Assembly (NCBI GenBank): GCA_964612085.1
Contig: CAZTCJ010000009.1
Location: 3,730-67,729 of the forward strand
DNA: 64,000 bases
Direction: 5' to 3'
Origin: an uncultured Alphaproteobacteria bacterium
GTDB taxonomy: Bacteria > Pseudomonadota > Alphaproteobacteria > JAJFIK01
Part shown: piece by piece, positions 1 through 64,000 of the stretch
How positions within the stretch are numbered: the stretch's first letter is position 1
Layout of the letters: every line of letters starts with the position of its first letter
Position numbers and translations under genes: made by a program
The notes under the pieces: model-generated
Database searches by the model: none
What the model saw: the letters and a program-made list of their open reading frames with translations, nothing else
What the model was told of the DNA's origin: nothing

Positions 1-318
1 CGCAATCAGCCGCCCGCAAACCTCTTCAAGATGGGCGAAGGACTTGGTCGCTTCGCCCGGCGGCAGAACGATCGCATCGGCATGGATCTCTTCGGCCCCG
101 AGCGCCGCGTTCACATGGCCGAGATAATGACCCGCGACCGTCTCATCGGTGACGATGACCGTCCGGTTACGGTTCAAATGCGGTTTGATAAGCCGCCCGG
201 CCTGGCCGAGCACGCCCTCGCCGATGACGATGTCGTAACTGGCCGGGCCCAGATCCACGTGGAGCCGCGCCATTTCCGTATGCGGCTCTTTTCCGGTACC
301 AGAGGACGCGTTGGACAT
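1..318 (-). CDS. aroB: 3-dehydroquinate synthase, N-terminal 106 codons (gene runs off the window start)
   Basis: My own minus-strand translation from the ATG at 316-318 gives MSNASSGTGKEPHTEMARLHVDLGPASYDIVIGEGVLGQAGRLIKPHLNRNRTVIVTDETVAGHYL...VLPPGEATKSFAHLEEV, a typical AroB N-terminus. It starts 6 nt after the aroK stop, as in the common aroK-aroB operon. It is absent from the ORF track because it is truncated by the window edge. Confidence 0.75.
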   Translation of the reverse strand, partial: MSNASSGTGKEPHTEMARLHVDLGPASYDIVIGEGVLGQAGRLIKPHLNRNRTVIVTDETVAGHYLGHVNAALGAEEIHADAIVLPPGEATKSFAHLEEVCGRLIA

Positions 319-324
319 GACCGT

Positions 325-945
325 CTATTCGTTTCCATCCGCGCCGTTGCCGCCCGCGCTCAGATAATCGTCGATCGACTTGATCACCGCGCGCACCACA
401 TTGTCATGGGGCGCATCATTGGTATCGACGATGACATCGGCCTTGGCGTAGACCGGATAGCGTTCTTCCATGAGCGCCTGCATGACGGTGTGCGGATCCC
501 GGTTCTTCAAAAGCGGCCGGTGATTGCGCCGGGACACTCTTTTCACCAGCAAATCGAGATCGGCGCGCAACCAGACCGAGATGGACTTCTGCGACATAAT
601 ATCCCGGGTCTCTTCATGCATGAAGGCGCCGCCGCCGGTGGCCAGCACATGGGGCGGCCCGTCCAGCAGCCGGGCGATCACCCGCCGTTCGCCGTCCCTG
701 AACTGGGGTTCGCCGAAATCCTCGAAAATCTCCGAGATCGACCGGCCGGCGGCCGCCTCGATTTCGCTATCGGCGTCCTTGAAAGGCATGTGCAGCGCTT
801 GCGCCAAGCGGCGTCCAATCGTTGTTTTGCCAGCTCCCATCAGCCCGATGAGCGCAATCGTGTGCTCCCGGACCCGCGCTTTTGCGCCTTCCATAGTCCA
901 TCCCGTGTTCATCAAACCAACATGTAGACACGCTTCATAGCCCAC
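325..945 (-). CDS. aroK: shikimate kinase
   Basis: 206-aa ORF with Walker A GLMGAGKTTIGRRLA, DADSEIE and LATGGGAF motifs. The real start is probably an internal Met (912 or 894). Confidence 0.9.
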   Translation of the reverse strand: MGYEACLHVGLMNTGWTMEGAKARVREHTIALIGLMGAGKTTIGRRLAQALHMPFKDADSEIEAAAGRSISEIFEDFGEPQFRDGERRVIARLLDGPPHVLATGGGAFMHEETRDIMSQKSISVWLRADLDLLVKRVSRRNHRPLLKNRDPHTVMQALMEERYPVYAKADVIVDTNDAPHDNVVRAVIKSIDDYLSAGGNGADGNE

Positions 946-1204
946 TCATCCAAACCTCACAATGAAGGACACCCCAGAGCGGCCCGGCGGATCGTCCTAC
1001 TATCGTCGCAATTCTGTCCGCATGTTCACGGCCTATACCGTTCTGACTCGCACATCAAAACCGCTGTTGAGGAAGTGGCTCCAGCCATGTTGCGTTTTGC
1101 GTTTGTTGCTCTTGTTCTCCTGGCTGTGCTGTCCGTTGCGGGACTTTGGTATGCGGCGGAAAGCGATGAACCGGTGACACGAACCGTGGAAAAAGTACTG
1201 CCCT

Positions 1205-3100
1205 ATGATGCGTTGGACCGCTAAGGCAGCCCTGGTTCTCACAGGCGCGGCTGTCGCAGCCGCGGCCTTGTCCGTGCCGTCCCAGGCTGACGACCGGGAG
1301 CGGCCCGTTCAACTGACTCCGGCCCGCGCCGTCAGCAGCCCCACATCAGGACAGATCCAGTCCGGCCCGAACGATCCCCAAAGAGTGTCGCCGCTTTACG
1401 GCACCAGAGGCGGCGTGATCGAGGTGGAACGGATCCGGGGCCCGCGCGGGACCGGATCGGCGGCTTACGGCTCTCAAGGACAAGGATTCGGCGCGGGCGC
1501 CTGGGACGACACGCCGGAGGAAATCGCCGAAGCGCTGATCCGTGCCCTACCCGTCGGCGCGCCGTCGCCGGTCATGGGCAAACTGATTCGCAGCCTGCTG
1601 GAGACGCCGGGACCGGCCCGCGCAGCCCAGCCCATGACCCAGGTCAGCCAGGCGCCATCGCCCAATGCCCTCTGGCAGCCCCGCCCGGCCTGGCAAACGG
1701 ACACGGAATCCAGCGAATTTCTCGGTATGCGCCTGTCGCGCCTGCTGGCCGCCGGTCATTTGGAGACGGTCTCCGAACTCGCCGCCCGCGCCTCGGGCCC
1801 GCAGACCGACCCGGCCCTGTCGCGGGTGGAAGCGGAAAGCCACCTGCTCGACGGCGACGACACGGAAGCCTGCGATCTGGCCATGCGCATGCGCCTGGAG
1901 ACGGCCGAGCCGTTCTGGGTGAAACTGCGCGCCTATTGTTATTTCCTGCAGGATGCCCCGTCCGCCGCGCGCCTGATGGCCGATCTTCTGGGCGAACGCG
2001 GCGTCGATGCGCCGTTGTTCTTCGCTCTGGTGGACCGTCTGGGCGGCGGCGATCCGGTGCCGTCCGGCGCGTGGCGCACGGTCGATCCCCTGACCTACGC
2101 CATGGCAAGCCGGGCGGGCGATCCGATCCCCGCCGAAGCGCTCGATGGCGCCGATCCAGCGGTCCTGCGGGTTCTGGCCATGGATCAAACGCCGCTCTTC
2201 GGCGAGGACGATCAGGCCCGCCTGCTCAAGGCCGGGGAACGCAGCGTGGCCAGCGGCGCACTCGAACCGGCGGCCCTGGCCCGGCTCTATGGCGCCATGG
2301 CCTTTCCCAGCGAAGCGTTCGAAGCACCCTTGCGTTACGCCGAAACCCTGCCCGCGCCCAAGGCGAATGCCCTGTTCTACCAGCTCGTGGAAGCCGCCGG
2401 CACACCGGCCATGCGGGTCGAACTGCTGAGCGAGGCCTTGCGCGCGGCCCGTGCCTCCCAGAGCTATCTGCCGGTGGCCATGGTGCATGGGGAGCGGATC
2501 GTTCAAACCATGCCGGCGCCCGATCTGTGGTGGGCGGCCGCGGATATGGGCGCGGCATCCCTGATCGCGGAGCGGCCGGATCAGGCCTCCCGCTGGCGGG
2601 AAGTGCTGCAGATCCGGATTCGCGGCGGCGGCACGCCGGAGGATGTGGAACATCTGCGCCGCCTGTCCCTGCTGATGGCCGTGGCGGCCCCGCCGATGCC
2701 CGCGACGCGCAGGCCCCATCTGGCGCTTGACGCCTGGATCCGCATGGCCAGCGCGGGCCAGATCGCGGATCAGGGCCTGCACCGGGAGCTTCTGATCCTC
2801 GACGCCCTCGCCATGCCCCTGCCCGCCTCCGCCGATCTCTGGCTGATCAACCGGGAAATCGGCGCGCGGCCTACATCCAGGACCGGCAAGGCCAGCATTC
2901 TGGCCCGGCTCGACCGGGCGGCGGCCCGCAACCGCATCGGCGAGACCATCGCGCTTGCCCTGATCGCGACCGGCAAGGCCGGCCCCCGTGACGCTGACCC
3001 TCTTTTGGTGACCAGTGCCATTCGCGCCCTTGCGAAAATCGGTCTGACAAGCGACTCTCAACGTCTGGCGTTTGAAGCGGTGTTGATGTCGGACTCATGA
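1205..3100 (+). CDS. exported hypothetical protein (Ala/Leu/Pro-rich, about 630 aa)
   Basis: N-terminal signal peptide MMRWTAKAALVLTGAAVAAAALSVPSQA. GC3-rich frame, and its stop overlaps the xerD start (ATGA). I recognise no catalytic motif. Confidence 0.6.
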   Translation: MMRWTAKAALVLTGAAVAAAALSVPSQADDRERPVQLTPARAVSSPTSGQIQSGPNDPQRVSPLYGTRGGVIEVERIRGPRGTGSAAYGSQGQGFGAGAWDDTPEEIAEALIRALPVGAPSPVMGKLIRSLLETPGPARAAQPMTQVSQAPSPNALWQPRPAWQTDTESSEFLGMRLSRLLAAGHLETVSELAARASGPQTDPALSRVEAESHLLDGDDTEACDLAMRMRLETAEPFWVKLRAYCYFLQDAPSAARLMADLLGERGVDAPLFFALVDRLGGGDPVPSGAWRTVDPLTYAMASRAGDPIPAEALDGADPAVLRVLAMDQTPLFGEDDQARLLKAGERSVASGALEPAALARLYGAMAFPSEAFEAPLRYAETLPAPKANALFYQLVEAAGTPAMRVELLSEALRAARASQSYLPVAMVHGERIVQTMPAPDLWWAAADMGAASLIAERPDQASRWREVLQIRIRGGGTPEDVEHLRRLSLLMAVAAPPMPATRRPHLALDAWIRMASAGQIADQGLHRELLILDALAMPLPASADLWLINREIGARPTSRTGKASILARLDRAAARNRIGETIALALIATGKAGPRDADPLLVTSAIRALAKIGLTSDSQRLAFEAVLMSDS

Positions 3101-4071
3101 GCGACAGGTCAGGCAAGGTGCCTTCGACGGGAAAGACGAGCCTCGCGGAAACCGTGAGCCAGTCGGCGCACAAGCATATCGAGGCCTTTCTGGAAATGCT
3201 GAGCGCGGAGCGGGGCGCTGCGGGCAATACGCTCGAAGCCTATGCCCGGGACCTGCGCGATTTCGGGCATTTCATCGCCCGGCAAGGCCAGGAAATCATG
3301 AATGCGCGGGCGGAAGATCTGCGCGCCTATCTGCGCAGCCTGGAACAGGCGGGCATGGCCGCCTCGACCGCCGCGCGGCGCATGTCGTCCCTGCGCCAGT
3401 TCCATAAGTTTCTGTACACGGAAGGCATCCGCCCCGACGATCCGTGCCTGGGCCTCAGCGGCCCGCGCCCGCGCCGCGCCCTGCCCCGCACCATGAGCGA
3501 ACGCGATGTGGAACGGCTTCTGGAAAAAGCGCGGGAAGACCGGACGCCGGAAGGCCTGCGGCTGTATTGCCTGATGGAGATCCTCTACGCCACCGGCGCG
3601 CGGGTCTCCGAACTGGTCGCCCTGCCCTTGAATGCGGTGGCTCACGATCCTCGCTTCCTGATGATCACGGGCAAAGGCGGCCGCGAGCGCCTGGTGCCGC
3701 TCAACCAGACGGCCGCCGACGCCCTCGGCGCGTACAAGACCGTCCGCCACCGGTTCGTGCCCCAGCGCAGCCGTGACTCGCGCTTTCTGTTTCCGTCCCG
3801 GGCCCGCCAGGGTCACCTGACCCGCCACCGCTTCGCCCAGCTTCTGAAGGATCTGGCCGCCCGCGCCGGGATCGAACCGGACTCCCTGTCACCGCACACC
3901 CTGCGCCATGCCTTTGCCAGCCACCTGCTGGCCAATGGGGCCGACCTGCGCGCCGTGCAGAAAATGCTCGGCCATGCGGATATCTCCACCACCCAGATCT
4001 ATACCCATGTGCTGGAGGAGCGGCTGAAATCCCTGGTCCGCCAGCATCATCCCCTGGCCCAGAAGGGTTGA
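3097..4071 (+). CDS. xerD: site-specific tyrosine recombinase XerD
   Basis: C-terminal catalytic box HTLRHAFASHLLANGADLRAVQKMLGHADISTTQIYTHV and an N-terminal core-binding domain (HIEAFLEMLSAERGAAGNTLEAYARDL). Confidence 0.9.
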   Translation: MSDRSGKVPSTGKTSLAETVSQSAHKHIEAFLEMLSAERGAAGNTLEAYARDLRDFGHFIARQGQEIMNARAEDLRAYLRSLEQAGMAASTAARRMSSLRQFHKFLYTEGIRPDDPCLGLSGPRPRRALPRTMSERDVERLLEKAREDRTPEGLRLYCLMEILYATGARVSELVALPLNAVAHDPRFLMITGKGGRERLVPLNQTAADALGAYKTVRHRFVPQRSRDSRFLFPSRARQGHLTRHRFAQLLKDLAARAGIEPDSLSPHTLRHAFASHLLANGADLRAVQKMLGHADISTTQIYTHVLEERLKSLVRQHHPLAQKG

Positions 4072-4212
4072 GGGATCCTTGACGATCTGCGGCTATCACT
4101 GATCTGGCCAAAGGGCCGCACCCCGTTTGGAACGGCTTGATTGATGCCCGCTGAAGGGCTACGAGCCACTAAAGCGTTTTCAGCGTGAGCGCCAGCGAAG
4201 GAGACCGCGCCC

Positions 4213-5202
4213 ATGAGCTTCACTAATCCGGACCGCCGGGCCATCCGCCTGTACCGCTCCCGCCTGTTTCTGCCGGGATCGCGCCCCGAATTCATCGAAA
4301 AGGCCGCCCGCAGCGAGGCCGATTGCGTCAATATGGATCTTGAGGACGCGGTCGCCCCGTCCGACAAGGAGCAGGCCCGGCGCAACGTCATCCAGGCACT
4401 CCACGACGTGGATTTCGGCTCCAAGGTCGTCGCGGTACGGATCAACGGGCTCAACACCCATTATGCTTATCGCGACGTGGTCGATCTGATGGAACAGGGC
4501 GGCGAACGGCTCGACGTGATCATGATCCCGAAAGTGGGCGTGGGCGCCGACATCTACGCCATCGACATGCTGGTCTCCCAGATCGAGATGGCGACGGGCC
4601 GGAAAAAACGCCTGGGCCTTGAAGCGGTGATCGAAAGCGCCCTGGGCATCGAGAATGTGAACGAAATCTGCGCCGCCTCGCCACGGCTTGAAAGCCTGCA
4701 TTTCGGCGCGGCCGATTACGCCGCCTCCACCTATATGCGCACCACCAATATCGGCGGCAGCAACGCCGATTATAAGGTCATGACGTTCCCGGACGACCAG
4801 GGCAACCGGGTGGAGCATTGGGGCGATTTGTATCACTACCCCATCATGCGGATGGTCTCGGCCTCCCGCGCGGCGGGCGTCACACCCATCGACGGTCCGT
4901 ATGGCGATTTTTCGGATCCGGACGGTTTCCGCAACCAGGCCATGCGCACCGCCGTCATGGGCTGCGAGGGCAAATGGTGCATCCACCCGAAACAGGTGGC
5001 GCTTGCCAACGAGATCTTCACGCCGCCGCCCCACGAGGTGGAAAAGGCCCAGGCCATCCTTCAGGCCATGGCCGAGGCCCAAGCCGGCGGCGCGGGCGCG
5101 GCCACCTATAAGGGCACGCTGATCGATGCCGCCTCGATCCGCCAGGCGGAAGTGATCATGCGCCAGATGACCATGATCCGGGAAAAAGAGGGCAGCGCGT
5201 AA
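4213..5202 (+). CDS. mcl: L-malyl-CoA/beta-methylmalyl-CoA lyase (HpcH/HpaI, CitE-like fold)
   Basis: 329 aa, with near full-length resemblance to Rhodobacter-type Mcl1 as I remember it (RSRLFLPGSRPEFIEKAA, MDLEDAVAP, IMIPKVG, GKWCIHPKQVALANEIFTP, YKGTLIDAASIRQAEVI). SD GAAGGAGA lies 7 nt upstream. Confidence 0.85.
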   Translation: MSFTNPDRRAIRLYRSRLFLPGSRPEFIEKAARSEADCVNMDLEDAVAPSDKEQARRNVIQALHDVDFGSKVVAVRINGLNTHYAYRDVVDLMEQGGERLDVIMIPKVGVGADIYAIDMLVSQIEMATGRKKRLGLEAVIESALGIENVNEICAASPRLESLHFGAADYAASTYMRTTNIGGSNADYKVMTFPDDQGNRVEHWGDLYHYPIMRMVSASRAAGVTPIDGPYGDFSDPDGFRNQAMRTAVMGCEGKWCIHPKQVALANEIFTPPPHEVEKAQAILQAMAEAQAGGAGAATYKGTLIDAASIRQAEVIMRQMTMIREKEGSA

Positions 5203-5340
5203 CGCGCGCTACCCCCGGCGCGCCGTCCCGTCAGATGCGCCGGACATTGACCGCCTGCGCCTGACGGGGCAATGTCGCCGATTAACGCTGGGGCCAAACA
5301 GCAGGCGGGCCGTTTTCAGGCCTGCCGGGTGACGGGAAAC

Positions 5341-6300
5341 ATGCACACCTATCTCGATTTCGAACGCCAGATCGCCGAACTGGAAGGCAAGATCGAAGAA
5401 CTGCGCCAGATCACCGGCGACGAAGCGGCGGTGGATATCGACGACGAGATCCAGAAGCTCGAAACCAAGGCCGCGAACCTCCTCAAGGAGGCCTATACCA
5501 AACTGACACCCTGGCAGAAGACCCAGGTGGCGCGCCACCCCAACCGGCCCCATACTCAGGATTATATCGACCATCTGATCGCCGATTTCACACCGCTGGC
5601 GGGCGACCGGCTCTACGGCCAGGACGACGCGATCCTGGGCGGCGCCGGACGCTTCCGGGGTCAATCGGTAATCCTGATCGGCCATGAAAAGGGCTCCGAC
5701 ACCCAGAGCCGGCTCAAGCACAATTTCGGCATGGCCCGGCCCGAGGGCTACCGCAAGGCCATCCGCCTGATGGATCTGGCCGAGCGCTTCAATCTGCCCG
5801 TGATCTCGCTTGTGGACACCGCCGGGGCCTATCCGGGCATCGGCGCGGAAGAACGGGGCCAGGCCGAAGCCATCGCCCGCTCGACCGACCGCTGCCTGTC
5901 CCTCGGCGTGCCGATCATTTCCGTCATCATCGGGGAGGGCGGCTCGGGCGGCGCCGTCGCCATCGCCACGGCCAATAAAGTGCTGATGCTCGAACACGCC
6001 ATCTATTCGGTGATCTCGCCGGAGGGCTGCGCGTCGATCCTGTGGCACGATTCCAACAAGGCGAAGGAAGCGGCGGCGGCCATGAAACTGACCGCCCAGG
6101 ATCTGTTTGAGCGCAAAGTGATCGATACCATCGTGCCTGAGCCGGTCGGCGGTGCCCACCGGGGCCGGACGATGACCATGGACGCCGTGGGCGACGCCCT
6201 CGAAGAGGCTTTCATGGAGCTTGACGATCTGGACGCGGAAGGCCTGCGTAAGGCCCGCCGCGCCAAGTTCCTCGCCATCGGCCGCGAAACGGTGAACTAA
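5341..6300 (+). CDS. accA: acetyl-CoA carboxylase carboxyltransferase subunit alpha
   Basis: [23 protein letters not shown]-terminus, [33 protein letters not shown]. The track start at 5272 looks too far upstream, so I chose the Met at 5341. Confidence 0.9.
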
Positions 6301-6304
6301 CCCA

Positions 6305-7723
6305 TTACTCCGTTCCCGCCTGTTCCAAGACCCAGTCGCCGATCATGTCGAGCGCGCGCGGCGACATGGTTTCCTCGATCTGCTGATACTCAAGCGGCAG
6401 ACCGGTCTCGGCCGTCTGGAACAGATGGTTCAGCCCTTCGAGCTGCTCCATGCGGAAGGGCACGCCCGCCTCTTTCAAGGCCGCCTCGATGGGCGGAAAA
6501 TTGAGCGCGATCGAGACCTGAACGTCCTTGGTGCCGTTCATGACCAGCACCGGCACCTCCAATTGGCGCATGACCTCGGCCGGATCGATGCGGATACCGG
6601 TTTGCCACCAGGGGGTGGCGATGCCCTTGGACTGGGCCAAGGCCTGATCCGCCGGCACGCCGAGCGTGATCAGTTCGGTCTGGATCTGCGCTCTGGCCTC
6701 TTCCAGATCGTCCGTGGACCGCAGGATCTCGAAGATCCGCTCTTGCAGCGCGGATTGCTGGTCGATCATATCCGCTGGCGCGCCGCTCATCCGCGCCATG
6801 ATCCGGGCCTGATCGATCAGCACCCGGTCGATGGGCACGCCGGTCGGCGCCATCAGGACGAGAAAGGCGATCCGGCCTTCCTGCACCGCCGCGAGCGGCC
6901 CGATCAGGCCGCCTTCGCTCAGGCCGACAATACCGATCTTGCCGGCGTCGATATCGTCCCGCGTGCTCAGATACCGCGCGGCGCCGATCACGTCCTTGGC
7001 GAAATCATGGGAGGTCGCCGCCGCGAAATCGCCGGTGGAACCGCCGACGCCCCGCTCGTCGAACCGCAGCACCGCGATGCCGCGCCGGGTCAGGTAATCC
7101 GCCAGAACCCAGAAAATCTTGTGGCCGAAAATCGTCGAATCCCGGTCCTGGGGGCCGGATCCGGAGACCAGCACCACGGCGGGAAAGGCCCCGTCGCCGT
7201 CTGGCCGCGTCAGCGTCCCCGCCAGACGGATGCCCGCCTCGGCACTGTCGAAAACGAGCGGTTCGACCCGGTACGGGAACGGCGCCACAGGATGCTGCGG
7301 CCGCTCGACCGTCGCGACGGCATCCTTGGTCACTTCCAGATCCCAAGTGCGCCCGCCCTGGATCCATTGTCCGGTGAGCCTTTGACCGTCCTCGGACAGA
7401 TCGCCCTCGAAGGTCGCGCGCGGCGTCTGCACACGGAGCGTGATCGTCCGGCCCCGCACGGTCACCCGGCTGACCGGCAGCCCGAGCGCGCCCTGGGCGG
7501 GGCTGTCCATGGTCGCGACCAAGGACCCGTCCTCATCCTGGCCGATGTGAAACACCAAGGGGATTTTCGCGCGGCCCAGATTGAGTTCGCCGCCCCAGTC
7601 GCCGACAAAGTCTTCCGGCGCGGCATCCTGAGCCTGGGCCGCCAGCGATGCGCCGAGCCAGAAGACGGCGGCGGCGATTAGCGACAAGACGGATCGCGGC
7701 AGTTGTTGAACGGTCCGGATCAT
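6305..7723 (-). CDS. secreted alpha/beta-fold hydrolase
   Basis: Signal peptide (LIAAAVFWLGASLAAQAQDA), an N-terminal beta-rich domain, then an alpha/beta hydrolase core with nucleophile elbow VGLSEGG. Confidence 0.8.
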   Translation of the reverse strand: MIRTVQQLPRSVLSLIAAAVFWLGASLAAQAQDAAPEDFVGDWGGELNLGRAKIPLVFHIGQDEDGSLVATMDSPAQGALGLPVSRVTVRGRTITLRVQTPRATFEGDLSEDGQRLTGQWIQGGRTWDLEVTKDAVATVERPQHPVAPFPYRVEPLVFDSAEAGIRLAGTLTRPDGDGAFPAVVLVSGSGPQDRDSTIFGHKIFWVLADYLTRRGIAVLRFDERGVGGSTGDFAAATSHDFAKDVIGAARYLSTRDDIDAGKIGIVGLSEGGLIGPLAAVQEGRIAFLVLMAPTGVPIDRVLIDQARIMARMSGAPADMIDQQSALQERIFEILRSTDDLEEARAQIQTELITLGVPADQALAQSKGIATPWWQTGIRIDPAEVMRQLEVPVLVMNGTKDVQVSIALNFPPIEAALKEAGVPFRMEQLEGLNHLFQTAETGLPLEYQQIEETMSPRALDMIGDWVLEQAGTE

Positions 7724-7759
7724 GCGTACCCCCTCTTCCCCGTGCGGCCCTTTGTAATT

Positions 7760-8923
7760 CTACAACCGGACCGCGCGCGCAAATGTCTGAATATCCTCCA
7801 CAAAAAGATCGGGGCGTTCAAGGGCCGCGAAATGGCCGCCCTCGGGCATGTCGGTCCAATGGACGACCGAATAGCTCTTTTCCACCTGGCTGCGCGGCGG
7901 CCATTGGAAGGTGTCGTGAGGAAAATTGGCGATGCCGGTGGGCTTGGTGACGCGTGTACCCGGCGCCCGCTGCCCGCCATAGGCGTCCTCGAACAGGCCA
8001 CGATACTGCCAGCTCGCGGTGTTGAAGGTCCGGGTCACCAGATAGATCATGATATTGGTGAGAAGCTGGTCCTTCGTATACGCACTTTCGATATTATCGC
8101 CGTCCGTATGGGACCAGGTGTTGAACTTCTCCACAAGCCAGGCGGCTACACCCACGGGCGAGTCCATCATGGCGTAGCTCAGCGTCTGGGGCTTGGTGGA
8201 TTGCAGGCGGAAATAAGCGCCTTCCGCCTCGAAGGACGCACGCGCGGCCTGGGCGAAGGCGATCTCGTCTTGCGTGACCGGCTCGACGCCCGGCGACGAC
8301 CAGCCCATCATATTCAGGTGAACAGCCGAACAGCGGATATCGTCGAGCGCCATATTGGCGGAAATGGCCGAGCCCCAATCGCCGCCCTGGGCCATGTAAT
8401 CCGTATACCCGAGCACATGGGTCATGAGATTGGAAAGATAGGCGGCGATCCGGCGCGGCCCCATGGGATTGCGCGGCTTGCCGGAAAATCCGTATCCCAC
8501 GAGCGAGGGCACCACCACGTCGAAGGCATCCTCCACCGAGCCGCCGAACCGTTCGGGATGGGCGAGCGGTTCGATCACCTCCATGAACTCGAACACGGAT
8601 CCCGGCCAGCCATGGGAAATGATCAGCGGGCGCGGATTGGGGCCCGAGCCCTTCTCATGGATGAAATGGATGGGAATGGTCTCGCCGTCGATTTCCACCG
8701 GCGCGGTGAATTGGGGAAAGCGGTTGAGGCCCGTTTCCGCCTTGCGCCAGTCGAAGCGGCTCAACCAATAGGCGCACAGGCCTTTCATGTAATCGAGATT
8801 GGTCCCGTAGCTCCAACCGCCATTGGCCGGCATTTCGTGCCAGTCATACTGGCGCACCCGGTCCATGATGTGGGCGAGCACGCCATCGGGAACGGCAATG
8901 CGGAACGGAATCGGCGTCGTCAT
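7760..8923 (-). CDS. epoxide hydrolase (EHN-domain alpha/beta hydrolase)
   Basis: N-terminal epoxide-hydrolase pattern PFRIAVPDGVLAHIMDRVRQYDWHEMP, oxyanion motif HGWPGS, nucleophile motif GGDWGS. Confidence 0.8.
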   Translation of the reverse strand: MTTPIPFRIAVPDGVLAHIMDRVRQYDWHEMPANGGWSYGTNLDYMKGLCAYWLSRFDWRKAETGLNRFPQFTAPVEIDGETIPIHFIHEKGSGPNPRPLIISHGWPGSVFEFMEVIEPLAHPERFGGSVEDAFDVVVPSLVGYGFSGKPRNPMGPRRIAAYLSNLMTHVLGYTDYMAQGGDWGSAISANMALDDIRCSAVHLNMMGWSSPGVEPVTQDEIAFAQAARASFEAEGAYFRLQSTKPQTLSYAMMDSPVGVAAWLVEKFNTWSHTDGDNIESAYTKDQLLTNIMIYLVTRTFNTASWQYRGLFEDAYGGQRAPGTRVTKPTGIANFPHDTFQWPPRSQVEKSYSVVHWTDMPEGGHFAALERPDLFVEDIQTFARAVRL

Positions 8924-8971
8924 TCAGACTCTCCTTGTCCTCGGAGACTCAATCTTAGCCGATTTCTGAGG

Positions 8972-11749
8972 TCAGGCGGACGCCGTCACACTGCCATGGC
9001 ACTGTTTATACTTCTTACCCGATCCGCACGGGCACGGCTCGTTGCGCGAGACCCGGCCCCAGGTCGAGGGATCGTTCGGGTCCCGGTCGGCGGCGGTGAC
9101 CCGGCGGCGCAGCAATGGCTGGGCCGCCTCAAGGGACGGGTCGACGGCTTGGCCTGTCAACGGATCGATGGCGTCATGCTCTTCCTGCATGGGCCGCGCG
9201 GGCGCTTCGGGCATTTCGGGCGCCGGCGCTTCATCGGAAATCTGCAACAGCATCAGTTGCTGGGTGACTTCCTGGCGCAGACGGCCCAGCAGGCCTGAGA
9301 ACAGTTCGAAGGCTTCGGTCTTGTATTCGTTCAGCGGATCGCGCTGGGCATAGCCGCGCAGGCCCACGAACTGACGCAAATGATCGAGCTGTTGCAGATG
9401 CTCGCGCCAGTCCCGGTCGATGGTCTGGAGCAGCACGCTTTTCTCCACCCGGCGCATCAGCTCAGGACCGAGCCGCGCCGCCTTTTCCGCCATGGCCTTG
9501 TCGGAGGCGTCGAACAGGCGCTGGCGGATCTCCTCATCCGCGATGCCCTCTTCCTTGGCCCACTCAACGACCGGCAGGTCGAGACCCAGAACCTTGCCCG
9601 CCTCTTCCTGAAGGCCTTCGGAATCCCATTGCTCCGGATAGGCTTTTTCCGGGATATGGGCGGCCACCAGATCCTCGATCACCTGATGGCGCATATCCTT
9701 GATCACCTCGGCCAGATCGTCCGTACGCATCATTTCGATGCGCTGCTCGAAGATCGCCTTACGCTGATCGTTCATCACGTCGTCGTATTTCAGAAGGTTC
9801 TTACGCATGTCGAAATTACGCGCTTCCACCTTCTGCTGCGCCTTTTCAAGCGCCTTGTTGATCCACGGATGGATGATCGCCTCGCCTTCCTGGAGACCCA
9901 GACGCTGAAGCATGCTGTCGAGCCGTTCGGCCATGAAGATCCGCATCAGATCGTCTTCGAGGCTCAGATAGAATTTGGAGCGGCCCGGGTCGCCCTGACG
10001 GCCGGAACGGCCCCGAAGCTGGTTGTCGATACGGCGGCTTTCATGGCGCTCGGTGCCGATGACGTACAGCCCGCCCGCTTCCAAAGCCTCTTCCTTCTTC
10101 TTGACGACATCGGCGGTGATCTGTTCGATCTTCTTGGCGCGCTTGGCCTCGTCGGTGATATCGTCCGTCTCGCGCGCAATGCGCATTTCCAAATTGCCGC
10201 CAAGCTGAATATCCGTACCCCGGCCCGCCATATTGGTGGCGATGGTCACGCCGCCGGGCACGCCCGCTTCCGCCACGATCACGGCTTCCTGCTCGTGATA
10301 GCGCGCGTTCAGCACATTGTGCTTGATCTTGCGTTTCTTAAGCAGTTCCGAGACGTATTCGGATTTCTCGATGCTGGTGGTGCCCACGAGAACCGGCTGC
10401 TTGCTTTTGTGGCACTCTTCGATCTCTTCGACGATGGCGTCGTATTTTTCCTTCATGGTGCGGTAGACTTCATCGTCTTCGTCGATCCGGGCCACTGTCA
10501 CATTGGTCGGAATTTCCATCACGCCCAGCTTGTAGATGCTGTCGAATTCGGCCGCTTCGGTCATAGCCGTGCCGGTCATGCCCGCGAGCTTGTCGTAGAG
10601 CCGGAAATAATTCTGGAAGGTGACGGAGGCGAGCGTCTGGTTCTCGGGCTGAATATGGGCGCCTTCCTTGGCTTCCAGCGCCTGGTGCAGACCGTCGGAA
10701 TAGCGCCGGCCTTCCATCATGCGGCCCGTGAACTCGTCGATGATGACGACCCGGTTGTCCTTGACGATATAGTCCTTGTCCCGCGTAAAAAGCTTGTGGG
10801 CGCGCAAGGCCTGATTGACATGGTGCACGACCGACACATTGGCCACGTCGTAGAGGCTTTCCCCTTGCATCAAAGGTTCCGCCTGCGGATCTTCCGCGAG
10901 CATCTGCTCGTCATAGGAGCGCAGCAGCTCCTCGACCCGTTCGTTGCCGTCTTCGGTCAGCGTCACCGAGCGGGCTTTCTCGTCGATCTCGTAGTGCTCT
11001 TCCGCAAGCTGGGGAATGAGCTTGTCGATCACCACATACATTTCCGACATGTCGTCGGTCGGCCCGGAGATGATGAGCGGCGTGCGCGCCTCGTCGATCA
11101 GGATGGAGTCCACCTCATCCACGATCGCGAAGGAGTGGCCGCGCTGGGTCATGGACTCCAGGCTGTATTTCATGTTGTCGCGCAGATAGTCGAAGCCGAA
11201 TTCGTTGTTGGTGCCGTAGGTGACATCCGCGGCATAGGCTTCCCGGCGCTGGTCGTCCGAAAGGCCGTGGATGATGCAGCCCACCGACAGGCCCAGAAAG
11301 CGATAGACCTGCCCCATCCATTCGGCGTCGCGGCTCGCCAGATAGTCGTTCACCGTGACCACATGGACGCCCTTGCCCGCAAGCGCGTTCAGATAGACCG
11401 CGAGCGTCGCCACCAGGGTCTTACCCTCACCGGTCTTCATTTCGGCGATCAGGCCGTTATGCAGCACCATGCCGCCCAGAAGCTGCACATCGTAATGGCG
11501 CTGGCCGAGGGTGCGCTTGGCTGCCTCCCGCACGGTGGCGAAGGCCTCCACGAGCAGGGAATCGAGCTTTTCGCCCTGGTCCAGGCGTTCCCGGAAGGCG
11601 ACCGTCCTTTGGGCGATCTCGGCGTCGGACAGAGCCTCCAGCTCCGGCTCCAGGGCATTGATCGCCTCCACCCTGTTCATGAACGGCTTGAGTTTGCGGT
11701 CGTTGGATGAGCCAAACAATTTCCGCCCCAAGGTGCCGAAACCCAGCAT
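8972..11749 (-). CDS. secA: preprotein translocase ATPase SecA
   Basis: [13 protein letters not shown] Walker [20 protein letters not shown], and C-terminal zinc finger [14 protein letters not shown]. Canonical start [21 protein letters not shown] at 11749 (the track ORF extends to 11821). Confidence 0.95.
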
Positions 11750-12447
11750 GACAGTCCTTTCCTCGTCGTTTCCGGGCACTTTATACCGGAAAAATCCGGG
11801 CTTCGCGCCGTCAGCCTGCATGGCGGTGGGCCGCGAAGTCTCGCGCCATAATCTCTCTGGAGCACGGCGCGCCAGATTTAGGCCCCCAGCCGTCGCGCGC
11901 CTCTCGTGTGCACTATATAATAGGAACCTTGCGCAACCCCAAGCGGGGCAATGCGCGATTTATGACCGGATCGGGAGACGGGCATGCGCGCCCAATGGAT
12001 GAGAACGGCTCTCATTGCCGCCGCCCTGCTCTTGGCGGCCTCGATCCTGATCGCGCTTAGCGCCGATCCGCGCGATTTCGGTCTGGGCTGACCGCTCCCT
12101 CCATCACACGTCTCACAGCCACACATCTCGCAGGGCGCGGCGCCTGCCGCCGCCCTTGCATTCCTGACAAGACCACGAAATGCTTGGCCGCATCCGAATC
12201 GTTTTGAGCCCAGGCCCGCGAGACGCCCATGGTCCGTACACCCCGAAAAACCGCCGCGAAGAAATTGCAGGCCAAGCGCAAGGCGGCGAAAAAGGCCGCG
12301 TCGGCCGCCAAGCCCCGGACATCGCGGTTCGATCTTCAGCATGCGCTCGACCCTTTGGCCTCCGTGCTAAAAAGCGCGCTGCTGACGCGGGCGGAAAGCG
12401 ATGCGCCGCCGCCTCCAGCGAAGCCCGCGGCAAGGCCGAAACCGTCC

Positions 12448-13698
12448 GTGCCCAAAACGGCGGCGAAACGCTCCCCGCTCGCGCCGGACGCATCCGCCCC
12501 GCTCAAGCCCGTGGAAGGCATCACCCTGGCCACCGCCAATGTGGGTCCGAAATTCAAGGGCCGGCCGGACCTTCTGGTCGCCCAGTTCGAGGCCGGCACC
12601 ACGGCGGCGGGCGTGTTCACCCAGTCGGGCACGGCGGCGGCCCCCGTTCATTGGTGCCGCGAGCATCTGGACCGCAATCTGGGCGGCGAGGCGCGCCTGC
12701 TGATCGTCAATGCGGGCAACGCCAATGCCTTCACCGGCAAGAAAGGTGGCGAAACAGTCAAGACCATCGCCCAGGCCGCGGCCAAGGCCGGGAAATGCCG
12801 CCAGCGGAATATCTTCATGGCCTCCACGGGCGTGATCGGCGAGCCGCTCGACCCCGAGCCCATTTGCAGCGCCTTGCCGGGTTTGTGCGAAACAACGAAA
12901 CCGGATCAATGGGGCGCGGCCGCCCGCGCCATCATGACCACCGATACTTTCGCCAAAACGGCGACGGCCACCGCCGAGATCGACGGCGTGCCGGTGACCA
13001 TCAATGGCATCGCCAAGGGCTCCGGCATGATCCAGCCGGACATGGCGACCATGCTGGCGTTTCTGTTTACCGACGCGGGCCTGCCCGGCGACGTGCTCCA
13101 AACCCTGCTGCTTCTGGGGGTGCGCGACACCTTCAACACGGTGACCGTGGACGGTGACACCTCCACCAACGATGCGGTCATGGCCTTCGCCACGGGCAAG
13201 AAGGAGCATGCGCCCATCAAACGGCCCGGCGACCGGCGTCTGGCCGATTTCCGGCGCAAATGGCACGGGGTGATGCACGATCTGGCGCTTCAGATCGTGC
13301 GCGACGGCGAAGGCGCCACCAAACTGATCAAAATCGATGTAACGGGTGCAGACACCGCCCGCAATGCCCGCCAGATCGCCTATTCGATTGCCAATTCGCC
13401 ACTGGTCAAAACCGCTGTCGCGGGAGAAGATGCCAATTGGGGACGCATCGTGATGGCCGTGGGCAAGTCCGGCGCACCGGTCGATCCGTCCCGTCTGGCG
13501 ATCCGCATTGGCGGTCTGGCCGTCGCAAAGAACGGCGAGCGCGATCCGGCTTACAACGAAGCCAAACTCGCGCGCCACATGAAGGAGCAGCAGATTGCGA
13601 TCGCAGTCGATGTGGGGATCGGTTCGGGGACTGCCACGGTTTGGACCTGCGACCTCACGCACGGGTACATTTCGATCAACGCAGACTACCGCAGCTGA
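12448..13698 (+). CDS. argJ: bifunctional ornithine acetyltransferase / N-acetylglutamate synthase ArgJ
   Basis: SPLAP...GITLATANVGPKFKGRPDLLV, and self-cleavage region KGSGMIQPDMATMLAFLFTDA. The in-frame GTG at 12448 gives the usual size of about 416 aa. The ORF is open back to the ATG at 12229 (see finding). Confidence 0.9.
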   Translation: MPKTAAKRSPLAPDASAPLKPVEGITLATANVGPKFKGRPDLLVAQFEAGTTAAGVFTQSGTAAAPVHWCREHLDRNLGGEARLLIVNAGNANAFTGKKGGETVKTIAQAAAKAGKCRQRNIFMASTGVIGEPLDPEPICSALPGLCETTKPDQWGAAARAIMTTDTFAKTATATAEIDGVPVTINGIAKGSGMIQPDMATMLAFLFTDAGLPGDVLQTLLLLGVRDTFNTVTVDGDTSTNDAVMAFATGKKEHAPIKRPGDRRLADFRRKWHGVMHDLALQIVRDGEGATKLIKIDVTGADTARNARQIAYSIANSPLVKTAVAGEDANWGRIVMAVGKSGAPVDPSRLAIRIGGLAVAKNGERDPAYNEAKLARHMKEQQIAIAVDVGIGSGTATVWTCDLTHGYISINADYRS

Positions 13699-13723
13699 CA
13701 CCCTGCTCGACGCGCTGCCGCTC

Positions 13724-14278
13724 GTGACGGACCGCTTGCGCCTGCGCCGCTTGCGGCCCGGCGACGCCGATGCGGTCGTGGCCTATGTCAGCGATTGGGA
13801 CGTGGCCAAACAAACGGGCGACATTCCCTATCCCTATTCGGAGACGGCCGCGCGCGACTGGATCGGCCGGGAAATGCGCGACTGGGCGCGGGGCAAGGGC
13901 TGCGCGCTCGCCATCGAAGACCGGGAGACCGGCGCATTCATCGGCACCGTCTCCTTCCGCCTGCGGAACAGCAGGCTGACGCTCAAGCGCGCGGAAGTGG
14001 GCTATTGGATCGGCAAACCCCACTGGAACAAGGGTTACGCCACCGAAGCCGTCGGCGTGGCGGTCCCCTGGTTTTCCGAGACCCTGCGCGCACGCCGCGT
14101 CGAAGCGGTCACCTTCGCCGATAACGAAGGCTCGATCCAGGTGCTGAACAAGCTCGGCTTCCGGAAGATCCGCGCGACCACCCGCGCCTATCCCGACAGG
14201 GGCGGTCCGCGTGCGGTCGAGATCTATCTGTGGATGGCGCCGTCACGGCGCTGGCGCGACCGGCGCGACGAACTTTAG
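13724..14278 (+). CDS. GNAT N-acetyltransferase (RimJ/RimL-like)
   Basis: LRLRRLRPGDADAVVAYVSDWDV... and YWIGKPHWNKGYATEAV acetyl-CoA motif. The track start (13595) overlaps argJ by about 100 nt, so the in-frame GTG at 13724 is my guess. Confidence 0.7.
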   Translation: MTDRLRLRRLRPGDADAVVAYVSDWDVAKQTGDIPYPYSETAARDWIGREMRDWARGKGCALAIEDRETGAFIGTVSFRLRNSRLTLKRAEVGYWIGKPHWNKGYATEAVGVAVPWFSETLRARRVEAVTFADNEGSIQVLNKLGFRKIRATTRAYPDRGGPRAVEIYLWMAPSRRWRDRRDEL

Positions 14279-14289
14279 AGCCTAGGGCT

Positions 14290-15600
14290 CTAGGCCGCCG
14301 TCGCGGCGCGCAGTAAACGTTCCGTCACCGGCACGTTGGGCCGTGCCTCGAACCGCTCTTTCAGCATGGGGACGGTTTCCTCGGCCCGGCCCGCCCTGAT
14401 CGCCGCATCGATATAGGTCTGCACGAAAATGTCCCGCTGGGCGTGCGATCCACCGATCCGGTGGAGCATCTCCAGGCGGGGCCGCAGCAGCTCGGCGGCG
14501 TCCTCATACCGCTTTTGCCCATGCGCCGCGATGCCGTAGGCCACCGGCACCGCCACTTCGCGCCAGATATCGTAGAGCACGCCGTCCTGACGCAGGGCAT
14601 GACGTTCCATGGAATAGAGGAAGGTGTCCACGTCGCAACAAGTGCCGGCCCGCGCCAGGGCATAGACGTAATGGAGGTCGTGGAACGGCAGCAGATGCTC
14701 CAGTTCCCGCTCCCGCACCCGGCCGAGCAGCGGCTGCCAGCGCCCGCCCACATCGACACCGCGCAACTCCAGACGCCAGAGCATGGAAATGGCGCCGATC
14801 TGTTCCTGGCAAAACTCCGGATACAGACCCTCCAGATGCTCGTCATACACTTTCAAGGCGGCGGCATGATCGTCCAGGTCCAGATGAAACAGGGCCACAT
14901 GCCACCAGTTATGGAGACGGATAAAAAAGCCCTTGTCGTCCCAGGTCTCGCTCATGTCGTACATCCAGCCGAGACCGTCCTCGACGCGGCCCTGGGTTTC
15001 CATCACATGGGCCACCGCATGGTGGGCCCAGGGATCGGCCCGCTCGATCTCGACGGCACGGCGCCCGGCCTCCTCGGCTTCATCCAGACGATGGGCCTGT
15101 TCGAGCGCGAACGCCTGCATGCCATGGACATAAGGCGCGCCGTCATGGACCTGCGCCAGGCGCTCGCCCAGCGCCAGAAGGCCGTCCTGGTCGCCCAGAT
15201 TGAAGCAGTGATACTGGCCCCATTTGACGGCCGCCAGATCCTCCGGCCAACGCGCCGCCATGTCCTTGAAGATCGCCGCCGTCTTGGGGAAGTCGCGTAC
15301 GCTCCAGGCACTCACCGCATCGACGAAACAGCGTTCCCGCTCCGTGGCGTGCGCGGCGCAGGCCTGCGCCCGTTCCAGATAGGGTTCGGCCTTGCGGAAG
15401 CCGCTCGCCGCCTCGAAGGCCATGTGAACGGCAGCGGCATGGGCATTGGCCGCGCAGCAGCCCCGGTCGGCATCCGCCGCCTCGATGATCTTGGGCAGGG
15501 TCTTGCCGTAGGACAGGAACCCTTCCGTATACATATCGAACGCGTCGGCCGTTTCCGGACAGTCGCTGGTGATTTCGTTGCCGTAGCGATCTTGAACCAT
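14290..15600 (-). CDS. TPR-like helical-repeat protein (TTC38-like)
   Basis: 436-aa all-helical repeat protein. The N-terminus MVQDRYGNEITSDCPETADAFDMYTEGFLSYG resembles the TTC38 family as I remember it. Confidence 0.7.
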   Translation of the reverse strand: MVQDRYGNEITSDCPETADAFDMYTEGFLSYGKTLPKIIEAADADRGCCAANAHAAAVHMAFEAASGFRKAEPYLERAQACAAHATERERCFVDAVSAWSVRDFPKTAAIFKDMAARWPEDLAAVKWGQYHCFNLGDQDGLLALGERLAQVHDGAPYVHGMQAFALEQAHRLDEAEEAGRRAVEIERADPWAHHAVAHVMETQGRVEDGLGWMYDMSETWDDKGFFIRLHNWWHVALFHLDLDDHAAALKVYDEHLEGLYPEFCQEQIGAISMLWRLELRGVDVGGRWQPLLGRVRERELEHLLPFHDLHYVYALARAGTCCDVDTFLYSMERHALRQDGVLYDIWREVAVPVAYGIAAHGQKRYEDAAELLRPRLEMLHRIGGSHAQRDIFVQTYIDAAIRAGRAEETVPMLKERFEARPNVPVTERLLRAATAA

Positions 15601-15694
15601 GACTTAGGTATAAGGGTCGTTCCCCGAAACGCTAATCACGGACCTGAAGTGCCCCATCACGGTCGCGTGACATGCGGTGTGCCCCCCAAGGGAA

Positions 15695-15720
15695 AGCCCC
15701 CGGCGTTTCCACCGGGGGCT
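15695..15720 (-). terminator. probable intrinsic terminator after the BI-1 gene
   Basis: 9-bp GC stem AGCCCCCGG/CCGGGGGCT with an 8-nt loop, followed on the minus strand by UUUCCCUU. It lies about 30 nt past the stop at 15751. Confidence 0.5.
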
Positions 15721-15750
15721 GTCCGATTGGCCAGTGCGGCCGCCGGTCGC

Positions 15751-16479
15751 TTACTCGCGGTTTCCGCCCAGAAGCGACAGCAGCATGATGAAGAGGTTGA
15801 TGAAGTCCAGATAGAGGCTGAGCGCGCCCATCAGCGCCTTCTTGCCCGCCGTATCCGTATCGTCGCCCGCGAAATAGGCTTCCTTGACCCGTTGTGTGTC
15901 ATAGGCCGTCAGACCGGTAAAGATCAGCACACCCGCGATAGACACCGCAAATTGCAACGCGCTCGACTGCATGAAAATGTTCACGACCGAGGCGATGATG
16001 ATGCCGATCAGGCCCATGATCAGGAAGGAGCCGAATTTCGACAGGTCGGTCTTGGTCGTGTAGCCGTAGAGGCTCATGGCGCCGAAGGTCACGCCGGTGA
16101 TCAGGAACACCCGGAAGATGTCCTGCCCCGTATAGGCGATGAAGATCGTGGAGAGCGACACGCCCATCAGCGTGGCGAAGGCCCAGAACCAGCCTTGAGC
16201 GGCGCCGAAGCTCAGCTTGTGCACCCGCGCGCTCAGATAGAAGACCACGCCCAGCGGCGCCAGCATCACCACCCATTTCAGGGGCGTGCCGAAGATCGTC
16301 TGCAGCAGAGCCGGCGACGTGGAGACGGCGAACGCCACCGCGCCCGACAGGCCCAGGGCCAGCATCATGTAATTGTAGACGCGCACCATATGGGCGCGCA
16401 GACCCTGGTCGATGGCGGCGTCATAGGTCGGGGTCGCAGCGCCGCGCGCACCCAGAGTGTTGCGTTGGAAGTCAGCCAT
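15751..16479 (-). CDS. Bax inhibitor-1/YccA family membrane protein
   Basis: 242 aa with 7 predicted TM segments. N-terminal pattern DQGLRAHMVRVYNYMMLALGLSG and C-terminal charged tail ...LGGNRE. Confidence 0.85.
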   Translation of the reverse strand: MADFQRNTLGARGAATPTYDAAIDQGLRAHMVRVYNYMMLALGLSGAVAFAVSTSPALLQTIFGTPLKWVVMLAPLGVVFYLSARVHKLSFGAAQGWFWAFATLMGVSLSTIFIAYTGQDIFRVFLITGVTFGAMSLYGYTTKTDLSKFGSFLIMGLIGIIIASVVNIFMQSSALQFAVSIAGVLIFTGLTAYDTQRVKEAYFAGDDTDTAGKKALMGALSLYLDFINLFIMLLSLLGGNRE

Positions 16480-16670
16480 GTGAATCCATTCCCTAGATTA
16501 GCAAATCAGCCCGAATGATACCCCTCACCGGTTCACGTGGTTTGAACCGGATTATCAAAGAGCATATTGGCAAATTGGGCGGTGTTTTCAAGTGAAACCG
16601 GCATTCCCAAGAAGACACAAACAGACACGAGCGAACATCAACAGATAAAAAAATTCGCGGCATTTTGCGG

Positions 16671-19199
16671 TCATTCGGACCGCAATACCCGCGCTGCTGG
16701 CACGCCGAGGGACTGCCAGGTCCCGGCCAGGCCCAAAACGATCGTGACAGCGGTGGCGGCGAAAACCGTGGTCGCCACGGTCCAGGGCAAGAACACCCAG
16801 GGCGCGTCCATCACTTCCGTGATCACCAGATAGGCTGCCAGCGTGCCCGCGCCTGCCGCCATGACGGCCGTCGCCAGTCCCAGAAGCGCATATTCGAGAA
16901 TATAGGCGGCCATGACCCGGTTTCGGGTGGCCCCCAGCACCTTCAGCACCGAGGCGTCGTACATGCGCTGGCGATGGCCCGCCGCCATGGCGCCCGCCAG
17001 CACCAGCACGCCCGCGATCAGGGTCACACCGCTGGTGCCGCGCACGGCCAGCGCCAGATCCTCGACAATGCTGTTGAAGGCATCGAGCGCCTCACGCACC
17101 CGCACGGCGGCCACGCTCGGGAAGGCGTCGCTGACCCGGCGCTCCAGTTCGTCTTCCGCCTCGGGCGCCGCATAGACGGCGGCCACGAAGGTATGGGGCG
17201 CGGCTTCGAGCAGACCCGGCGAATAGACGAACAGAAAATTGAGGCCGATGGTCTCCCAGTCGAGATTACGCAGATTGGCGATCTCGGCCGTGATCTCCCG
17301 GCCCGCGATATTGAGCGTCAAGGTGTCGCCGATGCCGATCCCAAAGGCCCGGGCGATATCCTGGTCGATGGAAAGAAGCGGCGGCCCGTCATAATCCTCC
17401 GGCCACCACGCGCCTTCGACGATGGTGGAATTGACCGGCACTTCGCTGGCATAGGTGACGCCCCGGTCGCCGCGCAGGGTCCAGCGCCCCTCTTCGGCCA
17501 CCTCCGCTTCCTCCGCAGGCACCCCATTGATGCGGGTGATCCGCCCCCGGAGGGACGAGACCCGCTCGGAATCTCCAACCCCCTCGATATCGCCCAGGAT
17601 GGCGTCGAACTCATCGACACCGTCTTTGGGAATATCGATGAAGAAAAAGGCAGCAGCGTCTTCAGGCAAGCGGTCGCGCACCTGGGCGGAGATATTGCCG
17701 TCGATCAGCGAGACGGTGACGAGCAGGGTCAGGCCCAGGCCCAGCGACAGGACGACGCTCGATGTAGGCGCGCCGGGCCGGTAGAGATTGGCGAGCGCCA
17801 GGCGCAGAGCCGGCCGTTTCGGCCGCCCCGCCGCCTTCGCCGCTTGAGCGATGAGCACGGCCGCACCGCGCAGGATCGCGAAGGCGAGCGCCGCCCCGAT
17901 CAGGAACACGAGCGCGAACGTCCTGTTCTCCGTGAACAGAACAGCGAGCGCGCCCATGAGCACCAGCGCCACGCCGGAGGCAACGATATATTCCGGACGC
18001 GGCCAGCGCCGGGCGGGCGCCACCAGATCGCGGAAGAGACCGGCGGCCGGCACTTCCCGCGCCCGCGCCAAAGGCCAGATGGAAAAGGCAGCGGCCACCA
18101 GCACGCCATATGCGCCCGCCAACAGAAGCGGCTGGGTGTAGAGACCGAAGCGTGCAGGGATCGGCAGGTCGTTGCCGTAAATCCAGGCCACCAGAAACGG
18201 CGCCAGCGCGCCGAGGGCCAAGCCGATGACGATCCCCAGCACCGACAGGATCATCACCTGCGCGAAGTAAGACTGGAACACCAGCGGGCCCGTGGCGCCC
18301 AGGCATTTGAACGTGGCAATGACGGATTTCTTGCGCTCCAGATAGCTGTGCACGCCATTGCCGACGCCGACCCCGCCCACCACCAGCGCGGTCAGGCCGA
18401 CCAGGGTGAGAAAGACGCTCACCTGGCGGACGAAATTGCGCGCGCCCGGCGAGGCGTTACTGCGGGTCTGGATCTGCCAGTCGGAGTCCGGGAAGGTCTC
18501 GCGGGCCTGCTCCACCCAATCGCGCACCACCACGTCCGGCGCAGGGTCGGGGAACAGCACACGGTAATTGTGATCGATCAGGCTGCCTTCCTGGACAAGG
18601 CCCGAGGCCTGGAGCCCGGCAAGCGAAATCAGGACGCGCGGGCCCAGGCGGAACGCCGTCGTGGCGTCCGGTTCGCGCACGATCTCCGCCCGGATCTCGA
18701 AAAGCTGTGTGCCGATGATGATGCGGTCGCCCACCTCGATCTCGAGACGGCGCAACAAAGCGGGCTCGGCCACCGCGCCGTAGATCCCGTCCTGGTCGGC
18801 CAGCGCCCGCTGCACATCGACGGGCACGGACAATGCCATCTCGCCCACCATGGGATAGAGGCGGTCCACCGCTTTCAGGGACACCAGACGGCGCGCCTCC
18901 CGGTCCTCGCGGATCGCGGTCGCGCGCATGGTGGCGATATGGGAGACCTGGCCCGTGGACTGGAGCCAGTCCAATTCCTCCGACGTGGCATCGCGCAAAA
19001 CGAGCTCGACCTCCACGTCGCCGCCCAACAGCGTGCGGCCTTCCTGGGCAAGGCCCTCGACAAAGGCCGCGCTGATCGAGCCCACGGCCGCGATCGCCGC
19101 CACGCCCAGGGCGAGACACGCCAGAAAGATCCGAAAGCCCCGTAAGCCCGCGCGCAGTTCCCGCCGCGCGATACGGAGGGGCAGTGGCAACGCCATGGT
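16671..19199 (-). CDS. ABC transporter permease with two FtsX-type modules (YbbP-like)
   Basis: About 840 aa after trimming to MALPLPLRIARRELRAGLRGFRIFLACLALGV. It has duplicated 4-TM FtsX-like blocks with large periplasmic loops, and starts 10 nt after the ATPase stop. Confidence 0.85.
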   Translation of the reverse strand, partial: TMALPLPLRIARRELRAGLRGFRIFLACLALGVAAIAAVGSISAAFVEGLAQEGRTLLGGDVEVELVLRDATSEELDWLQSTGQVSHIATMRATAIREDREARRLVSLKAVDRLYPMVGEMALSVPVDVQRALADQDGIYGAVAEPALLRRLEIEVGDRIIIGTQLFEIRAEIVREPDATTAFRLGPRVLISLAGLQASGLVQEGSLIDHNYRVLFPDPAPDVVVRDWVEQARETFPDSDWQIQTRSNASPGARNFVRQVSVFLTLVGLTALVVGGVGVGNGVHSYLERKKSVIATFKCLGATGPLVFQSYFAQVMILSVLGIVIGLALGALAPFLVAWIYGNDLPIPARFGLYTQPLLLAGAYGVLVAAAFSIWPLARAREVPAAGLFRDLVAPARRWPRPEYIVASGVALVLMGALAVLFTENRTFALVFLIGAALAFAILRGAAVLIAQAAKAAGRPKRPALRLALANLYRPGAPTSSVVLSLGLGLTLLVTVSLIDGNISAQVRDRLPEDAAAFFFIDIPKDGVDEFDAILGDIEGVGDSERVSSLRGRITRINGVPAEEAEVAEEGRWTLRGDRGVTYASEVPVNSTIVEGAWWPEDYDGPPLLSIDQDIARAFGIGIGDTLTLNIAGREITAEIANLRNLDWETIGLNFLFVYSPGLLEAAPHTFVAAVYAAPEAEDELERRVSDAFPSVAAVRVREALDAFNSIVEDLALAVRGTSGVTLIAGVLVLAGAMAAGHRQRMYDASVLKVLGATRNRVMAAYILEYALLGLATAVMAAGAGTLAAYLVITEVMDAPWVFLPWTVATTVFAATAVTIVLGLAGTWQSLGVPAARVLRSE

Positions 19200-19209
19200 C
19201 AACCCTCCG

Positions 19210-19956
19210 TCAGTCCGTGGCCATATCGGCGACCACCGCCGTCTCGTCCGCAGCCCGATCACCGGCGGCAGCAGACGCGCTGTCCGTCCCCTGTTCGATC
19301 CGGTCGATCCGCCCGTCGCGCAAATGCACCACCCGGTCGCATTGGGCGGCCAGCCCCTCGTCATGGGTGATCAGCACCAGCGTCGCGCCGACACGCCGTT
19401 GCAGGGCGAACATCAGCTTGACGATCTGCGACCCCGTGCTGCCGTCCAGATTACCCGTGGGTTCGTCCGCCAAGAGCAGGCGCGGCTCCCCGGCAACGGC
19501 CCGGGCCAAGGCCACCCGCTGCTGCTCGCCGCCTGAAAGCTGGCCTGGATAATGGGTCAGCCGGTGGCCCAGCCCGACGGCCATCAATTCCGCCCGCGCC
19601 CGCTCAAAGGCGTCGTCGCGCCCGGCGAATTCCAGGGGGATCGCCACATTTTCCAGAGCGGTCATGGTGGGCACCAGATGGAAGGACTGGAACACGATGC
19701 CTACATTGTCGCGGCGGAAGAGCGCCAGATCGTCCTCGCCCATGGCCGTCAGATCCTTGTCGGCGGCGATGATGCGCCCCCGCGTGGGCCGTTCCAGCCC
19801 GGCGATCGCCATCATCAGCGTCGATTTGCCCGACCCCGACGGTCCCACGAGCCCCACGGCCTCGCCATCGGGCACATCGAGGGAAATGCCGCGCAAAATA
19901 TCGACGATCCCGGCTTCGCTCTGAAGGGAAAGATGAATATCGTCCAGTTTCAGCAT
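19210..19956 (-). CDS. ABC transporter ATP-binding protein (YbbA/LolD-like)
   Basis: Walker A GPSGSGKST, signature LSGGEQQRVALARA, Walker B LLLADEPTGNLD. Confidence 0.9.
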   Translation of the reverse strand: MLKLDDIHLSLQSEAGIVDILRGISLDVPDGEAVGLVGPSGSGKSTLMMAIAGLERPTRGRIIAADKDLTAMGEDDLALFRRDNVGIVFQSFHLVPTMTALENVAIPLEFAGRDDAFERARAELMAVGLGHRLTHYPGQLSGGEQQRVALARAVAGEPRLLLADEPTGNLDGSTGSQIVKLMFALQRRVGATLVLITHDEGLAAQCDRVVHLRDGRIDRIEQGTDSASAAAGDRAADETAVVADMATD

Positions 19957-19991
19957 CGCCCTTCCCTTAACCGATCAGCGGAGCGGAGACC

Positions 19992-20768
19992 ATGACGGCG
20001 GAGAAAAGCCAGCCCTTGCCCCACCCCGGCGCCCTGGAAGACCTTACGGTCTCAAGCCGCGCCAGGATCAGGCCGCCTCTTCTGGCCCTCATTGTGGCCG
20101 CCCTTGCGGGCGTCATCACCCTCGCCGCCGGTACCTTGGCCGCTTCCCCCACACAAGCGCAAGAGTCACGCCAGGGTGAGACGGCCGGCGCGCGCATTCT
20201 GGCCTTCGGCACGAGCCTGACGGCGGGCTTCGGCCTCGATGAGGACGACAGTTTCACCAACGATCTGGAAGAGGCCGTGCGGGCGGCGGGCTATGACGCA
20301 ACCGTGATCAATGCGGGCGTCTCCGGCGACACCTCGGCGGCGGCGCGGGCCCGGCTCGACTGGGTGCTCGCCAACGACATCACCCACGCCATCATCGAAC
20401 ACGGCTCCAACGACGCTTTGCGCGGCATCGAACCGGCGCAGACGGAAGCCAATCTGCGCGCCATTCTCGACGCCTTCCAGGCACGCGGGATCCCGGTCCT
20501 GTTCACCGGCATGCTGGCGCCGCGCAATCTGGGTCCGGATTATGCGGAAGAGTTCGACGCCATCTATCCGCGCCTGGCGGAAGACTACGATGTGCTGTTC
20601 TATCCGTTCTTTCTCGACGGCGTGGTGGTCGATAAGGATCTGAACCAGCCGGACGGCATTCATCCCAACCCGGAAGGCGTAGATGTGATCATCGAACGCA
20701 TCACGCCTTTCGTCCTGAAACTGATCGATCCGGACTATGTGATCCCGCAAGCGCAAGACACCGACTAA
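19992..20768 (+). CDS. tesA: SGNH/GDSL arylesterase / thioesterase I-like
   Basis: Block I ILAFGTSLTAG, block III GSNDALRG, block V DGIHPN, plus a signal peptide. It is divergent from the ybbA/ybbP-like pair, the classical tesA-ybbA-ybbP arrangement. Confidence 0.8.
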   Translation: MTAEKSQPLPHPGALEDLTVSSRARIRPPLLALIVAALAGVITLAAGTLAASPTQAQESRQGETAGARILAFGTSLTAGFGLDEDDSFTNDLEEAVRAAGYDATVINAGVSGDTSAAARARLDWVLANDITHAIIEHGSNDALRGIEPAQTEANLRAILDAFQARGIPVLFTGMLAPRNLGPDYAEEFDAIYPRLAEDYDVLFYPFFLDGVVVDKDLNQPDGIHPNPEGVDVIIERITPFVLKLIDPDYVIPQAQDTD

Positions 20769-20836
20769 CGGGCCCCTTGCGGACACCCCCTGCTTCCGGC
20801 CTACACTAACGCCTAACTTAAAAACTGGAGAGCCCC

Positions 20837-21871
20837 TTGGAATACCGCGAACTTGGCAGGACCGGCGTGAAAGTCTCCCAGATCTGTCTCGGCACCATGA
20901 CCTGGGGCGAACAGAACACGGAAGCCGAAGGCCATGCCCAGATGGATCTGGCGGCCGATCACGGCATCAATTTCTTCGACACGGCCGAGCTTTATCCGAT
21001 CCCGCCCAAGGAACCCACCAATGGCGAGACCGAGCGGATCATCGGCACCTGGTTCAAGGCGCGGGGTCTGCGCGACAAGATCGTGCTGGCCACCAAGGTC
21101 GCCGGTCCCAATCAGCACCAGCTCTGGTTTTCCGACGACCGGGAGCCGCGCCGCCACAACGCCAAGCATATCGTGGAAGCCGTGGAGAAAAGCCTGAAGC
21201 GTCTTCAGACGGATTATATCGACCTTTATCAACTCCATTGGCCCGACCGGCCCGTGCGCCTGTTCGGCGGTCCCGCCACCTGGGGTGAGGAAACCCCCAT
21301 CGAGGAGACGCTGCGGGCGCTCCAGGACATCGTCCAGGCGGGCAAGGTGCGCATGATCGGCCTGTCGAACGAAACGCCCTGGGGCGTCATGGAATTCGTG
21401 CGCCTGGCCGAGCAGGAAGGCCTGCCCCGCGTCGTTTCCATACAGAATGTCTACAGCCTGGTGAGCCGCGCCTTTGATCTGGGACTTGGCGAAATCGCCC
21501 AGCGGGAAAATGTCGGCCTGCTCGCCTATTCGCCGCTCGCCCAAGGCTATCTGACCGGCAAATATCTGGACGGCGCATTGCCCCAAGGCTCGCGCAAGCA
21601 GCTTTTCGACCGCCTGCAACGCTATGAAAGCCCCTTGGCGCTGGCGGCGATCAGGGCCTATGTGGATCTGGCGCGCGCCCATGGCGCCGATCCGGCGCAA
21701 CTGGCCATCAAATTCTGCGACAGCCGCCCGTTCACCACCTCGACGATCATCGGCGCCACCACGCTGGAGCAGCTTGAAACGAATATCGCGGCCAAAGATC
21801 TGACCCTGACGGAGGATCTGGTGAACGGCATCCGGGCCATTCACCGGGACCATCCGAATCCGTCTCTTTGA
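20837..21871 (+). CDS. NADP-dependent aldo/keto reductase (Tas-like)
   Basis: MEYRELGRTGVKVSQICLGTMTWG, DTAELYP, LQTDYIDLYQLHWPDR, GLSNETPWG. Confidence 0.9.
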   Translation: MEYRELGRTGVKVSQICLGTMTWGEQNTEAEGHAQMDLAADHGINFFDTAELYPIPPKEPTNGETERIIGTWFKARGLRDKIVLATKVAGPNQHQLWFSDDREPRRHNAKHIVEAVEKSLKRLQTDYIDLYQLHWPDRPVRLFGGPATWGEETPIEETLRALQDIVQAGKVRMIGLSNETPWGVMEFVRLAEQEGLPRVVSIQNVYSLVSRAFDLGLGEIAQRENVGLLAYSPLAQGYLTGKYLDGALPQGSRKQLFDRLQRYESPLALAAIRAYVDLARAHGADPAQLAIKFCDSRPFTTSTIIGATTLEQLETNIAAKDLTLTEDLVNGIRAIHRDHPNPSL

Positions 21872-21895
21872 GTATCCGCGTCCGGAGACTGCGCC

Positions 21896-22420
21896 ATGCG
21901 TTTGTTCACAGCCATCGAGATCCCTGAGCCCTTGCGCGAAGACCTCGCCCTGATGATGGGCGGCATTCCGGGCGCGCGCTGGATCTCGGAGGAAAACCTC
22001 CATCTGACCATCCGTTTTATCGGCGATGTGGACCGCCATACGGCCCAGGATATCGACGATGCCCTGTCGGCCATTTCGGCGCGGCCTTTCTCGTTGACGC
22101 TTAAATCAGTGGGTTTTTTCGGCGATCCACCCCGCACCTTGTGGACGGGCCTGGAGAAAAGCGATGCGCTGCTGCATCTGGTGGAGAAGGTCGATTCCTG
22201 CCTGACCCGTCTGCGGATCGATTTCGAAAAGCGCCGATACGCGCCCCATGTGACGCTCGCCCGGCTCAGAGATCCGTCTCCTGAGCATCTGCGGGCCTAT
22301 CTGAACGAATATGGCGGTTATCGCAGCGATCCCTTCCCGGTCACCCGCCTGACCTTGTTCTCCAGCATGCGCAGCCATTCCGGCTCAAGCTATACGCCGG
22401 AACGCTATTACGTCTTCTGA
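21896..22420 (+). CDS. thpR: RNA 2',3'-cyclic phosphodiesterase (2H family)
   Basis: Two HxT/S motifs, HLTIRF and HVTLAR, in a 174-aa protein. Confidence 0.85.
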   Translation: MRLFTAIEIPEPLREDLALMMGGIPGARWISEENLHLTIRFIGDVDRHTAQDIDDALSAISARPFSLTLKSVGFFGDPPRTLWTGLEKSDALLHLVEKVDSCLTRLRIDFEKRRYAPHVTLARLRDPSPEHLRAYLNEYGGYRSDPFPVTRLTLFSSMRSHSGSSYTPERYYVF

Positions 22421-22430
22421 GGGGCCGGTC

Positions 22431-23153
22431 ATGAGCCAGTTTCAACGGATCGTCGTTCTGACCGGCGCGGGGATTTCGGCGGAGTCGGGCCTCGGCACCT
22501 TCCGGGAGAAGGACGGCCTGTGGTCGAAATACGATCTGACCGACGTGGCGACGCCGGAAGGGTTCGCCCGCAACCCCAAGCTCGTTCTCGATTTCTATAA
22601 CGCCCGGCGGGAGAACCTGGGCAGCGCCAAGCCCAATCCGGCCCATTACGCCCTCGGCCTGCTCGAACATGCGTATAAAGAGAATACGCTCGGCCAGGTG
22701 CTGGTCGTCACCCAGAATGTGGATACGCTCCACGAACAAGGCGGGACGGGGAACATTCTCCACATGCACGGAATGTTGACCCAGGATCTATGCAACAATT
22801 GCGGCGACCGGCGGCCGGCCAGCGCGCCTTTGACCATTGATGCGGTGTGCCCCGCCTGCAGCACGCTCGGCTCGCTGCGGCCCGACGTGGTATGGTTCGG
22901 CGAGATCCCCTATCACATGGACGAAATCCACGATGCGCTGTTCGCCTGCGACCTGTTTGTGTCCATCGGCACCTCAGGCGCAGTCTATCCGGCGGCGGGC
23001 TTCGTGCAGATCGCGCGAGAGACCGGCGCCCACACGGTCGAACTGAATCTGGAACCGTCGGACGGGGATTATCTGTTTGCGGAATGCCGGTACGGCAAAG
23101 CGAGCGAGGTTGTCCCCGCTTACGTCAATGAATTGGTTGGCGATCTGGTTTAG
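22431..23153 (+). CDS. cobB: NAD-dependent protein deacylase (Sir2 family)
   Basis: GAGISAESGLGTFR, TQNVDTLHE, and Zn-ribbon cysteines CNNCG...CPAC. Confidence 0.9.
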   Translation: MSQFQRIVVLTGAGISAESGLGTFREKDGLWSKYDLTDVATPEGFARNPKLVLDFYNARRENLGSAKPNPAHYALGLLEHAYKENTLGQVLVVTQNVDTLHEQGGTGNILHMHGMLTQDLCNNCGDRRPASAPLTIDAVCPACSTLGSLRPDVVWFGEIPYHMDEIHDALFACDLFVSIGTSGAVYPAAGFVQIARETGAHTVELNLEPSDGDYLFAECRYGKASEVVPAYVNELVGDLV

Positions 23154-23266
23154 GTCAAGGAACGTCATCCGGCAGGGTGTCATCAAGGCGAAGCCGCGGT
23201 GCACCTGAAGACGCGCATTTCGCATGCGCTCAATGCGCCCTACGGCGGAATAGCACCAAACGAGGC

Positions 23267-23659
23267 TTAAAACCGCACGGAGCGTTCCAGCCGGTCCATT
23301 TCCGCGTCCGACAGGCCGAAATGATGGCCAATCTCGTGAACCAGCACATGGGTGACGATGTGCTCCAGCGTGTTGCCGCCGTCCGCATGAAGATCGAGGA
23401 TCGGTTTGCGGTAGAGAAACACCATGTCGGGCATGCCGTGACTGTCGAGCACGCTTTTCTGGGTCAGATCGACGCCGTGATAAAGCCCGAGCAGGTCGTC
23501 CCGCGAGCGCAGGCCCATGACCTCCACCGTCTCGTCGTCGGGATAGTCCTCGACCCGGATCACCACATTTTTCGTCATCAGACGAAAGGCCGGCGGCAAA
23601 GCCTCATAGGCCGTGCGCACCAAGGCATCGAATTCCACCAGATCGGGCTCGCGCTGCAT
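23267..23659 (-). CDS. small zinc metallopeptidase-like protein (DUF1025-like)
   Basis: HEIGHHFGLSD (HExxH) near the C-terminus. Start chosen at MQREPDL (ATG at 23657-23659), with GGAGAG 8 nt upstream. Confidence 0.75.
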   Translation of the reverse strand: MQREPDLVEFDALVRTAYEALPPAFRLMTKNVVIRVEDYPDDETVEVMGLRSRDDLLGLYHGVDLTQKSVLDSHGMPDMVFLYRKPILDLHADGGNTLEHIVTHVLVHEIGHHFGLSDAEMDRLERSVRF

Positions 23660-23783
23660 GCGTCCGTCTCTCCATTTCACCCCTGTCCGGCCAAAGCCGG
23701 TTGGCACCCGCCCTTATTAGGACTAGATGGGATGGCGGAAATGGGATGGAAGACCGGCGCGAACCGGATCAAAGGAGGGTGAT

Positions 23784-24077
23784 GTGATCGAGAAACTGAA
23801 CGCCGTTGAACGCAGAGACGCTTTGTCGGACCTTGCGGGCTGGACCATGGTGGAGGGCCGCGACGCCATCACCAAGACCTTCAAATTCAAGAACTTCAAT
23901 GAGGCCTTCGGCTTCATGACGAGGGCCGCCCTGATCGCCGAGAAAATGGATCACCACCCGGAGTGGTTCAATGTCTACAACACGGTCGAGGTCACCCTTT
24001 CGACCCATGACGCGGGCGGCTTGACCACCCGCGACACGGATCTTGCCCAACACATGAATGGCCTGGCGGATCAATAA
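23784..24077 (+). CDS. phhB: 4a-hydroxytetrahydrobiopterin (pterin-4a-carbinolamine) dehydratase
   Basis: [47 protein letters not shown] start at 23784 is preceded by AAGGAGG. Confidence 0.85.
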
Positions 24078-24101
24078 TCCGATCGCTGAGCCGTTTACAA
24101 A

Positions 24102-24887
24102 TTAGCGCGGCGCCATGCGGATGGCGCCGTCGAGGCGGATGGACTCGCCGTTCATCATGCCGTTCTCGCACAGATGGCGGGCCAGCATGGCGTATTCCTT
24201 CGGATTGCCGAGGCGCGCCGGAAACGGCACCTGGGCGCCCAAGGCCTGGCGCACATGATCGGGGGCGCTGGCCAGCAGCGGCGTGTCGAACAGACCCGGC
24301 AGGATGGTATTGACCCGGATCCCCTCCCGCGACAGATCGCGCGCGATGGGCAGCGTCATGCCCACGACACCGCCCTTGGATGCGGAATAGGCCGCCTGGC
24401 CGATCTGGCCGTCCTGGGCCGCCACCGACGCCGTGTTCACGATGGCGCCCCGCTCGCCGTCTTCCGTGACCGGATCGAGGGTCAGCATGCCCGCCGCCGA
24501 TTTGGCGATGCAGCGGAAGGTGCCGACCAGATTGATCTGGATGACCCGGTCGAACCGGTCCAGCGGATGGGCCACGGCCTCGCCCGTCTGCTTGTCGCGG
24601 GCCGCCGTCTTGATGGCATCACCGACCCCGGCGCAGTTGATCAGGATCCGCTCCTGACCGTGAGCGGCGCGGGCTTTCGCGAAGCCGGCATCGACGCTCG
24701 CCTCGTCGGTCACATTCACAGGGCAGAACACGCCGCCCAGTTCCGCCGCGACCGCTTCGCCCCGCTCGGCATTCAGATCGAACAGCGCCACGCGCACGCC
24801 TTTCGAGGCCAGTTCGCGGGCCGTGGCTTCGCCAAGGCCGGAGGCGCCGCCGGTGATGACCGCGCTGACCGTGTTGTTCAAGTCCAT
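24102..24887 (-). CDS. short-chain dehydrogenase/reductase (3-hydroxyacyl-CoA dehydrogenase type 2-like)
   Basis: TGGASGLG cofactor motif, catalytic YSASKGG, 261 aa. Confidence 0.85.
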   Translation of the reverse strand: MDLNNTVSAVITGGASGLGEATARELASKGVRVALFDLNAERGEAVAAELGGVFCPVNVTDEASVDAGFAKARAAHGQERILINCAGVGDAIKTAARDKQTGEAVAHPLDRFDRVIQINLVGTFRCIAKSAAGMLTLDPVTEDGERGAIVNTASVAAQDGQIGQAAYSASKGGVVGMTLPIARDLSREGIRVNTILPGLFDTPLLASAPDHVRQALGAQVPFPARLGNPKEYAMLARHLCENGMMNGESIRLDGAIRMAPR

Positions 24888-24961
24888 CTTCTGTTTCCTC
24901 CTCGTAAAAACCTGGCGCGCCGGACTGGCATTCTGCGGCGCATCGCTGTCATATGTAGCCC

Positions 24962-25444
24962 ATGAGCAGCGACGATCAAAAACCCGGCGGCGATCTGGAG
25001 CGCAAGCGTTTTGGACGCGACGGCAAGTCGGACAAGCCCGGCAAGGACGAGCCGATCGCCGATATGGAAGATCCGCGCCTGCAACTGCCGGAGACGGTGG
25101 CGCGCAACGAGCGCATCGTGGAGGACGGCTTCTGGCCCAAGATCCGGCGGCTTTTGGGCAAGGTGCCGTTTCTGGAAGACGCGGTGGCCGCCTATTTCTG
25201 CGCCATCGACCCGAAGACGCCGTTCCAGGTGCGCGCCATTCTGCTGGCGGCGCTGGCCTATTTCGTCCTGCCCATCGATATCGTGCCGGATTTCTTTGTC
25301 GGTTTCGGCTTTACCGATGACGCCACCGTGCTGCTCGCCGCCATGAAGATCGTCGCCGATCACATCACGGAAGAACACCGGGCCAAGGCCCGCGAAGTGC
25401 TCGGCAAGGAGATGAAGGACGCGGACGAAGAGCCGCCTGCTTAA
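24962..25444 (+). CDS. YkvA/DUF1232 family membrane protein
   Basis: YFVLPIDIVPDFFVGFGFTDDATVLLAA is the DUF1232 signature as I remember it. Confidence 0.7.
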   Translation: MSSDDQKPGGDLERKRFGRDGKSDKPGKDEPIADMEDPRLQLPETVARNERIVEDGFWPKIRRLLGKVPFLEDAVAAYFCAIDPKTPFQVRAILLAALAYFVLPIDIVPDFFVGFGFTDDATVLLAAMKIVADHITEEHRAKAREVLGKEMKDADEEPPA

Positions 25445-26388
25445 GTTTCCGGGCTTGCCTTTTCTTTTTCCTTGCCCTTCTGGAGCTGGGCCTCGCGCAC
25501 GGTGATGTAGAGGCTGGCGCCCGCGATGATCAGGGCGCCGACGACCACGAGCAGGTCTGGCAGGTTGGAAAAAACCAGATAGCCCACCAGCGCCGCCCAG
25601 ATCAGCCGCAGATAATCGAGCGGCGCCATGGCGGTGGCGTCGGCAAGCGAATAGGCCCGCACGAAACAGGCATGGGCGGCGAGGCCCACCATGCCCATGA
25701 CCATCAGCAGAAGGAATTCCTCGAAGGTCGGCGTGATCCAGACGGCCGCCGCCGGGACCGCCGTCACCACCGTGCCGATCAGGCCGGAATAAAGCAGCAG
25801 GGTGACGGGGGAGTCCTGGCGCGACAGCATCTTCACGCAAGTGACCGCCAACGCCACGAAAAGCGCATTGGCGAGGGCCACGAAGGCCGCCGAATCCGTG
25901 CTGCCGCTGGGCCGCAGAATGATCAGCACGCCCGCGAACCCGATCAGGGTGGCGATCATCCGCCGGGGGCCGACCACCTCGCCCAGCACCAGCATGGCCA
26001 GCGGCACCAGAAAGAGCGCGCGGGAAAAACTGATGGCCGTGGCGTCAGCCAGCGGCAAATGCGTGAAGGCGTAAAAGCCGCACAGCATGGCCGTGGAGCC
26101 GAACAGGCCCCGCAGCAGATGCAGGCCCGGACGCTGTGTCTTGAACCCCGCCGCGCCCGCCCGCAGAGCCATGGGCACCAGCACTACCACGCTCGTCAGG
26201 GCCCGGAAAAACGCCACCTCGAAGGAATGGAGCCGGTTGCCGAGAAACTTCACCAGCGCGGTCATCACCACGAACAGAAAGGTGGAGATCAGCATCCAGA
26301 GCGCGCCGCGCACGCCCGGCGGCAAGCCGTTCCAGGCGCTCGCCGCCCGCGTCCGCGCCTGTTGGAAGGATCGTGCGGCTTCGCTCAT
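25441..26388 (-). CDS. DMT superfamily (EamA-type) transporter
   Basis: 315 aa, about 10 TM segments in two EamA-like halves. Its stop overlaps the convergent DUF1232 gene's stop by 4 nt. Confidence 0.8.
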   Translation of the reverse strand: MSEAARSFQQARTRAASAWNGLPPGVRGALWMLISTFLFVVMTALVKFLGNRLHSFEVAFFRALTSVVVLVPMALRAGAAGFKTQRPGLHLLRGLFGSTAMLCGFYAFTHLPLADATAISFSRALFLVPLAMLVLGEVVGPRRMIATLIGFAGVLIILRPSGSTDSAAFVALANALFVALAVTCVKMLSRQDSPVTLLLYSGLIGTVVTAVPAAAVWITPTFEEFLLLMVMGMVGLAAHACFVRAYSLADATAMAPLDYLRLIWAALVGYLVFSNLPDLLVVVGALIIAGASLYITVREAQLQKGKEKEKASPET

Positions 26389-27602
26389 GCGGCAGCGGAG
26401 AGCACGCCGTAGACCGCATCAACCAGCGACTGGCCACGGGCGTTGAGCATCTGGCCCAGACCCATCTGGTTCATGGCATAGCCGAAGGCGAAGCCCGCTT
26501 CCGGATCGGCGAAACCGATGGAGCCGCCGGAACCCACATGGCCGAACGCGCCCTCCCCTAAGATCGCACCTGAGGCGGGCGGGTTCTTGACATGGCGATT
26601 GTCCGCAGACCGCATAAAGCCCGCGCCGAAGCGCATGGGCAGGCGCAGCGTCGCATCGTCATGGGTGGCATTGGTGATCCGGCGCATCTTATCGATACGC
26701 TCCGGGCTGACGAGGCGCACGCCCTCGAATGTTCCGCCCAAGGTGAAGGGGGTATAGAGCCGGGCGAGCGCGCGCGCATTGGCGACGCCGTTGGCCGAGC
26801 CGATCTCGACGGCGCGATAGTCCCGCTTGTTGGGATTGAAGCCGCCATCATTGAGGTAGAAGCGCGCCGGGATCGAGGCCTTGTCCTTCAGATCCAGGAC
26901 AAACTGGCTGGCGGGCACGGACGGATCGAGCTTCGGCTTGATCATGCGCGCGACGCGCGGTTCCTGATCGTCCGGCAGGCCGATCCAGAAATCGAGCCCG
27001 AGGGGGCCCGCTACCTCTTCGGCGAAAAACCGGCTTGCGGGCTTGCCCGCCACGCGGCGGATCACCTCGCCGATGGTCCAGGCATAGGTCAGGCCATGGT
27101 AGGAACTGCGGGTGCCCGGCACGAAATAGGGCGCCTGGGCGGCAAGCGTGCGCGTGGCATAGTCCCAATCGAGCAGCGCGCCCTCAGGCAGATCGTCGCG
27201 GAAGGCTGGCACCCCCGCCGTATGATCGAGCATCATACGGACGGTCGTGCGTTCCTTGCCGCTCTGCCCATACTCCGGCCAATAGTCCGTCACCAGCGCA
27301 TCGAGATCGAGCAACCCTCGGTCCACCAGCATATTGGCGACGACGGCAATGGCGCCCTTGGTGCAGGAAAAGACACAAGAGATCGTCTCGTCCGTCCAGG
27401 GCACGGTGTCGCGCGGATCGGCCGCGCCGCCCCAGACATCGAGAACCGTCTCACCTTCGTGGATGACGCACAGCCCCGCGCCCACCTCGCCCGCGCTCCG
27501 GAAATTCTCCAGAAAGCGGTCGAGAACGGGCCGGAAGCGCGGCTCCACACGGCCTTCGACCGTACCGGTTGGCACGGTCTCGCGCACCAGTTCCAAGGAC
27601 AT
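26385..27602 (-). CDS. serine hydrolase, class C beta-lactamase/esterase family
   Basis: SxxK motif FSCTKG near the N-terminus and a YHG..TYAW region, 405 aa. 4-nt overlap with the downstream gene. Confidence 0.8.
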   Translation of the reverse strand: MSLELVRETVPTGTVEGRVEPRFRPVLDRFLENFRSAGEVGAGLCVIHEGETVLDVWGGAADPRDTVPWTDETISCVFSCTKGAIAVVANMLVDRGLLDLDALVTDYWPEYGQSGKERTTVRMMLDHTAGVPAFRDDLPEGALLDWDYATRTLAAQAPYFVPGTRSSYHGLTYAWTIGEVIRRVAGKPASRFFAEEVAGPLGLDFWIGLPDDQEPRVARMIKPKLDPSVPASQFVLDLKDKASIPARFYLNDGGFNPNKRDYRAVEIGSANGVANARALARLYTPFTLGGTFEGVRLVSPERIDKMRRITNATHDDATLRLPMRFGAGFMRSADNRHVKNPPASGAILGEGAFGHVGSGGSIGFADPEAGFAFGYAMNQMGLGQMLNARGQSLVDAVYGVLSAAA

Positions 27603-27616
27603 GATCCCAACCCGCC

Positions 27617-28624
27617 CTATTCGGGATTGACCACGAGCACCACCTTGCCCTTGGCCCGGCGTTCGGCCAGCTCGTTGATGGCGTCCACATATTGTTCGAA
27701 CGGATAGGCCGAGGAGACATGGGGCCGGATCTTGCCCGCCCGGTACCAGTCCATCAGTTCCTGGATGTGTTGCTGGTTGCGCTTGGGATCGCGGCCCGTG
27801 AACGCGCCCCAGAACACGCCGACGATCTGGCAGCCTTTGAGCAGGGTCAGATTGAGCGGCACTTTCGGGATGTCGCCAGCGGCGAAACCGATCACCAGGA
27901 AGCGGCCTTCCCAGTTGGTGGCGCGCAACGCGGGTTCGGAATAATCCCCGCCCACCGGATCGTAGACCACATCCGCGCCCTGGCCGCCGGTCGCCGCCTT
28001 GATCTGATCGGACAGCGCCTTCTGGGCCGCCCGATCGAGGGAGCCGGACGGGTACAGAATGGTTTCGTCCGCCCCGTGATTACGGCAAACCTCAAGCTTT
28101 TCTTCCGAAGAGGCCGCCGCGATCACCCGCGCGCCCATCACCTTGCCAAGCTCCACCGCCGCCAGGCCGACGCCGCCAGCGGCGCCCAGCACCAGGAGGT
28201 TTTCGCCCGGCTTCAGCTCGGCCCGGTCCTTCAACGCGTAATGGGACGTGCCATAGGTCATGAGAAAGGCGGAGGCTTCCGTCATGGGCATCTCGTCCGG
28301 GATCGGAATGACGCGCGGCTCGTCCACGATCACCTGCTCGGCGAACCCGCCCCAGCCCGTGGAGCCGATCACCCGCTGACCGGGCTGGACGCGGCTCACG
28401 CCCGGTCCCACTTCCAGCACCTTGCCCGCGATCTCGCCGCCGGGGGAAAACGGTAAGGGCGGCTTGAACTGATACTTGTCCTGAATGATCAGCACGTCGG
28501 GGAAATTGACTCCGCAGGCATTGACGCCGATCCGGACCTGGCCTTCACCCAAAGCCGGTTCCGCCACCTCTTCCATCACCAGATTTTCAGGGGGTCCGTA
28601 TGCCTTACACAACACTGCCTTCAT
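27617..28624 (-). CDS. NADPH:quinone oxidoreductase (MDR/zeta-crystallin family)
   Basis: MKAVLCKAYGPPENLVMEEV..., Rossmann LVLGAAGGVGLAAVELGK. Confidence 0.85.
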   Translation of the reverse strand: MKAVLCKAYGPPENLVMEEVAEPALGEGQVRIGVNACGVNFPDVLIIQDKYQFKPPLPFSPGGEIAGKVLEVGPGVSRVQPGQRVIGSTGWGGFAEQVIVDEPRVIPIPDEMPMTEASAFLMTYGTSHYALKDRAELKPGENLLVLGAAGGVGLAAVELGKVMGARVIAAASSEEKLEVCRNHGADETILYPSGSLDRAAQKALSDQIKAATGGQGADVVYDPVGGDYSEPALRATNWEGRFLVIGFAAGDIPKVPLNLTLLKGCQIVGVFWGAFTGRDPKRNQQHIQELMDWYRAGKIRPHVSSAYPFEQYVDAINELAERRAKGKVVLVVNPE

Positions 28625-29661
28625 GGAGTCTCTCCTTTGTTCTTCACCCGGGGATGCGCCGGACGTGAGTGTGGCACAGGCTGGGGACCCTCTGCCAGTG
28701 GCCGTTCGATCCCGAACAGGCCTTCGATGGGCCGACGCATCATGCGCACCGCTTTGCGGCCCAGGTCGATGGCCTCAGCCGCCCGGTCGAATTGCAGAAT
28801 GCCGATTTCGCGCAAGGCGGGGGTGATCATGATATCGGGCGGATCGCCGGCGGCGCGGGATCTGGTGATCCGGTCGCCCATGATGGCGATGGCGTTGTTG
28901 ATGACTTCCAAATGCTGCGGCCCCCGGTCCTTGGGGTCGAGGATCGAGCGGATGAACTTGTTGGTGCCGCGCTTCATGGTGGAGGGCAGCCGGTTGGCCA
29001 ACTCGTCGGCCCAGGACCAGGGCAGCTTGTCCTCCTCGGGCGGAACCACAGCCTCATCCCCGTCCTGGCGGCGCAGGAACTCAGCCGTTGGACGGAAGGT
29101 GTCGGCGTTGAGATCGACCGCGATGACGATATCGGCATCGAGCGCCCGGGCGAGCGAGATGGGCACCGGATTGACGATGCCGCCATCGGCGAGCCAGCGG
29201 CTGCCCAGGCGCACCGGTTCGAAAATCCCCGGGATCGCGATCGAGGCGCCGACCGCGTCGGCCATGGGGCCGGAGCGCAGCCAGACCTCTCTGCCTGTAC
29301 GGATATCCGTGGCCACGGAGGCGAAATCGATCTCCAGATCCTCGATCTGTTTATGGCCGCACAACCCGCCGTACCAGGACGACAGGCTGCGCCCGGCGAT
29401 CATGCCGCCACGGCCGAAACTCAAGTCGAAATAATTCATCATGCGGAAAAGGTCGAGAGAAAGCGCGAAGTCCTTCAGCTCGTCGATCCGGCGCACGGCA
29501 TAAGCGCCGCCCACCAGCGCGCCGATGGAGCAGCCCGCGACGATATCGGGCTTGATCCCCATACGGTTCAATTCCTCGATCACGCCGATATGCGCCCAGC
29601 CGCGCGCCGCACCGCTGCCCAGCGCCAACCCGACCCGCATCGTCTGCCCACGCCCTGTCAT
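28621..29661 (-). CDS. patatin-like phospholipase (RssA-like)
   Basis: GSGAARGWAHIGV oxyanion motif, GCSIGA nucleophile, DGG catalytic Asp motif (WLADGGIVNPVP). Start trimmed to MTGRGQTMRVGLAL because the longer ORF would overlap the upstream gene. Confidence 0.85.
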   Translation of the reverse strand: MTGRGQTMRVGLALGSGAARGWAHIGVIEELNRMGIKPDIVAGCSIGALVGGAYAVRRIDELKDFALSLDLFRMMNYFDLSFGRGGMIAGRSLSSWYGGLCGHKQIEDLEIDFASVATDIRTGREVWLRSGPMADAVGASIAIPGIFEPVRLGSRWLADGGIVNPVPISLARALDADIVIAVDLNADTFRPTAEFLRRQDGDEAVVPPEEDKLPWSWADELANRLPSTMKRGTNKFIRSILDPKDRGPQHLEVINNAIAIMGDRITRSRAAGDPPDIMITPALREIGILQFDRAAEAIDLGRKAVRMMRRPIEGLFGIERPLAEGPQPVPHSRPAHPRVKNKGETP

Positions 29662-29666
29662 ACGCC

Positions 29667-30692
29667 TTACCTTTCCAGCACGGGAAGACCCGCGAAGCGA
29701 CCGCGCCGGGGGCGGATACGGCCCACGGGCACGCCCGCCCAGTTGCGCAACACCGGCGCATGATACGGATCGAGGCCCGGGACGTCTGCATTGACGACGC
29801 CTAGGCCCGCCAGGATCCCGCACATGGCCGAGACGGCGGCGCGCTCCGCGCCGTCATCGATTTTCAAGGCGATCCCGATCCCTAAATGCGGCACGAGACC
29901 CGCATAAACGCCTTCCGCGCCGACTTTCGTGAAAAGACGCCCTTCGCTCAGAGGGATGATATCCGAATCGAAGCGCTCCGCGCCGGCGACCATGAGCGGA
30001 TGGCCGGCCTGGGCCTTCAAGAGCCGCGAGACCGCGTGCGCCCGCTCGCCCGGCATGTCGCGTCCGGAGGCGCAGCGCGCCAGCCCAAGCGCGAAGGCCT
30101 TGAGCGGCAGGCCGTAATTGGGCGCGGAACAGCCATCGATGGTGACGGGCATATCGCCCGTCCGCACACCGCATAAATCCGCGATGACCTGGCGCGAGCG
30201 CTCCTGCACCGGATGACCGGCCAGGTTATAGCCTTCCATGGAGAGCTTGAGGTGGCGGGCCAGGGTCAGAAAGCCGGTATGCTTGCCCGAGCAGTTGTTA
30301 TGGACCCGCCCCGGTTTGCGCCGTTTGCGGATGAGGCGGTCCTGTTCCGCGCCGTCGCGCGGCGGCTGGGGACCGCAGACCAGATCATTTTCTTTCAGGC
30401 CCGCGCCTTTGAGCCAGGCCTTGACGGTTTTCACATGCTCGCGCATCGCCGTATGGGAGGCGCAGGCGATCGACAGCTCCGCGTCCGAAAGCCCGAAGGC
30501 GTCCGCCGCGCCGCTTTCCACCAGCGGAATGGCCTGCATCAGCTTGTAGGAGGAGCGCGGCAGAATAGTCCGCTCCACATTGCCTTCGGCGGCGACCAGC
30601 CGCCCGTCCCCGTCCACGACCGCGTAAGCGCCCCGGTGGACGCTTTCCTCAAGACCGTTGCGCAGCACATCGACCAGTGGTGGATTTGCCAT
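29667..30692 (-). CDS. asparaginase family protein (Rhizobium-type L-asparaginase II fold)
   Basis: ESVHRGAYAVVDGDGRLV, LPRSSYKLMQAIPLV, NNCSGKHTGFL. Start at MANPPLVDVLRNG. Confidence 0.8.
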   Translation of the reverse strand: MANPPLVDVLRNGLEESVHRGAYAVVDGDGRLVAAEGNVERTILPRSSYKLMQAIPLVESGAADAFGLSDAELSIACASHTAMREHVKTVKAWLKGAGLKENDLVCGPQPPRDGAEQDRLIRKRRKPGRVHNNCSGKHTGFLTLARHLKLSMEGYNLAGHPVQERSRQVIADLCGVRTGDMPVTIDGCSAPNYGLPLKAFALGLARCASGRDMPGERAHAVSRLLKAQAGHPLMVAGAERFDSDIIPLSEGRLFTKVGAEGVYAGLVPHLGIGIALKIDDGAERAAVSAMCGILAGLGVVNADVPGLDPYHAPVLRNWAGVPVGRIRPRRGRFAGLPVLER

Positions 30693-30741
30693 AGTGTGGC
30701 CCTTCGTGCAGTGCTGTCGGTCCCGTCCACCTGCGCAAAGT

Positions 30742-31314
30742 ATGGGAGACAATCAGGTGCGTGGCTATTTCGGTATCGGTGTCGAGGGTATCAGCAAGCC
30801 GTTCAATGTGGGCAATCTGTTCCGCACGGCCCATGCCTTCGGCGCCAGTTTCGTCTTCACGATCAACGCCCATTTCAAGGCGCTCGAAGCCAAGTCCGAC
30901 ACCTCCCGCGCCATCGGACACGTGCCGTTCTACGACTGGGATACGGTGGATGACATGGCGCTGCCGAAAGGCTGTCAGCTTGTCGCGGTGGAACTGCTGG
31001 AGGATGCGGTGGCCTTACCCTCGTTCCGGCATCCGCTCAACGCGGCGTATGTGTTGGGCCGGGAACGCGGCAATGTGTCCGACACGCTGCTCGCCCGCGC
31101 CGATCACGTGGTGCAGATTCCTGCGAAATTCTGTCTGAATGTGGGGATTGCGGGTGCGCTGGTCATGTACGACCGGGTGATGAGCCTGGGGTCATTCGCC
31201 GAGCGTCCGCTCATGCCGGGCGCCGCGAGCAACGCACCCGATCATGTGCACGGGGATGAAATTCTGAAAAAAGCGATGCGCGAAACGGAACCTCAGGCGC
31301 CGAAGACCCGCTGA
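30742..31314 (+). CDS. SpoU/TrmH-family RNA 2'-O-methyltransferase
   Basis: GYFGIGVEGISKPFNVGNLFRTAHAFGASFVFTI and C-terminal LNVGIAGALVMYD (SPOUT knot motifs). Confidence 0.75.
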   Translation: MGDNQVRGYFGIGVEGISKPFNVGNLFRTAHAFGASFVFTINAHFKALEAKSDTSRAIGHVPFYDWDTVDDMALPKGCQLVAVELLEDAVALPSFRHPLNAAYVLGRERGNVSDTLLARADHVVQIPAKFCLNVGIAGALVMYDRVMSLGSFAERPLMPGAASNAPDHVHGDEILKKAMRETEPQAPKTR

Positions 31315-31988
31315 GCCAGACCCAGCATGCCGGTGAATTTCAGCGGCCCGGTGGTCACGGCCAGGGAAATGCAGACATCTCCCTCTTCAGCGACAGGCCG
31401 GTGGGTCAGATCCGGTGACGCCACGGCGACATCGCCGGGTCCATAACGATGCTCGCCATCCCTGAACGCGCCAGTGAGGACCAGCGTATATTCCATGCCG
31501 CCATGGGTGTGACGGGGCGAACCGGCCCCCGGTTCCAGCCGGATCAACTGCACCGTTACATCATCTTCACGCAGATCGGACCGGACATCGAGATCGAGGG
31601 TCTTGATACCTTTCAGCTTGCTCTTCCACTCATTCGTCTGAGCCGCTTTTTTCGCCACGGAACGCACCGGTTCCGGCAACCGATCGAGCTCGGAAGAGCC
31701 GGAAAGATCGATGGAACTGACACCCGCCAGTGACGGGACATCGGTTTCGGCGTCGATCACCGCCATGATCCGGTCGAACGCGCCCGCATCCAAAGGCTCA
31801 GGGCTCATCGCGTCGAGCAGGGCACCGCCGACCGCTTCATATCCCTTCACTTCCGCCCGGCACTCGTCGCACAGGCTGATATGGGCGGCGACGAAGAGCG
31901 CCATGGACGGATCGAGGGCGCCTGTCGCGTATCCCAGCAGCAAGTCCGAGGAGAGGTGATGGTTTGGCATTTCGTTTCGCATAGTCAT
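31293..31988 (-). CDS. chrR: anti-sigma-E factor ChrR (ZAS + cupin)
   Basis: Zinc anti-sigma motif HISLCDEC (Hx3Cx2C), C-terminal cupin with HTHGGMEYTLVLTG. It lies directly downstream of the ECF sigma gene. Confidence 0.8.
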   Translation of the reverse strand: MTMRNEMPNHHLSSDLLLGYATGALDPSMALFVAAHISLCDECRAEVKGYEAVGGALLDAMSPEPLDAGAFDRIMAVIDAETDVPSLAGVSSIDLSGSSELDRLPEPVRSVAKKAAQTNEWKSKLKGIKTLDLDVRSDLREDDVTVQLIRLEPGAGSPRHTHGGMEYTLVLTGAFRDGEHRYGPGDVAVASPDLTHRPVAEEGDVCISLAVTTGPLKFTGMLGLAQRVFGA

Positions 31989-32061
31989 GAATTATCGCAC
32001 AAAATTCTTACGCCAAGGGCTGTCCAATTTTTTTATCAGTCCGCAGCATCTTTTCCGCACG

Positions 32062-32643
32062 CTAAACCTCCCCTATGAGGACGGTTTTCAACCGGCCGAA
32101 CGCTAAACGCAACCTGGACTTGACCGTCCCCAGCGGCACACCCGTCTCATCGGCGATCTCCCTGTGGGATTTGCCCTTGAAAAATGCCAGATGCAGCAAC
32201 TCGACCTGTTCGGGCGGCAGATCCGTGATGGCATGGTGCAGCCGTTCTTCGCGCTGAAGCACTTCGACCGCGTCGTCGGGGGCCGCTTCCGGCTCGGGCA
32301 CCAGCAGCGGATCCTGGGCATCCAGTTCCGGCCGGCGTTCCCGGCGCAACAGATCGATCCGGCGGTTACGGGCGATGGTGAACAGCCAGGTCGAGACGGA
32401 GGCCTGACGGCGGTCGAACAGCGCCGCCTTGCGCCAGACCGTGAGCATCACGTCCTGGGTCAGTTCCTCGGCCTGGCCCGCATCCGATCCGAGCCGGATC
32501 AGATAGCCTTTGATGCGCGGCCCGAAATGCTCAAAAAGCAGAGCAAAAGCCTCACGGTCCCGATGGCGCGCGACGGCTTCGAGCCAGTCGGCCAGGCGCT
32601 CGCGGGAGGCATCGGCGGCGATATGAATGTCTGAATCCGTCAC
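32062..32643 (-). CDS. rpoE: ECF RNA polymerase sigma factor (RpoE, singlet-oxygen type by context)
   Basis: Region 2 (LIRLGSDAGQAEELTQDVMLTVWRKA) and region 4 HTH (SHREIADETGVPLGTVKSRLRLA), paired with chrR. Confidence 0.85.
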   Translation of the reverse strand: MTDSDIHIAADASRERLADWLEAVARHRDREAFALLFEHFGPRIKGYLIRLGSDAGQAEELTQDVMLTVWRKAALFDRRQASVSTWLFTIARNRRIDLLRRERRPELDAQDPLLVPEPEAAPDDAVEVLQREERLHHAITDLPPEQVELLHLAFFKGKSHREIADETGVPLGTVKSRLRLAFGRLKTVLIGEV

Positions 32644-33005
32644 AATGGGCAGAAACTGGCGAAACCGGTCCTCTCAAAGAGCGTGTAGCCTACGCGCGGG
32701 GCTATCAGCCTGTCCATGTAATTCCAGTGGACAGACCAACCCCCGAATCGGGCACAGTCGGATTGGGTGTTCGAGTGTCGGGGATTGGTGAAGGCAAGCG
32801 CTACGCCATACTTTGGCCCTAGACCCTCAATATCGCCCTGCAAAGTCACGCGAAGTCCTATGAGACCGTCCCCAGGGGGAGATGACGGGACCGCATGGAA
32901 CCGGGTATGATCCCTTATCGGATTGAGACGATTGGTCTTTTAATCCGCTGCCACGGACAGGTTTGTTTGGACCGCTCCGCAAGCACAGAGGACAACCGAT
33001 CCGCC

Positions 33006-33554
33006 ATGATCCGCAAGGTGATACTTTCAATATCCGCTCTCATCTGCGCCGCCGGTTTTCTGGTCGTGGCCACCCCTGGCCCGGCAACAGCGAATGAACC
33101 GAAGGTCCTGGGCCGTTACAAAGCCTGGACCGCCTTCACCATGGACCAGGGCGGCGGCAAAGTCTGTTTCATCGTCTCCGATCCTCAGGAGAAACGCCTG
33201 TCGCGCCGCGGACGCAAGCGCGGCGATGTGTTTTTCCTCATCACCCATTGGCCGGCGGAAAAAATCTACGGCCAGCCCAGCGTGGTGATTGGCTATCCCT
33301 TCGGCAACTCCACGCCGCAGGTGCGCGTCGGCTCGGACAAGTTCGACATGGTGCTCGATCCCGAAAGCGAGGATAATGAGGAGCGGGCCTGGATCGGCGA
33401 CGAGCTGGCGGAACGCCGTCTGGTGGACGCCATGAAGCGCGGCAACTCCATGACGGTCACGGGACGGTCCCAGAGCGGCACCGCTTCGACCGACCGGTAT
33501 TCCCTGATAGGCTTCACGGCGGCCCTTGAGCGGATCGACGAAGAGTGTAAGTAG
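33006..33554 (+). CDS. invasion-associated locus B (IalB)-like periplasmic protein
   Basis: Signal peptide [29 protein letters not shown]. Family-typical WTAF...[10 protein letters not shown] and a second-half repeat. Confidence 0.7.
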
Positions 33555-33568
33555 GCTGTCACGGCGCG

Positions 33569-34828
33569 ATGCTTCGCTGCCGAATGACGGCGGCGAGGTT
33601 TCAGGTGACGGCAGACACAGCCAAATCGACGAATACGGCACCGGATGGCGTTCATCCGGTGCTTTTTCGTGGGCGTCTCGACGGCAAGGCCGGCGAGGCT
33701 CCGGCGATGGAACCCGCGAAACGTTCCCTCATCGGCCTGACCCGGCCTGAACTGGCCGAAGCCCTCGCAGACCTCGGCATTCCGGAAAAACAGCAGCGCA
33801 TGCGCGCCAACCAGCTCTGGAACTGGATCTATGTCCGGGGCGCGCGCGACTTTTCGGTCATGTCGAACCTGGCCAAGGACCTGCGCGACAGTCTGGGGCA
33901 GCAGTTCACGCTCGCCCGGCCGGAGGTCGTCGAGGACCAGATTTCCAGCGACGGCACCCGCAAATGGCTTTTGCGCACCGCGCCGGGCATCGAGATCGAG
34001 ACCGTCTTCATCCCCGATAACGAGCGCGGCACGCTGTGCGTCTCCTCGCAAGTGGGCTGCACGCTCACCTGCACTTTCTGCCACACCGGCACCCAGCCGC
34101 TGGTGCGCAATCTGACCACGGAAGAAATTCTGGGCCAGATCCTGACCGCCCGCGACGCCCTCGATGAATGGCCGGAGCCGGGCGTGCGCGCCGACGACCG
34201 GGCCCTCACCAATGTGGTGATGATGGGCATGGGCGAGCCGCTCTACAATTTCGACAATGTCAAACAGGCGCTGCTGATCACCTCTGACAATGAAGGCATT
34301 TCGCTCTCCAAGCGGAGGATCACGCTCTCCACGGCGGGCGTGGCGCCCATGATCCCGCGCTGCGGCGCGGAAATCGGCGTCATGCTGGCGATCTCGCTCC
34401 ATGCGGTGCGGGACGATCTGCGCGACGAGATCGTGCCCATCAACCGTAAATATCCTTTGGCGGAACTGCTCGATGCCTGCCGGGCCTATCCGGGCCTGTC
34501 GAACGCCAAGCGCATCACGTTTGAATATGTCATGCTCAAAGGCGTCAACGACAGCGACGCCGATGCCCGCGCGCTCGTGAAACTGATCTCCGGCATCCCG
34601 GCCAAGATCAATCTGATCCCGTTCAATCCGTGGCCGGACTCCCCGTACGAATGCTCCGAATGGGACCGGATCGAGGCCTTCGCCGACATCGTGAACCGGG
34701 CGGGCTATGCGAGCCCGGTGCGCATGCCGCGCGGCCGCGACATTCTCGCCGCCTGCGGACAATTGAAATCCGAAAGCAAGAAAATGCGGGCTTCGGAACG
34801 GCGCAGGCTGGCCGGCTCCGCGCCATGA
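33569..34828 (+). CDS. rlmN: 23S rRNA/tRNA (adenine-C2)-methyltransferase RlmN (radical SAM)
   Basis: [18 protein letters not shown] (Cx3Cx2C), [20 protein letters not shown]. The start could instead be the Met at 33707. Confidence 0.9.
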
Positions 34829-35283
34829 CGGCGCAGGCGCGGGCCTATGGCCTGCGGCCCGCCGAAGACGGCGATTTCGAAGCCCTGTTCGATGTCCTCA
34901 AACAGGCGTTCACGCCGCTCGGGCCCCTGATCGGTCCCTGGGAGGATGCGGCCCAGCGCGCGGCGTTCCGCCGAAGCTTCTCCCCCGGGCAGGACCAAGC
35001 GGTGATCGCCAACGGTGCTCTCGCCGGGCTGTTCGGCCTGCGCCGTCACATCCGCGGGCTGTTTTTGATGCATCTGGCGCTTGTCCCGGACGTCCAGGGC
35101 CGTGGCATCGGCAAGGATTTGGTGGCGCGGGTGACCGCCGAATCGCGGCGCATCCGCCTGCCGGCGGAACTGACCGTGCACCGGGCAAATCCGGCGAAAG
35201 GCCTATACGAACGCGCCGGGTTTCAGCCGATTATGGAAACAGACACAAAAACCAGAATGCGCTATAGTATGACTTTCAGTTAG
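34825..35283 (+). CDS. GNAT family N-acetyltransferase
   Basis: ATGA start/stop overlap with rlm[18 protein letters not shown] motif A. 152 aa. Confidence 0.7.
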
Positions 35284-35316
35284 TCCGACTCGATAACAAA
35301 GTGGGGTTGCTCGGAC

Positions 35317-35907
35317 GTGGCTCGCTGGTTTCTGGCGTATTTCTTAGGCTGCCTGCTCGCGGCCCCGATCCTGATGATCGGCTGGCTGCTGGCATTCAAT
35401 GCCATGGGCATGATCAGCGCCGACGGCTTCGGCGCTGCGATGGCCGCGTGCATCCTGCTGATCCCCTTTTTCTTCGTCGGCTGTGTCTTTCTGGGCGCGA
35501 TCCCCACACCGCCGACCCATTACATGCTGAAGGGCGCCGAACGGCGCGACCTGTTCAGCTATCTGCTCGCCGGGCTGATCAGTTGGGGGCTGATGGGCCT
35601 GGTTCTGGCGATCCTGGCCGATCCTACTTTGCAGGCGGCGACCGGCACGCGCAGCGCCGGCGTCAATGTGCTGGGCGCTGCCTTGAGCACCGGCATAGCG
35701 GGCGCCGTGGTCTTAGGAATCCTGCAGCTTTTCGCGGTGACCCCGCCCAGGAACCACCACGACAAGAACGCCCCGCACCAGGATCCGCACAACCCGTATA
35801 CGCCTGGCGGCGGTTACCCAAGTCTCAGCCAATATGCGCCCCAGCGCCCGGGCCAGCCGCACCCGCAAGCGCCCATGCCTTACGATCAGCAGGTGCCTTT
35901 TTCTTAA
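35317..35907 (+). CDS. 4-TM membrane protein with Pro-rich C-terminal tail (hypothetical)
   Basis: Four hydrophobic segments, then NPYTPGGGYPSLSQYAPQRPGQPHPQAPMPYDQQ. No recognisable family. Confidence 0.55.
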   Translation: MARWFLAYFLGCLLAAPILMIGWLLAFNAMGMISADGFGAAMAACILLIPFFFVGCVFLGAIPTPPTHYMLKGAERRDLFSYLLAGLISWGLMGLVLAILADPTLQAATGTRSAGVNVLGAALSTGIAGAVVLGILQLFAVTPPRNHHDKNAPHQDPHNPYTPGGGYPSLSQYAPQRPGQPHPQAPMPYDQQVPFS

Positions 35908-36044
35908 GGACTTTCGGCCTGCGCCCGATTGAAGCGCCACTTTCCCCACCGGTTTGAAGTACGGTACGGTCGCATTGAAGCGAGCCGGTCCTGCAACCGG
36001 CGTCATGATCGCGTCCGTCCACCTCTGCGATCCGGAGTTCCAAG

Positions 36045-37286
36045 ATGACACCGACCTCGCCGCCCGTCCGTAAAGTCGTGCTTGCCTATTCCGGCGGCCT
36101 CGACACCTCGATCATTCTGAAATGGCTGCAAGAAACTTATGGCTGCGAGGTGGTGACCTTCACCGCCGATCTGGGCCAGGGCGAGGAACTGGCGCCTGCC
36201 CGCTCCAAGGCCAAACTGCTCGGTGTGCGGGATATTTTCATCGAGGATCTGCGCGAGACCTTCGTGCGCGATTTCGTCTTTCCCATGTTCCGGGCCAACG
36301 CCCTTTACGAAGGGGTCTATCTTCTGGGTACGGCCATTGCGCGGCCCCTGATCGCCCGGCGCCAGATCGAGATCGCCGAGGCCGTGGGCGCGGACGCCGT
36401 CTGCCATGGCGCCACGGGCAAGGGCAACGATCAGGTGCGTTTCGAGCTCAGTTACTACGCGCTCAATCCGGAGATCCGGGTGATCGCGCCCTGGCGGGAA
36501 TGGGATCTGACGTCGCGGGCCAAGCTCATCGAATTCGCCGAATTGCACCAGATCCCCATCGCCAAGGACAAGCGCGGCGAAGCGCCTTTCTCCGTGGACG
36601 CCAATCTTCTGCACACTTCGTCGGAAGGCAAGGTGCTGGAAGATCCCAGCCGTCCGCCGCCGGAATATGTCTTCCAGCGCACGGTCTCGCCCCATGTGGC
36701 GCCGGACCGGCCCACCGAAATCGTCATCGGCTTCGAAAAAGGCGATCCGGTTTCCATCAACGGCCAGGCCATGAGCCCCGCCACGATCCTGACCAAGCTC
36801 AACGAGCTGGGCGGCGCCAACGGCATCGGGCGGCTCGATCTGGTTGAGAACCGTTTCGTAGGCATGAAGTCCCGGGGCATCTACGAGACGCCCGGCGGCA
36901 CGATCCTGCTCGCCGCCCACAGGGCCATCGAGTCCCTGACCCTCGACCGGGGCGCGGCCCATCTGAAAGACGAGATGATGCCGCGCTATGCGGAACTGAT
37001 CTACAACGGCCTGTGGTTCTCGCCCGAGCGGGAAATGCTCCAGGCCCTGATCGATCACAGCCAGGAGGCGGTCACCGGCGAGGTGGGCCTGCGCCTGTAC
37101 AAGGGCAGCGTCGAGGTGCAGGGACGGCGCTCGCCCTATTCACTTTATTCAGAGGCCCATGTGACCTTCGAGGAAGATTCCGTCTACGATCAGCAGGACG
37201 CGGAAGGGTTTATCAAGCTCAATGCCCTGCGTCTGCGCCTGCTCGGCCAGCGCCGCAAAAAGACCGGATCCGGAGAACCGACATAA
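36045..37286 (+). CDS. argG: argininosuccinate synthase
   Basis: [10 protein letters not shown]-loop, [29 protein letters not shown]. Confidence 0.95.
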
Positions 37287-37316
37287 AAAAAACCGGCGGC
37301 CATTCGGACCACCGGT
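37285..37316 (-). terminator. intrinsic terminator of the 37341-37931 gene (also abuts the argG stop)
   Basis: On the minus strand: ACCGGUGG-loop-CCGCCGGU (one G-U wobble) followed by U8. On the plus strand the same hairpin has a C-A mismatch and no U tract. Confidence 0.65.
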
Positions 37317-37340
37317 CTTCATCCATGCCGATCGGGACGA

Positions 37341-37931
37341 TCAGCGCGGGGGCATGCTGCCTTCGGGCATCATGCTGGCCAGCGTCTCGTCCAGCAACGG
37401 AATAACCGGCGCCACGGCATCCCGGTCCACTTGGGGCACGGCCTGAATCGCATCCATGATCGCGAAGCTCTTCTGCATCTGGGCCTGCTGAGCGGGCGGC
37501 ATCATCTCAAGCATCTGCGGCGTCATCATCTGGCGCATATTGCCCATCTCAGGCGGCAGTTTGGATGCCACATAAGCCAGGATCACCCGGTCCGCGACAC
37601 CGGCCCAGACCGCATTGCTGGAAAACCCGTGCTTCTTGACGATAGACGTCAACTGGTTGAAGCCGCTGGGCACTTTCGTCTTCAGGGCGTTTGTCGCCGT
37701 CGTATAGGGCGTGAACGCCTGGCCCGGCTCGATCTCCACGTCCGACGGGAAGATCTCGTCGCCGTGCTTGGCCTTGATCTCTTCGGCCAGGACCTGAACG
37801 GCCGGCAGGCTTTCGGCCAGACGGCGGGCTTGATCCGTGGTCAATTGAGCGGCGGAGGCGGACGCGGCCCCGGCCAGCAGAACCAGCATGGCCACAAGGC
37901 CGGCCACGCTTTTCGATAAAATCGGTTTCAT
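37341..37931 (-). CDS. exported hypothetical protein
   Basis: Signal peptide MKPILSKSVAGLVAMLVLLAGAASASA, helical Met-rich mature part, good terminator. Confidence 0.6.
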   Translation of the reverse strand: MKPILSKSVAGLVAMLVLLAGAASASAAQLTTDQARRLAESLPAVQVLAEEIKAKHGDEIFPSDVEIEPGQAFTPYTTATNALKTKVPSGFNQLTSIVKKHGFSSNAVWAGVADRVILAYVASKLPPEMGNMRQMMTPQMLEMMPPAQQAQMQKSFAIMDAIQAVPQVDRDAVAPVIPLLDETLASMMPEGSMPPR

Positions 37932-38018
37932 GTTTCATCCCCCTGACTTGGGTGTGGTGGGACGGTTACTATCGGCTGTGTCGCCGCGCCACGCAAGAAA
38001 AGCTTGCCTGCTATTCTG

Positions 38019-38948
38019 TCATGAGGCGAGCATATCGGGCACCGGCGCGCCTGATTGGCGGCAGGCCGCCAGCACCGTATTGCGCAGCAGGTTGGCGATG
38101 GTCATGGGACCGACGCCGCCCGGCACCGGCGTGATCGCACCCGCGACCGTCCGTGCGCCCGCGAAATCCACATCGCCTACCAGCCGGGACTTGCCCTCGC
38201 CCTTTTCCGGGGCGGGCAGACGGTTCATGCCCACATCGATCACGGTGGCACCCGGTTTCACCCAATCGCCTTTCACAAGCTCGGGCACGCCCACGGCGGC
38301 GACCAGAATATCGGCCTCGCGGCAATGGGCGGCCAGATCCTTCGTCCGCGAATGGGCGATGGTCACCGTGCAATGCTCCGCCAGCAGAAGTTGGGCGACG
38401 GGCTTGCCCACCAGGATCGACCGGCCGATGACAAGCGCGTTCAGGCCTTTCAAGTCAGCCCCCAGATGATGCGTGATCAATTGCAGGCAGCCTTGGGGCG
38501 TACACGGCACAAGGCCCGGACGGCCCAGCGCCAGCAGGCCGGTATTGACGATGCCGAGCCCGTCCACGTCCTTGGCCGGATCGATGGCATCGAGGATCAC
38601 ATCCGTATTGATATGGCCGGGCAGCGGCATCTGCACCAGAATGCCGTGGACGGACGGATCGCCGTTCAGGGTGCGCACCAGGGCCAGAAGATCGGCCTCA
38701 CTCGTCTCTTCAGGCAGTTTGTGCTCGATCGACTCCATGCCCGCCTCGCGGGTCTGGATGCCTTTGTTGCGCACATAGATCTGGCTTGCCGGATCCTCGC
38801 CCACCAGCACCACGGCGAGGCCCGGGGTAAAGCCGTGCTGGTCTTTGAGATGGGCGGCGGCCCCGGCCACGCGGGCGCGCAGATCGGCAGCGATGGCCTT
38901 GCCGTCGATCACAACGGCGGCCTCGGATTGGGGAGAGGTCTGGGTCAT
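38019..38948 (-). CDS. folD: bifunctional methylenetetrahydrofolate dehydrogenase/cyclohydrolase
   Basis: [44 protein letters not shown]. Confidence 0.95.
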
Positions 38949-39102
38949 GGGAATTCCTCCAGGAGCAGGCGCGCCCGGCCGCGTGCACCGGGTTCAACGC
39001 GCAAAACGGCGTGAGACGCCGCATTCGGCGCCGTTCTAAGGAAAAGCAGAAGCCCGGTCTCGACGATGCGGAACGGCGTCTCCTTCGGACGGGAAACCGG
39101 CG

Positions 39103-39387
39103 CTAAAATCTCGGCCAGTATTCCTGGATGAGCAATTGCAGGAACAAAATGCCCAAAAGCAGCACCACCGGCGACAGATCGAGCCCGCCCATGGCCGGCA
39201 GCGCGTTGCGGATCGGCCGCAACAGCGGTTCGGTCAGATTAAGAAGCGTGCGGTAGACCGCCTGCACGAAATCGTTGCGGATATTGATGACATTGAAGGC
39301 AATCAGCCAGCTCATGATCACCGCGATGATGATCACATAGGTATAAAGTTCGAGGACGACGAGCAGGATGGTTTTCAAGGACTGCAT
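39103..39387 (-). CDS. yggT: YggT family membrane protein
   Basis: 94 aa, two TM segments. NLTEPLLRPIRNALPAMGGLDLSP is the YggT signature. Confidence 0.8.
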   Translation of the reverse strand: MQSLKTILLVVLELYTYVIIIAVIMSWLIAFNVINIRNDFVQAVYRTLLNLTEPLLRPIRNALPAMGGLDLSPVVLLLGILFLQLLIQEYWPRF

Positions 39388-39484
39388 GGGGCTCCCCGGC
39401 GCTGCAACATTCCTCAGATGTAGCCTTCCCGCCTGCCGGAAACAACCGCTTAAGCGCCGGGACGTGGCCGGGCCGCCTCCTTGC

Positions 39485-39514
39485 TTGACAGACGCCCGGG
39501 CCTGGCTCTAGATG
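39485..39514 (+). promoter_or_regulatory. possible sigma70-type promoter for tRNA-Ala
   Basis: TTGACA (39485-39490), an 18-nt spacer, then TAGATG (39509-39514), about 40 nt upstream of the mature tRNA 5' end. Confidence 0.35.
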
Positions 39515-39553
39515 CGGGCCTCTTGGGTTTGGCTGTAAATGCCAGATCTGAAT

Positions 39554-39629
39554 GGGGCCGTAGCTCAGTTGGGAGAGCGCAGCAATCGCACTGCTGAGGT
39601 CAGGGGTTCGATTCCCCTCGGCTCCACCA
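39554..39629 (+). tRNA. tRNA-Ala (anticodon CGC)
   Basis: Hand-folded 76-nt cloverleaf: acceptor GGGGCCG/CGGCUCC with the G3:U70 alanine identity pair, anticodon stem CAGCA/UGCUG, loop AUCGCAC, T-loop UUCGAUU, encoded CCA. Confidence 0.95.
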
Positions 39630-39870
39630 TCCGATCCGACGGTGCGCAGCACCGGCAAATCGACCTGGTGGGTCGATTTGAGGAGAGGATGCCCCGAGCC
39701 CTGCGAGGGGCCTGAACAACCAAACAGCTTTAGCGCCGACTTTCCTGCCCTCTTTTGCTTCATTCGGCTTGCGCGGCTTACCCGCCGGTTGCACACTCAA
39801 ATATGGGGGGGACTGCGGCTCTAGTCTTGAGCATGCGCCCAAACTTTATGCTTAAAATTGCAGGGCGCGC

Positions 39871-41001
39871 ATGCCGAATTTCGAAACCTGGGGCCCGGAA
39901 GAATGGACCGTCGTTGCACGGTTCGTTGGTGCTTTCGCGCAAGTCATTCTCGCTGTCGGCGCCTTGATCGGCGGCGTGTGGGCTGTGATCACTTATAGCC
40001 GAAACCGCCGTTTTCAGGCTGCAAACTGGCTGAAAGATCTCTTCAAAGACGTTTACCTTAACGACTACTTCAATAAAGCCCGCTCCAGGATCGAGTATAA
40101 CTTTATGGAAGAAGTCGCGCCAGTTCTACAAAAACGCATTACAAACCGATCCATCCCAACAAATGAAAGAGAGCAGAACTTACTACTGGAAATCGACAAC
40201 TTTCTAAACATGTTCGAAGTTATTTTGTATTTAAGGGGAAATAGACAAATAAAAAGATCAGATATGTTTTCTGTATTTCGTTATTGGTTCTATGATCTGA
40301 TAAAACGCGAAGAGCATGCCTTATTGCGCAGTTATATTCTTGAGTTTCACTTCAAAAGTATTTCAGATTATGTCGACGAAGCCCAACAAGAACATGACTA
40401 TATTTTCGTCTACGGATTATTTCGGGAAAAAGAGTTCCAGAAACACTGGTCCGACTGCCTCGATTTCGAAAAAGCGAAGCCGGCCGTGGCAAGGGGTTCG
40501 ATCTATCACGCGAAGGCCAACAGTCCCGTCGCGAAGAGAACCGGCGGGGAAACCCGCAGCCCTCATGGATTTCCCTTCCTAATTTATGCGGCCAATGAGG
40601 ACGATCCCTCTTATGGCGTCGTGCACGGCGAAGCCGTTCCTATCCGAAAAGGGATGCGCCACAGGATTTTACAACGCATGGATGACCAGGAGGGGTATCG
40701 TCCGAATGAAGAAGCCGATTGCCCTTTGATTCGCCGCCGGATCCGGGTCCGCATGCCGCGCCCGGGTGTGGAAAATCCGCAGATCGATGTCGATAAGCAT
40801 TGGGAGCTTGTTGATGCGTGGTTATATATATTCAATCGCTACAGCGCGCAGTTCATGCCCACACAGCCTATCTTTGAGGATCATGTCTCGCTGAGCCTGC
40901 AAGACAGCGGACCGGATTCATACACGAAGATCCTCAAAGGCGACTGGATCAGTTATTTGGAGACCCTGAACCTGAATACCGGGGATTACAGAAAAACATG
41001 A
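39871..41001 (+). CDS. membrane-anchored protein: N-terminal TM + helical domain fused to a divergent GGCT/YtfP-like (gamma-glutamyl cyclotransferase fold) domain
   Basis: TM segment VVARFVGAFAQVILAVGALIGGVWAVI. C-terminal half aligns by eye to E. coli YtfP-type motifs: YIFVYGLFREKEF (vs FVYGSLR), VVHGEAVPI (vs VHGEVYRI, catalytic Glu), LQRMDDQEGY (vs LDxxEG), VDAWLYIF (vs AWMYVY). AT-rich codon usage. Confidence 0.75.
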   Translation: MPNFETWGPEEWTVVARFVGAFAQVILAVGALIGGVWAVITYSRNRRFQAANWLKDLFKDVYLNDYFNKARSRIEYNFMEEVAPVLQKRITNRSIPTNEREQNLLLEIDNFLNMFEVILYLRGNRQIKRSDMFSVFRYWFYDLIKREEHALLRSYILEFHFKSISDYVDEAQQEHDYIFVYGLFREKEFQKHWSDCLDFEKAKPAVARGSIYHAKANSPVAKRTGGETRSPHGFPFLIYAANEDDPSYGVVHGEAVPIRKGMRHRILQRMDDQEGYRPNEEADCPLIRRRIRVRMPRPGVENPQIDVDKHWELVDAWLYIFNRYSAQFMPTQPIFEDHVSLSLQDSGPDSYTKILKGDWISYLETLNLNTGDYRKT

Positions 41002-41495
41002 AGACCGCATCAGGCAATTCCGAAAAGCAATATTTGTTCCTATACGGATCCTTGCGACAAGGCCAGACCGACTTCGAAACGCTCGATCTCGGACAATATC
41101 TGGATTTTGTCGGCGAACGGTCGATGAAAGGATATCTCTACGATCTCGGCGCCTATCCTGGCGTCAAGCTAAACCCTTCGGAAGAAGAAAAAAAGAAGGG
41201 CTTGAAGGACGAGGTCAAAGGGGAACTTTTCGAGATCCGGGACAAGAAAGTGCTGACGACGCTTGATGCGTTTGAGCGCTTCGATGAGGAAAATCAAAAG
41301 GACTCTCTTTATATTAGGGTTGAAGTAGACGCTCTTGGTCCTGACGGAGCCCCCGCATGGACATATGAGTACAATCAGCCGATCGGCCCTAAACAACAAG
41401 CTGTCAAAGGCGGCGACTGGTTAAAGCACTTACGGAATAGGGAAGAGAAAAAGGCATCCGCCGAAAAGCGCCCCCTCATTGAGCGCAAAGCGTGA
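40998..41495 (+). CDS. gamma-glutamyl cyclotransferase-fold protein (GGCT/GGACT/YtfP-like)
   Basis: Canonical motifs LFLYGSLRQG, GYLYDLGAYPGV, VKGELFEI, LDAFERF...SLYIRVEV, PAWTYEY. ATGA overlap with the upstream ORF. Confidence 0.85.
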   Translation: MKTASGNSEKQYLFLYGSLRQGQTDFETLDLGQYLDFVGERSMKGYLYDLGAYPGVKLNPSEEEKKKGLKDEVKGELFEIRDKKVLTTLDAFERFDEENQKDSLYIRVEVDALGPDGAPAWTYEYNQPIGPKQQAVKGGDWLKHLRNREEKKASAEKRPLIERKA

Positions 41496-41508
41496 TGCCG
41501 GGGGCGAC

Positions 41509-42825
41509 ATGATACCGACAATTGGCCTGGAAGAAGAATTCTTCCTGATTGACGATAAGCTCTCCCCGCCTTTTGAGACCCGCAGATCCAAAATCGATGC
41601 TCTTGTTGAGTATCTAAATGAACAGCACAAAGAGGTTTGCGTTATACAGCGCTGTCCTGCGAATCCGGAAGAGTTCGGAAAAATTCCGGAACATTTCGAA
41701 CGTGAGCTTTTTTCTTGCATCATTGAACTCAAGACCGATTATCACTGGCAACTCGACCGGGTCTGGAACAGCCTGACCAGGCTGCGCAACGGTCTTGCGC
41801 AAGGCGCTTTGCATCATCAGTTCGAAGTTTTGGCGTCGGGCAGTCATCCTTTGGCCGACTGGCGCTGTTACAAAATGACGGGTGCGAAGAGAACCCCCCA
41901 TTTGCAAAATCTTTTTGGGGAACGATTCTTTGTGTGTGGCCTGCACGTCCATGTGGGCTTGGACAAAACGGACCGGGAAGGGCTCATTTGGCTGCTTCAA
42001 ATCTTCCGACCTCTACTGCCATTGTTCCTGGCCCTGACGGCCTCGTCACCCTTTTGGCGTGGCCACAATGCCCGCATGGCCTCCTGCCGCAGTTCCATTT
42101 TTGCGTCCATTCCCCGTGGGGGGCTCCCGCCGAAACTGCAGCGGTACAGGGAATTTGACGCTTATATGGAGGGTCTAAAAACCTTCGCAAAACCGCGCTC
42201 TCCAAAGGAACCGAAAGAGCTCAAGCAACCCCAATGGCTCGCGCGGCCCAGTATCCGGTTTCCGACGATCGAGATCCGCATCATGGATGCCTGCATCAAG
42301 GCCACGGACAGCATGGCCTTAGCCGCACTAATCCAAACGATTGCTCTGTTCGCCCAGTCTTTCCGCAATCCGCTTCTGCGTCTGCCCGGCAGCGTACCCG
42401 TTGTGGGACGGCGACTGGGGCGCAGAGCACATTTTATTCAGCTTTTGCAATCGCAACCGGATCAACTGATCGATGAAAACTTGTGGCGAGCAGCCCGGTT
42501 CGGTCATGATACGGAATTTATTTTCTCAATCCCCAACGACAGCGGGCGCACATCGTCGTATACGGTCAAGGATCTGTTAGACCGGATCATGACAATCTGC
42601 GATCCTGAGATAAACCAGTTGGGGAATCGGCCATGGCTCGATCCGATTCGAGACATTCTTGAATACGGCCCCTGCTTTAAATCTCAAGTGGACTTCTATA
42701 TTTGTCACAAACGAGAAACGCAGGACACAAGAAAAGCGCTTCAGGCCGTAACGCGAGCCCTGATCGATCGGACCATGGCGGAATTGTCCATGGGCGACCC
42801 GCAAACCGCTACGCAAACACGGTAA
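41509..42825 (+). CDS. carboxylate-amine ligase, glutamate-cysteine ligase family 2 (GCS2/YbdK-like)
   Basis: Matches YbdK along its length by eye: TIGLEEEFFLID, CIIELKT, GSHPLADW, FVCGLHVHVGL, LALTASSPFWRGHNARMASCRSSIF, RPSIRFPTIEIRIMDA. The ATG at 41509 lies 13 nt after the upstream stop. The track's TTG start at 41479 would overlap by 17 nt. Confidence 0.85.
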   Translation: MIPTIGLEEEFFLIDDKLSPPFETRRSKIDALVEYLNEQHKEVCVIQRCPANPEEFGKIPEHFERELFSCIIELKTDYHWQLDRVWNSLTRLRNGLAQGALHHQFEVLASGSHPLADWRCYKMTGAKRTPHLQNLFGERFFVCGLHVHVGLDKTDREGLIWLLQIFRPLLPLFLALTASSPFWRGHNARMASCRSSIFASIPRGGLPPKLQRYREFDAYMEGLKTFAKPRSPKEPKELKQPQWLARPSIRFPTIEIRIMDACIKATDSMALAALIQTIALFAQSFRNPLLRLPGSVPVVGRRLGRRAHFIQLLQSQPDQLIDENLWRAARFGHDTEFIFSIPNDSGRTSSYTVKDLLDRIMTICDPEINQLGNRPWLDPIRDILEYGPCFKSQVDFYICHKRETQDTRKALQAVTRALIDRTMAELSMGDPQTATQTR

Positions 42826-42960
42826 AGCTGCATCGAAACCAATGATAAAAGACTGCATCCTCTTTACGTTTGCGATATGTGCCGTTACCGCCTGCGCCGC
42901 GCCATCCGCAGATCTGCCGCCGCCGGAGCCCCGGCCCTGACCGTGTCAGCCCCCCGCACC

Positions 42961-43392
42961 ATGCCCTTCACCGGCGCCAAGATCGCGCTCCTTCAGGGCG
43001 CTGAGCTTCTCGTCTACAGGCGTGACGACAAGCCCGGTCTTCCGTTCCCCAATCTGTGGGACATGCCCGGCGGCGGGCGGGAGGGGGACGAGACGCCGGA
43101 AGACTGCGTGCTGCGTGAGACCTGGGAGGAGTTCGGCCTCACCATCGCAGCCCACCGGATCGTCTGGTCACTGAGCATGCCAAGCGCGAAGCGGCCGGGC
43201 CATGTGGGATGGTTTTTCGTGGCCTTCATCACCGATGAGGAGATCGCCAGCATCCGCTTCGGCGACGAGGGCCAGTACTGGCGCATGATGCCGGTCGAAG
43301 AGTATCTGGCGCGCGATGACGCGATCCCGCAATTGCAGGACCGGCTCAAAGCGTATCAGCGCAGCCTGGCCGATCAGACACCAGGGGACTAA
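42961..43392 (+). CDS. Nudix hydrolase
   Basis: Nudix box GGGREGDETPEDCVLRETWEEFGL. Start chosen at MPFTGAKIAL. Host-like high GC. Confidence 0.8.
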   Translation: MPFTGAKIALLQGAELLVYRRDDKPGLPFPNLWDMPGGGREGDETPEDCVLRETWEEFGLTIAAHRIVWSLSMPSAKRPGHVGWFFVAFITDEEIASIRFGDEGQYWRMMPVEEYLARDDAIPQLQDRLKAYQRSLADQTPGD

Positions 43393-43496
43393 CTGTCGAA
43401 TTTGTATAGAAGCGCACACATCTAAACGTGTTGCGATTCTGGATTCACACCTCCATGATGTGTGATATCAAACGAAAAAAGCTTCAGGGGGCAGGC

Positions 43497-43766
43497 GTGG
43501 CAGGAACGGTGAGGTCCGTGGTTCGGACCGAGGTTTTAGAGGCCGTGGAACAGGCCTTGGCCGAGGCGGGCGGCGATCCGGTCGAGGCCGTCAAATACCT
43601 GCGCCAGCAAGCCGCAGCCGACCGGCAGCTCAGCCATCTCCTCAGCGACCCTTGCGTGCCCCGCGCCAAACCCGCGCGCCCCGCTTCTCCCATCGCGGAC
43701 CAACCCCTGCCCCTGGCGCCCCCGCCGGATGACACGGCCGCCGCCTCCGCGCTGGCGCCAGCCTAG
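43497..43766 (+). CDS. hypothetical small protein (weak call)
   Basis: In-frame GTG preceded by AGGGGG. GC3-rich, a helical N-terminus then a Pro/Ala-rich tail. No family recognised. Confidence 0.3.
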   Translation: MAGTVRSVVRTEVLEAVEQALAEAGGDPVEAVKYLRQQAAADRQLSHLLSDPCVPRAKPARPASPIADQPLPLAPPPDDTAAASALAPA

Positions 43767-43881
43767 GCAAGCCCCCGTCCTCCTAACCGCATGGAAATAA
43801 GTCCCGTTTCGCCAGCGCCCGCCCATTTGTGCTAGGCTGCGGCCAAGGCAAGGGAGCGCCAACCCGCGGGAGGAACAGGTC

Positions 43882-44562
43882 ATGCGCACGCTTATCACCA
43901 TCGGCATTTTGCTGTTGGTCATCGTGGTGGGCGGCCTCGCCCTGATCTATTCGTTCCGCGACCCGCTTCTGAAAGCCAGCATCGAGCAGATCGGCTCGGA
44001 TGCCTCGGGCACGGCGCTGACCATCGGCGGTCTGGAGACCGACCTGGTCGAGGGCGAAATCGTCATCTCTAATCTGGAGATCGACAATCCCAGCGGCTTT
44101 TCGCCCAACACGGCCATCACGATCCCAACGATCCGCATGCAAATGGACCTGGGCAACAGCCCGGCGGGCACCATCGTCTTCCAGGATATCCGCGTCGGCC
44201 CGCCCGACATCCTGTTCGAGATCGCGGGCGGCACCAGCAATATCGAGAAACTGCGCCAAAATATCGAGGATTACGGCCTGTCCCAACGGGGCAGCACGAG
44301 CAGCGGTAATTCCTTCATTGTGGAAACACTGCGGATCGACGAGGGAACCATCACGGTGCGGATCGCCGACACGGAACCCGACACTTTGAGCCTGCCCGCC
44401 TTCAGCATGGAGGATCTGGGCAATGAGACGAGCGGACCGTTGAGCGGGCCCATGCTGACCGCCAAGGTGTTGAACGAGATCGCGCGCCGGGTGGTCGATC
44501 AGATCGCCAAAAGTCCGTATCAGCAGCGGTTCAACGCCCTTATGGGCGCGACGCCGTTCTGA
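43882..44562 (+). CDS. N-terminally anchored periplasmic hypothetical protein
   Basis: TM anchor LITIGILLLVIVVGGLALIY, then a beta-rich domain. GGAGGAACAGGTC precedes the ATG, and a hairpin follows the stop. Confidence 0.65.
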   Translation: MRTLITIGILLLVIVVGGLALIYSFRDPLLKASIEQIGSDASGTALTIGGLETDLVEGEIVISNLEIDNPSGFSPNTAITIPTIRMQMDLGNSPAGTIVFQDIRVGPPDILFEIAGGTSNIEKLRQNIEDYGLSQRGSTSSGNSFIVETLRIDEGTITVRIADTEPDTLSLPAFSMEDLGNETSGPLSGPMLTAKVLNEIARRVVDQIAKSPYQQRFNALMGATPF

Positions 44563-44582
44563 CCCGGCCATAAAACGCTTCT

Positions 44583-44629
44583 TCGGAAAAGAAAACGGGT
44601 CCACCGGCGCGGCCGCCGGCAGACCCGTT
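44583..44629 (-). terminator. strong intrinsic terminator (minus strand), with the hairpin shared by the convergent plus-strand gene
   Basis: AACGGGUC-ug-CCGGCG-gccg-CGCCGG-ug-GACCCGUU, followed on the minus strand by UUCUUUUCC. On the plus strand it is followed by AUUCCU only. Confidence 0.7.
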
Positions 44630-44852
44630 ATTCCTAGGACGTTTCCGCCAAAAAACGTCCAGGCCCCCCGTGGTGGTACGCCACCCCTGGTGCCATCCGA
44701 CCGGACCAACCCCGAGACGGTCCGGCTCCCCCGGATTCGGAAAATTCTGTGTGGACGAGAAGCGGGAGCGGCAGTGAGGTGAAGGGGGTCGCAACGGTAA
44801 CCACCGCCCCCGCCTGTGACGCGGCAAGGTACGCATGCCACGACGTCCACAT
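44583..44852 (-). ncRNA. candidate sigma54-dependent structured RNA (about 270 nt, family unknown)
   Basis: Bounded by a perfect sigma54 promoter and an intrinsic terminator. Contains an 8-bp long-range stem (44844-44851 with 44750-44757), hairpin GGACGUUU/AAACGUCC (44637-44660) and several GC stems. No ORF with a credible SD. Confidence 0.45.
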
Positions 44853-44862
44853 GTCCCTTAAT

Positions 44863-44877
44863 GGCAAGGGGTGTGCC
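44863..44877 (-). promoter_or_regulatory. sigma54 (RpoN) -24/-12 promoter
   Basis: The minus strand reads TTGGCACACCCCTTGCC, i.e. TGGCAC-N5-TTGC with exact consensus spacing. Confidence 0.65.
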
Positions 44878-45031
44878 AAACGGAGGCGGCGCCGGAAATT
44901 CCGTGTTAACCCGTTGAGTTTACAGTAAAACTTTAAATCGTACGGAAATCAGGGCGGATCTGACAGGCCCCCGGTTCGCGGCACGCACTGCAAATTGCAA
45001 CGCAGCCTGCCCAACTCTGCGGGATGACACG

Positions 45032-45448
45032 ATGAAAACCCTTGCCGCGACGGCCGTTCTGGCGCTCTTGCTCGCTTTTGCATGCCCTCAGGCTCAGGCC
45101 GCCGGCGCCAATGCCGGCCAGACCGGCAAAAGCGGCGCGACGGTCAATTTCGTTTCCCTGGAGCCGTTTCAGGTGACCGTCTTCGCGCGCGGACGCCCGC
45201 GCGGCGTTCTGGTGGTCGATATCGGCCTGGAAATCAACGACCCTGCGGCGCGCCGCTACGCCCAGGCCGCTCTGCCGCGCCTGCGCGATCAGATCCTGCG
45301 CACCTTGAACGCCATGGCGACCCGGTCCATCCCCATGCACAAGCCCGTCGCCGTGGAGCGCATCGCGAACCGCCTGCAAGGCATCGCCGACAGCTATACG
45401 CAAGGCATCGATGTTCTGCTGGTCAATGTGGTGCTGCACGGACGATAA
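45032..45448 (+). CDS. small exported protein, FliL-like pattern (tentative)
   Basis: Signal peptide MKTLAATAVLALLLAFACPQAQA. FVSLEPFQVTVF...VLVVDIGLEINDP...LPRLRDQILRTL resembles the FliL C-terminal domain. Confidence 0.55.
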   Translation: MKTLAATAVLALLLAFACPQAQAAGANAGQTGKSGATVNFVSLEPFQVTVFARGRPRGVLVVDIGLEINDPAARRYAQAALPRLRDQILRTLNAMATRSIPMHKPVAVERIANRLQGIADSYTQGIDVLLVNVVLHGR

Positions 45449-45451
45449 GCG

Positions 45452-46396
45452 TCAAGGCAGATCAGTCTGCTCACTGACGCCATCGGTGCCGAACAGCAGC
45501 GCGCCGCCTTCAGCGCGAGGCAGCACGAAGGACAGGTCCTGACGGTCGGCCCGGTGAAGCGCCGCGAAGCGCCGCCCGCCGTCGCGGCTCACCGCCACCG
45601 CGCCGCCGAGACCCGCCAGATAAACCGTCCCGTCCCGGACGAGCCCACCGGACAGGGACTGGCGCGTGCCGCTCTCCACCTTGGTCCAGCTCTCGCCCAG
45701 ATCCTCCGAACGCCACACATTACCGCGCATGCCGTGCACTAGAATGGCACCATCGGGTAAGACAAGTCCGCCCCAGAAGGACCCCTGATAACCGGTCTCC
45801 AGCGCCGTGAACGTCTCTTCGCCCAGAGCGCGCCGATAGACCGTGCCGAACTCGGCGGCGATGAACCAGGCCCCTTCGGGCCCCTCGAAAACGCCGTTCA
45901 GATGATCATCCGTCTCCGCCTCATCGCTCAGGCTACGCTCACGCCAGGTCTCGCCGCCATCGGCCGTTTCCAGAAGAAGCGAGAACGCGCCCACGGCGAC
46001 CCCCTGGCCGTTTCGGTTCAGCGCGACGGACAGAAGCGGCGCATCGGCGTCACGGTCCCGGTACTGAACGGTCCAGGTCTCTCCCGCATCGTCCGTTTTC
46101 AGGATCACCGCGTCATGGCCGGTGGCCCAGCCCCGGCGGTCATCGGCAAAGAATACGCTTGTCAGCAGCACATCCACGGGCACCGACTGCGCGGGGCGCC
46201 AAGTTTCTCCGTCATCGTCGGACAAGAGGATGCGCCCACCCTCGCCCACGGCGACGATGCGTCCGTCCGCCCGCGCGGCGTGGATCAGCAGGCCGTCTTC
46301 GGCCGGCCCGGCCCGCACGGCTCCTCCGGCGGCCAGCAACAGACCGATCGAGACGGCGACCCGTGCAACGGAGGCCATGGCGCTCAGGCGGATCAC
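45452..46396 (-). CDS. BNR/Asp-box beta-propeller protein (Ycf48/photosystem II stability factor-like)
   Basis: Repeated SxDxGxTW boxes (SDDDGETW, TDDAGETW, TADGGETW, SEDLGESW, SRDGGRRF) and a signal peptide. Start is either GTG at 46396 (GTGA overlap with the upstream stop) or ATG at 46378. Confidence 0.8.
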   Translation of the reverse strand: MIRLSAMASVARVAVSIGLLLAAGGAVRAGPAEDGLLIHAARADGRIVAVGEGGRILLSDDDGETWRPAQSVPVDVLLTSVFFADDRRGWATGHDAVILKTDDAGETWTVQYRDRDADAPLLSVALNRNGQGVAVGAFSLLLETADGGETWRERSLSDEAETDDHLNGVFEGPEGAWFIAAEFGTVYRRALGEETFTALETGYQGSFWGGLVLPDGAILVHGMRGNVWRSEDLGESWTKVESGTRQSLSGGLVRDGTVYLAGLGGAVAVSRDGGRRFAALHRADRQDLSFVLPRAEGGALLFGTDGVSEQTDLP

Positions 46397-47766
46397 CGCA
46401 CACCGAGACGGCGCAGACGGCTCGGCTGATAACGGTCGGCATCGAGTTCATCGGCGAAATAATCGAGCGGCGTCTGCTCGTTGCGCAAGGCGATGGCCAG
46501 GTAGCGCCCGTTCTGCAGGTCATAGACCATTTCCGCGCCGGAACCGCACAGCGGCACATGATAATAATTGACCGTATGCAACTCCTGGACCCGCCACAGC
46601 TCTCCGCGCCCGTCGTAAAGCTCCGCCGCTACAAGCTGCGCCGCATCTTCGTCGAAATATTTCACCCGGCGATGATAGATATGCCGTGTGCTGTCTTTCA
46701 AGGTCGCTTCCACCTGCCAGACCCGGTGCAGCTCATAGCGCACATGGTCCTGGTTCAGATGCGAGGCCTGCAGCAGGTCCTCGATGGGCACCAAGGCGGC
46801 ATCGTAATTGTTATAGGCGATGAATTTCTCGCTCTTGCCCACCAGCCGCCAGTCATAGCGGTCCGGCGCACCGTTGAAGCCGTCGAAGGAATCCGCCGTG
46901 GACAGGGCATCGGTATTCGTCCCCGGATTATCGTAGGCGATGTTCGGCGCCCGGCGCACCCGGCGCGTGCCCGGACTATATTGCCAGGCCGCCCGGTCCT
47001 GGACCGACTGGTTGATGGTCTCGTGCACCAGGATAATATTGCCCGCCGCCCGCGCCGGCGCGATCGTGTTGGAAATAAAATAGATCGAGACATTGTCGAG
47101 CTGATCGACGCTGGAAAAGGCCGGGTTCGACCAGTTGATAATGGCCTCGTCCTGAACGATCTGAAGCGTGTAATCGCCCGAGCGCGTCACCGGCGCGGCG
47201 GCGAATTGCCGGGACAGTTTGAAGCCCCGATAGCGCAGCGTATGGTTCCAGACGAGTTCCAGCCCCTGGGACGGCACGGGAAAGGGCAGACCGTAAGTGG
47301 TGCCCTCCAGGCCATTGCCGTCGGGCACCAGCCGCGTGCCCTGGGCCGTGCGTTCGTTGGCCTCGTAGAACGAGTCCGGAAAGGCGCAGGAGCGCCGCGT
47401 GGGATAGATATCCATGCGGAAGGCCGGATAGGTCTCCAGCATCGCCCGATAGCCGGGCGTGAGCTTGTCCGCATACTGCGCCATGTTCTCGGCGGTGACC
47501 GTGAACAAGGGACGGTCGGCGCTGAACGGATTGGGATGGAGATCCGTTTCCGGATCGAACGCGATCCCTTCAGGAATGCCGGTCAGACCGCCGGTCCAGG
47601 CGGGGATGGTACCCTCGGTATTGCCCGCTTTTTCCGAGCCCATGGGCGTGAGATCCCGGCCCAGCCGCGCCGCGACCTCAGCGGGCACATCGGCGAGGGC
47701 TGCTGTCAGAGACGCGCCAAGCCCGATGGCGGGCACCAGAGCCAGGACGAAAAAGCGCTTCATGGT
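46393..47766 (-). CDS. DUF1329 family (LolA-like fold) periplasmic protein
   Basis: Signal peptide MKRFFVLALVPAIGLGASLTAALA, then LTPMGSEKAGNTEGTIPAWTGGL, the family-typical N-terminal motif as I remember it. Confidence 0.75.
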   Translation of the reverse strand, partial: TMKRFFVLALVPAIGLGASLTAALADVPAEVAARLGRDLTPMGSEKAGNTEGTIPAWTGGLTGIPEGIAFDPETDLHPNPFSADRPLFTVTAENMAQYADKLTPGYRAMLETYPAFRMDIYPTRRSCAFPDSFYEANERTAQGTRLVPDGNGLEGTTYGLPFPVPSQGLELVWNHTLRYRGFKLSRQFAAAPVTRSGDYTLQIVQDEAIINWSNPAFSSVDQLDNVSIYFISNTIAPARAAGNIILVHETINQSVQDRAAWQYSPGTRRVRRAPNIAYDNPGTNTDALSTADSFDGFNGAPDRYDWRLVGKSEKFIAYNNYDAALVPIEDLLQASHLNQDHVRYELHRVWQVEATLKDSTRHIYHRRVKYFDEDAAQLVAAELYDGRGELWRVQELHTVNYYHVPLCGSGAEMVYDLQNGRYLAIALRNEQTPLDYFADELDADRYQPSRLRRLGVR

Positions 47767-47776
47767 GCATCCCCTT

Positions 47777-49855
47777 TTAAAAGGCATAGGACAGGCTGAC
47801 GGAAATGGTGTCCCGGTCGGTGAGCCGGTTACGCTCTGCCGCGCCGAAGAAATTCAGATACTGAACATTGGCTTGCCAGCGGTTCTGATAGTCAGCCGTC
47901 AAACCGACGCCCACCTGCCCTTGCCCTGCGACAAAGCCCGGACCGTACGGCCCCGGGGAGCGGCCACGGACATCCTTGCGCACGGCGACGGAAGGCGACA
48001 GGCTCCAGGCGGTGTTGGCGATATTGTTGTACTGGCTGGCGATGACGAAACGGTAGCCCGCCGAGAACTTACTGGCGCATTTCAGATTGGTCTTGGCGCT
48101 GGTGCCGCTGGCGAGCGTCAGGGCCGTGGCCAGGTTGGGGTGACCGAATTCGCAGCCGGGCGCCGTCACCACGGTTTCGTTCAGGTCCGGAAGATCCGGC
48201 ACCCACATGAACCCGGTATTGAAAATCACCGTGGTCTGGTCCGCGCCCAGCTTCGCCGCCGGGAGATCGGATCCGGCGAAGATCGTGATGGAGGAGAGCT
48301 GACCGGTAATCGAGTCTTCCCGGGTGAACGCCTCGAAGACATCACCCAGGCCGCGATTGGAGGATCCCACCGCGTAAGGCGTGCCCGTGGTCGCCGCGAC
48401 CGCCGCCAGTCCCGCCGGAATGGCCGACGCCCCGCCATAGAACGTATAGGCGTCGAGCAGGAGCGGCGCACGGACCAGTTCGCCCGCCGGAATGGGGCTC
48501 GTGTCGGAATCCAGAATGCGCGCATTGATCTCGCTGTCGGAGAGTTGCAGCGGCAGATCCGGCCAATAGGCGACCTCGCCCGCGAAGGCGGTGCCGAACA
48601 GTTCCGTATTGAAGCTGGCGCCCCAGATCTCGATATCGTCCGGGAAATCGAAACCATAGCGGCCCTGATTGACGCTGACCGCGAACGCCACGGGCGCGAA
48701 GGTCAAGGGATCCCCGACGCAGGATTGCGGACCGCCGTCATAGCCATCGGGGATCGCGCCCAGAAGGCCGAGATTATCGCAGGTGGTCTCGAAATTGTCC
48801 GGCGGCGCCTGGAAGGTCAGATAAGGCAGGGTTGACGAGAAATTGACGTAATAGGCCTGAAGCTCCGTTCCCTGATTGAGCCAGTCGGCATAATAGCTGA
48901 GCCCCACGCCCCAGGCGCCGTCATCCTGGCCCAGATCGGAGAACCGTTTCTGCACGATGGGCGCGATGTCCCGGTCGTCCGGGCGGCCCAGAATCACGAA
49001 GGAGCCGCCAGCGCCCGCGAAATCGGCGACGGAATAGAACGAGCGCGCCTGATCGATTTCGGTCTCCACATGCTCCCACTGGTAAAAACCCTGAACGTCG
49101 AGGCCCGGCACGATGCCCACCTGGGCATAGACCGCGGGCACCGGCAGCAGGCCCTCGCGCACTTCCGCGCCCGGCGCCCGCAGGCGCGAGACTTCGACCG
49201 GCAGATAGGAATTGATGCCGCCCTGAATCAGCAGGCTCTCGCCCCAGTTCACGGCCTGATTGCCGACCCGCAGGGTGACGGGAATATCGGCCACATCGAA
49301 ATTGGCGGTCACGAAGGCATCGAGCACCAGGAATTCGTTCGCCAGATCGTCCTGGGCCTCGCCCGCCAGATCCTTGAACGCCAGATTGTTGCGGTCGTAC
49401 ACCGTGTCGTGGAAGCTCAAAGTGCGGACGAACAGGCTGAAATTCCGCCACACCGCCTCGATATCGGTGGTGGCCTTGAACCGCGAGTTCACCAGATTGC
49501 CGGAGTCGAAATTGAGCGCGCCGTCGTCCTGGTTAATGCTGCGAGTGATCGTCCGCAGGCCCCCGGCCGGGATCGGATCGCCGATCGCATTAACGCCGCC
49601 GCCGGCGATCGGTATGCCGAAATCGGGCAGCCGACGCCCGAAATAACAGCCGCCATTGGCCGGATTGACGTTGGTGCAATCGGTTTCCTGGATGCTGAAA
49701 GACGAGCCGTAGGACAAGGTCGTATCGACCGACAGGCGAACCTCGCCGATTTCGAAATCACGGGCCTGGACACCGGGCGCGGCCAGAACGAGGACCGCAC
49801 ACGCCAGGACCGGACCGCCGATCAGCGCTCCCCGGCAAACGGGCTGAGACGACAT
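47777..49855 (-). CDS. DUF1302 family outer-membrane beta-barrel protein
   Basis: Signal peptide, alternating beta-strand pattern, C-terminal ...VSLSYAF (terminal Phe). Start chosen at MSSQPV (49855), with GGAGGG 7 nt upstream. Confidence 0.75.
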   Translation of the reverse strand: MSSQPVCRGALIGGPVLACAVLVLAAPGVQARDFEIGEVRLSVDTTLSYGSSFSIQETDCTNVNPANGGCYFGRRLPDFGIPIAGGGVNAIGDPIPAGGLRTITRSINQDDGALNFDSGNLVNSRFKATTDIEAVWRNFSLFVRTLSFHDTVYDRNNLAFKDLAGEAQDDLANEFLVLDAFVTANFDVADIPVTLRVGNQAVNWGESLLIQGGINSYLPVEVSRLRAPGAEVREGLLPVPAVYAQVGIVPGLDVQGFYQWEHVETEIDQARSFYSVADFAGAGGSFVILGRPDDRDIAPIVQKRFSDLGQDDGAWGVGLSYYADWLNQGTELQAYYVNFSSTLPYLTFQAPPDNFETTCDNLGLLGAIPDGYDGGPQSCVGDPLTFAPVAFAVSVNQGRYGFDFPDDIEIWGASFNTELFGTAFAGEVAYWPDLPLQLSDSEINARILDSDTSPIPAGELVRAPLLLDAYTFYGGASAIPAGLAAVAATTGTPYAVGSSNRGLGDVFEAFTREDSITGQLSSITIFAGSDLPAAKLGADQTTVIFNTGFMWVPDLPDLNETVVTAPGCEFGHPNLATALTLASGTSAKTNLKCASKFSAGYRFVIASQYNNIANTAWSLSPSVAVRKDVRGRSPGPYGPGFVAGQGQVGVGLTADYQNRWQANVQYLNFFGAAERNRLTDRDTISVSLSYAF

Positions 49856-49970
49856 GCGGATACCCTCCTGAACCGTTGCGACGCACGGGACGCGCTGCGC
49901 CCCGACCCCGCACATCACACGCTCAGGGTGTTGAGGATTTGTTATCGTCGGCACAAAGATCGAATTTTAG

Positions 49971-50015
49971 GCAAAAACAATCCCGCTCCGGAGGGATCTC
50001 AACGGAGCGGGATTG
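49971..50015 (-). terminator. intrinsic terminator / attenuator in the leader of the DUF1302 operon
   Basis: Perfect 13-bp stem CAAUCCCGCUCCG/CGGAGCGGGAUUG with a 12-nt loop, followed on the minus strand by UUUUUGCC. It lies 116 nt upstream of the ATG at 49855. Confidence 0.65.
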
Positions 50016-50614
50016 CTGGAAAGGGGTGCCCGGGCGCGTCATGGCGGAGGCAGCGCCCGGGCGAGAGGGGGGCCCGGGGAGGTGATCAGGGGTGTGTCAC
50101 CTGCCCCGGGCGTATGTGCGATATTGGGTGGTCTCTGCTTGCCGCCGGGTTGAGAACGGCAAATGGCCGGTTGGGGGGATTTGGCGTGGGGTGGCCGATT
50201 GAGACCTATCGCACATTCATGATCGGCTTCAGAAACGATTGAGTAAGGTAAAACCTGCTCTTTGTTCTAAGCCGAAATTTCTAACCCTCCGCTTTTATTT
50301 CACGGTCTGCTAAGAGGTCTTCTCGAACCTCAATCAAGCGATACTCGTTACACATACAAACTTAAAAAAACTTAACCAATTGTCAATGCGGAAAACTGTT
50401 TTACTTAAAAACTTTTTGCCGAAGATTATTTTTAAGGACCTGCCTACCTTTAAGACAAAGAAGATTAATCAAGCGTTACAGAACTCAAGGAGAACTACCT
50501 GCGGCTTCAGGAAGGAACCTCTTTTAACCTCTCTGCGAAAGGTGTCAAACACAGATTTCCTGCCGAAATCGCCAGATTTCCCAATCCACAACCACCAAGA
50601 AAACAACTCATAAG

Positions 50615-50623
50615 TTATCCACA
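50615..50623 (+). promoter_or_regulatory. perfect DnaA box TTATCCACA
   Basis: Exact 9/9 match to the consensus, inside an AT-rich intergenic region. Confidence 0.6.
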
Positions 50624-50667
50624 GAGCGCACCGCAGAATCGCATTGGATTCAGAAAAACAAAAAACT

Positions 50668-50676
50668 TGTGGATAA
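50668..50676 (-). promoter_or_regulatory. perfect DnaA box (TGTGGATAA on the plus strand)
   Basis: Exact 9/9 reverse-complement match, 44 bp from the first box and in inverted orientation. Confidence 0.6.
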
Positions 50677-50918
50677 CATCCTCCCCAAGCGACGGATACT
50701 TGGCTGGAGAGGCCTAAACCGTTGCGACGCGTGAATGATTAGGTGATTCGCGCAGGCAGTGTCGATCTTTTTTCCGCGAAAAGGTCAGCCCGTCGAGGCC
50801 GGATCGTCCCGGCCCGGCACATTCATTACAGCGTGAGAGGCCTCACACTACAGAGGGAGCGGACAGCCGCCCGCCCCCCTTAGGGTCAGGACCCTAGCTC
50901 AGATCGTCCGGCGAACCC

Positions 50919-51419
50919 TTATTGATCGTCTTTCGGACCGCCCCTGCGGGGGCCGTGGCGCCGGTGGAACCGGCCGCGCAGCGCCTGCACTTCCTCGCGC
51001 GTGATCGCGCCGTCGCCATCCGCATCGACGCGGGCGAATAGACGCTCCGTACGCGCATTCATTTCCTCGGCTGTCAAGAGGCCGCTGCCATCTTCATCGA
51101 GATCCTGGAAGGCATCGACCATGCGCCGGCGCTGCATCTCGATCCACATGCCCTCGAACTCATCGAGGCTCAAGGCGCCGTCCCGGTCGCCGTCATGGGT
51201 GCGCAGGCTTTCCGCGCGCTTACTGTCCACCTCAGTGCGCGAAACCGATTCGTCCTGATCCGTATCGAACCGTTCGAACAGTCCCCGGATCATTTTACCG
51301 GGATGGCCGCCTTGGGGGCCCCGGGCTTCCGCCATGGCGACAACGCCGATGGCGGCCAGGGTACCGCCCGTCAGCACAGCGATCAGGGTCATGTGTTTCT
51401 TGCCAGTCGTGCGTGTCAT
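50919..51419 (-). CDS. exported EF-hand calcium-binding protein
   Basis: Signal/anchor segment, then four EF-hand loops: DTDQDESVSRTE, DGDRDGALSLDE, DEDGSGLLTAEE, DADGDGAITREE. Confidence 0.8.
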   Translation of the reverse strand: MTRTTGKKHMTLIAVLTGGTLAAIGVVAMAEARGPQGGHPGKMIRGLFERFDTDQDESVSRTEVDSKRAESLRTHDGDRDGALSLDEFEGMWIEMQRRRMVDAFQDLDEDGSGLLTAEEMNARTERLFARVDADGDGAITREEVQALRGRFHRRHGPRRGGPKDDQ

Positions 51420-51610
51420 AATCGTTCCGTCTCCTCATGTTTCGGATCGCCGGTCCTGGGATCCGTCCGGGTGACAGAAAACACCGCATCTGTCGCGGGA
51501 CCGTCCCGCGAGAGGGAAAAAATGTCTCAAAGCCACCGCAGCCGGAGGCGTGACATGCTTTGTTACAGATTGCCCCAGAGCCGCCCGGAGCGGTGTGCTA
51601 GATAGGTTTC

Positions 51611-52330
51611 ATGAGCGAACCGGCACACATTCTCGTGGTGGACGATCACCGGGATATCCGCGACAGCCTGGCGCGTCTGCTGCGCGAGGCGGCTTATCGC
51701 GTGTCCGTGGCCGAAAACGCGTCCGCCGCCCGGCGCATCCTGAAGACCCATCGGATCGATTTGGCTTTGCTCGACATCATGATGCCCGGCGAGGACGGAC
51801 TGTCCCTGTGCCGGTCGATCGCGGAAGGTGCCGCCATTCCCATCATCCTGCTGACCGCCCGCACGGAGGACACCGACCGGATCGTCGGCCTGGAGATGGG
51901 GGCGGACGATTACGTCACTAAACCGTTCAATCCGCGCGAACTGCTCGCCCGCGTCAAGGCCGTCCTGAGGCGGACCAACAGCCTGCCGCCCCATCAGCGC
52001 CCGCCGGACCGGGAGCGGATCCAGTTCGACGGTTGGACGCTCAACGTGCCGGAACGCGCCCTGGTGGGACAGGACGGTATCGCCCGGCCCTTGAGCACAG
52101 GCGAATTCCGCCTGCTGATGGCCTTCCTGACCCATCCGCGCATGGTCCTGAGCCGCGACCAGTTGCTTGACCTGACCCAGGGGCGCGATGCCACGGCCTT
52201 CGACCGCAGCATCGACAATCAGGTCTCCCGGCTGCGCCGCAAGATCGAACCGGACCCGAAAACGCCGCGTCTGATCAAGACCGTCTGGGGCGGCGGCTAC
52301 AGTTTTTCCGCCGATGTGAAGCAGCCATGA
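51611..52330 (+). CDS. OmpR-family response regulator
   Basis: Receiver domain (ILVVDDH...LDIMMPGEDG), winged-helix output (LSTGEFRLLMAFL...VWGGGY). Confidence 0.9.
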   Translation: MSEPAHILVVDDHRDIRDSLARLLREAAYRVSVAENASAARRILKTHRIDLALLDIMMPGEDGLSLCRSIAEGAAIPIILLTARTEDTDRIVGLEMGADDYVTKPFNPRELLARVKAVLRRTNSLPPHQRPPDRERIQFDGWTLNVPERALVGQDGIARPLSTGEFRLLMAFLTHPRMVLSRDQLLDLTQGRDATAFDRSIDNQVSRLRRKIEPDPKTPRLIKTVWGGGYSFSADVKQP

Positions 52331-53733
52331 TCGCCCGCGCCTTGAAAGCCTTGATCCCGAAAAGCTTTACCGGCCAGCTCGTGCTCTTGATCGTGGCCAG
52401 CCTGATCCTGACCCAGGCGATCCTGGTTCTGATGTTCGCGCTGGAGCGCCGCCATACGGTGGAGGCCTGGATCCGCACGGAAATCACCAACCGGATCGCC
52501 GACACGGCCGAGCGACTCCACACAGAGGATCCGGAACGCCACGAGCTGGTCCTGCGCGCCTTGTCGAGCCGGCGGCTCCAGTTCCGTCTGGGCCCGCCTC
52601 GTTTCGAAGTGCCGGCCGGGCAAAACCCGGTGCTCCAGAAGAACACTCTGGTCGAAGCGCTGGAAGCCCGGGGATTGACGCCGGTCAGCGTCGAGACCGG
52701 GCGCTCACTGCGCCGCCCGCACAGGCGGGATGGCCGTCCGCCGCCGGACAAAGACGGCATGCCCGGCCCGCACCGGGGGCCCATGCACGCTTTCGCCACC
52801 ATCGATCTGGGCGGCGGCCTCGTCTTCACGGCCCATTGGCGCCATTGGGTGGGCATCCCGCCCTGGAACCGGGGGGTCCTGACAACGACCCTGGTTTCCG
52901 TGCTGGTGTTAATCGGCGTCGTGGTGCTGGCCGCGCGGCGCATCAGCGAGCCGTTGCGGGACCTGACCCAATCGGCGGACCGCGCCGGTGCGACCGGGCT
53001 TCTGGGCCGTGTGCAGACGCCGCCCGTGCCTGAGCGCGGCCCCGACGACATGCGCCGCACCATCAGGGCCTATAACCGCATGGGAGAACGGCTGAGCAAT
53101 CTGCTCGATCACCAGCGGCGCATGCTGGCGGCGGTCGGGCACGATCTGCGCACGCCCATCACGGCCCTGCGGCTGCGCGCTGAATTCGTCACTGACGAGG
53201 ACAACCGCACCAAGATGATCCGCATACTGGACGAAATGCAGAGCATGACTGACGGCATCCTGTCCCTGGTGCGCGAAGACATCGAGGAAGAAGCGCCCGT
53301 GCCCACCGATCTTGCCGATCTGGTGGACAGCATCGTGGGAGACTTCCAGGATCTGGGCTCAGATGTGCGGATTACCATATCCGAGCCGGCGGTGGCGGTC
53401 TGCCGCCCCGTGGCTTTGGCGCGGGCCTTGCGCAATCTCATCGAAAATGCCGTGCGTTATGGCGAGCGCGCCCGCGTGCGGCTCAGCGCGGACGAGCGAA
53501 CCGCCACGATCCTGATCGATGACGATGGGCCGGGCCTGTCGCGGGAGGACCTGGAGACCGTCTTTGAGCCCTTCGCCCGGCTCGAGACCTCGCGCAGCCG
53601 GGAGACCGGCGGCCTCGGCCTCGGCCTCACAATAGCCCGAAGCCTGATCGATCTTCACGATGGTTCGCTTATTTTGGAAACCCGGCCCGAAGGCGGTTTG
53701 CGGGCCGCCGTCACTTTGCCCTTGAAACGATGA
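52327..53733 (+). CDS. sensor histidine kinase (2 TM, HAMP, HisKA, HATPase_c)
   Basis: H box AAVGHDLRTPIT, N box NLIENAVRYG, G1 DDDGPG, G2 GGLGLGL. ATGA overlap with the regulator gene. Confidence 0.9.
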   Translation: MIARALKALIPKSFTGQLVLLIVASLILTQAILVLMFALERRHTVEAWIRTEITNRIADTAERLHTEDPERHELVLRALSSRRLQFRLGPPRFEVPAGQNPVLQKNTLVEALEARGLTPVSVETGRSLRRPHRRDGRPPPDKDGMPGPHRGPMHAFATIDLGGGLVFTAHWRHWVGIPPWNRGVLTTTLVSVLVLIGVVVLAARRISEPLRDLTQSADRAGATGLLGRVQTPPVPERGPDDMRRTIRAYNRMGERLSNLLDHQRRMLAAVGHDLRTPITALRLRAEFVTDEDNRTKMIRILDEMQSMTDGILSLVREDIEEEAPVPTDLADLVDSIVGDFQDLGSDVRITISEPAVAVCRPVALARALRNLIENAVRYGERARVRLSADERTATILIDDDGPGLSREDLETVFEPFARLETSRSRETGGLGLGLTIARSLIDLHDGSLILETRPEGGLRAAVTLPLKR

Positions 53734-54515
53734 CCGGCGCCATGATCCGTCTCCTGGTGATATTGACCGTGCTTCTCGGCCTCGCCACCCCGGCGGCGAG
53801 CGAGACCAGCATCCGGCTGGCCCAAGGGGCGCGGGGCGAGACGGCGGTCGGCCGCATCATCACGCCGAAAGGCCCGATCTGCACCGGCGTCCTGATCGGG
53901 CCGTATACGGTGCTGACCGCGGCCCATTGCCTGACCACCCGCGCGGGCGACGGCTATTTCTCCCCCGGCCTCATTCATTTCGCGCTTTATCCGCCCCAGG
54001 GCGGGCAGCTTTACGCCAAAAGCGCCGAGACCCACATCAATCCGGCCTACACGCTGCCGGTCGGGACGCATCCGGATCAATTGCGCCAGGACTGGGCCGT
54101 GCTGGTTCTGGAAGATCCCCTGGGCGAGACCGTGCGGCCCGCGACGCTTCTGACCGCCGCGCAGTTCGGCCAGGCGGAAGGCTGGCCGCTCAAGGTCGTG
54201 GCCTATGGCATGGCGCGCACCCTGCGGCCCACCGTTCATGCCCAGACCTGCAGGCTCCTGGAGCGGGACAGCGATTTGATCCGCCATTCCTGCCGGGTCC
54301 AGCCCGGCAGTTCCGGATCGGTGCTGCTCGCCACCCACCAAGGGGAAACCTTCGCCGCCGCCGTCAATGTGGCGGCCCGGCTGACCGGCGCGGGCCAGAC
54401 CTCGGCGGCCCTGTTGCCCGACTCCGTGGCCGAGCTGAGCGCGCTTAAGCCCCAAAGCCCGGACCGCTTCGTCAGCCCGTTCGAGCGCTCGGGCTCTGCC
54501 TCCTGGAACCGGTAA
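53730..54515 (+). CDS. secreted trypsin-like (S1) serine protease
   Basis: Signal peptide. Catalytic triad contexts LTAAHC, DWAVLVL, GSSGS. ATGA overlap with the kinase gene. Confidence 0.75.
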   Translation: MTGAMIRLLVILTVLLGLATPAASETSIRLAQGARGETAVGRIITPKGPICTGVLIGPYTVLTAAHCLTTRAGDGYFSPGLIHFALYPPQGGQLYAKSAETHINPAYTLPVGTHPDQLRQDWAVLVLEDPLGETVRPATLLTAAQFGQAEGWPLKVVAYGMARTLRPTVHAQTCRLLERDSDLIRHSCRVQPGSSGSVLLATHQGETFAAAVNVAARLTGAGQTSAALLPDSVAELSALKPQSPDRFVSPFERSGSASWNR

Positions 54516-54614
54516 TCCTTCCCGCCAGCCCTTGCGGTGCGCCGCGCAATCAGTAGCCTACAGTCGCAGCAGGCAGAAAGGCCGTCTGGGCCGGGGCAGC
54601 AAGAGGGACTGACG

Positions 54615-55784
54615 ATGGAAACCGACACCACGAGCCCGCCGGCGGGCGACTCGGAAACAATCGTCGGCGCGACCACGGGGCTGGTGGAAGAGACGGCCGA
54701 ATGGCTGACCACCTCGCCCGACTGGTGGCTCGCAGGCGCCGTCGCCGGGGGCGTTTTCGGCGGACTCATGGTGCTGCGCTGGATGCTTCTGATCGGCCTG
54801 AGCCAGGCCGGCGCCACCAAGCCGGAGTCCCAATTCGCTCTCGTCCATAGCCTGGTGAAAAAGACCGGGACGCTGTTCCTGCTGGCCGTCGGCCTTTACG
54901 CCGCCTCCCGCACCATCGAGATGCCGCCGAATTTGAACCTGGTGATCAACCGGCTGGCGATCATCATCATCGTGATCCAGGGCGCGATCTGGCTGTTCCA
55001 TCTGATTATGGGCCTGCTCAGGCGCTACGCGGAAAGCCGCCCGGAGGACGCCAACAACCTGCGCAACGCCATGGCGTTGATCCGTACCCTGCTGTTGATG
55101 GTCATCTCCTCCGTGGCGCTCCTGATGATCCTCGACAATCTGGGGATCGATGTCACCGCGCTGGTCGCCGGTCTCGGCGTCGGCGGCATCGCCATCGGCC
55201 TCGCCGCCCAGGGCATTTTCCGGGACATCTTCGGCTCCCTGTCGATCGTGCTCGACAAGCCCTTCACCACCGGCGATTTCATCGTGTTTGGGGACATGAT
55301 GGGTACGGTCGACCGGATCGGCCTGCAATCCACCCGCATCCGCAGCCTGTCGGGCGAACAGATCGTGGTCTCCAACTCCGATCTGCTGTCCACGCGCATC
55401 CGCAATTACAAGCGTATGTATGAGCGGCGCATCCAGTTCGCTGTCGGCGTCACATATGAGACCGACCACGAAGATTTGAAACAGATCCCCGACATCATCC
55501 GCGAGAGCGTCGAAAGTCAGGAACTGACGCGCTTCGACCGGTCCCATTTCAAAAGCTTTGCCGATTTCGCCCTTGTCTTCGAGACTGTCTACTTTGTGCT
55601 CGACCGCGACTACAACCGCTATATGGATATTCAGCAGGCGATCAATCTGGATATTCACAAACGGTTCCAAGCCCAGGGTATCGAATTCGCCTATCCCACC
55701 CAAACGCTGCACGTCGCCGCCATGGGCGCCGATCCCGTGAAGACCAGACCCTCATCAACTGACGATCCATCGGAAGAAGATTAA
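54615..55784 (+). CDS. mechanosensitive ion channel (MscS family)
   Basis: TM3-beta domain signature GIAIGLAAQGIF...DKPFTTGDFIVFGDMMGTVDRIGLQSTRIRSLSGEQIVVSNS. Start at METDTTS. Confidence 0.85.
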   Translation: METDTTSPPAGDSETIVGATTGLVEETAEWLTTSPDWWLAGAVAGGVFGGLMVLRWMLLIGLSQAGATKPESQFALVHSLVKKTGTLFLLAVGLYAASRTIEMPPNLNLVINRLAIIIIVIQGAIWLFHLIMGLLRRYAESRPEDANNLRNAMALIRTLLLMVISSVALLMILDNLGIDVTALVAGLGVGGIAIGLAAQGIFRDIFGSLSIVLDKPFTTGDFIVFGDMMGTVDRIGLQSTRIRSLSGEQIVVSNSDLLSTRIRNYKRMYERRIQFAVGVTYETDHEDLKQIPDIIRESVESQELTRFDRSHFKSFADFALVFETVYFVLDRDYNRYMDIQQAINLDIHKRFQAQGIEFAYPTQTLHVAAMGADPVKTRPSSTDDPSEED

Positions 55785-55795
55785 GGAGTGCTCCC

Positions 55796-56470
55796 ATGAG
55801 CCTGACTGTCTATGGCGCAAGCCTCTCCCCGTTCGTGCGCAAGGTGCGCGTGGTGCTCCACGAGAAAGGGCTCGGCTACGAGCTCGATCAGGTCAATGTC
55901 TTCAACCCGCCGGACTGGTTCCTGGAAATCAGCCCGCTGAAGCGCATCCCGGTGCTGCGCGACACGGACGCGGGCGAAGACGCCACGCTCGCGGATTCCT
56001 CGGCCATCTGCGCCTATCTGGAGCGCAAGGTGCCGGCCCCGGCCCTGCTGCCAGGCGACGCCTTCAGCTACGGCCGGGCCCTGTGGTTCGAGGAATATGC
56101 CGACTCCGAAATGGCCGCCAATATCGGCCTGGGCTGCTTCCGGCCCGTGGTGGTGGCGCGCCTGATGGGCCGCGACCCGGACACCGACAAGGCGGAAGAA
56201 ACCTGCCGGGAAAAACTGCCGCGCTATTTCGCCTATCTGGAGAAAGAGCTTACCGGCAAGACATACTTCGTGGACGACACATTCTCCCTGGCCGATATCG
56301 CCATCGGCACCCAATTCGCCAATCTGCGCCACACGGGCTTTTTGCATACCGTCGACGCCTATCCGAACCTCAAGGCCTTCGTGGACCGGGTCCATGGGCG
56401 CGACAGCTTCAAGACCTGCATCGAGGAAGAAACGGCCCTGCTGCGCCAGTTCGGCTTCTCCGATTTGTAA
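55796..56470 (+). CDS. glutathione S-transferase
   Basis: N-terminal thioredoxin-like fold (LSPFVRKVR...PLKRIPVL...LADSSAICAYL) and a helical C-terminal domain. Confidence 0.85.
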   Translation: MSLTVYGASLSPFVRKVRVVLHEKGLGYELDQVNVFNPPDWFLEISPLKRIPVLRDTDAGEDATLADSSAICAYLERKVPAPALLPGDAFSYGRALWFEEYADSEMAANIGLGCFRPVVVARLMGRDPDTDKAEETCREKLPRYFAYLEKELTGKTYFVDDTFSLADIAIGTQFANLRHTGFLHTVDAYPNLKAFVDRVHGRDSFKTCIEEETALLRQFGFSDL

Positions 56471-56671
56471 ACAGACGACCCTGTAGCAAAAACACGCCTG
56501 TTTTAGACGGTTTGTGAGTTTTCCGTACAAACCGTAACTAGCCGCCGTTTCCATTCCGATGGTACCGACGCCATTGGCAAGACCCTTGGGAAACCCGAGG
56601 GGAGGGGGAAACGCGTGCCGATGGACGGGGCGCGTCCATGTTTTAAATGCTGGATCTCAGGGGAGCCTTTC

Positions 56672-58153
56672 ATGGCTGACGTAACCTATCTTATGCCGTT
56701 CAACGCATTCGACCTCGATGCCTTGAACATCGAATTCGACGAACCGTTCGTTGAAACGATTTCCAATATGCAGGCTGTCGTGGGCTATGAAGGCACCATG
56801 CGGCTGACCCGCGCGACGGGCACGAACTTCGCATTCGAAGGCGCGCCGAATACGGATGATTTCAAGATCACCGGCGGCACGGTCAACAGCTTCGAACTGC
56901 TCGAAGACATGAGCACCACCTCGGTCGATATCAGCGGCCTCAATATCGATCTGACGGATGTGGCCAAGCTGATCGAAAAGAAGCCGGTCGAAAAACTGTT
57001 CGATGAATTCTTCGAAGGCGACGACACGTTCACCGGCTCCATGATGAATGACGGCATCATTTCCGGCGACGGCAATGACGGCATCGTGTCCGGCATGGGC
57101 GACGACACCATCGACGCCGGCAAGGACGACGATACGATCGAAGGCGGCGAAGGCGATGACACGATCGGCGGCGGCAAGGGCGACGACACCGCTGTCTATC
57201 AGGGCATGCGCGACGATTTCGACGTGGTCGTGATCGACAAGAGCACCGTTCAGGTGACCGACCTGCTGACCGAAGAAACGCTTGACGAAGGCGCCGACAC
57301 GCTCACCGATATCGAATTCATTCAGTTCATGGACGTTCTGCTCAATCTCGATACCGGCGGCATTTCGCCTGTGGGGTCGGAAATGAGCGAAACCCTCGAA
57401 GGATCCGAATTCGACGACATCCTGAACGGTCTGGGTGGTGACGATATCATCAACGGCAATGCCGGACGCGACCTGATCGACGGCGGCGAAGGCAACGACA
57501 CCCTCGACGGCGGCGACGACAAGGACGAAATGTTCGGCGGGCTCGGCGATGACACTTACATCATCGGCAAAGGCGACAAGATCTTCGAGAATGCCGGCGA
57601 AGGCACGGACACCGTGCAGGCGGAAGGCAACATCAAACTCGACGATAATTTCGAGAATGCCGTGCTGATGGCCTCCGAGAAGGGCAAAGGCAAGGTCAAG
57701 GGCAACGACCTCGACAACGTGATCACCGGCAGCGCCGACGAGGAGAAGCTCGACGGCCGGGACGGCGATGACACCATCGACGGCGGCGAGGGCGACGACC
57801 GGATCAGGGGCGGCGACGGCGGCGACATCCTGATGGGCGGCAATGGCGAGGACGACCTCGACGGCGGCGACGGCGGCGACATCTTCGTGTTCGACGATGA
57901 CGGTGCGGGCGATATCGACACCATCAGGGATTTCGAGATCGGCGTCGACACCATCGACCTGAGCGGTCTGCCCAACTTCACCGGCTTCGATGCGGTGGCC
58001 GCGAATGCGGTCGATGACGGCAAGAATGTCATCCTGACCGGCATGGATGGCGGCCAGCTCGTCATTGCCAAGACGAGCTTCGAAGAGCTGAGCGCGACGG
58101 ACTTCACCTTCGCGCCGGTTATCGAAATCATCGAGGAAATTTCCGTTCTCTAA
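56672..58153 (+). CDS. RTX-type calcium-binding repeat protein (probable T1SS substrate)
   Basis: Many GGxGxDxux nonapeptides (GGEGDDTIGGGKGDDTA, GGEGNDTLDGGDDKDEMFGGLGDDTY, GGEGDDRIRGGDGGDILMGGNGEDDLDGGDGGDIF). Acidic, no Cys, no signal peptide. Start at MADVTY, with GGGGAG upstream. Confidence 0.8.
   Translation: MADVTYLMPFNAFDLDALNIEFDEPFVETISNMQAVVGYEGTMRLTRATGTNFAFEGAPNTDDFKITGGTVNSFELLEDMSTTSVDISGLNIDLTDVAKLIEKKPVEKLFDEFFEGDDTFTGSMMNDGIISGDGNDGIVSGMGDDTIDAGKDDDTIEGGEGDDTIGGGKGDDTAVYQGMRDDFDVVVIDKSTVQVTDLLTEETLDEGADTLTDIEFIQFMDVLLNLDTGGISPVGSEMSETLEGSEFDDILNGLGGDDIINGNAGRDLIDGGEGNDTLDGGDDKDEMFGGLGDDTYIIGKGDKIFENAGEGTDTVQAEGNIKLDDNFENAVLMASEKGKGKVKGNDLDNVITGSADEEKLDGRDGDDTIDGGEGDDRIRGGDGGDILMGGNGEDDLDGGDGGDIFVFDDDGAGDIDTIRDFEIGVDTIDLSGLPNFTGFDAVAANAVDDGKNVILTGMDGGQLVIAKTSFEELSATDFTFAPVIEIIEEISVL
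57065..57900 (+). repeat. coding tandem repeats (RTX nonapeptide blocks)
   Basis: Three clusters of GGCGACGAC/GGCGGCGA-rich 27-nt periodic units within the RTX ORF. Confidence 0.7.
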
Positions 58154-58181
58154 GGCGGCAGCCTTTCGGAAAAGACGGTCT

Positions 58182-58212
58182 GGGCCTCTCTTGCAGAGGC
58201 CCGGATTTTTTA
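58182..58212 (+). terminator. intrinsic terminator after the RTX gene
   Basis: GGGCCUCU-cuugc-AGAGGCCC followed by GGAUUUUUUAU. Confidence 0.75.
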
Positions 58213-58252
58213 TCCGCCTACCCCTTATCCAATGACCCTTATTGAACGGCCC

Positions 58253-58534
58253 CTAGCCGCCAGCCAGGGCGTTGGCGAGGATCAGGGCATCGCCCGGTTT
58301 GAGCGCATGCCCATAGGCCGCATCGGGCCGGACCATGACCCCATCGTGAATGCATAAGATGTTGCGCCTTATGGCATGGCGTTCGTCGAACAGATGCAGC
58401 GCCAGGGCCGGATGGGCGCGGGCGAGATCCTCCAGCACCGCACCGACCGTATTCCCATGGGCTGTGAGCGTCCTGACGCCGCCGGTGACCACGGCCAGAA
58501 CCGGGGGCAATCTGACCTCGACAGCCCCGGTCAT
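58253..58534 (-). CDS. MoaD/ThiS-family ubiquitin-like beta-grasp protein ending in Gly-Gly
   Basis: About 93 aa, VEVRLPPVLAVVTGG...LKPGDALILANALAGG-stop. ATGA overlap with the upstream CIA30-like gene. Confidence 0.7.
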   Translation of the reverse strand: MTGAVEVRLPPVLAVVTGGVRTLTAHGNTVGAVLEDLARAHPALALHLFDERHAIRRNILCIHDGVMVRPDAAYGHALKPGDALILANALAGG

Positions 58535-59118
58535 GCGCCGCCGTCCCGGCACGCCTTGATCCAGTCCACCTGCAGGGCGAAGGGGCCGTCGATGCCATCG
58601 GAGATAATCAGTCCCAAGGTCTGCAGCCGCGCAGGGTCGAGGGCCGGCGCCCTGACCGGCTGGCCGAACGCCGATGCGCGAAACGCGCTCAGCGGGATGT
58701 CGGCCTCGGCCCAGTCCGCATCCGGACCGGTTCCGAACTCCGCGCGGTAGGCGATCGGCCGCCCGAAGGACCGGTCCCCGGTCTGGAACGTCAAGGCATA
58801 GCGGCGGCCATCACCCTTATACCGGATGCGGAACGACCGGGTCTCCGCATAAGCGCCTTCAACGAGCGGCTTGCGTACGGAAGAGAAGCCGCCGCCATCC
58901 GTATTGATGCTGCCGGAAAAGATCATGATCCCGTTCTCGAACCGGGGGGCGCCGCTTGAGCGCCCGCCCATGACATTGTCGTTCACGGTCCGCCAGGCAT
59001 CGATCTCCTTTTGGTCGGCGAATGCCGCCATGACCTTGCATTCGCCATCCTTGGCCACGGCAGACATGGTCCCCATACAGATCACCATCACTATCGTCCA
59101 CAATGCCAGATGCGCCAT
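58531..59118 (-). CDS. CIA30 (complex I intermediate-associated protein 30)-like domain protein, exported
   Basis: WRTVNDNVMGGRSSG...FSGSINTDGGGFSSVR is the CIA30 signature. Signal peptide MAHLALWTIVMVICMGTMSAVA. Confidence 0.7.
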   Translation of the reverse strand: MAHLALWTIVMVICMGTMSAVAKDGECKVMAAFADQKEIDAWRTVNDNVMGGRSSGAPRFENGIMIFSGSINTDGGGFSSVRKPLVEGAYAETRSFRIRYKGDGRRYALTFQTGDRSFGRPIAYRAEFGTGPDADWAEADIPLSAFRASAFGQPVRAPALDPARLQTLGLIISDGIDGPFALQVDWIKACRDGGA

Positions 59119-59193
59119 GAACCCCTCCCTTTTGGCAACAAGACCGTGTCTTATCCATACGGCCCGGCGGGGCGAAGGGATCACACGCTCCGG

Positions 59194-60315
59194 TCAAGGT
59201 TGGGCATAGGCGCGCACGCTCAGGATCCGGGGCAGGCCGGAGGCCAGCGCCGTCCAGCGGTCGCCCAGATCCTGACTGCCATAGACCGTGCCCGTGGTGG
59301 TGCCGAAATAGACGCCGCCGGGATCCGCCTGATCGGCCGCCATGGCGCCGCGCAGCACGCCGGAATAATCCGCCTCCGGCAGGCCCTCACTCGCCTCGGC
59401 CCAGGATGCTCCGCTGTCCCGGCTGCGATAAACCGACAGCCGTCCGCCATGGGGCATGCGGAAATTATCGCCTTCCAGAGGCACGATGAACACGGCCCCG
59501 GTCGCATGGTCCATGGCGATGGGGAAGCCGAAGGAGCCGCAGGTGCCGCCCGCCAGTTCCGCCGCAGGCAGACCGGTTTCGATCTGGCGCCAATGGTCGC
59601 CGCCGTCTTCTGACAGAAACACACCCTGATGGTCCTGGCGGAAGATCCGGTCCGGATCGCGCGGATCATGGGCAAGGCAATGGACGCACTGGCCCACATC
59701 CCCCGGCACGCCCTCGTTCTTGTGGTCCCAGGTCTTGCCGCCGTCATCGCTGCGGAAAAGGCCCGCGGCGGAAATCCCGACCCAGATGCGCTCCGGGTTC
59801 GTCCGGTCCGTGAGGATCGTGTGGGCGCATAAGCCCCCTGCCCCCGGCATCCAATGGGCCCGCGAGGGATGATCGTTCAAGCCCGAAACCGGCTCCCAGG
59901 ATTGGCCCCGGTCCGTGCTCTTGAACAGGCCCGCTTCCGAGACACCGGCGTAAATCGCGTCGCCCGCGTCGTGCAGGGTCCAGATCTGGTCCACATGGCG
60001 GCCATCCGCCGAATACTGACCGAAAGAGAAGCCCGCGCCGATCAGACAGTTATGATCCGCATTGCCCTTATCGCCTTCACGGAAGCGCGGCGCGGCCTCC
60101 AACTGCTCCCAGGATTTGAGATCCTCACTGACGAACAAGGCCGGACCGTAAACGTCGCTCGCCACCGCCAGCATGAAACGGCCGTGGCCGTCCCGGATGG
60201 ACGAGGTCACCGCCCAGCCGCGCAGATCGAAGCGGCAGGTCCATGTCTCCCGTGCCGCATCGCTTTCCAGAATGGCGACGCCCTTCTTGGTCCCGGCAAG
60301 GATGACGATGCCCAT
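59194..60315 (-). CDS. BNR/Asp-box repeat beta-propeller protein (sialidase/sortilin-like fold), cytoplasmic
   Basis: Asp-boxes STDRGQSW, SDDGGKTW, SEDGGDHW, SRDSGASW, SQDLGDRW. No signal peptide. Confidence 0.75.
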   Translation of the reverse strand: MGIVILAGTKKGVAILESDAARETWTCRFDLRGWAVTSSIRDGHGRFMLAVASDVYGPALFVSEDLKSWEQLEAAPRFREGDKGNADHNCLIGAGFSFGQYSADGRHVDQIWTLHDAGDAIYAGVSEAGLFKSTDRGQSWEPVSGLNDHPSRAHWMPGAGGLCAHTILTDRTNPERIWVGISAAGLFRSDDGGKTWDHKNEGVPGDVGQCVHCLAHDPRDPDRIFRQDHQGVFLSEDGGDHWRQIETGLPAAELAGGTCGSFGFPIAMDHATGAVFIVPLEGDNFRMPHGGRLSVYRSRDSGASWAEASEGLPEADYSGVLRGAMAADQADPGGVYFGTTTGTVYGSQDLGDRWTALASGLPRILSVRAYAQP

Positions 60316-60416
60316 GACGCGCTCCTTTTCAAGCGTAAGACTTGCAAAGGAACCCTACCACCAATCGCGGAGCGGGTGCACTAAAGGTCTGGATCATGTG
60401 AGATGAAAGGTGAAGA

Positions 60417-60492
60417 TGGTGCCGCCAGGGTGACTTGAACACCCGACCCTCGCATTACGAATGCGATGCTCTACCAGCTGAGCTATGGCGGC
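60417..60492 (-). tRNA. tRNA-Thr (anticodon CGU)
   Basis: Hand-folded cloverleaf from the reverse complement: GCCGCCA/UGGCGGC acceptor, anticodon stem UCGCA/UGCGA, loop UUCGUAA, T-loop UUCAAGU, encoded CCA. Confidence 0.95.
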
Positions 60493-60598
60493 TTACCGTG
60501 GCGTATTGCCTTGGGATCGCGGGCGTGCTTGCGACGCCCACAAGCGCGGACCATAGGGCCGGGCGGCGCAAAACTCAAGAGGCCGCGCGGCCCCAAAA

Positions 60599-62341
60599 TC
60601 ACGACCAGCGGCCGGCCCGTTCGCCGCTGTCATCGTCCTTTTCGGGCCCGGGATCGTCGGGGGGACGGGGCGGCACATAGATCTCCGATTTGTCGGACTC
60701 GCGCTTGGGCTGGTCCTGGCCGCCTTTGTCGTCCGGCTCGGTCTTGCGCGGCTTGTCTTCGGAGGAAGCGGGCTTTTTCTCTTCCCTCTCGGGCGGCTTA
60801 TTATCGGTCTCTTCCACCACCGCGTCGATCACCGGACCGTCCCGGCGGTCGCCGCGATCCATGGGCACCAGATCGACAGTCCGGGAGGTCTCAGGCTCCG
60901 GGGGCTTGGCGGGCTCCGGCGCCGGTTTCGCGCCGCCGCCCGTCCCGAGAATGCGGCTGAGCAGGCCCGGCTCCTGATCGTCCTCCGCCATGGCCTGGGC
61001 GATCAGCAGATCGGGATCCTCGGTCTCCTCGCCCTCGTCGGCGAACAGGGTCATGTCGCCCGAGGCCTTCCAATATTGGGAATCGAACGAATTGCATTGG
61101 GGGCAGAGCGCGCTCCATTGGGTGGACTGGCGCCCGCAGGAGCGGCACAGCCAGAGCGCATCGCGGGGCGCGTGGGCGGCCTGGCCCAGCCACTCCTCCG
61201 CCGCTTTGGTGTCCCCATGTTCGGTTTCCTCAAGCCGCGCCATCAGCTCGGCAACCCGGGTGGTGGGCGCGATCTCCAAAAGCGGCGCCAAGGCATCGCG
61301 CGCCGCCGCGAAGTTTTCGGCGGCGATGGCATAGCGCGCGAACAGGATGCGGCTTTCCACATGATCGCGATTAAGCTCGACAAGCCCCTTGATGCGCGCC
61401 AGCCGCTCTTCCGCATTCTCGCGCGGATGAAGCTGCGCATAGATACGGCCCAGTTCCGCATGGGGCATATGCGGCCAGATGGTCTCGATCACCGTGCCTG
61501 CCCGGCCCTTCTTACCGAAATTCTTCAGCACATCCGCCGCCAGCACGGCGGCGGGCGCCAGATCGGGTGCAAGCGACAACGCCTTTTGCGCCAGGTTGAG
61601 GGCGGCCTGGGATTTGCCGTCCCGGCGCGCCGCCATGGCCTCGGCCGTCATCAGAACCGCGAGGCGGCGGCGGGCGGCGGCATTGCGCAACAGCCGCGCC
61701 TTATTGGCGGCCTCGACCGTGCGCCGGGCGGCGGCCCATTGCTCGGTCTGAAGCTGCAAGGTGAACAGGGTGCGGAAGACCCGCGCATTGCCCGGTTGCA
61801 GCCGGAAAGCACGGCCCGCGATCTCGAGCGCCTTCGTCACATCGCCCTGATCGCGCGCCAGGCCCATCAGACCCACCAGACCCAGAACTTCCGTCTCGGG
61901 AACATCGAGCATGGCCTGATAGGCGCTTTCGGCCTCGGTATCCGCCCCGGTCAGTTCCGCCGTCTGCGCATGCAAAAGCAAAAGCAAAGGCCGGTCCCGC
62001 TGCGCCTTGGAGGCATCGGTCACCACCTTGCGGGCGGTCGAGGCATCGCCGGCCGCCAGGGCGATCAAGCCCCTGGTCAGGGCGGTGTGGGCGCGCCGCT
62101 CCTTGTGGCCCGCCACATAAGTGCCGACGGCCGCAAAGCGCCCGAAGACCCAGCCGATGATCTGTAGCAGGACATAAAGAACGAAGACGGCCAGCAGCAG
62201 GGCGACAAGGCCGAGGGCGACGGAGGCCTCGATCCGCACGCCCAGCCATTCGACCACGAGGGTACCCGGATGGTCCGCGAGCCAGACGGCGCCGATCGCG
62301 ATGACGGCCACTAGCAGGAAGATCAGAAGCGCGCGGACCAT
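60599..62341 (-). CDS. hemY: HemY-like TPR membrane protein with C-terminal zinc ribbon and charged tail
   Basis: HemY_N pattern MVRALLIFLLVAVIAIGAVWLADHPGTLVVEWLG, two TM segments, TPR region, CRSCGRQSTQWSALCPQCNSFDS. Confidence 0.8.
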   Translation of the reverse strand: MVRALLIFLLVAVIAIGAVWLADHPGTLVVEWLGVRIEASVALGLVALLLAVFVLYVLLQIIGWVFGRFAAVGTYVAGHKERRAHTALTRGLIALAAGDASTARKVVTDASKAQRDRPLLLLLHAQTAELTGADTEAESAYQAMLDVPETEVLGLVGLMGLARDQGDVTKALEIAGRAFRLQPGNARVFRTLFTLQLQTEQWAAARRTVEAANKARLLRNAAARRRLAVLMTAEAMAARRDGKSQAALNLAQKALSLAPDLAPAAVLAADVLKNFGKKGRAGTVIETIWPHMPHAELGRIYAQLHPRENAEERLARIKGLVELNRDHVESRILFARYAIAAENFAAARDALAPLLEIAPTTRVAELMARLEETEHGDTKAAEEWLGQAAHAPRDALWLCRSCGRQSTQWSALCPQCNSFDSQYWKASGDMTLFADEGEETEDPDLLIAQAMAEDDQEPGLLSRILGTGGGAKPAPEPAKPPEPETSRTVDLVPMDRGDRRDGPVIDAVVEETDNKPPEREEKKPASSEDKPRKTEPDDKGGQDQPKRESDKSEIYVPPRPPDDPGPEKDDDSGERAGRWS

Positions 62342-62379
62342 GCGGTGTTCAATACGTTACGAGGCAAAGACCCGCCGGC

Positions 62380-64000
62380 TCACGCGCCGTCGGAGGTCTC
62401 GGCCGGTTCAGAAGCAGGCTCGGACTCGTCCGCCGGAGCGGCGCCGTCTTCGGACGCCGGGGCGGGCTCCTCTGGAGCCGGTTCGGGATCTGCGGGCTGC
62501 GGCGCGGGCTCTTCCTGCGCGGGCTCGGCTTGGGGTGCAGGCGCGGGCTCTTGCGCGGGCTCAACCTGGGGCGCCGGTTCCTGTGCCGCTGCGGGCCGGG
62601 TTTCAGCCGGTTGCGCGGGTGCAGGCTGCGGCGCGGGCGCCGGGGTCTCGACCGGTACCGGCGCAGGCGCGACCGGCTGCGGGCCGATGCTGGCAATGAC
62701 CCGTGTGTTCAGATCGCTGATGAGCTGGTCGAGCTGCAAACGGGCCCGGGCGCTTGCCAGCCAGATCTCAGCCGCCGCCGCGCTGTTCCCGTCAAGCTTG
62801 GCCAACTCTTCCGTTGCCGCAACAAGATTGCCTTCTTCCAGGCGGCGTTCCGTACGCGCCACAATGGCGGGCACCGTGTCGCCTTCGACCTCGCCCACGG
62901 GCCGGACCGTCACGGTGGAAAGCACATTGGCCCACAGTTTCGACCAGACGGTGTCTTCCGGCACGGATCCGTCGGCCCGGTAGATGTCGCGGGCCACGGC
63001 CTCGAACTGGTTGGACAAGGTCGCCACCGACGCGATGCCGCGCTCGGCGAAAACATCGAGTGCTTCCACCTGTGGATCGTTCGGCGCCAGAATATCGAGC
63101 GCTTCAAGCTCCGCCGCGAAGGGACGGGAATCCTGGGACGCGCGGGTCAGATTGGCGAGCGCCACCGCAAGGGCCGCCCGGTGGGCATCGCGGGCCACAT
63201 CGTTGCGCTCCAGCGAGGCAATGCGCCCGGACAAGGCGTCAAGCTCCGTCCCCAGACTGTCCGGCACGGACGTTTCGAGCGCTTCCACCCGGGCGGTCAT
63301 GCGCGCTTCGTTGCGGGCCACTTCGCCGGTGAAGCGGGACAGGCGCGTCTCAATCTGGCCGATGGCATCGTTCAGATCGCTGACGCCGCCTTCGAGCGCG
63401 CTGACATTCGACGAGGCACCGGACCGGCGCGGCGCGGCGGCCAGACGGTCCACCTGCGCGCGCAAGGCTTCAAGCTCGTCCACGCGGGCTTGAATTTGAG
63501 AAAGATCCTGACGCAGACCGCTGGCCACCGCCGGATCGCCGGTGCCCAGTTCGACCGAATCGATCCGGGCTTCAAGCGCGGCGATGCGCGATTCCAGAGC
63601 CGTGCCGGACGGGGTGGTCTCACCGCCGCCCCGGAACAGAATGGCGATGAGGATGACGCCGACCACGGCGGCGGTCATGAACAGGACAGGCCGCTTACGC
63701 CAACTGCTGCCCGACGATTCATCTCCGCCGGTGCCGGACGATTGGGCCAGCGGCGCCGAGGCGGGCGGCGTCTGTTTCGGGGGCGCTGCGGGCTCGGCCT
63801 GCGCCGTGTTTCCATCATCCGCAGGCGCATGACCATTGGTGCCGTTCGAGCCGTTGGTTCCCTTGGCGCCGGACGCCGACGCGGTGCCGACCGACGGCAC
63901 GGACACGGGCGCGGCTTTAACGTCTTCTTTTGCGGGCGCGGCGGATTTGGTCTCGGCGGCTTCGCTGGAGGGCTCTGGCTTGTCCGCCGCCTTGGCGGGC
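62380..64000 (-). CDS. alphaproteobacterial Mic60/mitofilin-like (HemX-position) membrane protein, 5' end probably beyond the window
   Basis: The frame stays open upstream of the track's GTG (63906) to the window edge. One TM (VLFMTAAVVGVILIAILF), long coiled-coil, a mitofilin-like block (...RTERRLEEGNLVAATEELAKLDGNSAAAAEIWLASARARLQLDQ), and a position next to hemY. Confidence 0.7.
   Translation of the reverse strand, partial: PAKAADKPEPSSEAAETKSAAPAKEDVKAAPVSVPSVGTASASGAKGTNGSNGTNGHAPADDGNTAQAEPAAPPKQTPPASAPLAQSSGTGGDESSGSSWRKRPVLFMTAAVVGVILIAILFRGGGETTPSGTALESRIAALEARIDSVELGTGDPAVASGLRQDLSQIQARVDELEALRAQVDRLAAAPRRSGASSNVSALEGGVSDLNDAIGQIETRLSRFTGEVARNEARMTARVEALETSVPDSLGTELDALSGRIASLERNDVARDAHRAALAVALANLTRASQDSRPFAAELEALDILAPNDPQVEALDVFAERGIASVATLSNQFEAVARDIYRADGSVPEDTVWSKLWANVLSTVTVRPVGEVEGDTVPAIVARTERRLEEGNLVAATEELAKLDGNSAAAAEIWLASARARLQLDQLISDLNTRVIASIGPQPVAPAPVPVETPAPAPQPAPAQPAETRPAAAQEPAPQVEPAQEPAPAPQAEPAQEEPAPQPADPEPAPEEPAPASEDGAAPADESEPASEPAETSDGA
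62395..62690 (-). repeat. coding low-complexity Pro/Ala/Glu/Gln-rich degenerate tandem repeats
   Basis: PAPVPVETPAPAPQPAPAQPAETRPAAAQEPAPQVEPAQEPAPAPQAEPAQEEPAPQPADPEPAPEEPAPA, encoded by degenerate GCGCGGGCTC/GGTTC-type units. Confidence 0.7.

Follow-up and report, generated by a model that had tools for sequence, protein, structure and literature searches.

The window, the whole 64,000-nucleotide stretch of an uncultured alphaproteobacterial contig (CAZTCJ010000009.1) analysed here, carries three co-directional, tightly coupled ORFs between a tRNA-Ala gene and a NUDIX gene (Table 1), and raises the question of why a ligase of a family that makes gamma-glutamyl bonds should be encoded together with two proteins of the fold that breaks them. 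GCS2 enzymes use ATP to form gamma-glutamyl amides, while GGCT-fold enzymes require a gamma-glutamyl substrate with a free alpha-amino group and yield 5-oxoproline. The original prediction described the trio as a make-and-break system of one writer and two erasers. The arrangement found is that of a writer-type ligase accompanied by an apparently membrane-anchored, two-protein breaker of gamma-glutamyl bonds, and it recurs in a few other bacteria.

Table 1. Features of the three-gene cassette and its borders (positions in the window)
Feature	Position	Strand	Basis or remark
tRNA-Ala(CGC)	39554..39629	+	ARAGORN; left-hand landmark of the islet
Spacer/leader from tRNA to ORF1, 241 nt	39630..39870	+	Presumed promoter region
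ORF1, 376 aa, predicted membrane-tethered protein: TM helix, helical DUF4760-like module and divergent GGACT-fold domain	39871..41001	+	
ORF1 predicted TM helix, residues ~14-42	39910..39996	+	Kyte-Doolittle
ORF1 helical module, residues ~43-170	39997..40380	+	Uncharacterised-family signature
ORF1 GGACT-fold domain, residues 172-324	40384..40842	+	Family-specific HMM, Foldseek
ORF2, 165 aa, canonical soluble GGACT/YtfP-type gamma-glutamyl(amine) cyclotransferase	40998..41495	+	Pfam GGACT
ORF3, 438 aa, divergent YbdK/GCS2-type ATP-dependent carboxylate-amine ligase	41509..42825	+	Pfam GCS2, TIGR02050
Right-hand junction to the native NUDIX gene (42877-43392), 51 nt	42826..42876	+	GC3 jump

ORF1 and ORF2 are joined by an ATGA overlap at 40998-41001. 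ORF2 is followed by a 13-nt gap where the ATG at 41509 (438 aa, preceded by GGGGG) is taken as the start of ORF3, as in the public gene call, or overlaps ORF3 by 17 nt where the TTG at 41479 (448 aa) is used, and the coordinates thus bear out the coupling originally proposed. Neither a sigma-70-like site nor an Rfam element was found in the leader upstream of ORF1, and no regulator gene is encoded in the cassette. A tmRNA label given to the tRNA gene by Rfam, at the gathering threshold, is an artefact.

The GC content falls to 0.36-0.57 across ~39.95-42.8 kb, against 0.60-0.67 outside, with the lowest-GC stretch corresponding to the ORF1 helical module. GC3 is also low in the three ORFs (0.55-0.59, against 0.79-0.83 in five flanking genes) and rises from 0.59 to 0.82 across the right-hand junction. 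The compositional drop initially noticed by eye is thus real and, synonymous sites being anomalous as well, is not just an effect of amino acid composition. In four of the five host genomes the cassette stands out as foreign by composition (GC3 of ~0.5-0.6 against 0.75-0.87 in the host), that at locus L029 being near-native, and it occupies different chromosomal sites across these genomes, with a common site for L011 and L012. The trio is not a syntenic core locus of native composition. No directly repeated copy of the tRNA 3' end was found near the cassette, neither an integrase or other mobility gene nor att repeats were found at the cassette of the window, and a tRNA is absent from the vicinity of all 11 related loci; the tRNA-Ala is a landmark rather than a conserved component. 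Horizontal acquisition of the three-gene operon is supported, and what stands of the proposed 'islet at a tRNA' is its foreign composition, the adjacency to a tRNA not being conserved.

ORF2 matches Pfam GGACT (8.2e-18), the gamma-glutamyl cyclotransferase family phrog_2520 (1.7e-13) and YtfP (1xhs; 3.8e-4). The complete set of predicted motifs is present (LYGSLRQG, VKGELFEI, LDAFERF and AWTYEY), both YGSL (residues 16-19) and E76 are kept, and ORF2 is the probable catalytic subunit. The family assignment of ORF3 also holds, with matches to Pfam GCS2 (2e-31), the YbdK subfamily model TIGR02050 (184 bits, exceeding the cut-off of 176.4) and YbdK (1r8g; 3.4e-24), and with the motifs GLEEEF, GLHVHVG, SSPFWRG (in the predicted LTASSPFWRG...R) and EIRIMD. 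ORF3 misses the cut-offs of all NCBIfam equivalog models (231 bits against 371), and YbdK substrates are therefore not transferable to it. The four cassette-linked ligases cluster together in a neighbour-joining tree, in a clade that rests on long branches; the other linked ligases are 32-36% identical to ORF3, against 30% or less for any generic YbdK.

The TM helix of ORF1, delimited by 19-residue Kyte-Doolittle windows above 1.6, is a portion of a single long helix (residues 9-63) in the AF2 model (pLDDT 83.1, pTM 0.81). Its N- and C-terminal flanks carry net charges of -3 and +3, respectively, and the predicted topology is N-out/C-in with a cytoplasmic enzyme domain. Modelled alone, the helical module reaches a pLDDT of 89.8 and has no significant neighbour in the PDB. 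Residues 178-324 just miss the Pfam GGACT cut-off (3e-4, 21.8 bits against 22.8), but a family-specific HMM (E=1.8e-20) and the predicted structure support the assignment, the top Foldseek matches of the latter being 6ky1 (ChaC2), 2qik (YkqA), 5hwi, 2rbh (GGCT) and 9i09, all with probability 1.0. The C-terminal half of ORF1 is thus GGCT-fold, as anticipated. The diverged motifs FVYGLFRE, VHGEAVPI, MDDQEGY and AWLYIF all lie where they had been predicted, Y181-G182 and E254 are kept, and a tail with a GDW motif extends beyond the domain to residue 376.

The membrane anchoring of one component, together with GCS2 being the nearest relative of the Pup ligase PafA, could point to a system that covalently tags and untags a protein or a component of the envelope, as in pupylation or phage amidoligase systems. 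This is very improbable, however, as the GGCT fold, with its need for a free alpha-amino group, would remove only single Glu adducts and not peptide tags, and the predicted topology places the catalytic domains in the cytoplasm. Furthermore, the cassette contains no conserved small tag ORF or target gene, and ORF3 matches neither the phage amidoligase PHROGs nor any other PHROG.

The N-terminal TM and helical module of ORF1 matches at least 242 protein clusters and defines an uncharacterised, distantly DUF4760-like family: this module matches Pfam DUF4760 in 13 of 61 ORF1 relatives (best E 7.5e-5), while ORF1 itself has no match at E<=1. Among 150 family representatives, 86 have a GGACT domain on the same chain, usually a single one, and 52 are stand-alone proteins of <200 aa. 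The distribution is patchy, spanning Actinomycetota, Alphaproteobacteria and Lentisphaeria. Acidic-soil and peat bacteria are among the hosts. Two members, P0127 and P0140, combine the N-module, a degenerate GGACT and a canonical GGACT on one chain, collinear with ORF1 and ORF2, which are a split version of such proteins; the closest relative, P0123, is likewise followed by an overlapping GGACT gene. Since one multi-domain protein takes the place of ORF1 and ORF2 elsewhere, and since the YG loop, the catalytic Glu or both are gone from the membrane-tethered GGACT of most relatives, ORF1 is probably not a second eraser. The claim of two erasers is thus probably wrong, and the pair reads better as a scaffold with one eraser: catalysis more likely falls to ORF2, with ORF1 in a scaffolding or regulatory role at the membrane.

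The full trio also occurs in Micropepsaceae and Rhizomicrobium genomes, with the order ORF1-ORF2-ligase in the window, ligase-ORF1-ORF2 in L011 and L012, and a divergent ligase adjoining ORF1-ORF2 in L029. This recurrence in different orders and orientations argues that the linkage is functional. Unrelated genes placed side by side by chance, or decaying relics without joint function, would be in keeping with the lack of mobility genes and att repeats and with the cassette being a singleton at the sequence level, the query itself being the sole match in a word-indexed search of 5.8 billion proteins. Already disfavoured, this explanation is scarcely credible given that all three ORFs are intact and retain conserved motifs, their starts overlap or are tightly spaced, the linkage of the same families recurs in at least three lineages and a fused form of ORF1 and ORF2 exists. 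The ligase is the less constant component, present at four trio loci (window included) against two with only the ORF1-ORF2-type pair (L031 and L034), and absent from the single-gene fusion loci, which make up most of the family, within the 0.3-8 kb of flank per locus. The conserved core is the TM/DUF4760-like module with GGACT, the ligase being a facultative third partner. As pairs and fusions occur without a linked ligase, the system does not require one, and an ordinary metabolite of the host may serve as the substrate.

The explanation preferred here, to which we give slightly less than an even chance, is that the horizontally acquired operon encodes a self-contained ligase/cyclotransferase couple at the cytoplasmic face of the membrane, acting as a conditionally gated module of gamma-glutamyl turnover or depletion. 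The fast-evolving ORF3 would link free glutamate, through its gamma-carboxylate, to an amine X (candidates being cysteine, a polyamine or another small amine) at the expense of ATP, and ORF2 would split gamma-Glu-X into 5-oxoproline and X, this being the most likely chemistry. ORF1 would anchor the system through its TM helix and helical module, with its divergent GGACT domain serving as a scaffold, regulator or weak second catalytic site that recruits or gates ORF2; a physical ORF1-ORF2 complex is thereby inferred. The membrane module would sense a stimulus, and the cassette would represent an accessory gene set. With all parts active, the net reaction would be Glu + ATP to 5-oxoproline + ADP + Pi. 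A futile cycle of glutamate-cysteine ligase and GGCT is known in glutathione-synthetase deficiency. Against this explanation, a futile cycle that ran constitutively would be expensive, with no regulator encoded alongside it, and the GGACT domains of ORF1 relatives are degenerating, that of ORF1 itself scoring below the Pfam threshold.

Anti-phage or inter-genomic conflict is a specific biological version of this explanation, in which the membrane module would sense infection or envelope damage and unleash the ligase-fed GGACT, collapsing Glu, ATP or gamma-glutamyl-thiol pools in the manner of abortive infection. The patchy distribution, foreign composition, extreme sequence divergence, modular N-domain and variable C-termini are consistent with such a role. 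Some relatives adjoin a phage integrase, an IS4 or IS3 transposase, a T4SS coupling protein and TIR gene, or a DNA methylase and AAA_14/DUF4143, and PADLOC assigned one ORF each to MTase, PDC-S01 and a TIR-like model among 82 neighbour ORFs. Nevertheless, only ~4 of these 82 are defence-like, PADLOC matched none of the three cassette proteins or 61 relatives, and housekeeping genes flank the locus of the window as well as L008, L011 and L031. The family was not found in IMG/VR viral contigs, a phage genome collection or PHROGs, nor in PLSDB plasmids with ORF1 and the N-module member P0152 as queries, and literature searches linked no GGCT-fold enzyme to phage defence. The neighbourhood survey that had been proposed thus recovered the trio but neither the tRNA nor more than a weak defence-island context, and a role in defence, as originally suggested, is possible though doubtful. 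PADLOC, NCBIfam, PHROGs and the literature searches yielded no named defence system or characterised pathway with this trio, in agreement with the original prediction.

Alternatively, the ligase could gamma-glutamylate a particular amine or thiol, such as cysteine, a polyamine or an environmental amine, for storage, protection or transport-coupled handling at the membrane, the cyclotransferase releasing it on demand. A bacterial mini gamma-glutamyl cycle or protecting-group scheme of this kind would be useful in acidic-soil and peat bacteria. Chromosomal genes for YbdK-type ligases are common among Alphaproteobacteria, and the E. coli enzyme YbdK is weakly active as a gamma-Glu-Cys ligase. Stable retention is suggested by the near-native composition of L029 and the common site of L011 and L012, and the fused gene of L008 adjoins an ornithine decarboxylase gene and a deoxyhypusine/homospermidine-synthase-like gene, although the polyamine link comes from this locus only. 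Metabolite synthesis has also been predicted for neighbourhoods of ligase and Aig2/GGCT genes (Iyer, Burroughs and Aravind 2008, PMC2588565). Such accessory metabolism is nonetheless unlikely: neither the cassette nor its flanks supply a step between ligation and cleavage, whether by an oxidoreductase, a transporter, a carrier protein or another pathway enzyme, ligation followed by immediate cleavage amounts to ATP use and nothing else, and the pseudo-enzyme drift and the TM module are left unexplained.

Among known families and systems, Pfam DUF4760 (PF15956) comprises small TM and helical proteins of bacteria and viruses, similar in size to the stand-alone members of the ORF1 family, but literature found mentioning the domain does not describe a GGACT fusion. 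In butirosin biosynthesis, BtrJ and BtrG likewise perform an ATP-dependent gamma-glutamylation that is later reversed by a GGCT-fold cyclotransferase. BtrJ is, however, an ATP-grasp enzyme acting on an ACP-bound intermediate within a large biosynthetic cluster, whereas no ACP or biosynthetic genes occur within 10 kb on either side of the cassette. The closest solved structures to ORF3 and ORF2 are those of E. coli YbdK and YtfP, orphan enzymes encoded by unlinked single genes, and ORF3 is 60-70 residues longer than YbdK. The gamma-glutamyl cycle, the enzymes of which are eukaryotic, with ChaC also in E. coli, similarly couples ATP-dependent amide synthesis by glutamate-cysteine ligase to cyclisation to 5-oxoproline by GGCT/ChaC, and ChaC2 and GGCT are the best structural matches of the ORF1 model. 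Its enzymes are nevertheless not operon-encoded or tethered through an ORF1-type module and serve glutathione metabolism with GS, GGT and oxoprolinase, while ORF2 belongs to the GGACT/YtfP and not the ChaC subfamily. No named system combining YbdK/GCS2 with a TM-GGACT pair came to light, in line with the original prediction, but the pairing of a carboxylate-amine ligase of a different family with Aig2/GGCT has a precedent in Iyer, Burroughs and Aravind 2008 (PMC2588565), and a further study (PMC11318856) gives pairs of amidoligase (phrog_2443) and gamma-glutamyl cyclotransferase (phrog_2520) in Firmicute prophages. Those systems, of Firmicutes and phages, have a 'new CAL'/Amidoligase_2 ligase and lack both a TM/DUF4760-like module and a duplicated or pseudo GGACT, whereas the present one is alphaproteobacterial and was not found in phage collections. 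Like the present cassette, they nonetheless link a GS-fold ATP-dependent amide ligase to a GGCT-fold cyclotransferase; they too are functionally uncharacterised, and the prediction for them is that they synthesise or alter small gamma-glutamyl compounds.

The three ORFs of the cassette are co-directional and tightly coupled downstream of a tRNA-Ala(CGC) gene, as listed below. The end of ORF1 and the start of ORF2 overlap in an ATGA, while the ATG of ORF3, preceded by a G-rich stretch, lies 13 nt past the ORF2 stop; the public gene call for ORF3 is the 438-aa form. The GC content of the cassette is 0.36-0.57, as opposed to 0.60-0.67 outside, and the GC3 values of ORF1-3 (0.55-0.59) are well below those of the genes coding for FolD, YggT, NUDIX and two more neighbours (0.79-0.83). 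The layout at 39.6-42.9 kb of the window, including the drop in GC, is thus as originally described. Since the low GC persists at synonymous positions, it points to a foreign origin and not merely to the K/N/E/F-rich helical part of ORF1, and the cassette is foreign to its host by composition.

Features of the cassette region, with positions in the window
Feature	Product	Position	Strand	Source
tRNA-Ala(CGC)		39554-39629	+	ARAGORN
ORF1	376 aa	39871-41001	+	
ORF2	165 aa	40998-41495	+	
ORF3	438 aa from ATG (448 aa from TTG 41479)	41509-42825	+	

An integrase or transposase gene was not found within 10 kb on either side of the cassette, and a search for a direct repeat of the tRNA 3' end at its distal border gave no match. 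The foreign-looking islet at a tRNA gene that had been proposed therefore holds as regards GC3 but not as regards these two marks of insertion, and a tRNA-targeted integrative island was rejected on the absence of both integrase and repeats, despite the compositional deviation. Over 10 kb each way, the flanks are of a housekeeping nature, with genes for an IalB-like protein, RlmN, ArgG, FolD and YggT on one side and for NUDIX, DUF748-like, DUF1329 and DUF1302 proteins on the other. In the leader before ORF1, neither a sigma-70 promoter, a terminator nor an Rfam element was found. The 76-nt tRNA-Ala(CGC) is labelled 'tmRNA' by Rfam, its 47.1 bits barely exceeding the gathering score of 47; a tmRNA at this position was dismissed as a clan-competition artefact involving the alanine tRNA-like domain of tmRNA, as ARAGORN identifies a normal tRNA. 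When the flanking YggT and NUDIX proteins were looked up by exact match, the only returns were short contigs from the same organism, which contain the insert or end at the tRNA, while a look-up of the ORF1 protein gave no match. Run SRR6462993 yields short Logan contigs that match the window at 99.8-100% identity and either end within the tRNA (39580) or start within the 3' part of ORF3 (42717); this sample contains the same organism, with the insert.

ORF2 matches the Pfam GGACT family (PF06094) at 65.5 bits (cut-off 22.8; E 8.2e-18) over positions 1-119 of the 120 in the model, phrog_2520 'gamma-glutamyl cyclotransferase' at 1.7e-13 and the YtfP structure 1xhs at 3.8e-4. The aligned columns include the loop Y16-G17-S18-L19 and E76 of the V-x-G-E motif; by analogy with human GGACT and GGCT, the YG(S/T)L loop is assigned to substrate binding and the glutamate to catalysis. 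By its sequence, ORF2 is a canonical GGACT/AIG2-like protein with predicted cyclotransferase activity, in line with its original placement in the YtfP/GGACT family. The assignment of ORF3 to the YbdK/GCS2 ligases is likewise borne out, by matches to Pfam GCS2 (109.9 bits, cut-off 21; E 2e-31), to the YbdK subfamily model TIGR02050 (184 bits, above the 176.4 cut-off) and to the YbdK structure 1r8g (3.4e-24). No other Pfam family and no PHROG was matched. The motifs GLEEEF (6-11), GLHVHVG (144-150), SSPFWRG and EIRIMD are intact, the latter three within the 1r8g-aligned stretch and GLEEEF N-terminal of it (the GhExE metal/ATP motif is defined in PMC2588565). ORF3 falls below every NCBIfam equivalog cut-off (best NF010039, 231 bits vs 371) and shares no more than 30% identity with the generic YbdK proteins in the best 120 of its 3334 matches; it is thus classed as a GCS2/YbdK-type ligase lacking equivalog-level identity to YbdK or glutamate-cysteine ligase. 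No GGACT gene occurs in the neighbourhoods of its three best generic YbdK matches (P0003, P0004 and P0007), and these loci were accordingly rejected as examples of the same system. At L001:217-4360, the gene for P0003, the best of these matches, adjoins PhyR, NepR and ECF-sigma genes of the alphaproteobacterial general stress response, a hint that ordinary YbdK ligases might be connected with stress.

ORF1 itself scores just under the Pfam GGACT cut-off (21.8 vs 22.8 bits; E 3e-4). An HMM derived from the GGACT domains of the N-module family to which it belongs matches residues 172-324 at E=1.8e-20. An AlphaFold2 model based on a 61-sequence alignment has a pLDDT of 83.1 and a pTM of 0.81, and its top five PDB neighbours in Foldseek, ChaC2, YkqA, yeast ChaC, GGCT and crTPpart2, are all GGCT-fold proteins (probability 1.0 in each case). 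The family HMM, the model and the Foldseek results together settle the GGCT fold that had been suggested for the C-terminal half. Y181-G182 and E254 occupy the catalytic columns, with the loop reading YGLF, not YGSL. A single transmembrane helix is located at approximately residues 14-42, and its acidic N-flank and basic C-flank imply an N-out/C-in topology, in which the enzyme domain would face the cytoplasm.

In a word-indexed protein search, ORF1 and ORF2 each retrieve themselves only. When 1.84 billion representatives were scanned exhaustively with HMMER (E<=1e-3), at least 242 clusters matched ORF1, nearly all of which align to ORF1 residues ~15-185, comprising the transmembrane helix and the helical module that follows it (together the N-module). 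Pfam GGACT is matched in 44 of the 61 aligned family members, DUF4760 (PF15956) in thirteen and a GNAT domain in three. The best DUF4760 match among these homologues has an E-value of 7.5e-5 and ORF1 itself has none at E<=1, so that its relation to DUF4760 would be distant and transitive only, via the homologues. When 150 representatives were classified with the family-specific GGACT profile, the N-module was accompanied by one GGACT domain in 84 and by two in 2, occurred alone in proteins under 200 aa in 52, and formed part of another architecture in 12. A genome scan with an 11-sequence N-module alignment as query placed the family in Actinomycetota, Alphaproteobacteria and Lentisphaeria, mostly in soil and peat MAGs. 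A literature search returned no functional work on DUF4760, and two of its matches for AIG2 and GGACT were discarded as accession-number or primer-sequence artefacts. ORF1 thus represents a new family, defined by a membrane-tethered, distantly DUF4760-like helical module to which a GGACT domain is usually attached.

The N-module alone is predicted by AlphaFold2 as a seven-helix bundle (pLDDT 89.8), for which the best Foldseek match among PDB structures, at E about 2, is not significant. Most of the Foldseek returns for ORF1 residues 43-170 (window 39997-40380) are glutathione S-transferase C-terminal helical domains; suggestive as a theme, these are all statistically insignificant and were taken as chance (E 2-7, probability <=0.15, TM <=0.40). 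At L024:7881-9404, a stand-alone N-module gene (174 aa) lies 3 nt ahead of one coding for a DUF389 multi-TM protein, indicating that the module also partners proteins other than those of the GGACT family.

In two relatives, P0127 (432 aa) and, from a Brevundimonas MAG, P0140 (439 aa), a single chain runs from the N-module through a degenerate GGACT-like domain to a canonical one, an order collinear with ORF1 followed by ORF2. In the split form, a gene for an N-module/GGACT-like protein is followed by an adjacent or overlapping separate gene for a 150-230-aa GGACT protein. This form occurs at L006, where the nearest relative of ORF1, P0123, is encoded, and at L011, L012, L029, L031 and L034. 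While the catalytic columns of canonical members read YG(S/T)L and G-E, both the YG loop and the glutamate are absent from the tethered copies of P0129, P0130, P0139, P0141 and P0142 and from the first GGACT domains of P0127 and P0140; P0123 has kept YGTL, with the glutamate replaced by lysine. The trend in the alignments is for the tethered copy to drift towards a pseudo-enzyme wherever a second, canonical GGACT domain exists. ORF1 is better read as a putative membrane scaffold or regulator, which may keep residual activity, and ORF2 as the one catalytic eraser, i.e., the cyclotransferase that would break a gamma-glutamyl amide. The original prediction of two erasers probably does not hold, two independent erasers being rejected on account of the fusion proteins and the pseudo-enzyme drift.

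A neighbourhood survey showed that the trio recurs, with a GCS2 gene directly linked to the ORF1/ORF2-like pair at three further loci: L011, on a Micropepsaceae chromosome, L012, and L029/L030, in a Rhizomicrobium MAG. L012 is labelled Flavobacteriaceae, yet it is syntenic with L011, with flanks about 85% identical. This contig (CAZLRW010000014.1) has a GC content of 0.62 and shares argS, a lipoprotein gene and the following genes with L011; it is probably a mis-binned alphaproteobacterial contig. A 453-aa multi-TM ORF without a Pfam match (L012:5231-6592, + strand), whose GC3 of 0.59 is as low as that of the cassette, lies directly upstream of the GCS2 gene at L012, is absent from L011 and the window, and may be a fourth component at that locus. 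The gene order is ORF1-ORF2-ligase in the window and ligase-ORF1-ORF2 at L011 and L012, while the ligase gene is divergently transcribed at L029. The linked ligases are 32-36% identical to ORF3, above the generic YbdK proteins, and the four form one group with long branches in a neighbour-joining tree. That the genes have stayed linked despite rearrangement speaks for a functional coupling of the trio, as judged from gene order and sequence, and chance juxtaposition of the genes is scarcely credible. The cassette is foreign by composition in the window, L011, L012 and L031 (GC3 about 0.5-0.6 vs 0.75-0.87), is ameliorated at L029 and occupies differing chromosomal sites, and a tRNA gene was not found beside the other related loci. 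The pair also occurs without the ligase at L031 (Methylovirgula) and L034, and the single-gene N-module-GGACT loci contain no GCS2 gene within the available flank (0.3-8 kb per locus); the ligase is thus not an obligatory partner of the pair.

GCS2 ligases use ATP to activate the gamma-carboxylate of free glutamate, to which an amine is then added, while GGCT-fold enzymes act on gamma-glutamyl groups whose alpha-amino group is free, cyclising them to 5-oxoproline and liberating the amine. The predicted product of ORF3 is therefore the type of molecule that ORF2 could destroy. ORF3 would couple glutamate to an amine at the expense of ATP and ORF2 would cleave the product to 5-oxoproline and the amine, converting Glu + ATP to 5-oxoproline + ADP + Pi in net terms, the same futile loop that arises from GCL and GGCT when glutathione synthetase is missing. 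A coupled ligase/cyclotransferase module of this kind, organised at the membrane by ORF1, is a tentative proposal to which we give a little less than an even chance. Because no intervening tailoring enzyme, carrier or transporter was found in the cassette or its flanks, a biosynthetic or catabolic pathway is less likely than a gated turnover/depletion device or the transient storage and release of one amine.

The purpose of the cassette is divided between a conflict or stress effector and, with slightly less weight, accessory metabolite handling, each rather unlikely as a specific claim. In the Brevundimonas MAG (L008:5323-7755, - strand), a fused ORF1+ORF2-like gene is divergently adjacent to genes for an ornithine decarboxylase and a deoxyhypusine/homospermidine-synthase-like protein, a hint from one locus that polyamines are possible gamma-glutamyl acceptors. 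Tagging of proteins or of the envelope appears very improbable.

A role as a conflict or stress effector, rather unlikely in our estimation, draws on the mobile or defence-type neighbours of related loci. Mobile-element genes occur at L013, L016, L023 and L034, with an IS4 transposase at L013, a phage integrase and a weak PycTM-like protein at L016 and IS3 OrfA at L034. At L023:173-5450, the N-module-GGACT gene coding for P0250 lies between genes for a VirD4/TraG-type T4SS coupling protein and a TIR_2-domain protein, which suggests that it is carried on a conjugative element. At L033:4020-7819, the gene for P0131, which has the N-module but no recognisable GGACT domain, adjoins an N6_N4 DNA methylase and an AAA_14/DUF4143 ATPase. 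The latter is probably the one neighbour ORF that matches the PADLOC candidate system PDC-S01 at 4e-101. Against this role, ORF1-3 have no match in PADLOC-DB v2, and only about four of the 82 neighbour ORFs are defence-like (MTase, PDC-S01, TIR-like and RT-protease-like, one ORF each). In addition, the flanks are housekeeping in the window and at L008, L011 and L031, and the N-module family was not found in viral contigs, phage genomes, plasmids or PHROGs. Among 61 relatives, PADLOC-DB v2 gave one spurious match at 0.005. The defence module originally envisaged is thus possible but weakly supported, some loci adjoining mobile or defence-type genes, and the accompanying claim that no named defence system or pathway matches the trio agrees with the lack of PADLOC matches. 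Metabolite-depletion effectors known so far target NAD+, dNTP and ATP. In a more specific and quite doubtful version, the cassette would be a metabolic-depletion immunity or conflict effector of a new type, in which the DUF4760-like membrane sensor gates a self-fuelled futile gamma-glutamyl cycle. The YbdK-type ligase and GGACT would burn ATP and glutamate to 5-oxoproline, arresting the cell on phage or envelope attack. Were this gated cycle true, Glu/ATP-to-5-oxoproline conversion would join the metabolite-depletion effectors, with the corollary that orphan YbdK-type ligases make a gamma-glutamyl compound that GGACT/YtfP-type enzymes destroy. If the role is metabolic instead, the cassette would provide the first known case in bacteria of a gamma-glutamyl 'make-and-break' pair that is encoded in an operon and based on a YbdK ligase.

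YbdK-type ligases and YtfP/GGACT-type cyclotransferases are widespread in bacteria and, to our knowledge, have no established physiological substrate. Their selected linkage in a compact operon, amenable to heterologous expression, offers a direct experimental way into both orphan families, as the product of ORF3 should be the substrate of ORF2 and the cassette could provide substrates for the two. The undescribed N-module/GGACT family extends across several phyla. The closest precedent for the cassette is found in Firmicutes, where a GCS2-sized carboxylate-amine ligase family is encoded beside Aig2-family GGCT genes (Iyer, Burroughs and Aravind, 2008; PMC2588565), and amidoligase and GGCT pairs are annotated in Clostridium prophages (PMC11318856), with which the cassette shares the phage GGCT PHROG of ORF2. 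These Firmicute and phage systems employ an Amidoligase_2 or 'new CAL' ligase, whereas ORF3 belongs to another ligase family, and they contain neither a membrane module nor a duplicated GGACT domain, both of which are present in the cassette. The gamma-glutamyl cycle, ChaC and BtrJ/BtrG have their chemistry in common with the cassette, but not its architecture. The enzymes of the cassette are familiar and gamma-glutamyl ligase/cyclotransferase couples are already known, while the trio is genuine, recurs and lends itself to experiment, and the protein family that carries the couple here is previously undescribed.

Follow-up and report, generated by a model that had tools for sequence, protein, structure and literature searches.

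The locus described here raises the question of whether a 469-bp gap between two plus-strand genes holds a complete and independent gene for a regulatory RNA, and of how such an RNA would be switched on and would act. The gap belongs to a 64-kb stretch of DNA, which is called the window below. A first-pass annotation made from the sequence alone had proposed that the minus strand of this gap encodes a structured, apparently non-coding RNA of about 270 nt. Comparison with four homologous loci establishes the anatomy of the RNA gene, its structure and its lack of coding capacity. The proposed fold and the non-coding nature of the RNA are thereby borne out, but sequence conservation is confined to the first ~105 nt. 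The whole RNA gene fits within the gap, and its parts are listed in Table 1.

The same gene is present in four other contigs. Three of these (L001, L005 and L006) are MAGs titled “uncultured Alphaproteobacteria bacterium” from project SRP128890, and the fourth (L008) is an unlabelled JGI metagenome contig with ~52% GC, compared to ~64% GC in the other loci, a difference of about 12 points. The DUF748-like protein encoded next to the RNA gene has a single database homologue, which is 40% identical and is found in L001 (MAG CAZHDI01), where the gap downstream of the DUF748-like gene carries the RNA element. A 20-nt word from the RNA core, scanned exactly over 185,579 genomes (one per species) in a search that would miss divergent members, occurs in three of these species representatives, namely L004 (the same contig as L001), L005 and L006. 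A scan of JGI metagenomes with this core word yielded no true match. One candidate from that scan, L007, lies inside a coding region without surrounding similarity and was rejected as a chance match. The fifth locus was reached with a pseudo-protein, made of the joined stop-free translations of the core and searched against a protein collection, which matched a “hypothetical protein” (P0003) encoded in L008. P0003 (L008 3799-4101, plus strand) is an open reading frame called across the enhancer, the promoter and the RNA core, and it is almost certainly mis-annotated.

The covariance model R1, built on the core, detects a single copy in each genome fragment, and no further copy turns up in the window or the other loci. 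R1 also matches truncated copies on two short Logan contigs from the same organisms, and a Logan contig from run SRR6462991 links the window to the SRP128890 MAGs. A scan of viral contigs and a BLAST search of plasmids gave no homologue. The search with the FliL-like protein encoded on the other flank gave none either, and neighbour synteny could not widen the family. No publications were found on SRP128890, SRR6462991 or the JGI sample. As judged by the exact 20-nt word, the known range of the gene appears to be very narrow, with four GC-rich genomes and one lower-GC relative. The first-pass annotation had made its proposal depend on conservation in relatives, and four other loci carry the element.

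The flanking genes vary among the five loci. In the window and in L005 (two of the five loci), the RNA gene and a FliL-like gene are divergently arranged; L001 and L006 have a gene for a short-chain dehydrogenase on the upstream side, and L008 has an ABC transporter upstream and a yggT-like gene downstream on the same strand. The downstream convergent gene is DUF748-like in the window and in L001, and is an unrelated, different open reading frame in L005. Because the flanks differ while the promoter, RNA and terminator stay together, these three behave as one portable unit, and the RNA gene is best read as an independent gene. In the window, the claim that only the 3′ end of a convergent gene lies downstream agrees with the orientation of the next gene. 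A flagellar link through the FliL-like neighbour was considered and rejected, since the Pfam score of this protein is under threshold and the adjacency is seen in two of the five loci only. A motif scan found no rpoN gene and no gene for an enhancer-binding protein (GAFTGA) within the 64-kb window, and no bEBP or luxO-like gene is present in the flanks of the homologous loci examined.

Table 1. Features of the RNA gene and its surroundings, in window coordinates unless another locus is named.
Feature	Position	Strand	Remarks
DUF748-like gene	43882-44562	+	Convergent to the RNA gene, beyond its terminator
Intrinsic terminator	44583-44629	-	16-pair stem 44629-44594, then UUUUCUUUU
Variable 3′ domain	44630-44740	-	Three to four hairpins; four GC-rich loci
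A/U-rich single-stranded linker AGAAUUUU	44741-44748	-	After P1; A/U-rich stretch in five of five loci
Conserved RNA core, three-way junction	44749-44852	-	RNAalifold consensus of five loci
P1 stem (8 bp)	44851-44844 with 44757-44750	-	Predicted fold
Hairpin a	44842-44820	-	Loop UGCGUACCU at 44835-44827
Hairpin b	44815-44760	-	16-bp stem, 24-nt invariant loop at 44799-44776
Invariant stretch, 35 nt GCGGUGGUUACCGUUGCGACCCCCUUCACCUCACU	44773-44807	-	Identical in five of five loci
Predicted transcription start, A	44852	-	12 nt beyond the C in the -12 GC
sigma54 -24/-12 element TGGCACACCCCTTGC	44864-44878	-	Exact TGGCAC-N5-TTGC
IHF-like site ACTCAACGGGTTA	44907-44919	-	One mismatch to WATCAANNNNTTR
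Upstream activator site (putative), 19-bp dyad GCGTTGCAATTTGCAGTGC	44985-45003		Sequence given for minus strand; consensus GCRTTGCA-W3-TGCAAYGC
Weakly FliL-like gene	45032-45448	+	Divergent, other flank of the gap
EF-hand/regulator/kinase/protease cluster	50919-54515; L001 5971-9551		Whole cluster
Partial cluster	L008 3-1875; L006 220-750		Regulator and EF-hand protein in L008; EF-hand protein only in L006

The promoter is recognizable as a -24/-12 element of the sigma54 type. The exact pattern TGGCAC-N5-TTGC has one match in the 64 kb, with 0.15 expected by chance, and the pattern TGGCAC/T-N5-TTGC is kept in all five loci, 12-13 nt ahead of GUGGACG. The exact element had been recognized in the first-pass annotation, with coordinates (44877-44863, minus strand) that are off by one from the true ones (44878-44864). 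From the usual sigma54 geometry, transcription would start at 44852, and it is at this predicted start that sequence conservation begins in all loci. Elsewhere in the window, the sole other near-match to the sigma54 pattern is TGGCGCGGGCCTTGC at 53417-53431 (plus strand), which has one mismatch and lies inside a histidine kinase gene. One-mismatch near-matches are not above chance in the window, with two found and 5.3 expected.

Upstream of the promoter lies a 19-bp dyad, the putative activator site. From its centre at 44994 it is 117 nt to the -24 GG and ~142 nt to the predicted start. The palindrome TGCAAATTGCA at 44989-44999, which was known from the first reading of the window, is part of this dyad and falls within a 13-bp site with one mismatch to TTGCAWWWTGCAA. 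With at most one mismatch, TTGCAWWWTGCAA has a single site in the window, with 0.11 expected. The dyad occupies the same place in all five loci, and the dyad and promoter pattern are found nowhere else in the window or the fetched loci (~95 kb of DNA). The distances from the dyad centre to the -24 GG in the five loci are 117, 116, 129, 118 and 116 nt. The outlier of 129 nt is L005, in which the dyad is 11-12 bp farther from the promoter, or about one helical turn. This shift would keep the dyad on the same face of the helix, as expected if the activator has to remain on one side of the DNA.

Between the dyad and the promoter is the IHF-like site. The distance from its CAA to the -24 GG is 39 nt in the window and 38-40 nt across the five loci, and in a four-locus alignment its core, CAAnGGnTTA, is invariant within an otherwise unconserved spacer. 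L008 carries a perfect IHF consensus, TATCAAATGGTTA. One-mismatch IHF matches are not significant as lone motifs (8 found in the window, 13.4 expected), and what argues for this candidate site is its conserved position in the other loci. The spacers between the promoter motifs have 51-61% pairwise identity. The enhancer-IHF-promoter layout read from the window recurs in five loci, where the -24/-12 element, the IHF-like core and the dyad are retained at much the same distances from one another; the reading of ACTCAACGGGTTA at 44919-44907 as one mismatch from the IHF consensus also holds, and the position of its core is conserved. A further palindrome that had been noted at 44894-44902, GGAAATTCC, is present but conserved in no homologue; it was rejected as a regulatory site and is probably a chance occurrence.

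The transcribed region begins with the most conserved part of the locus. The core is 100-105 nt long, with 87-92% pairwise identity between loci, compared to 51-61% in the promoter spacers, 40% in the DUF748-like protein and 76-77% in the protein of a nearby response regulator. Its consensus fold contains 35 pairs, and 97.7% of cells are paired compared to 34-66% when the partners are slid. The 8-bp stem that had been proposed between the 5′ end and 44750-44757 is found as P1 in this fold. The loop of hairpin a has 9 nt and is invariant (UGCGUAYCU), and the proposed seed, CCCCCUUCACCUC, sits in the 35-nt invariant stretch, in the 24-nt loop of hairpin b. A 17-nt part of the invariant stretch occurs once in the window, even when three mismatches are allowed.

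In the five loci, every stem substitution in the core retains pairing and both loops are unchanged. Four pairs have changed in both partners: hairpin a has one U-A/C-G and one C-G/U-A exchange, and hairpin b has two of the G-C/A-U type. Several one-sided G-U changes also keep the pairing in the core stems. The covariation is modest, as it comes from five sequences only, four of them from one sequencing project. The first-pass annotation had suggested covariation as a check, and compensatory changes are indeed found, but in a shuffle control, which five sequences make only moderately strict, their two-sided count of four pairs is reached by 33 of 500 shuffles; the covariation score is reached by 3 of 500. 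The predicted transcript, folded as a 276-nt stretch, is more stable than its shuffled versions, with -138.7 kcal/mol (z = -3.47 against dinucleotide shuffles, of which 1 in 200 is as good).

The linker that follows P1 could conceivably serve as a site for Hfq or RNase E. Beyond the linker, the 3′ domain is 110-150 nt long in the four GC-rich genomes, and the positions of its hairpins are kept while their sequences are 55-61% identical. Its conserved G-rich motifs are GGGGGAGCCG and GGGGUGG...CGGGGGG; L008 has GGGGAG. In L008 there is no 3′ domain, and the terminator comes directly after the core. Because L008 lacks the 3′ domain, only the core is universal. A GC hairpin with a U run is present in all five loci, with a different stem sequence in each. 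In the window, the U run after the 16-pair stem is given as TTTTCTTTT and is found on the RNA’s strand only, in keeping with the long GC hairpin terminator that had been placed at 44629-44583. The predicted RNA is ~268 nt long here (about 44852 to 44585) and ~170-300 nt long across the loci. Right after the terminator of L005 (~3470-3510, minus strand), UUUUUUUUGGGCUCG occurs in tandem with a third, degenerate copy, which may be a slippage duplication of the terminator tail.

Several other features of the window were observed. A cluster of genes located 2-6 kb from the RNA gene encodes an OmpR-type regulator and a histidine kinase, together with a trypsin-like protease and a secreted, calcium-binding protein of the EF-hand type. 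The OmpR-type response regulator has 76-77% protein identity between the window and L001 or L008, and the linkage of the cluster to the RNA gene may be plain synteny or a functional link. Adjoining the FliL-like gene, genes for a BNR/YCF48-like protein, DUF1329 and DUF1302 stand in a row (45452-49954, minus strand). At 39554-39629 (plus strand), the Rfam tmRNA model gives a match of 47.1 bits against a gathering score of 47 bits. The same 76 nt are identified as tRNA-Ala(CGC) by ARAGORN, and the tmRNA match appears to be spurious, produced by the tRNA-like portion of that model. Right after this tRNA-Ala gene is a stretch of low GC (~39800-42900; 43-57% compared to ~64%), which contains a weakly GGACT-like (gamma-glutamyl cyclotransferase) open reading frame and a gene for a GCS2-family glutamate-cysteine ligase. 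This stretch, which does not include the RNA gene, could be a small island of acquired DNA; an integrase was not seen.

With regard to function, we think it fairly probable that the gene encodes a bEBP/sigma54-dependent regulatory sRNA that acts in trans by pairing with the ribosome-binding regions of its targets. We infer transcription, its dependence on sigma54 and an activator, the base-pairing mechanism and the targets. RNA polymerase with sigma54 would occupy the -24/-12 element, and an NtrC-family enhancer-binding protein would bind the 19-bp dyad ~117 bp upstream. An IHF-type bend at CAAnGGnTTA would then bring the activator to the promoter, and the complex would open in response to a signal. 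In the resulting RNA, the three-way junction of the core would display the two invariant loops, and the C-rich CCCCCUUCACCUC loop, held open by the long stem, would pair in trans with purine-rich ribosome-binding regions and change the translation or stability of the target mRNAs. The 24-nt loop contains UCACCUC, a 7-mer that also occurs at the 3′ (anti-Shine-Dalgarno) end of 16S rRNA and is of the kind expected in a seed aimed at ribosome-binding sites, and CCCCCUUCACCUC resembles the anti-Shine-Dalgarno sequence. Target prediction on the start regions of the window and on conserved neighbours gave only GC-driven, non-conserved duplexes, and no convincing conserved target site was found among the neighbouring genes. 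As a separate observation, the start region (56570-56640, plus strand) of a gene for an RTX-type calcium-binding repeat protein (56615-58153) contains the G-rich ribosome-binding stretch GAGGGGAGGGGGAAAC, whose duplex with the invariant loop is among the best predicted (-31.8 kcal/mol) and is a weak lead in GC-rich DNA.

The 35 invariant nucleotides imply a conserved partner, and this partner might also be a protein, in which case the sigma54-driven RNA would be a decoy or sponge, or a ribonucleoprotein scaffold, similar to CrcZ or RsmZ. An invariance of 35 nt with invariant loops of 24 and 9 nt exceeds the needs of a short seed, G-rich 3′ motifs are conserved and recur (GGGGGAGCCG in four loci and GGGGAG in L008), and the absence of a target among the neighbouring genes would also fit. 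However, the RNA has no A-rich repeats of the CrcZ type and no GGA in hairpin loops at conserved positions, the Rfam models of known sponge RNAs do not match it, and L008 does without the 3′ domain, the expected place for such repeats. We therefore regard a protein partner as unlikely. The RNA might also belong to a different functional class, for example as a ribozyme or as part of a conserved cellular machine, with a sigma54 promoter that is incidental; this would account for the very high conservation of the three-way junction and its loops. Such a reading is a poor candidate, and we give it little weight: no Rfam family matches, the narrow spread (3 of 185,579 species representatives, and no true match in the JGI metagenome scan) speaks against a housekeeping function, and tightly signal-dependent sigma54 transcription is typical of conditional regulators.

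Readings without an independent RNA appear weaker still. It is very improbable that the region is a cis element, whether a leader or riboswitch, an antisense regulator of a neighbour or simply a terminator region that belongs to the convergent gene. The stop codon of the DUF748-like gene is 32 nt away from the terminator, which could serve that gene too, but the U run is on the RNA’s strand alone; a yggT-like gene follows on the same strand in L008, but every locus provides the RNA with a terminator, and the gene that comes after it in L008 is unrelated. In the window, L001 and L005, a leader function is excluded because the RNA stops at a terminator of its own and faces a convergent gene. Moreover, the predicted transcript overlaps no neighbouring gene, and no riboswitch family matches. 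The chance that the transcript is a short mRNA, made from the sigma54 promoter for a small protein, is slighter again. Open reading frames of 81, 98 and 355 codons overlap the region, although such frames are common in DNA with 64% GC and neither ORF matches any Pfam family. An AUG is found in hairpin a in four of the five loci, with no Shine-Dalgarno sequence seen before it. The gene caller annotated an ORF over the homologous region of L008 (P0003), but this ORF begins upstream of the enhancer and thus outside any transcript from this promoter, while the only long ORF of L005 begins upstream of the -24 element and is in a different frame relative to hairpin a. ORF ends and lengths vary in every locus, and the 35 invariant bases span all three codon positions, whereas the neighbouring proteins are 40-77% identical. 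A conserved ORF is ruled out because one-base indels at two places within the core shift the frame between loci. The first-pass annotation had itself pointed to a conserved small ORF as the finding that would make the transcript an mRNA, and the loci share no common frame.

The trans-acting sRNA that we favour belongs to no described family. A scan of 44450-45100 against all families of Rfam 15 (cmscan) gave nothing at gathering score, and with E values up to 10 its sole hit was ctRNA_p42d, over 47 nt that resemble a terminator, in line with the earlier failure to assign the RNA to a known family. The locus has the features of the sigma54-sRNA class, namely the promoter spacing, an upstream dyad and IHF-like site, a terminator, structure and no ORF. 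Judged by these sequence features, it is a new RNA family within a known kind of regulator, the sigma54-dependent stand-alone sRNA genes. As an RNA outside Rfam, it would offer annotation pipelines a new family, in a lineage known only from metagenomes. The gene is cleanly delimited, and the sequence by itself reveals a terminator and a seed-like loop as well as the promoter with its bending site and enhancer.

A close comparison is with the Qrr RNAs (RF00378), which are under the control of LuxO~P and sigma54. Like Qrr, the locus is a stand-alone sRNA gene with a -24/-12 promoter, an upstream dyad, its own terminator and a highly conserved single-stranded stretch as the would-be seed. The Qrr model has ~100 nt, four stem-loops and a conserved 32-nt region. 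In contrast, the RNA described here is ~170-300 nt long with a three-way junction, it has no similarity to Qrr in sequence or structure, and RF00378 does not match it at E = 10. An IHF-like site lies between the dyad and the promoter, which is a further difference from Qrr. In addition, Qrr is found in Vibrionaceae together with luxO/luxU, whereas three of the loci described here are in MAGs labelled Alphaproteobacteria and no luxO-like gene is adjacent.

The resemblance extends to the enhancer. The Vibrio LuxO consensus is TTGCAW3TGCAA, located 89-120 bp upstream of qrr starts (PMC11443567), while the dyad here is ~142 nt from the predicted start. The dyad matches this consensus perfectly in L001 and with one mismatch in the other four loci, a likeness at the level of the motif only. 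Fis-type HTH domains of this activator family recognise related half-sites. The LuxO-like enhancer nevertheless provides a concrete hypothesis on the signalling input: the uncultured Alphaproteobacteria might have a phosphorelay module of the LuxO type, with a response regulator of LuxO-like DNA specificity, sigma54 and a non-Qrr sRNA. We consider this module distinctly doubtful. If it exists, the LuxO-to-sRNA design would either be ancient or have arisen anew around a different RNA, and the RNA of these bacteria would act as the master switch, at the post-transcriptional level, of a density-sensing pathway or of a similar pathway of collective behaviour.

Other sigma54-dependent sRNAs of Gammaproteobacteria include GlmY/GlmZ (GlrR/QseF and IHF), CrcZ/CrcY (CbrB), and NrsZ and NfiS (NtrC). 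The predicted layout of the locus follows the scheme of these systems, in which an enhancer-binding protein, in many cases with IHF, acts on a sigma54 promoter that drives a non-coding RNA. Their activator sites are TGTC-N10-GACA for GlrR, TGTTAC-N14-GTAACA for CbrB and TGCACC-N5-GGTGCA for NtrC, and the dyad here is different from all three. None of the Rfam models of these RNAs matches, the alignments and folds contain no repeated A-rich (AANAANAA) or GGA motifs as in CrcZ/CrcY, and there are no modular repeats as in NrsZ. In Gammaproteobacteria, sigma54 sRNA switches control quorum sensing (Qrr), the cell envelope (GlmY/Z) and carbon catabolite control (CrcZ). To our knowledge, few sigma54-dependent sRNAs have been described in Alphaproteobacteria.

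Within the Alphaproteobacteria, the nearest counterparts are AbcR/alpha-r15, NfeR1/alpha-r14 and CcsR. These RNAs have CUCCUCCC-type motifs, usually in two or more loops, and we do not know of any that is transcribed from a sigma54 promoter. Unlike them, the RNA described here has one 24-nt loop with CCCCCUUCACCUC, and their Rfam models do not match it. It does share with AbcR, NfeR1 and CcsR a C/U-rich, anti-Shine-Dalgarno-like motif in a hairpin loop, a Rho-independent terminator and the host class Alphaproteobacteria.
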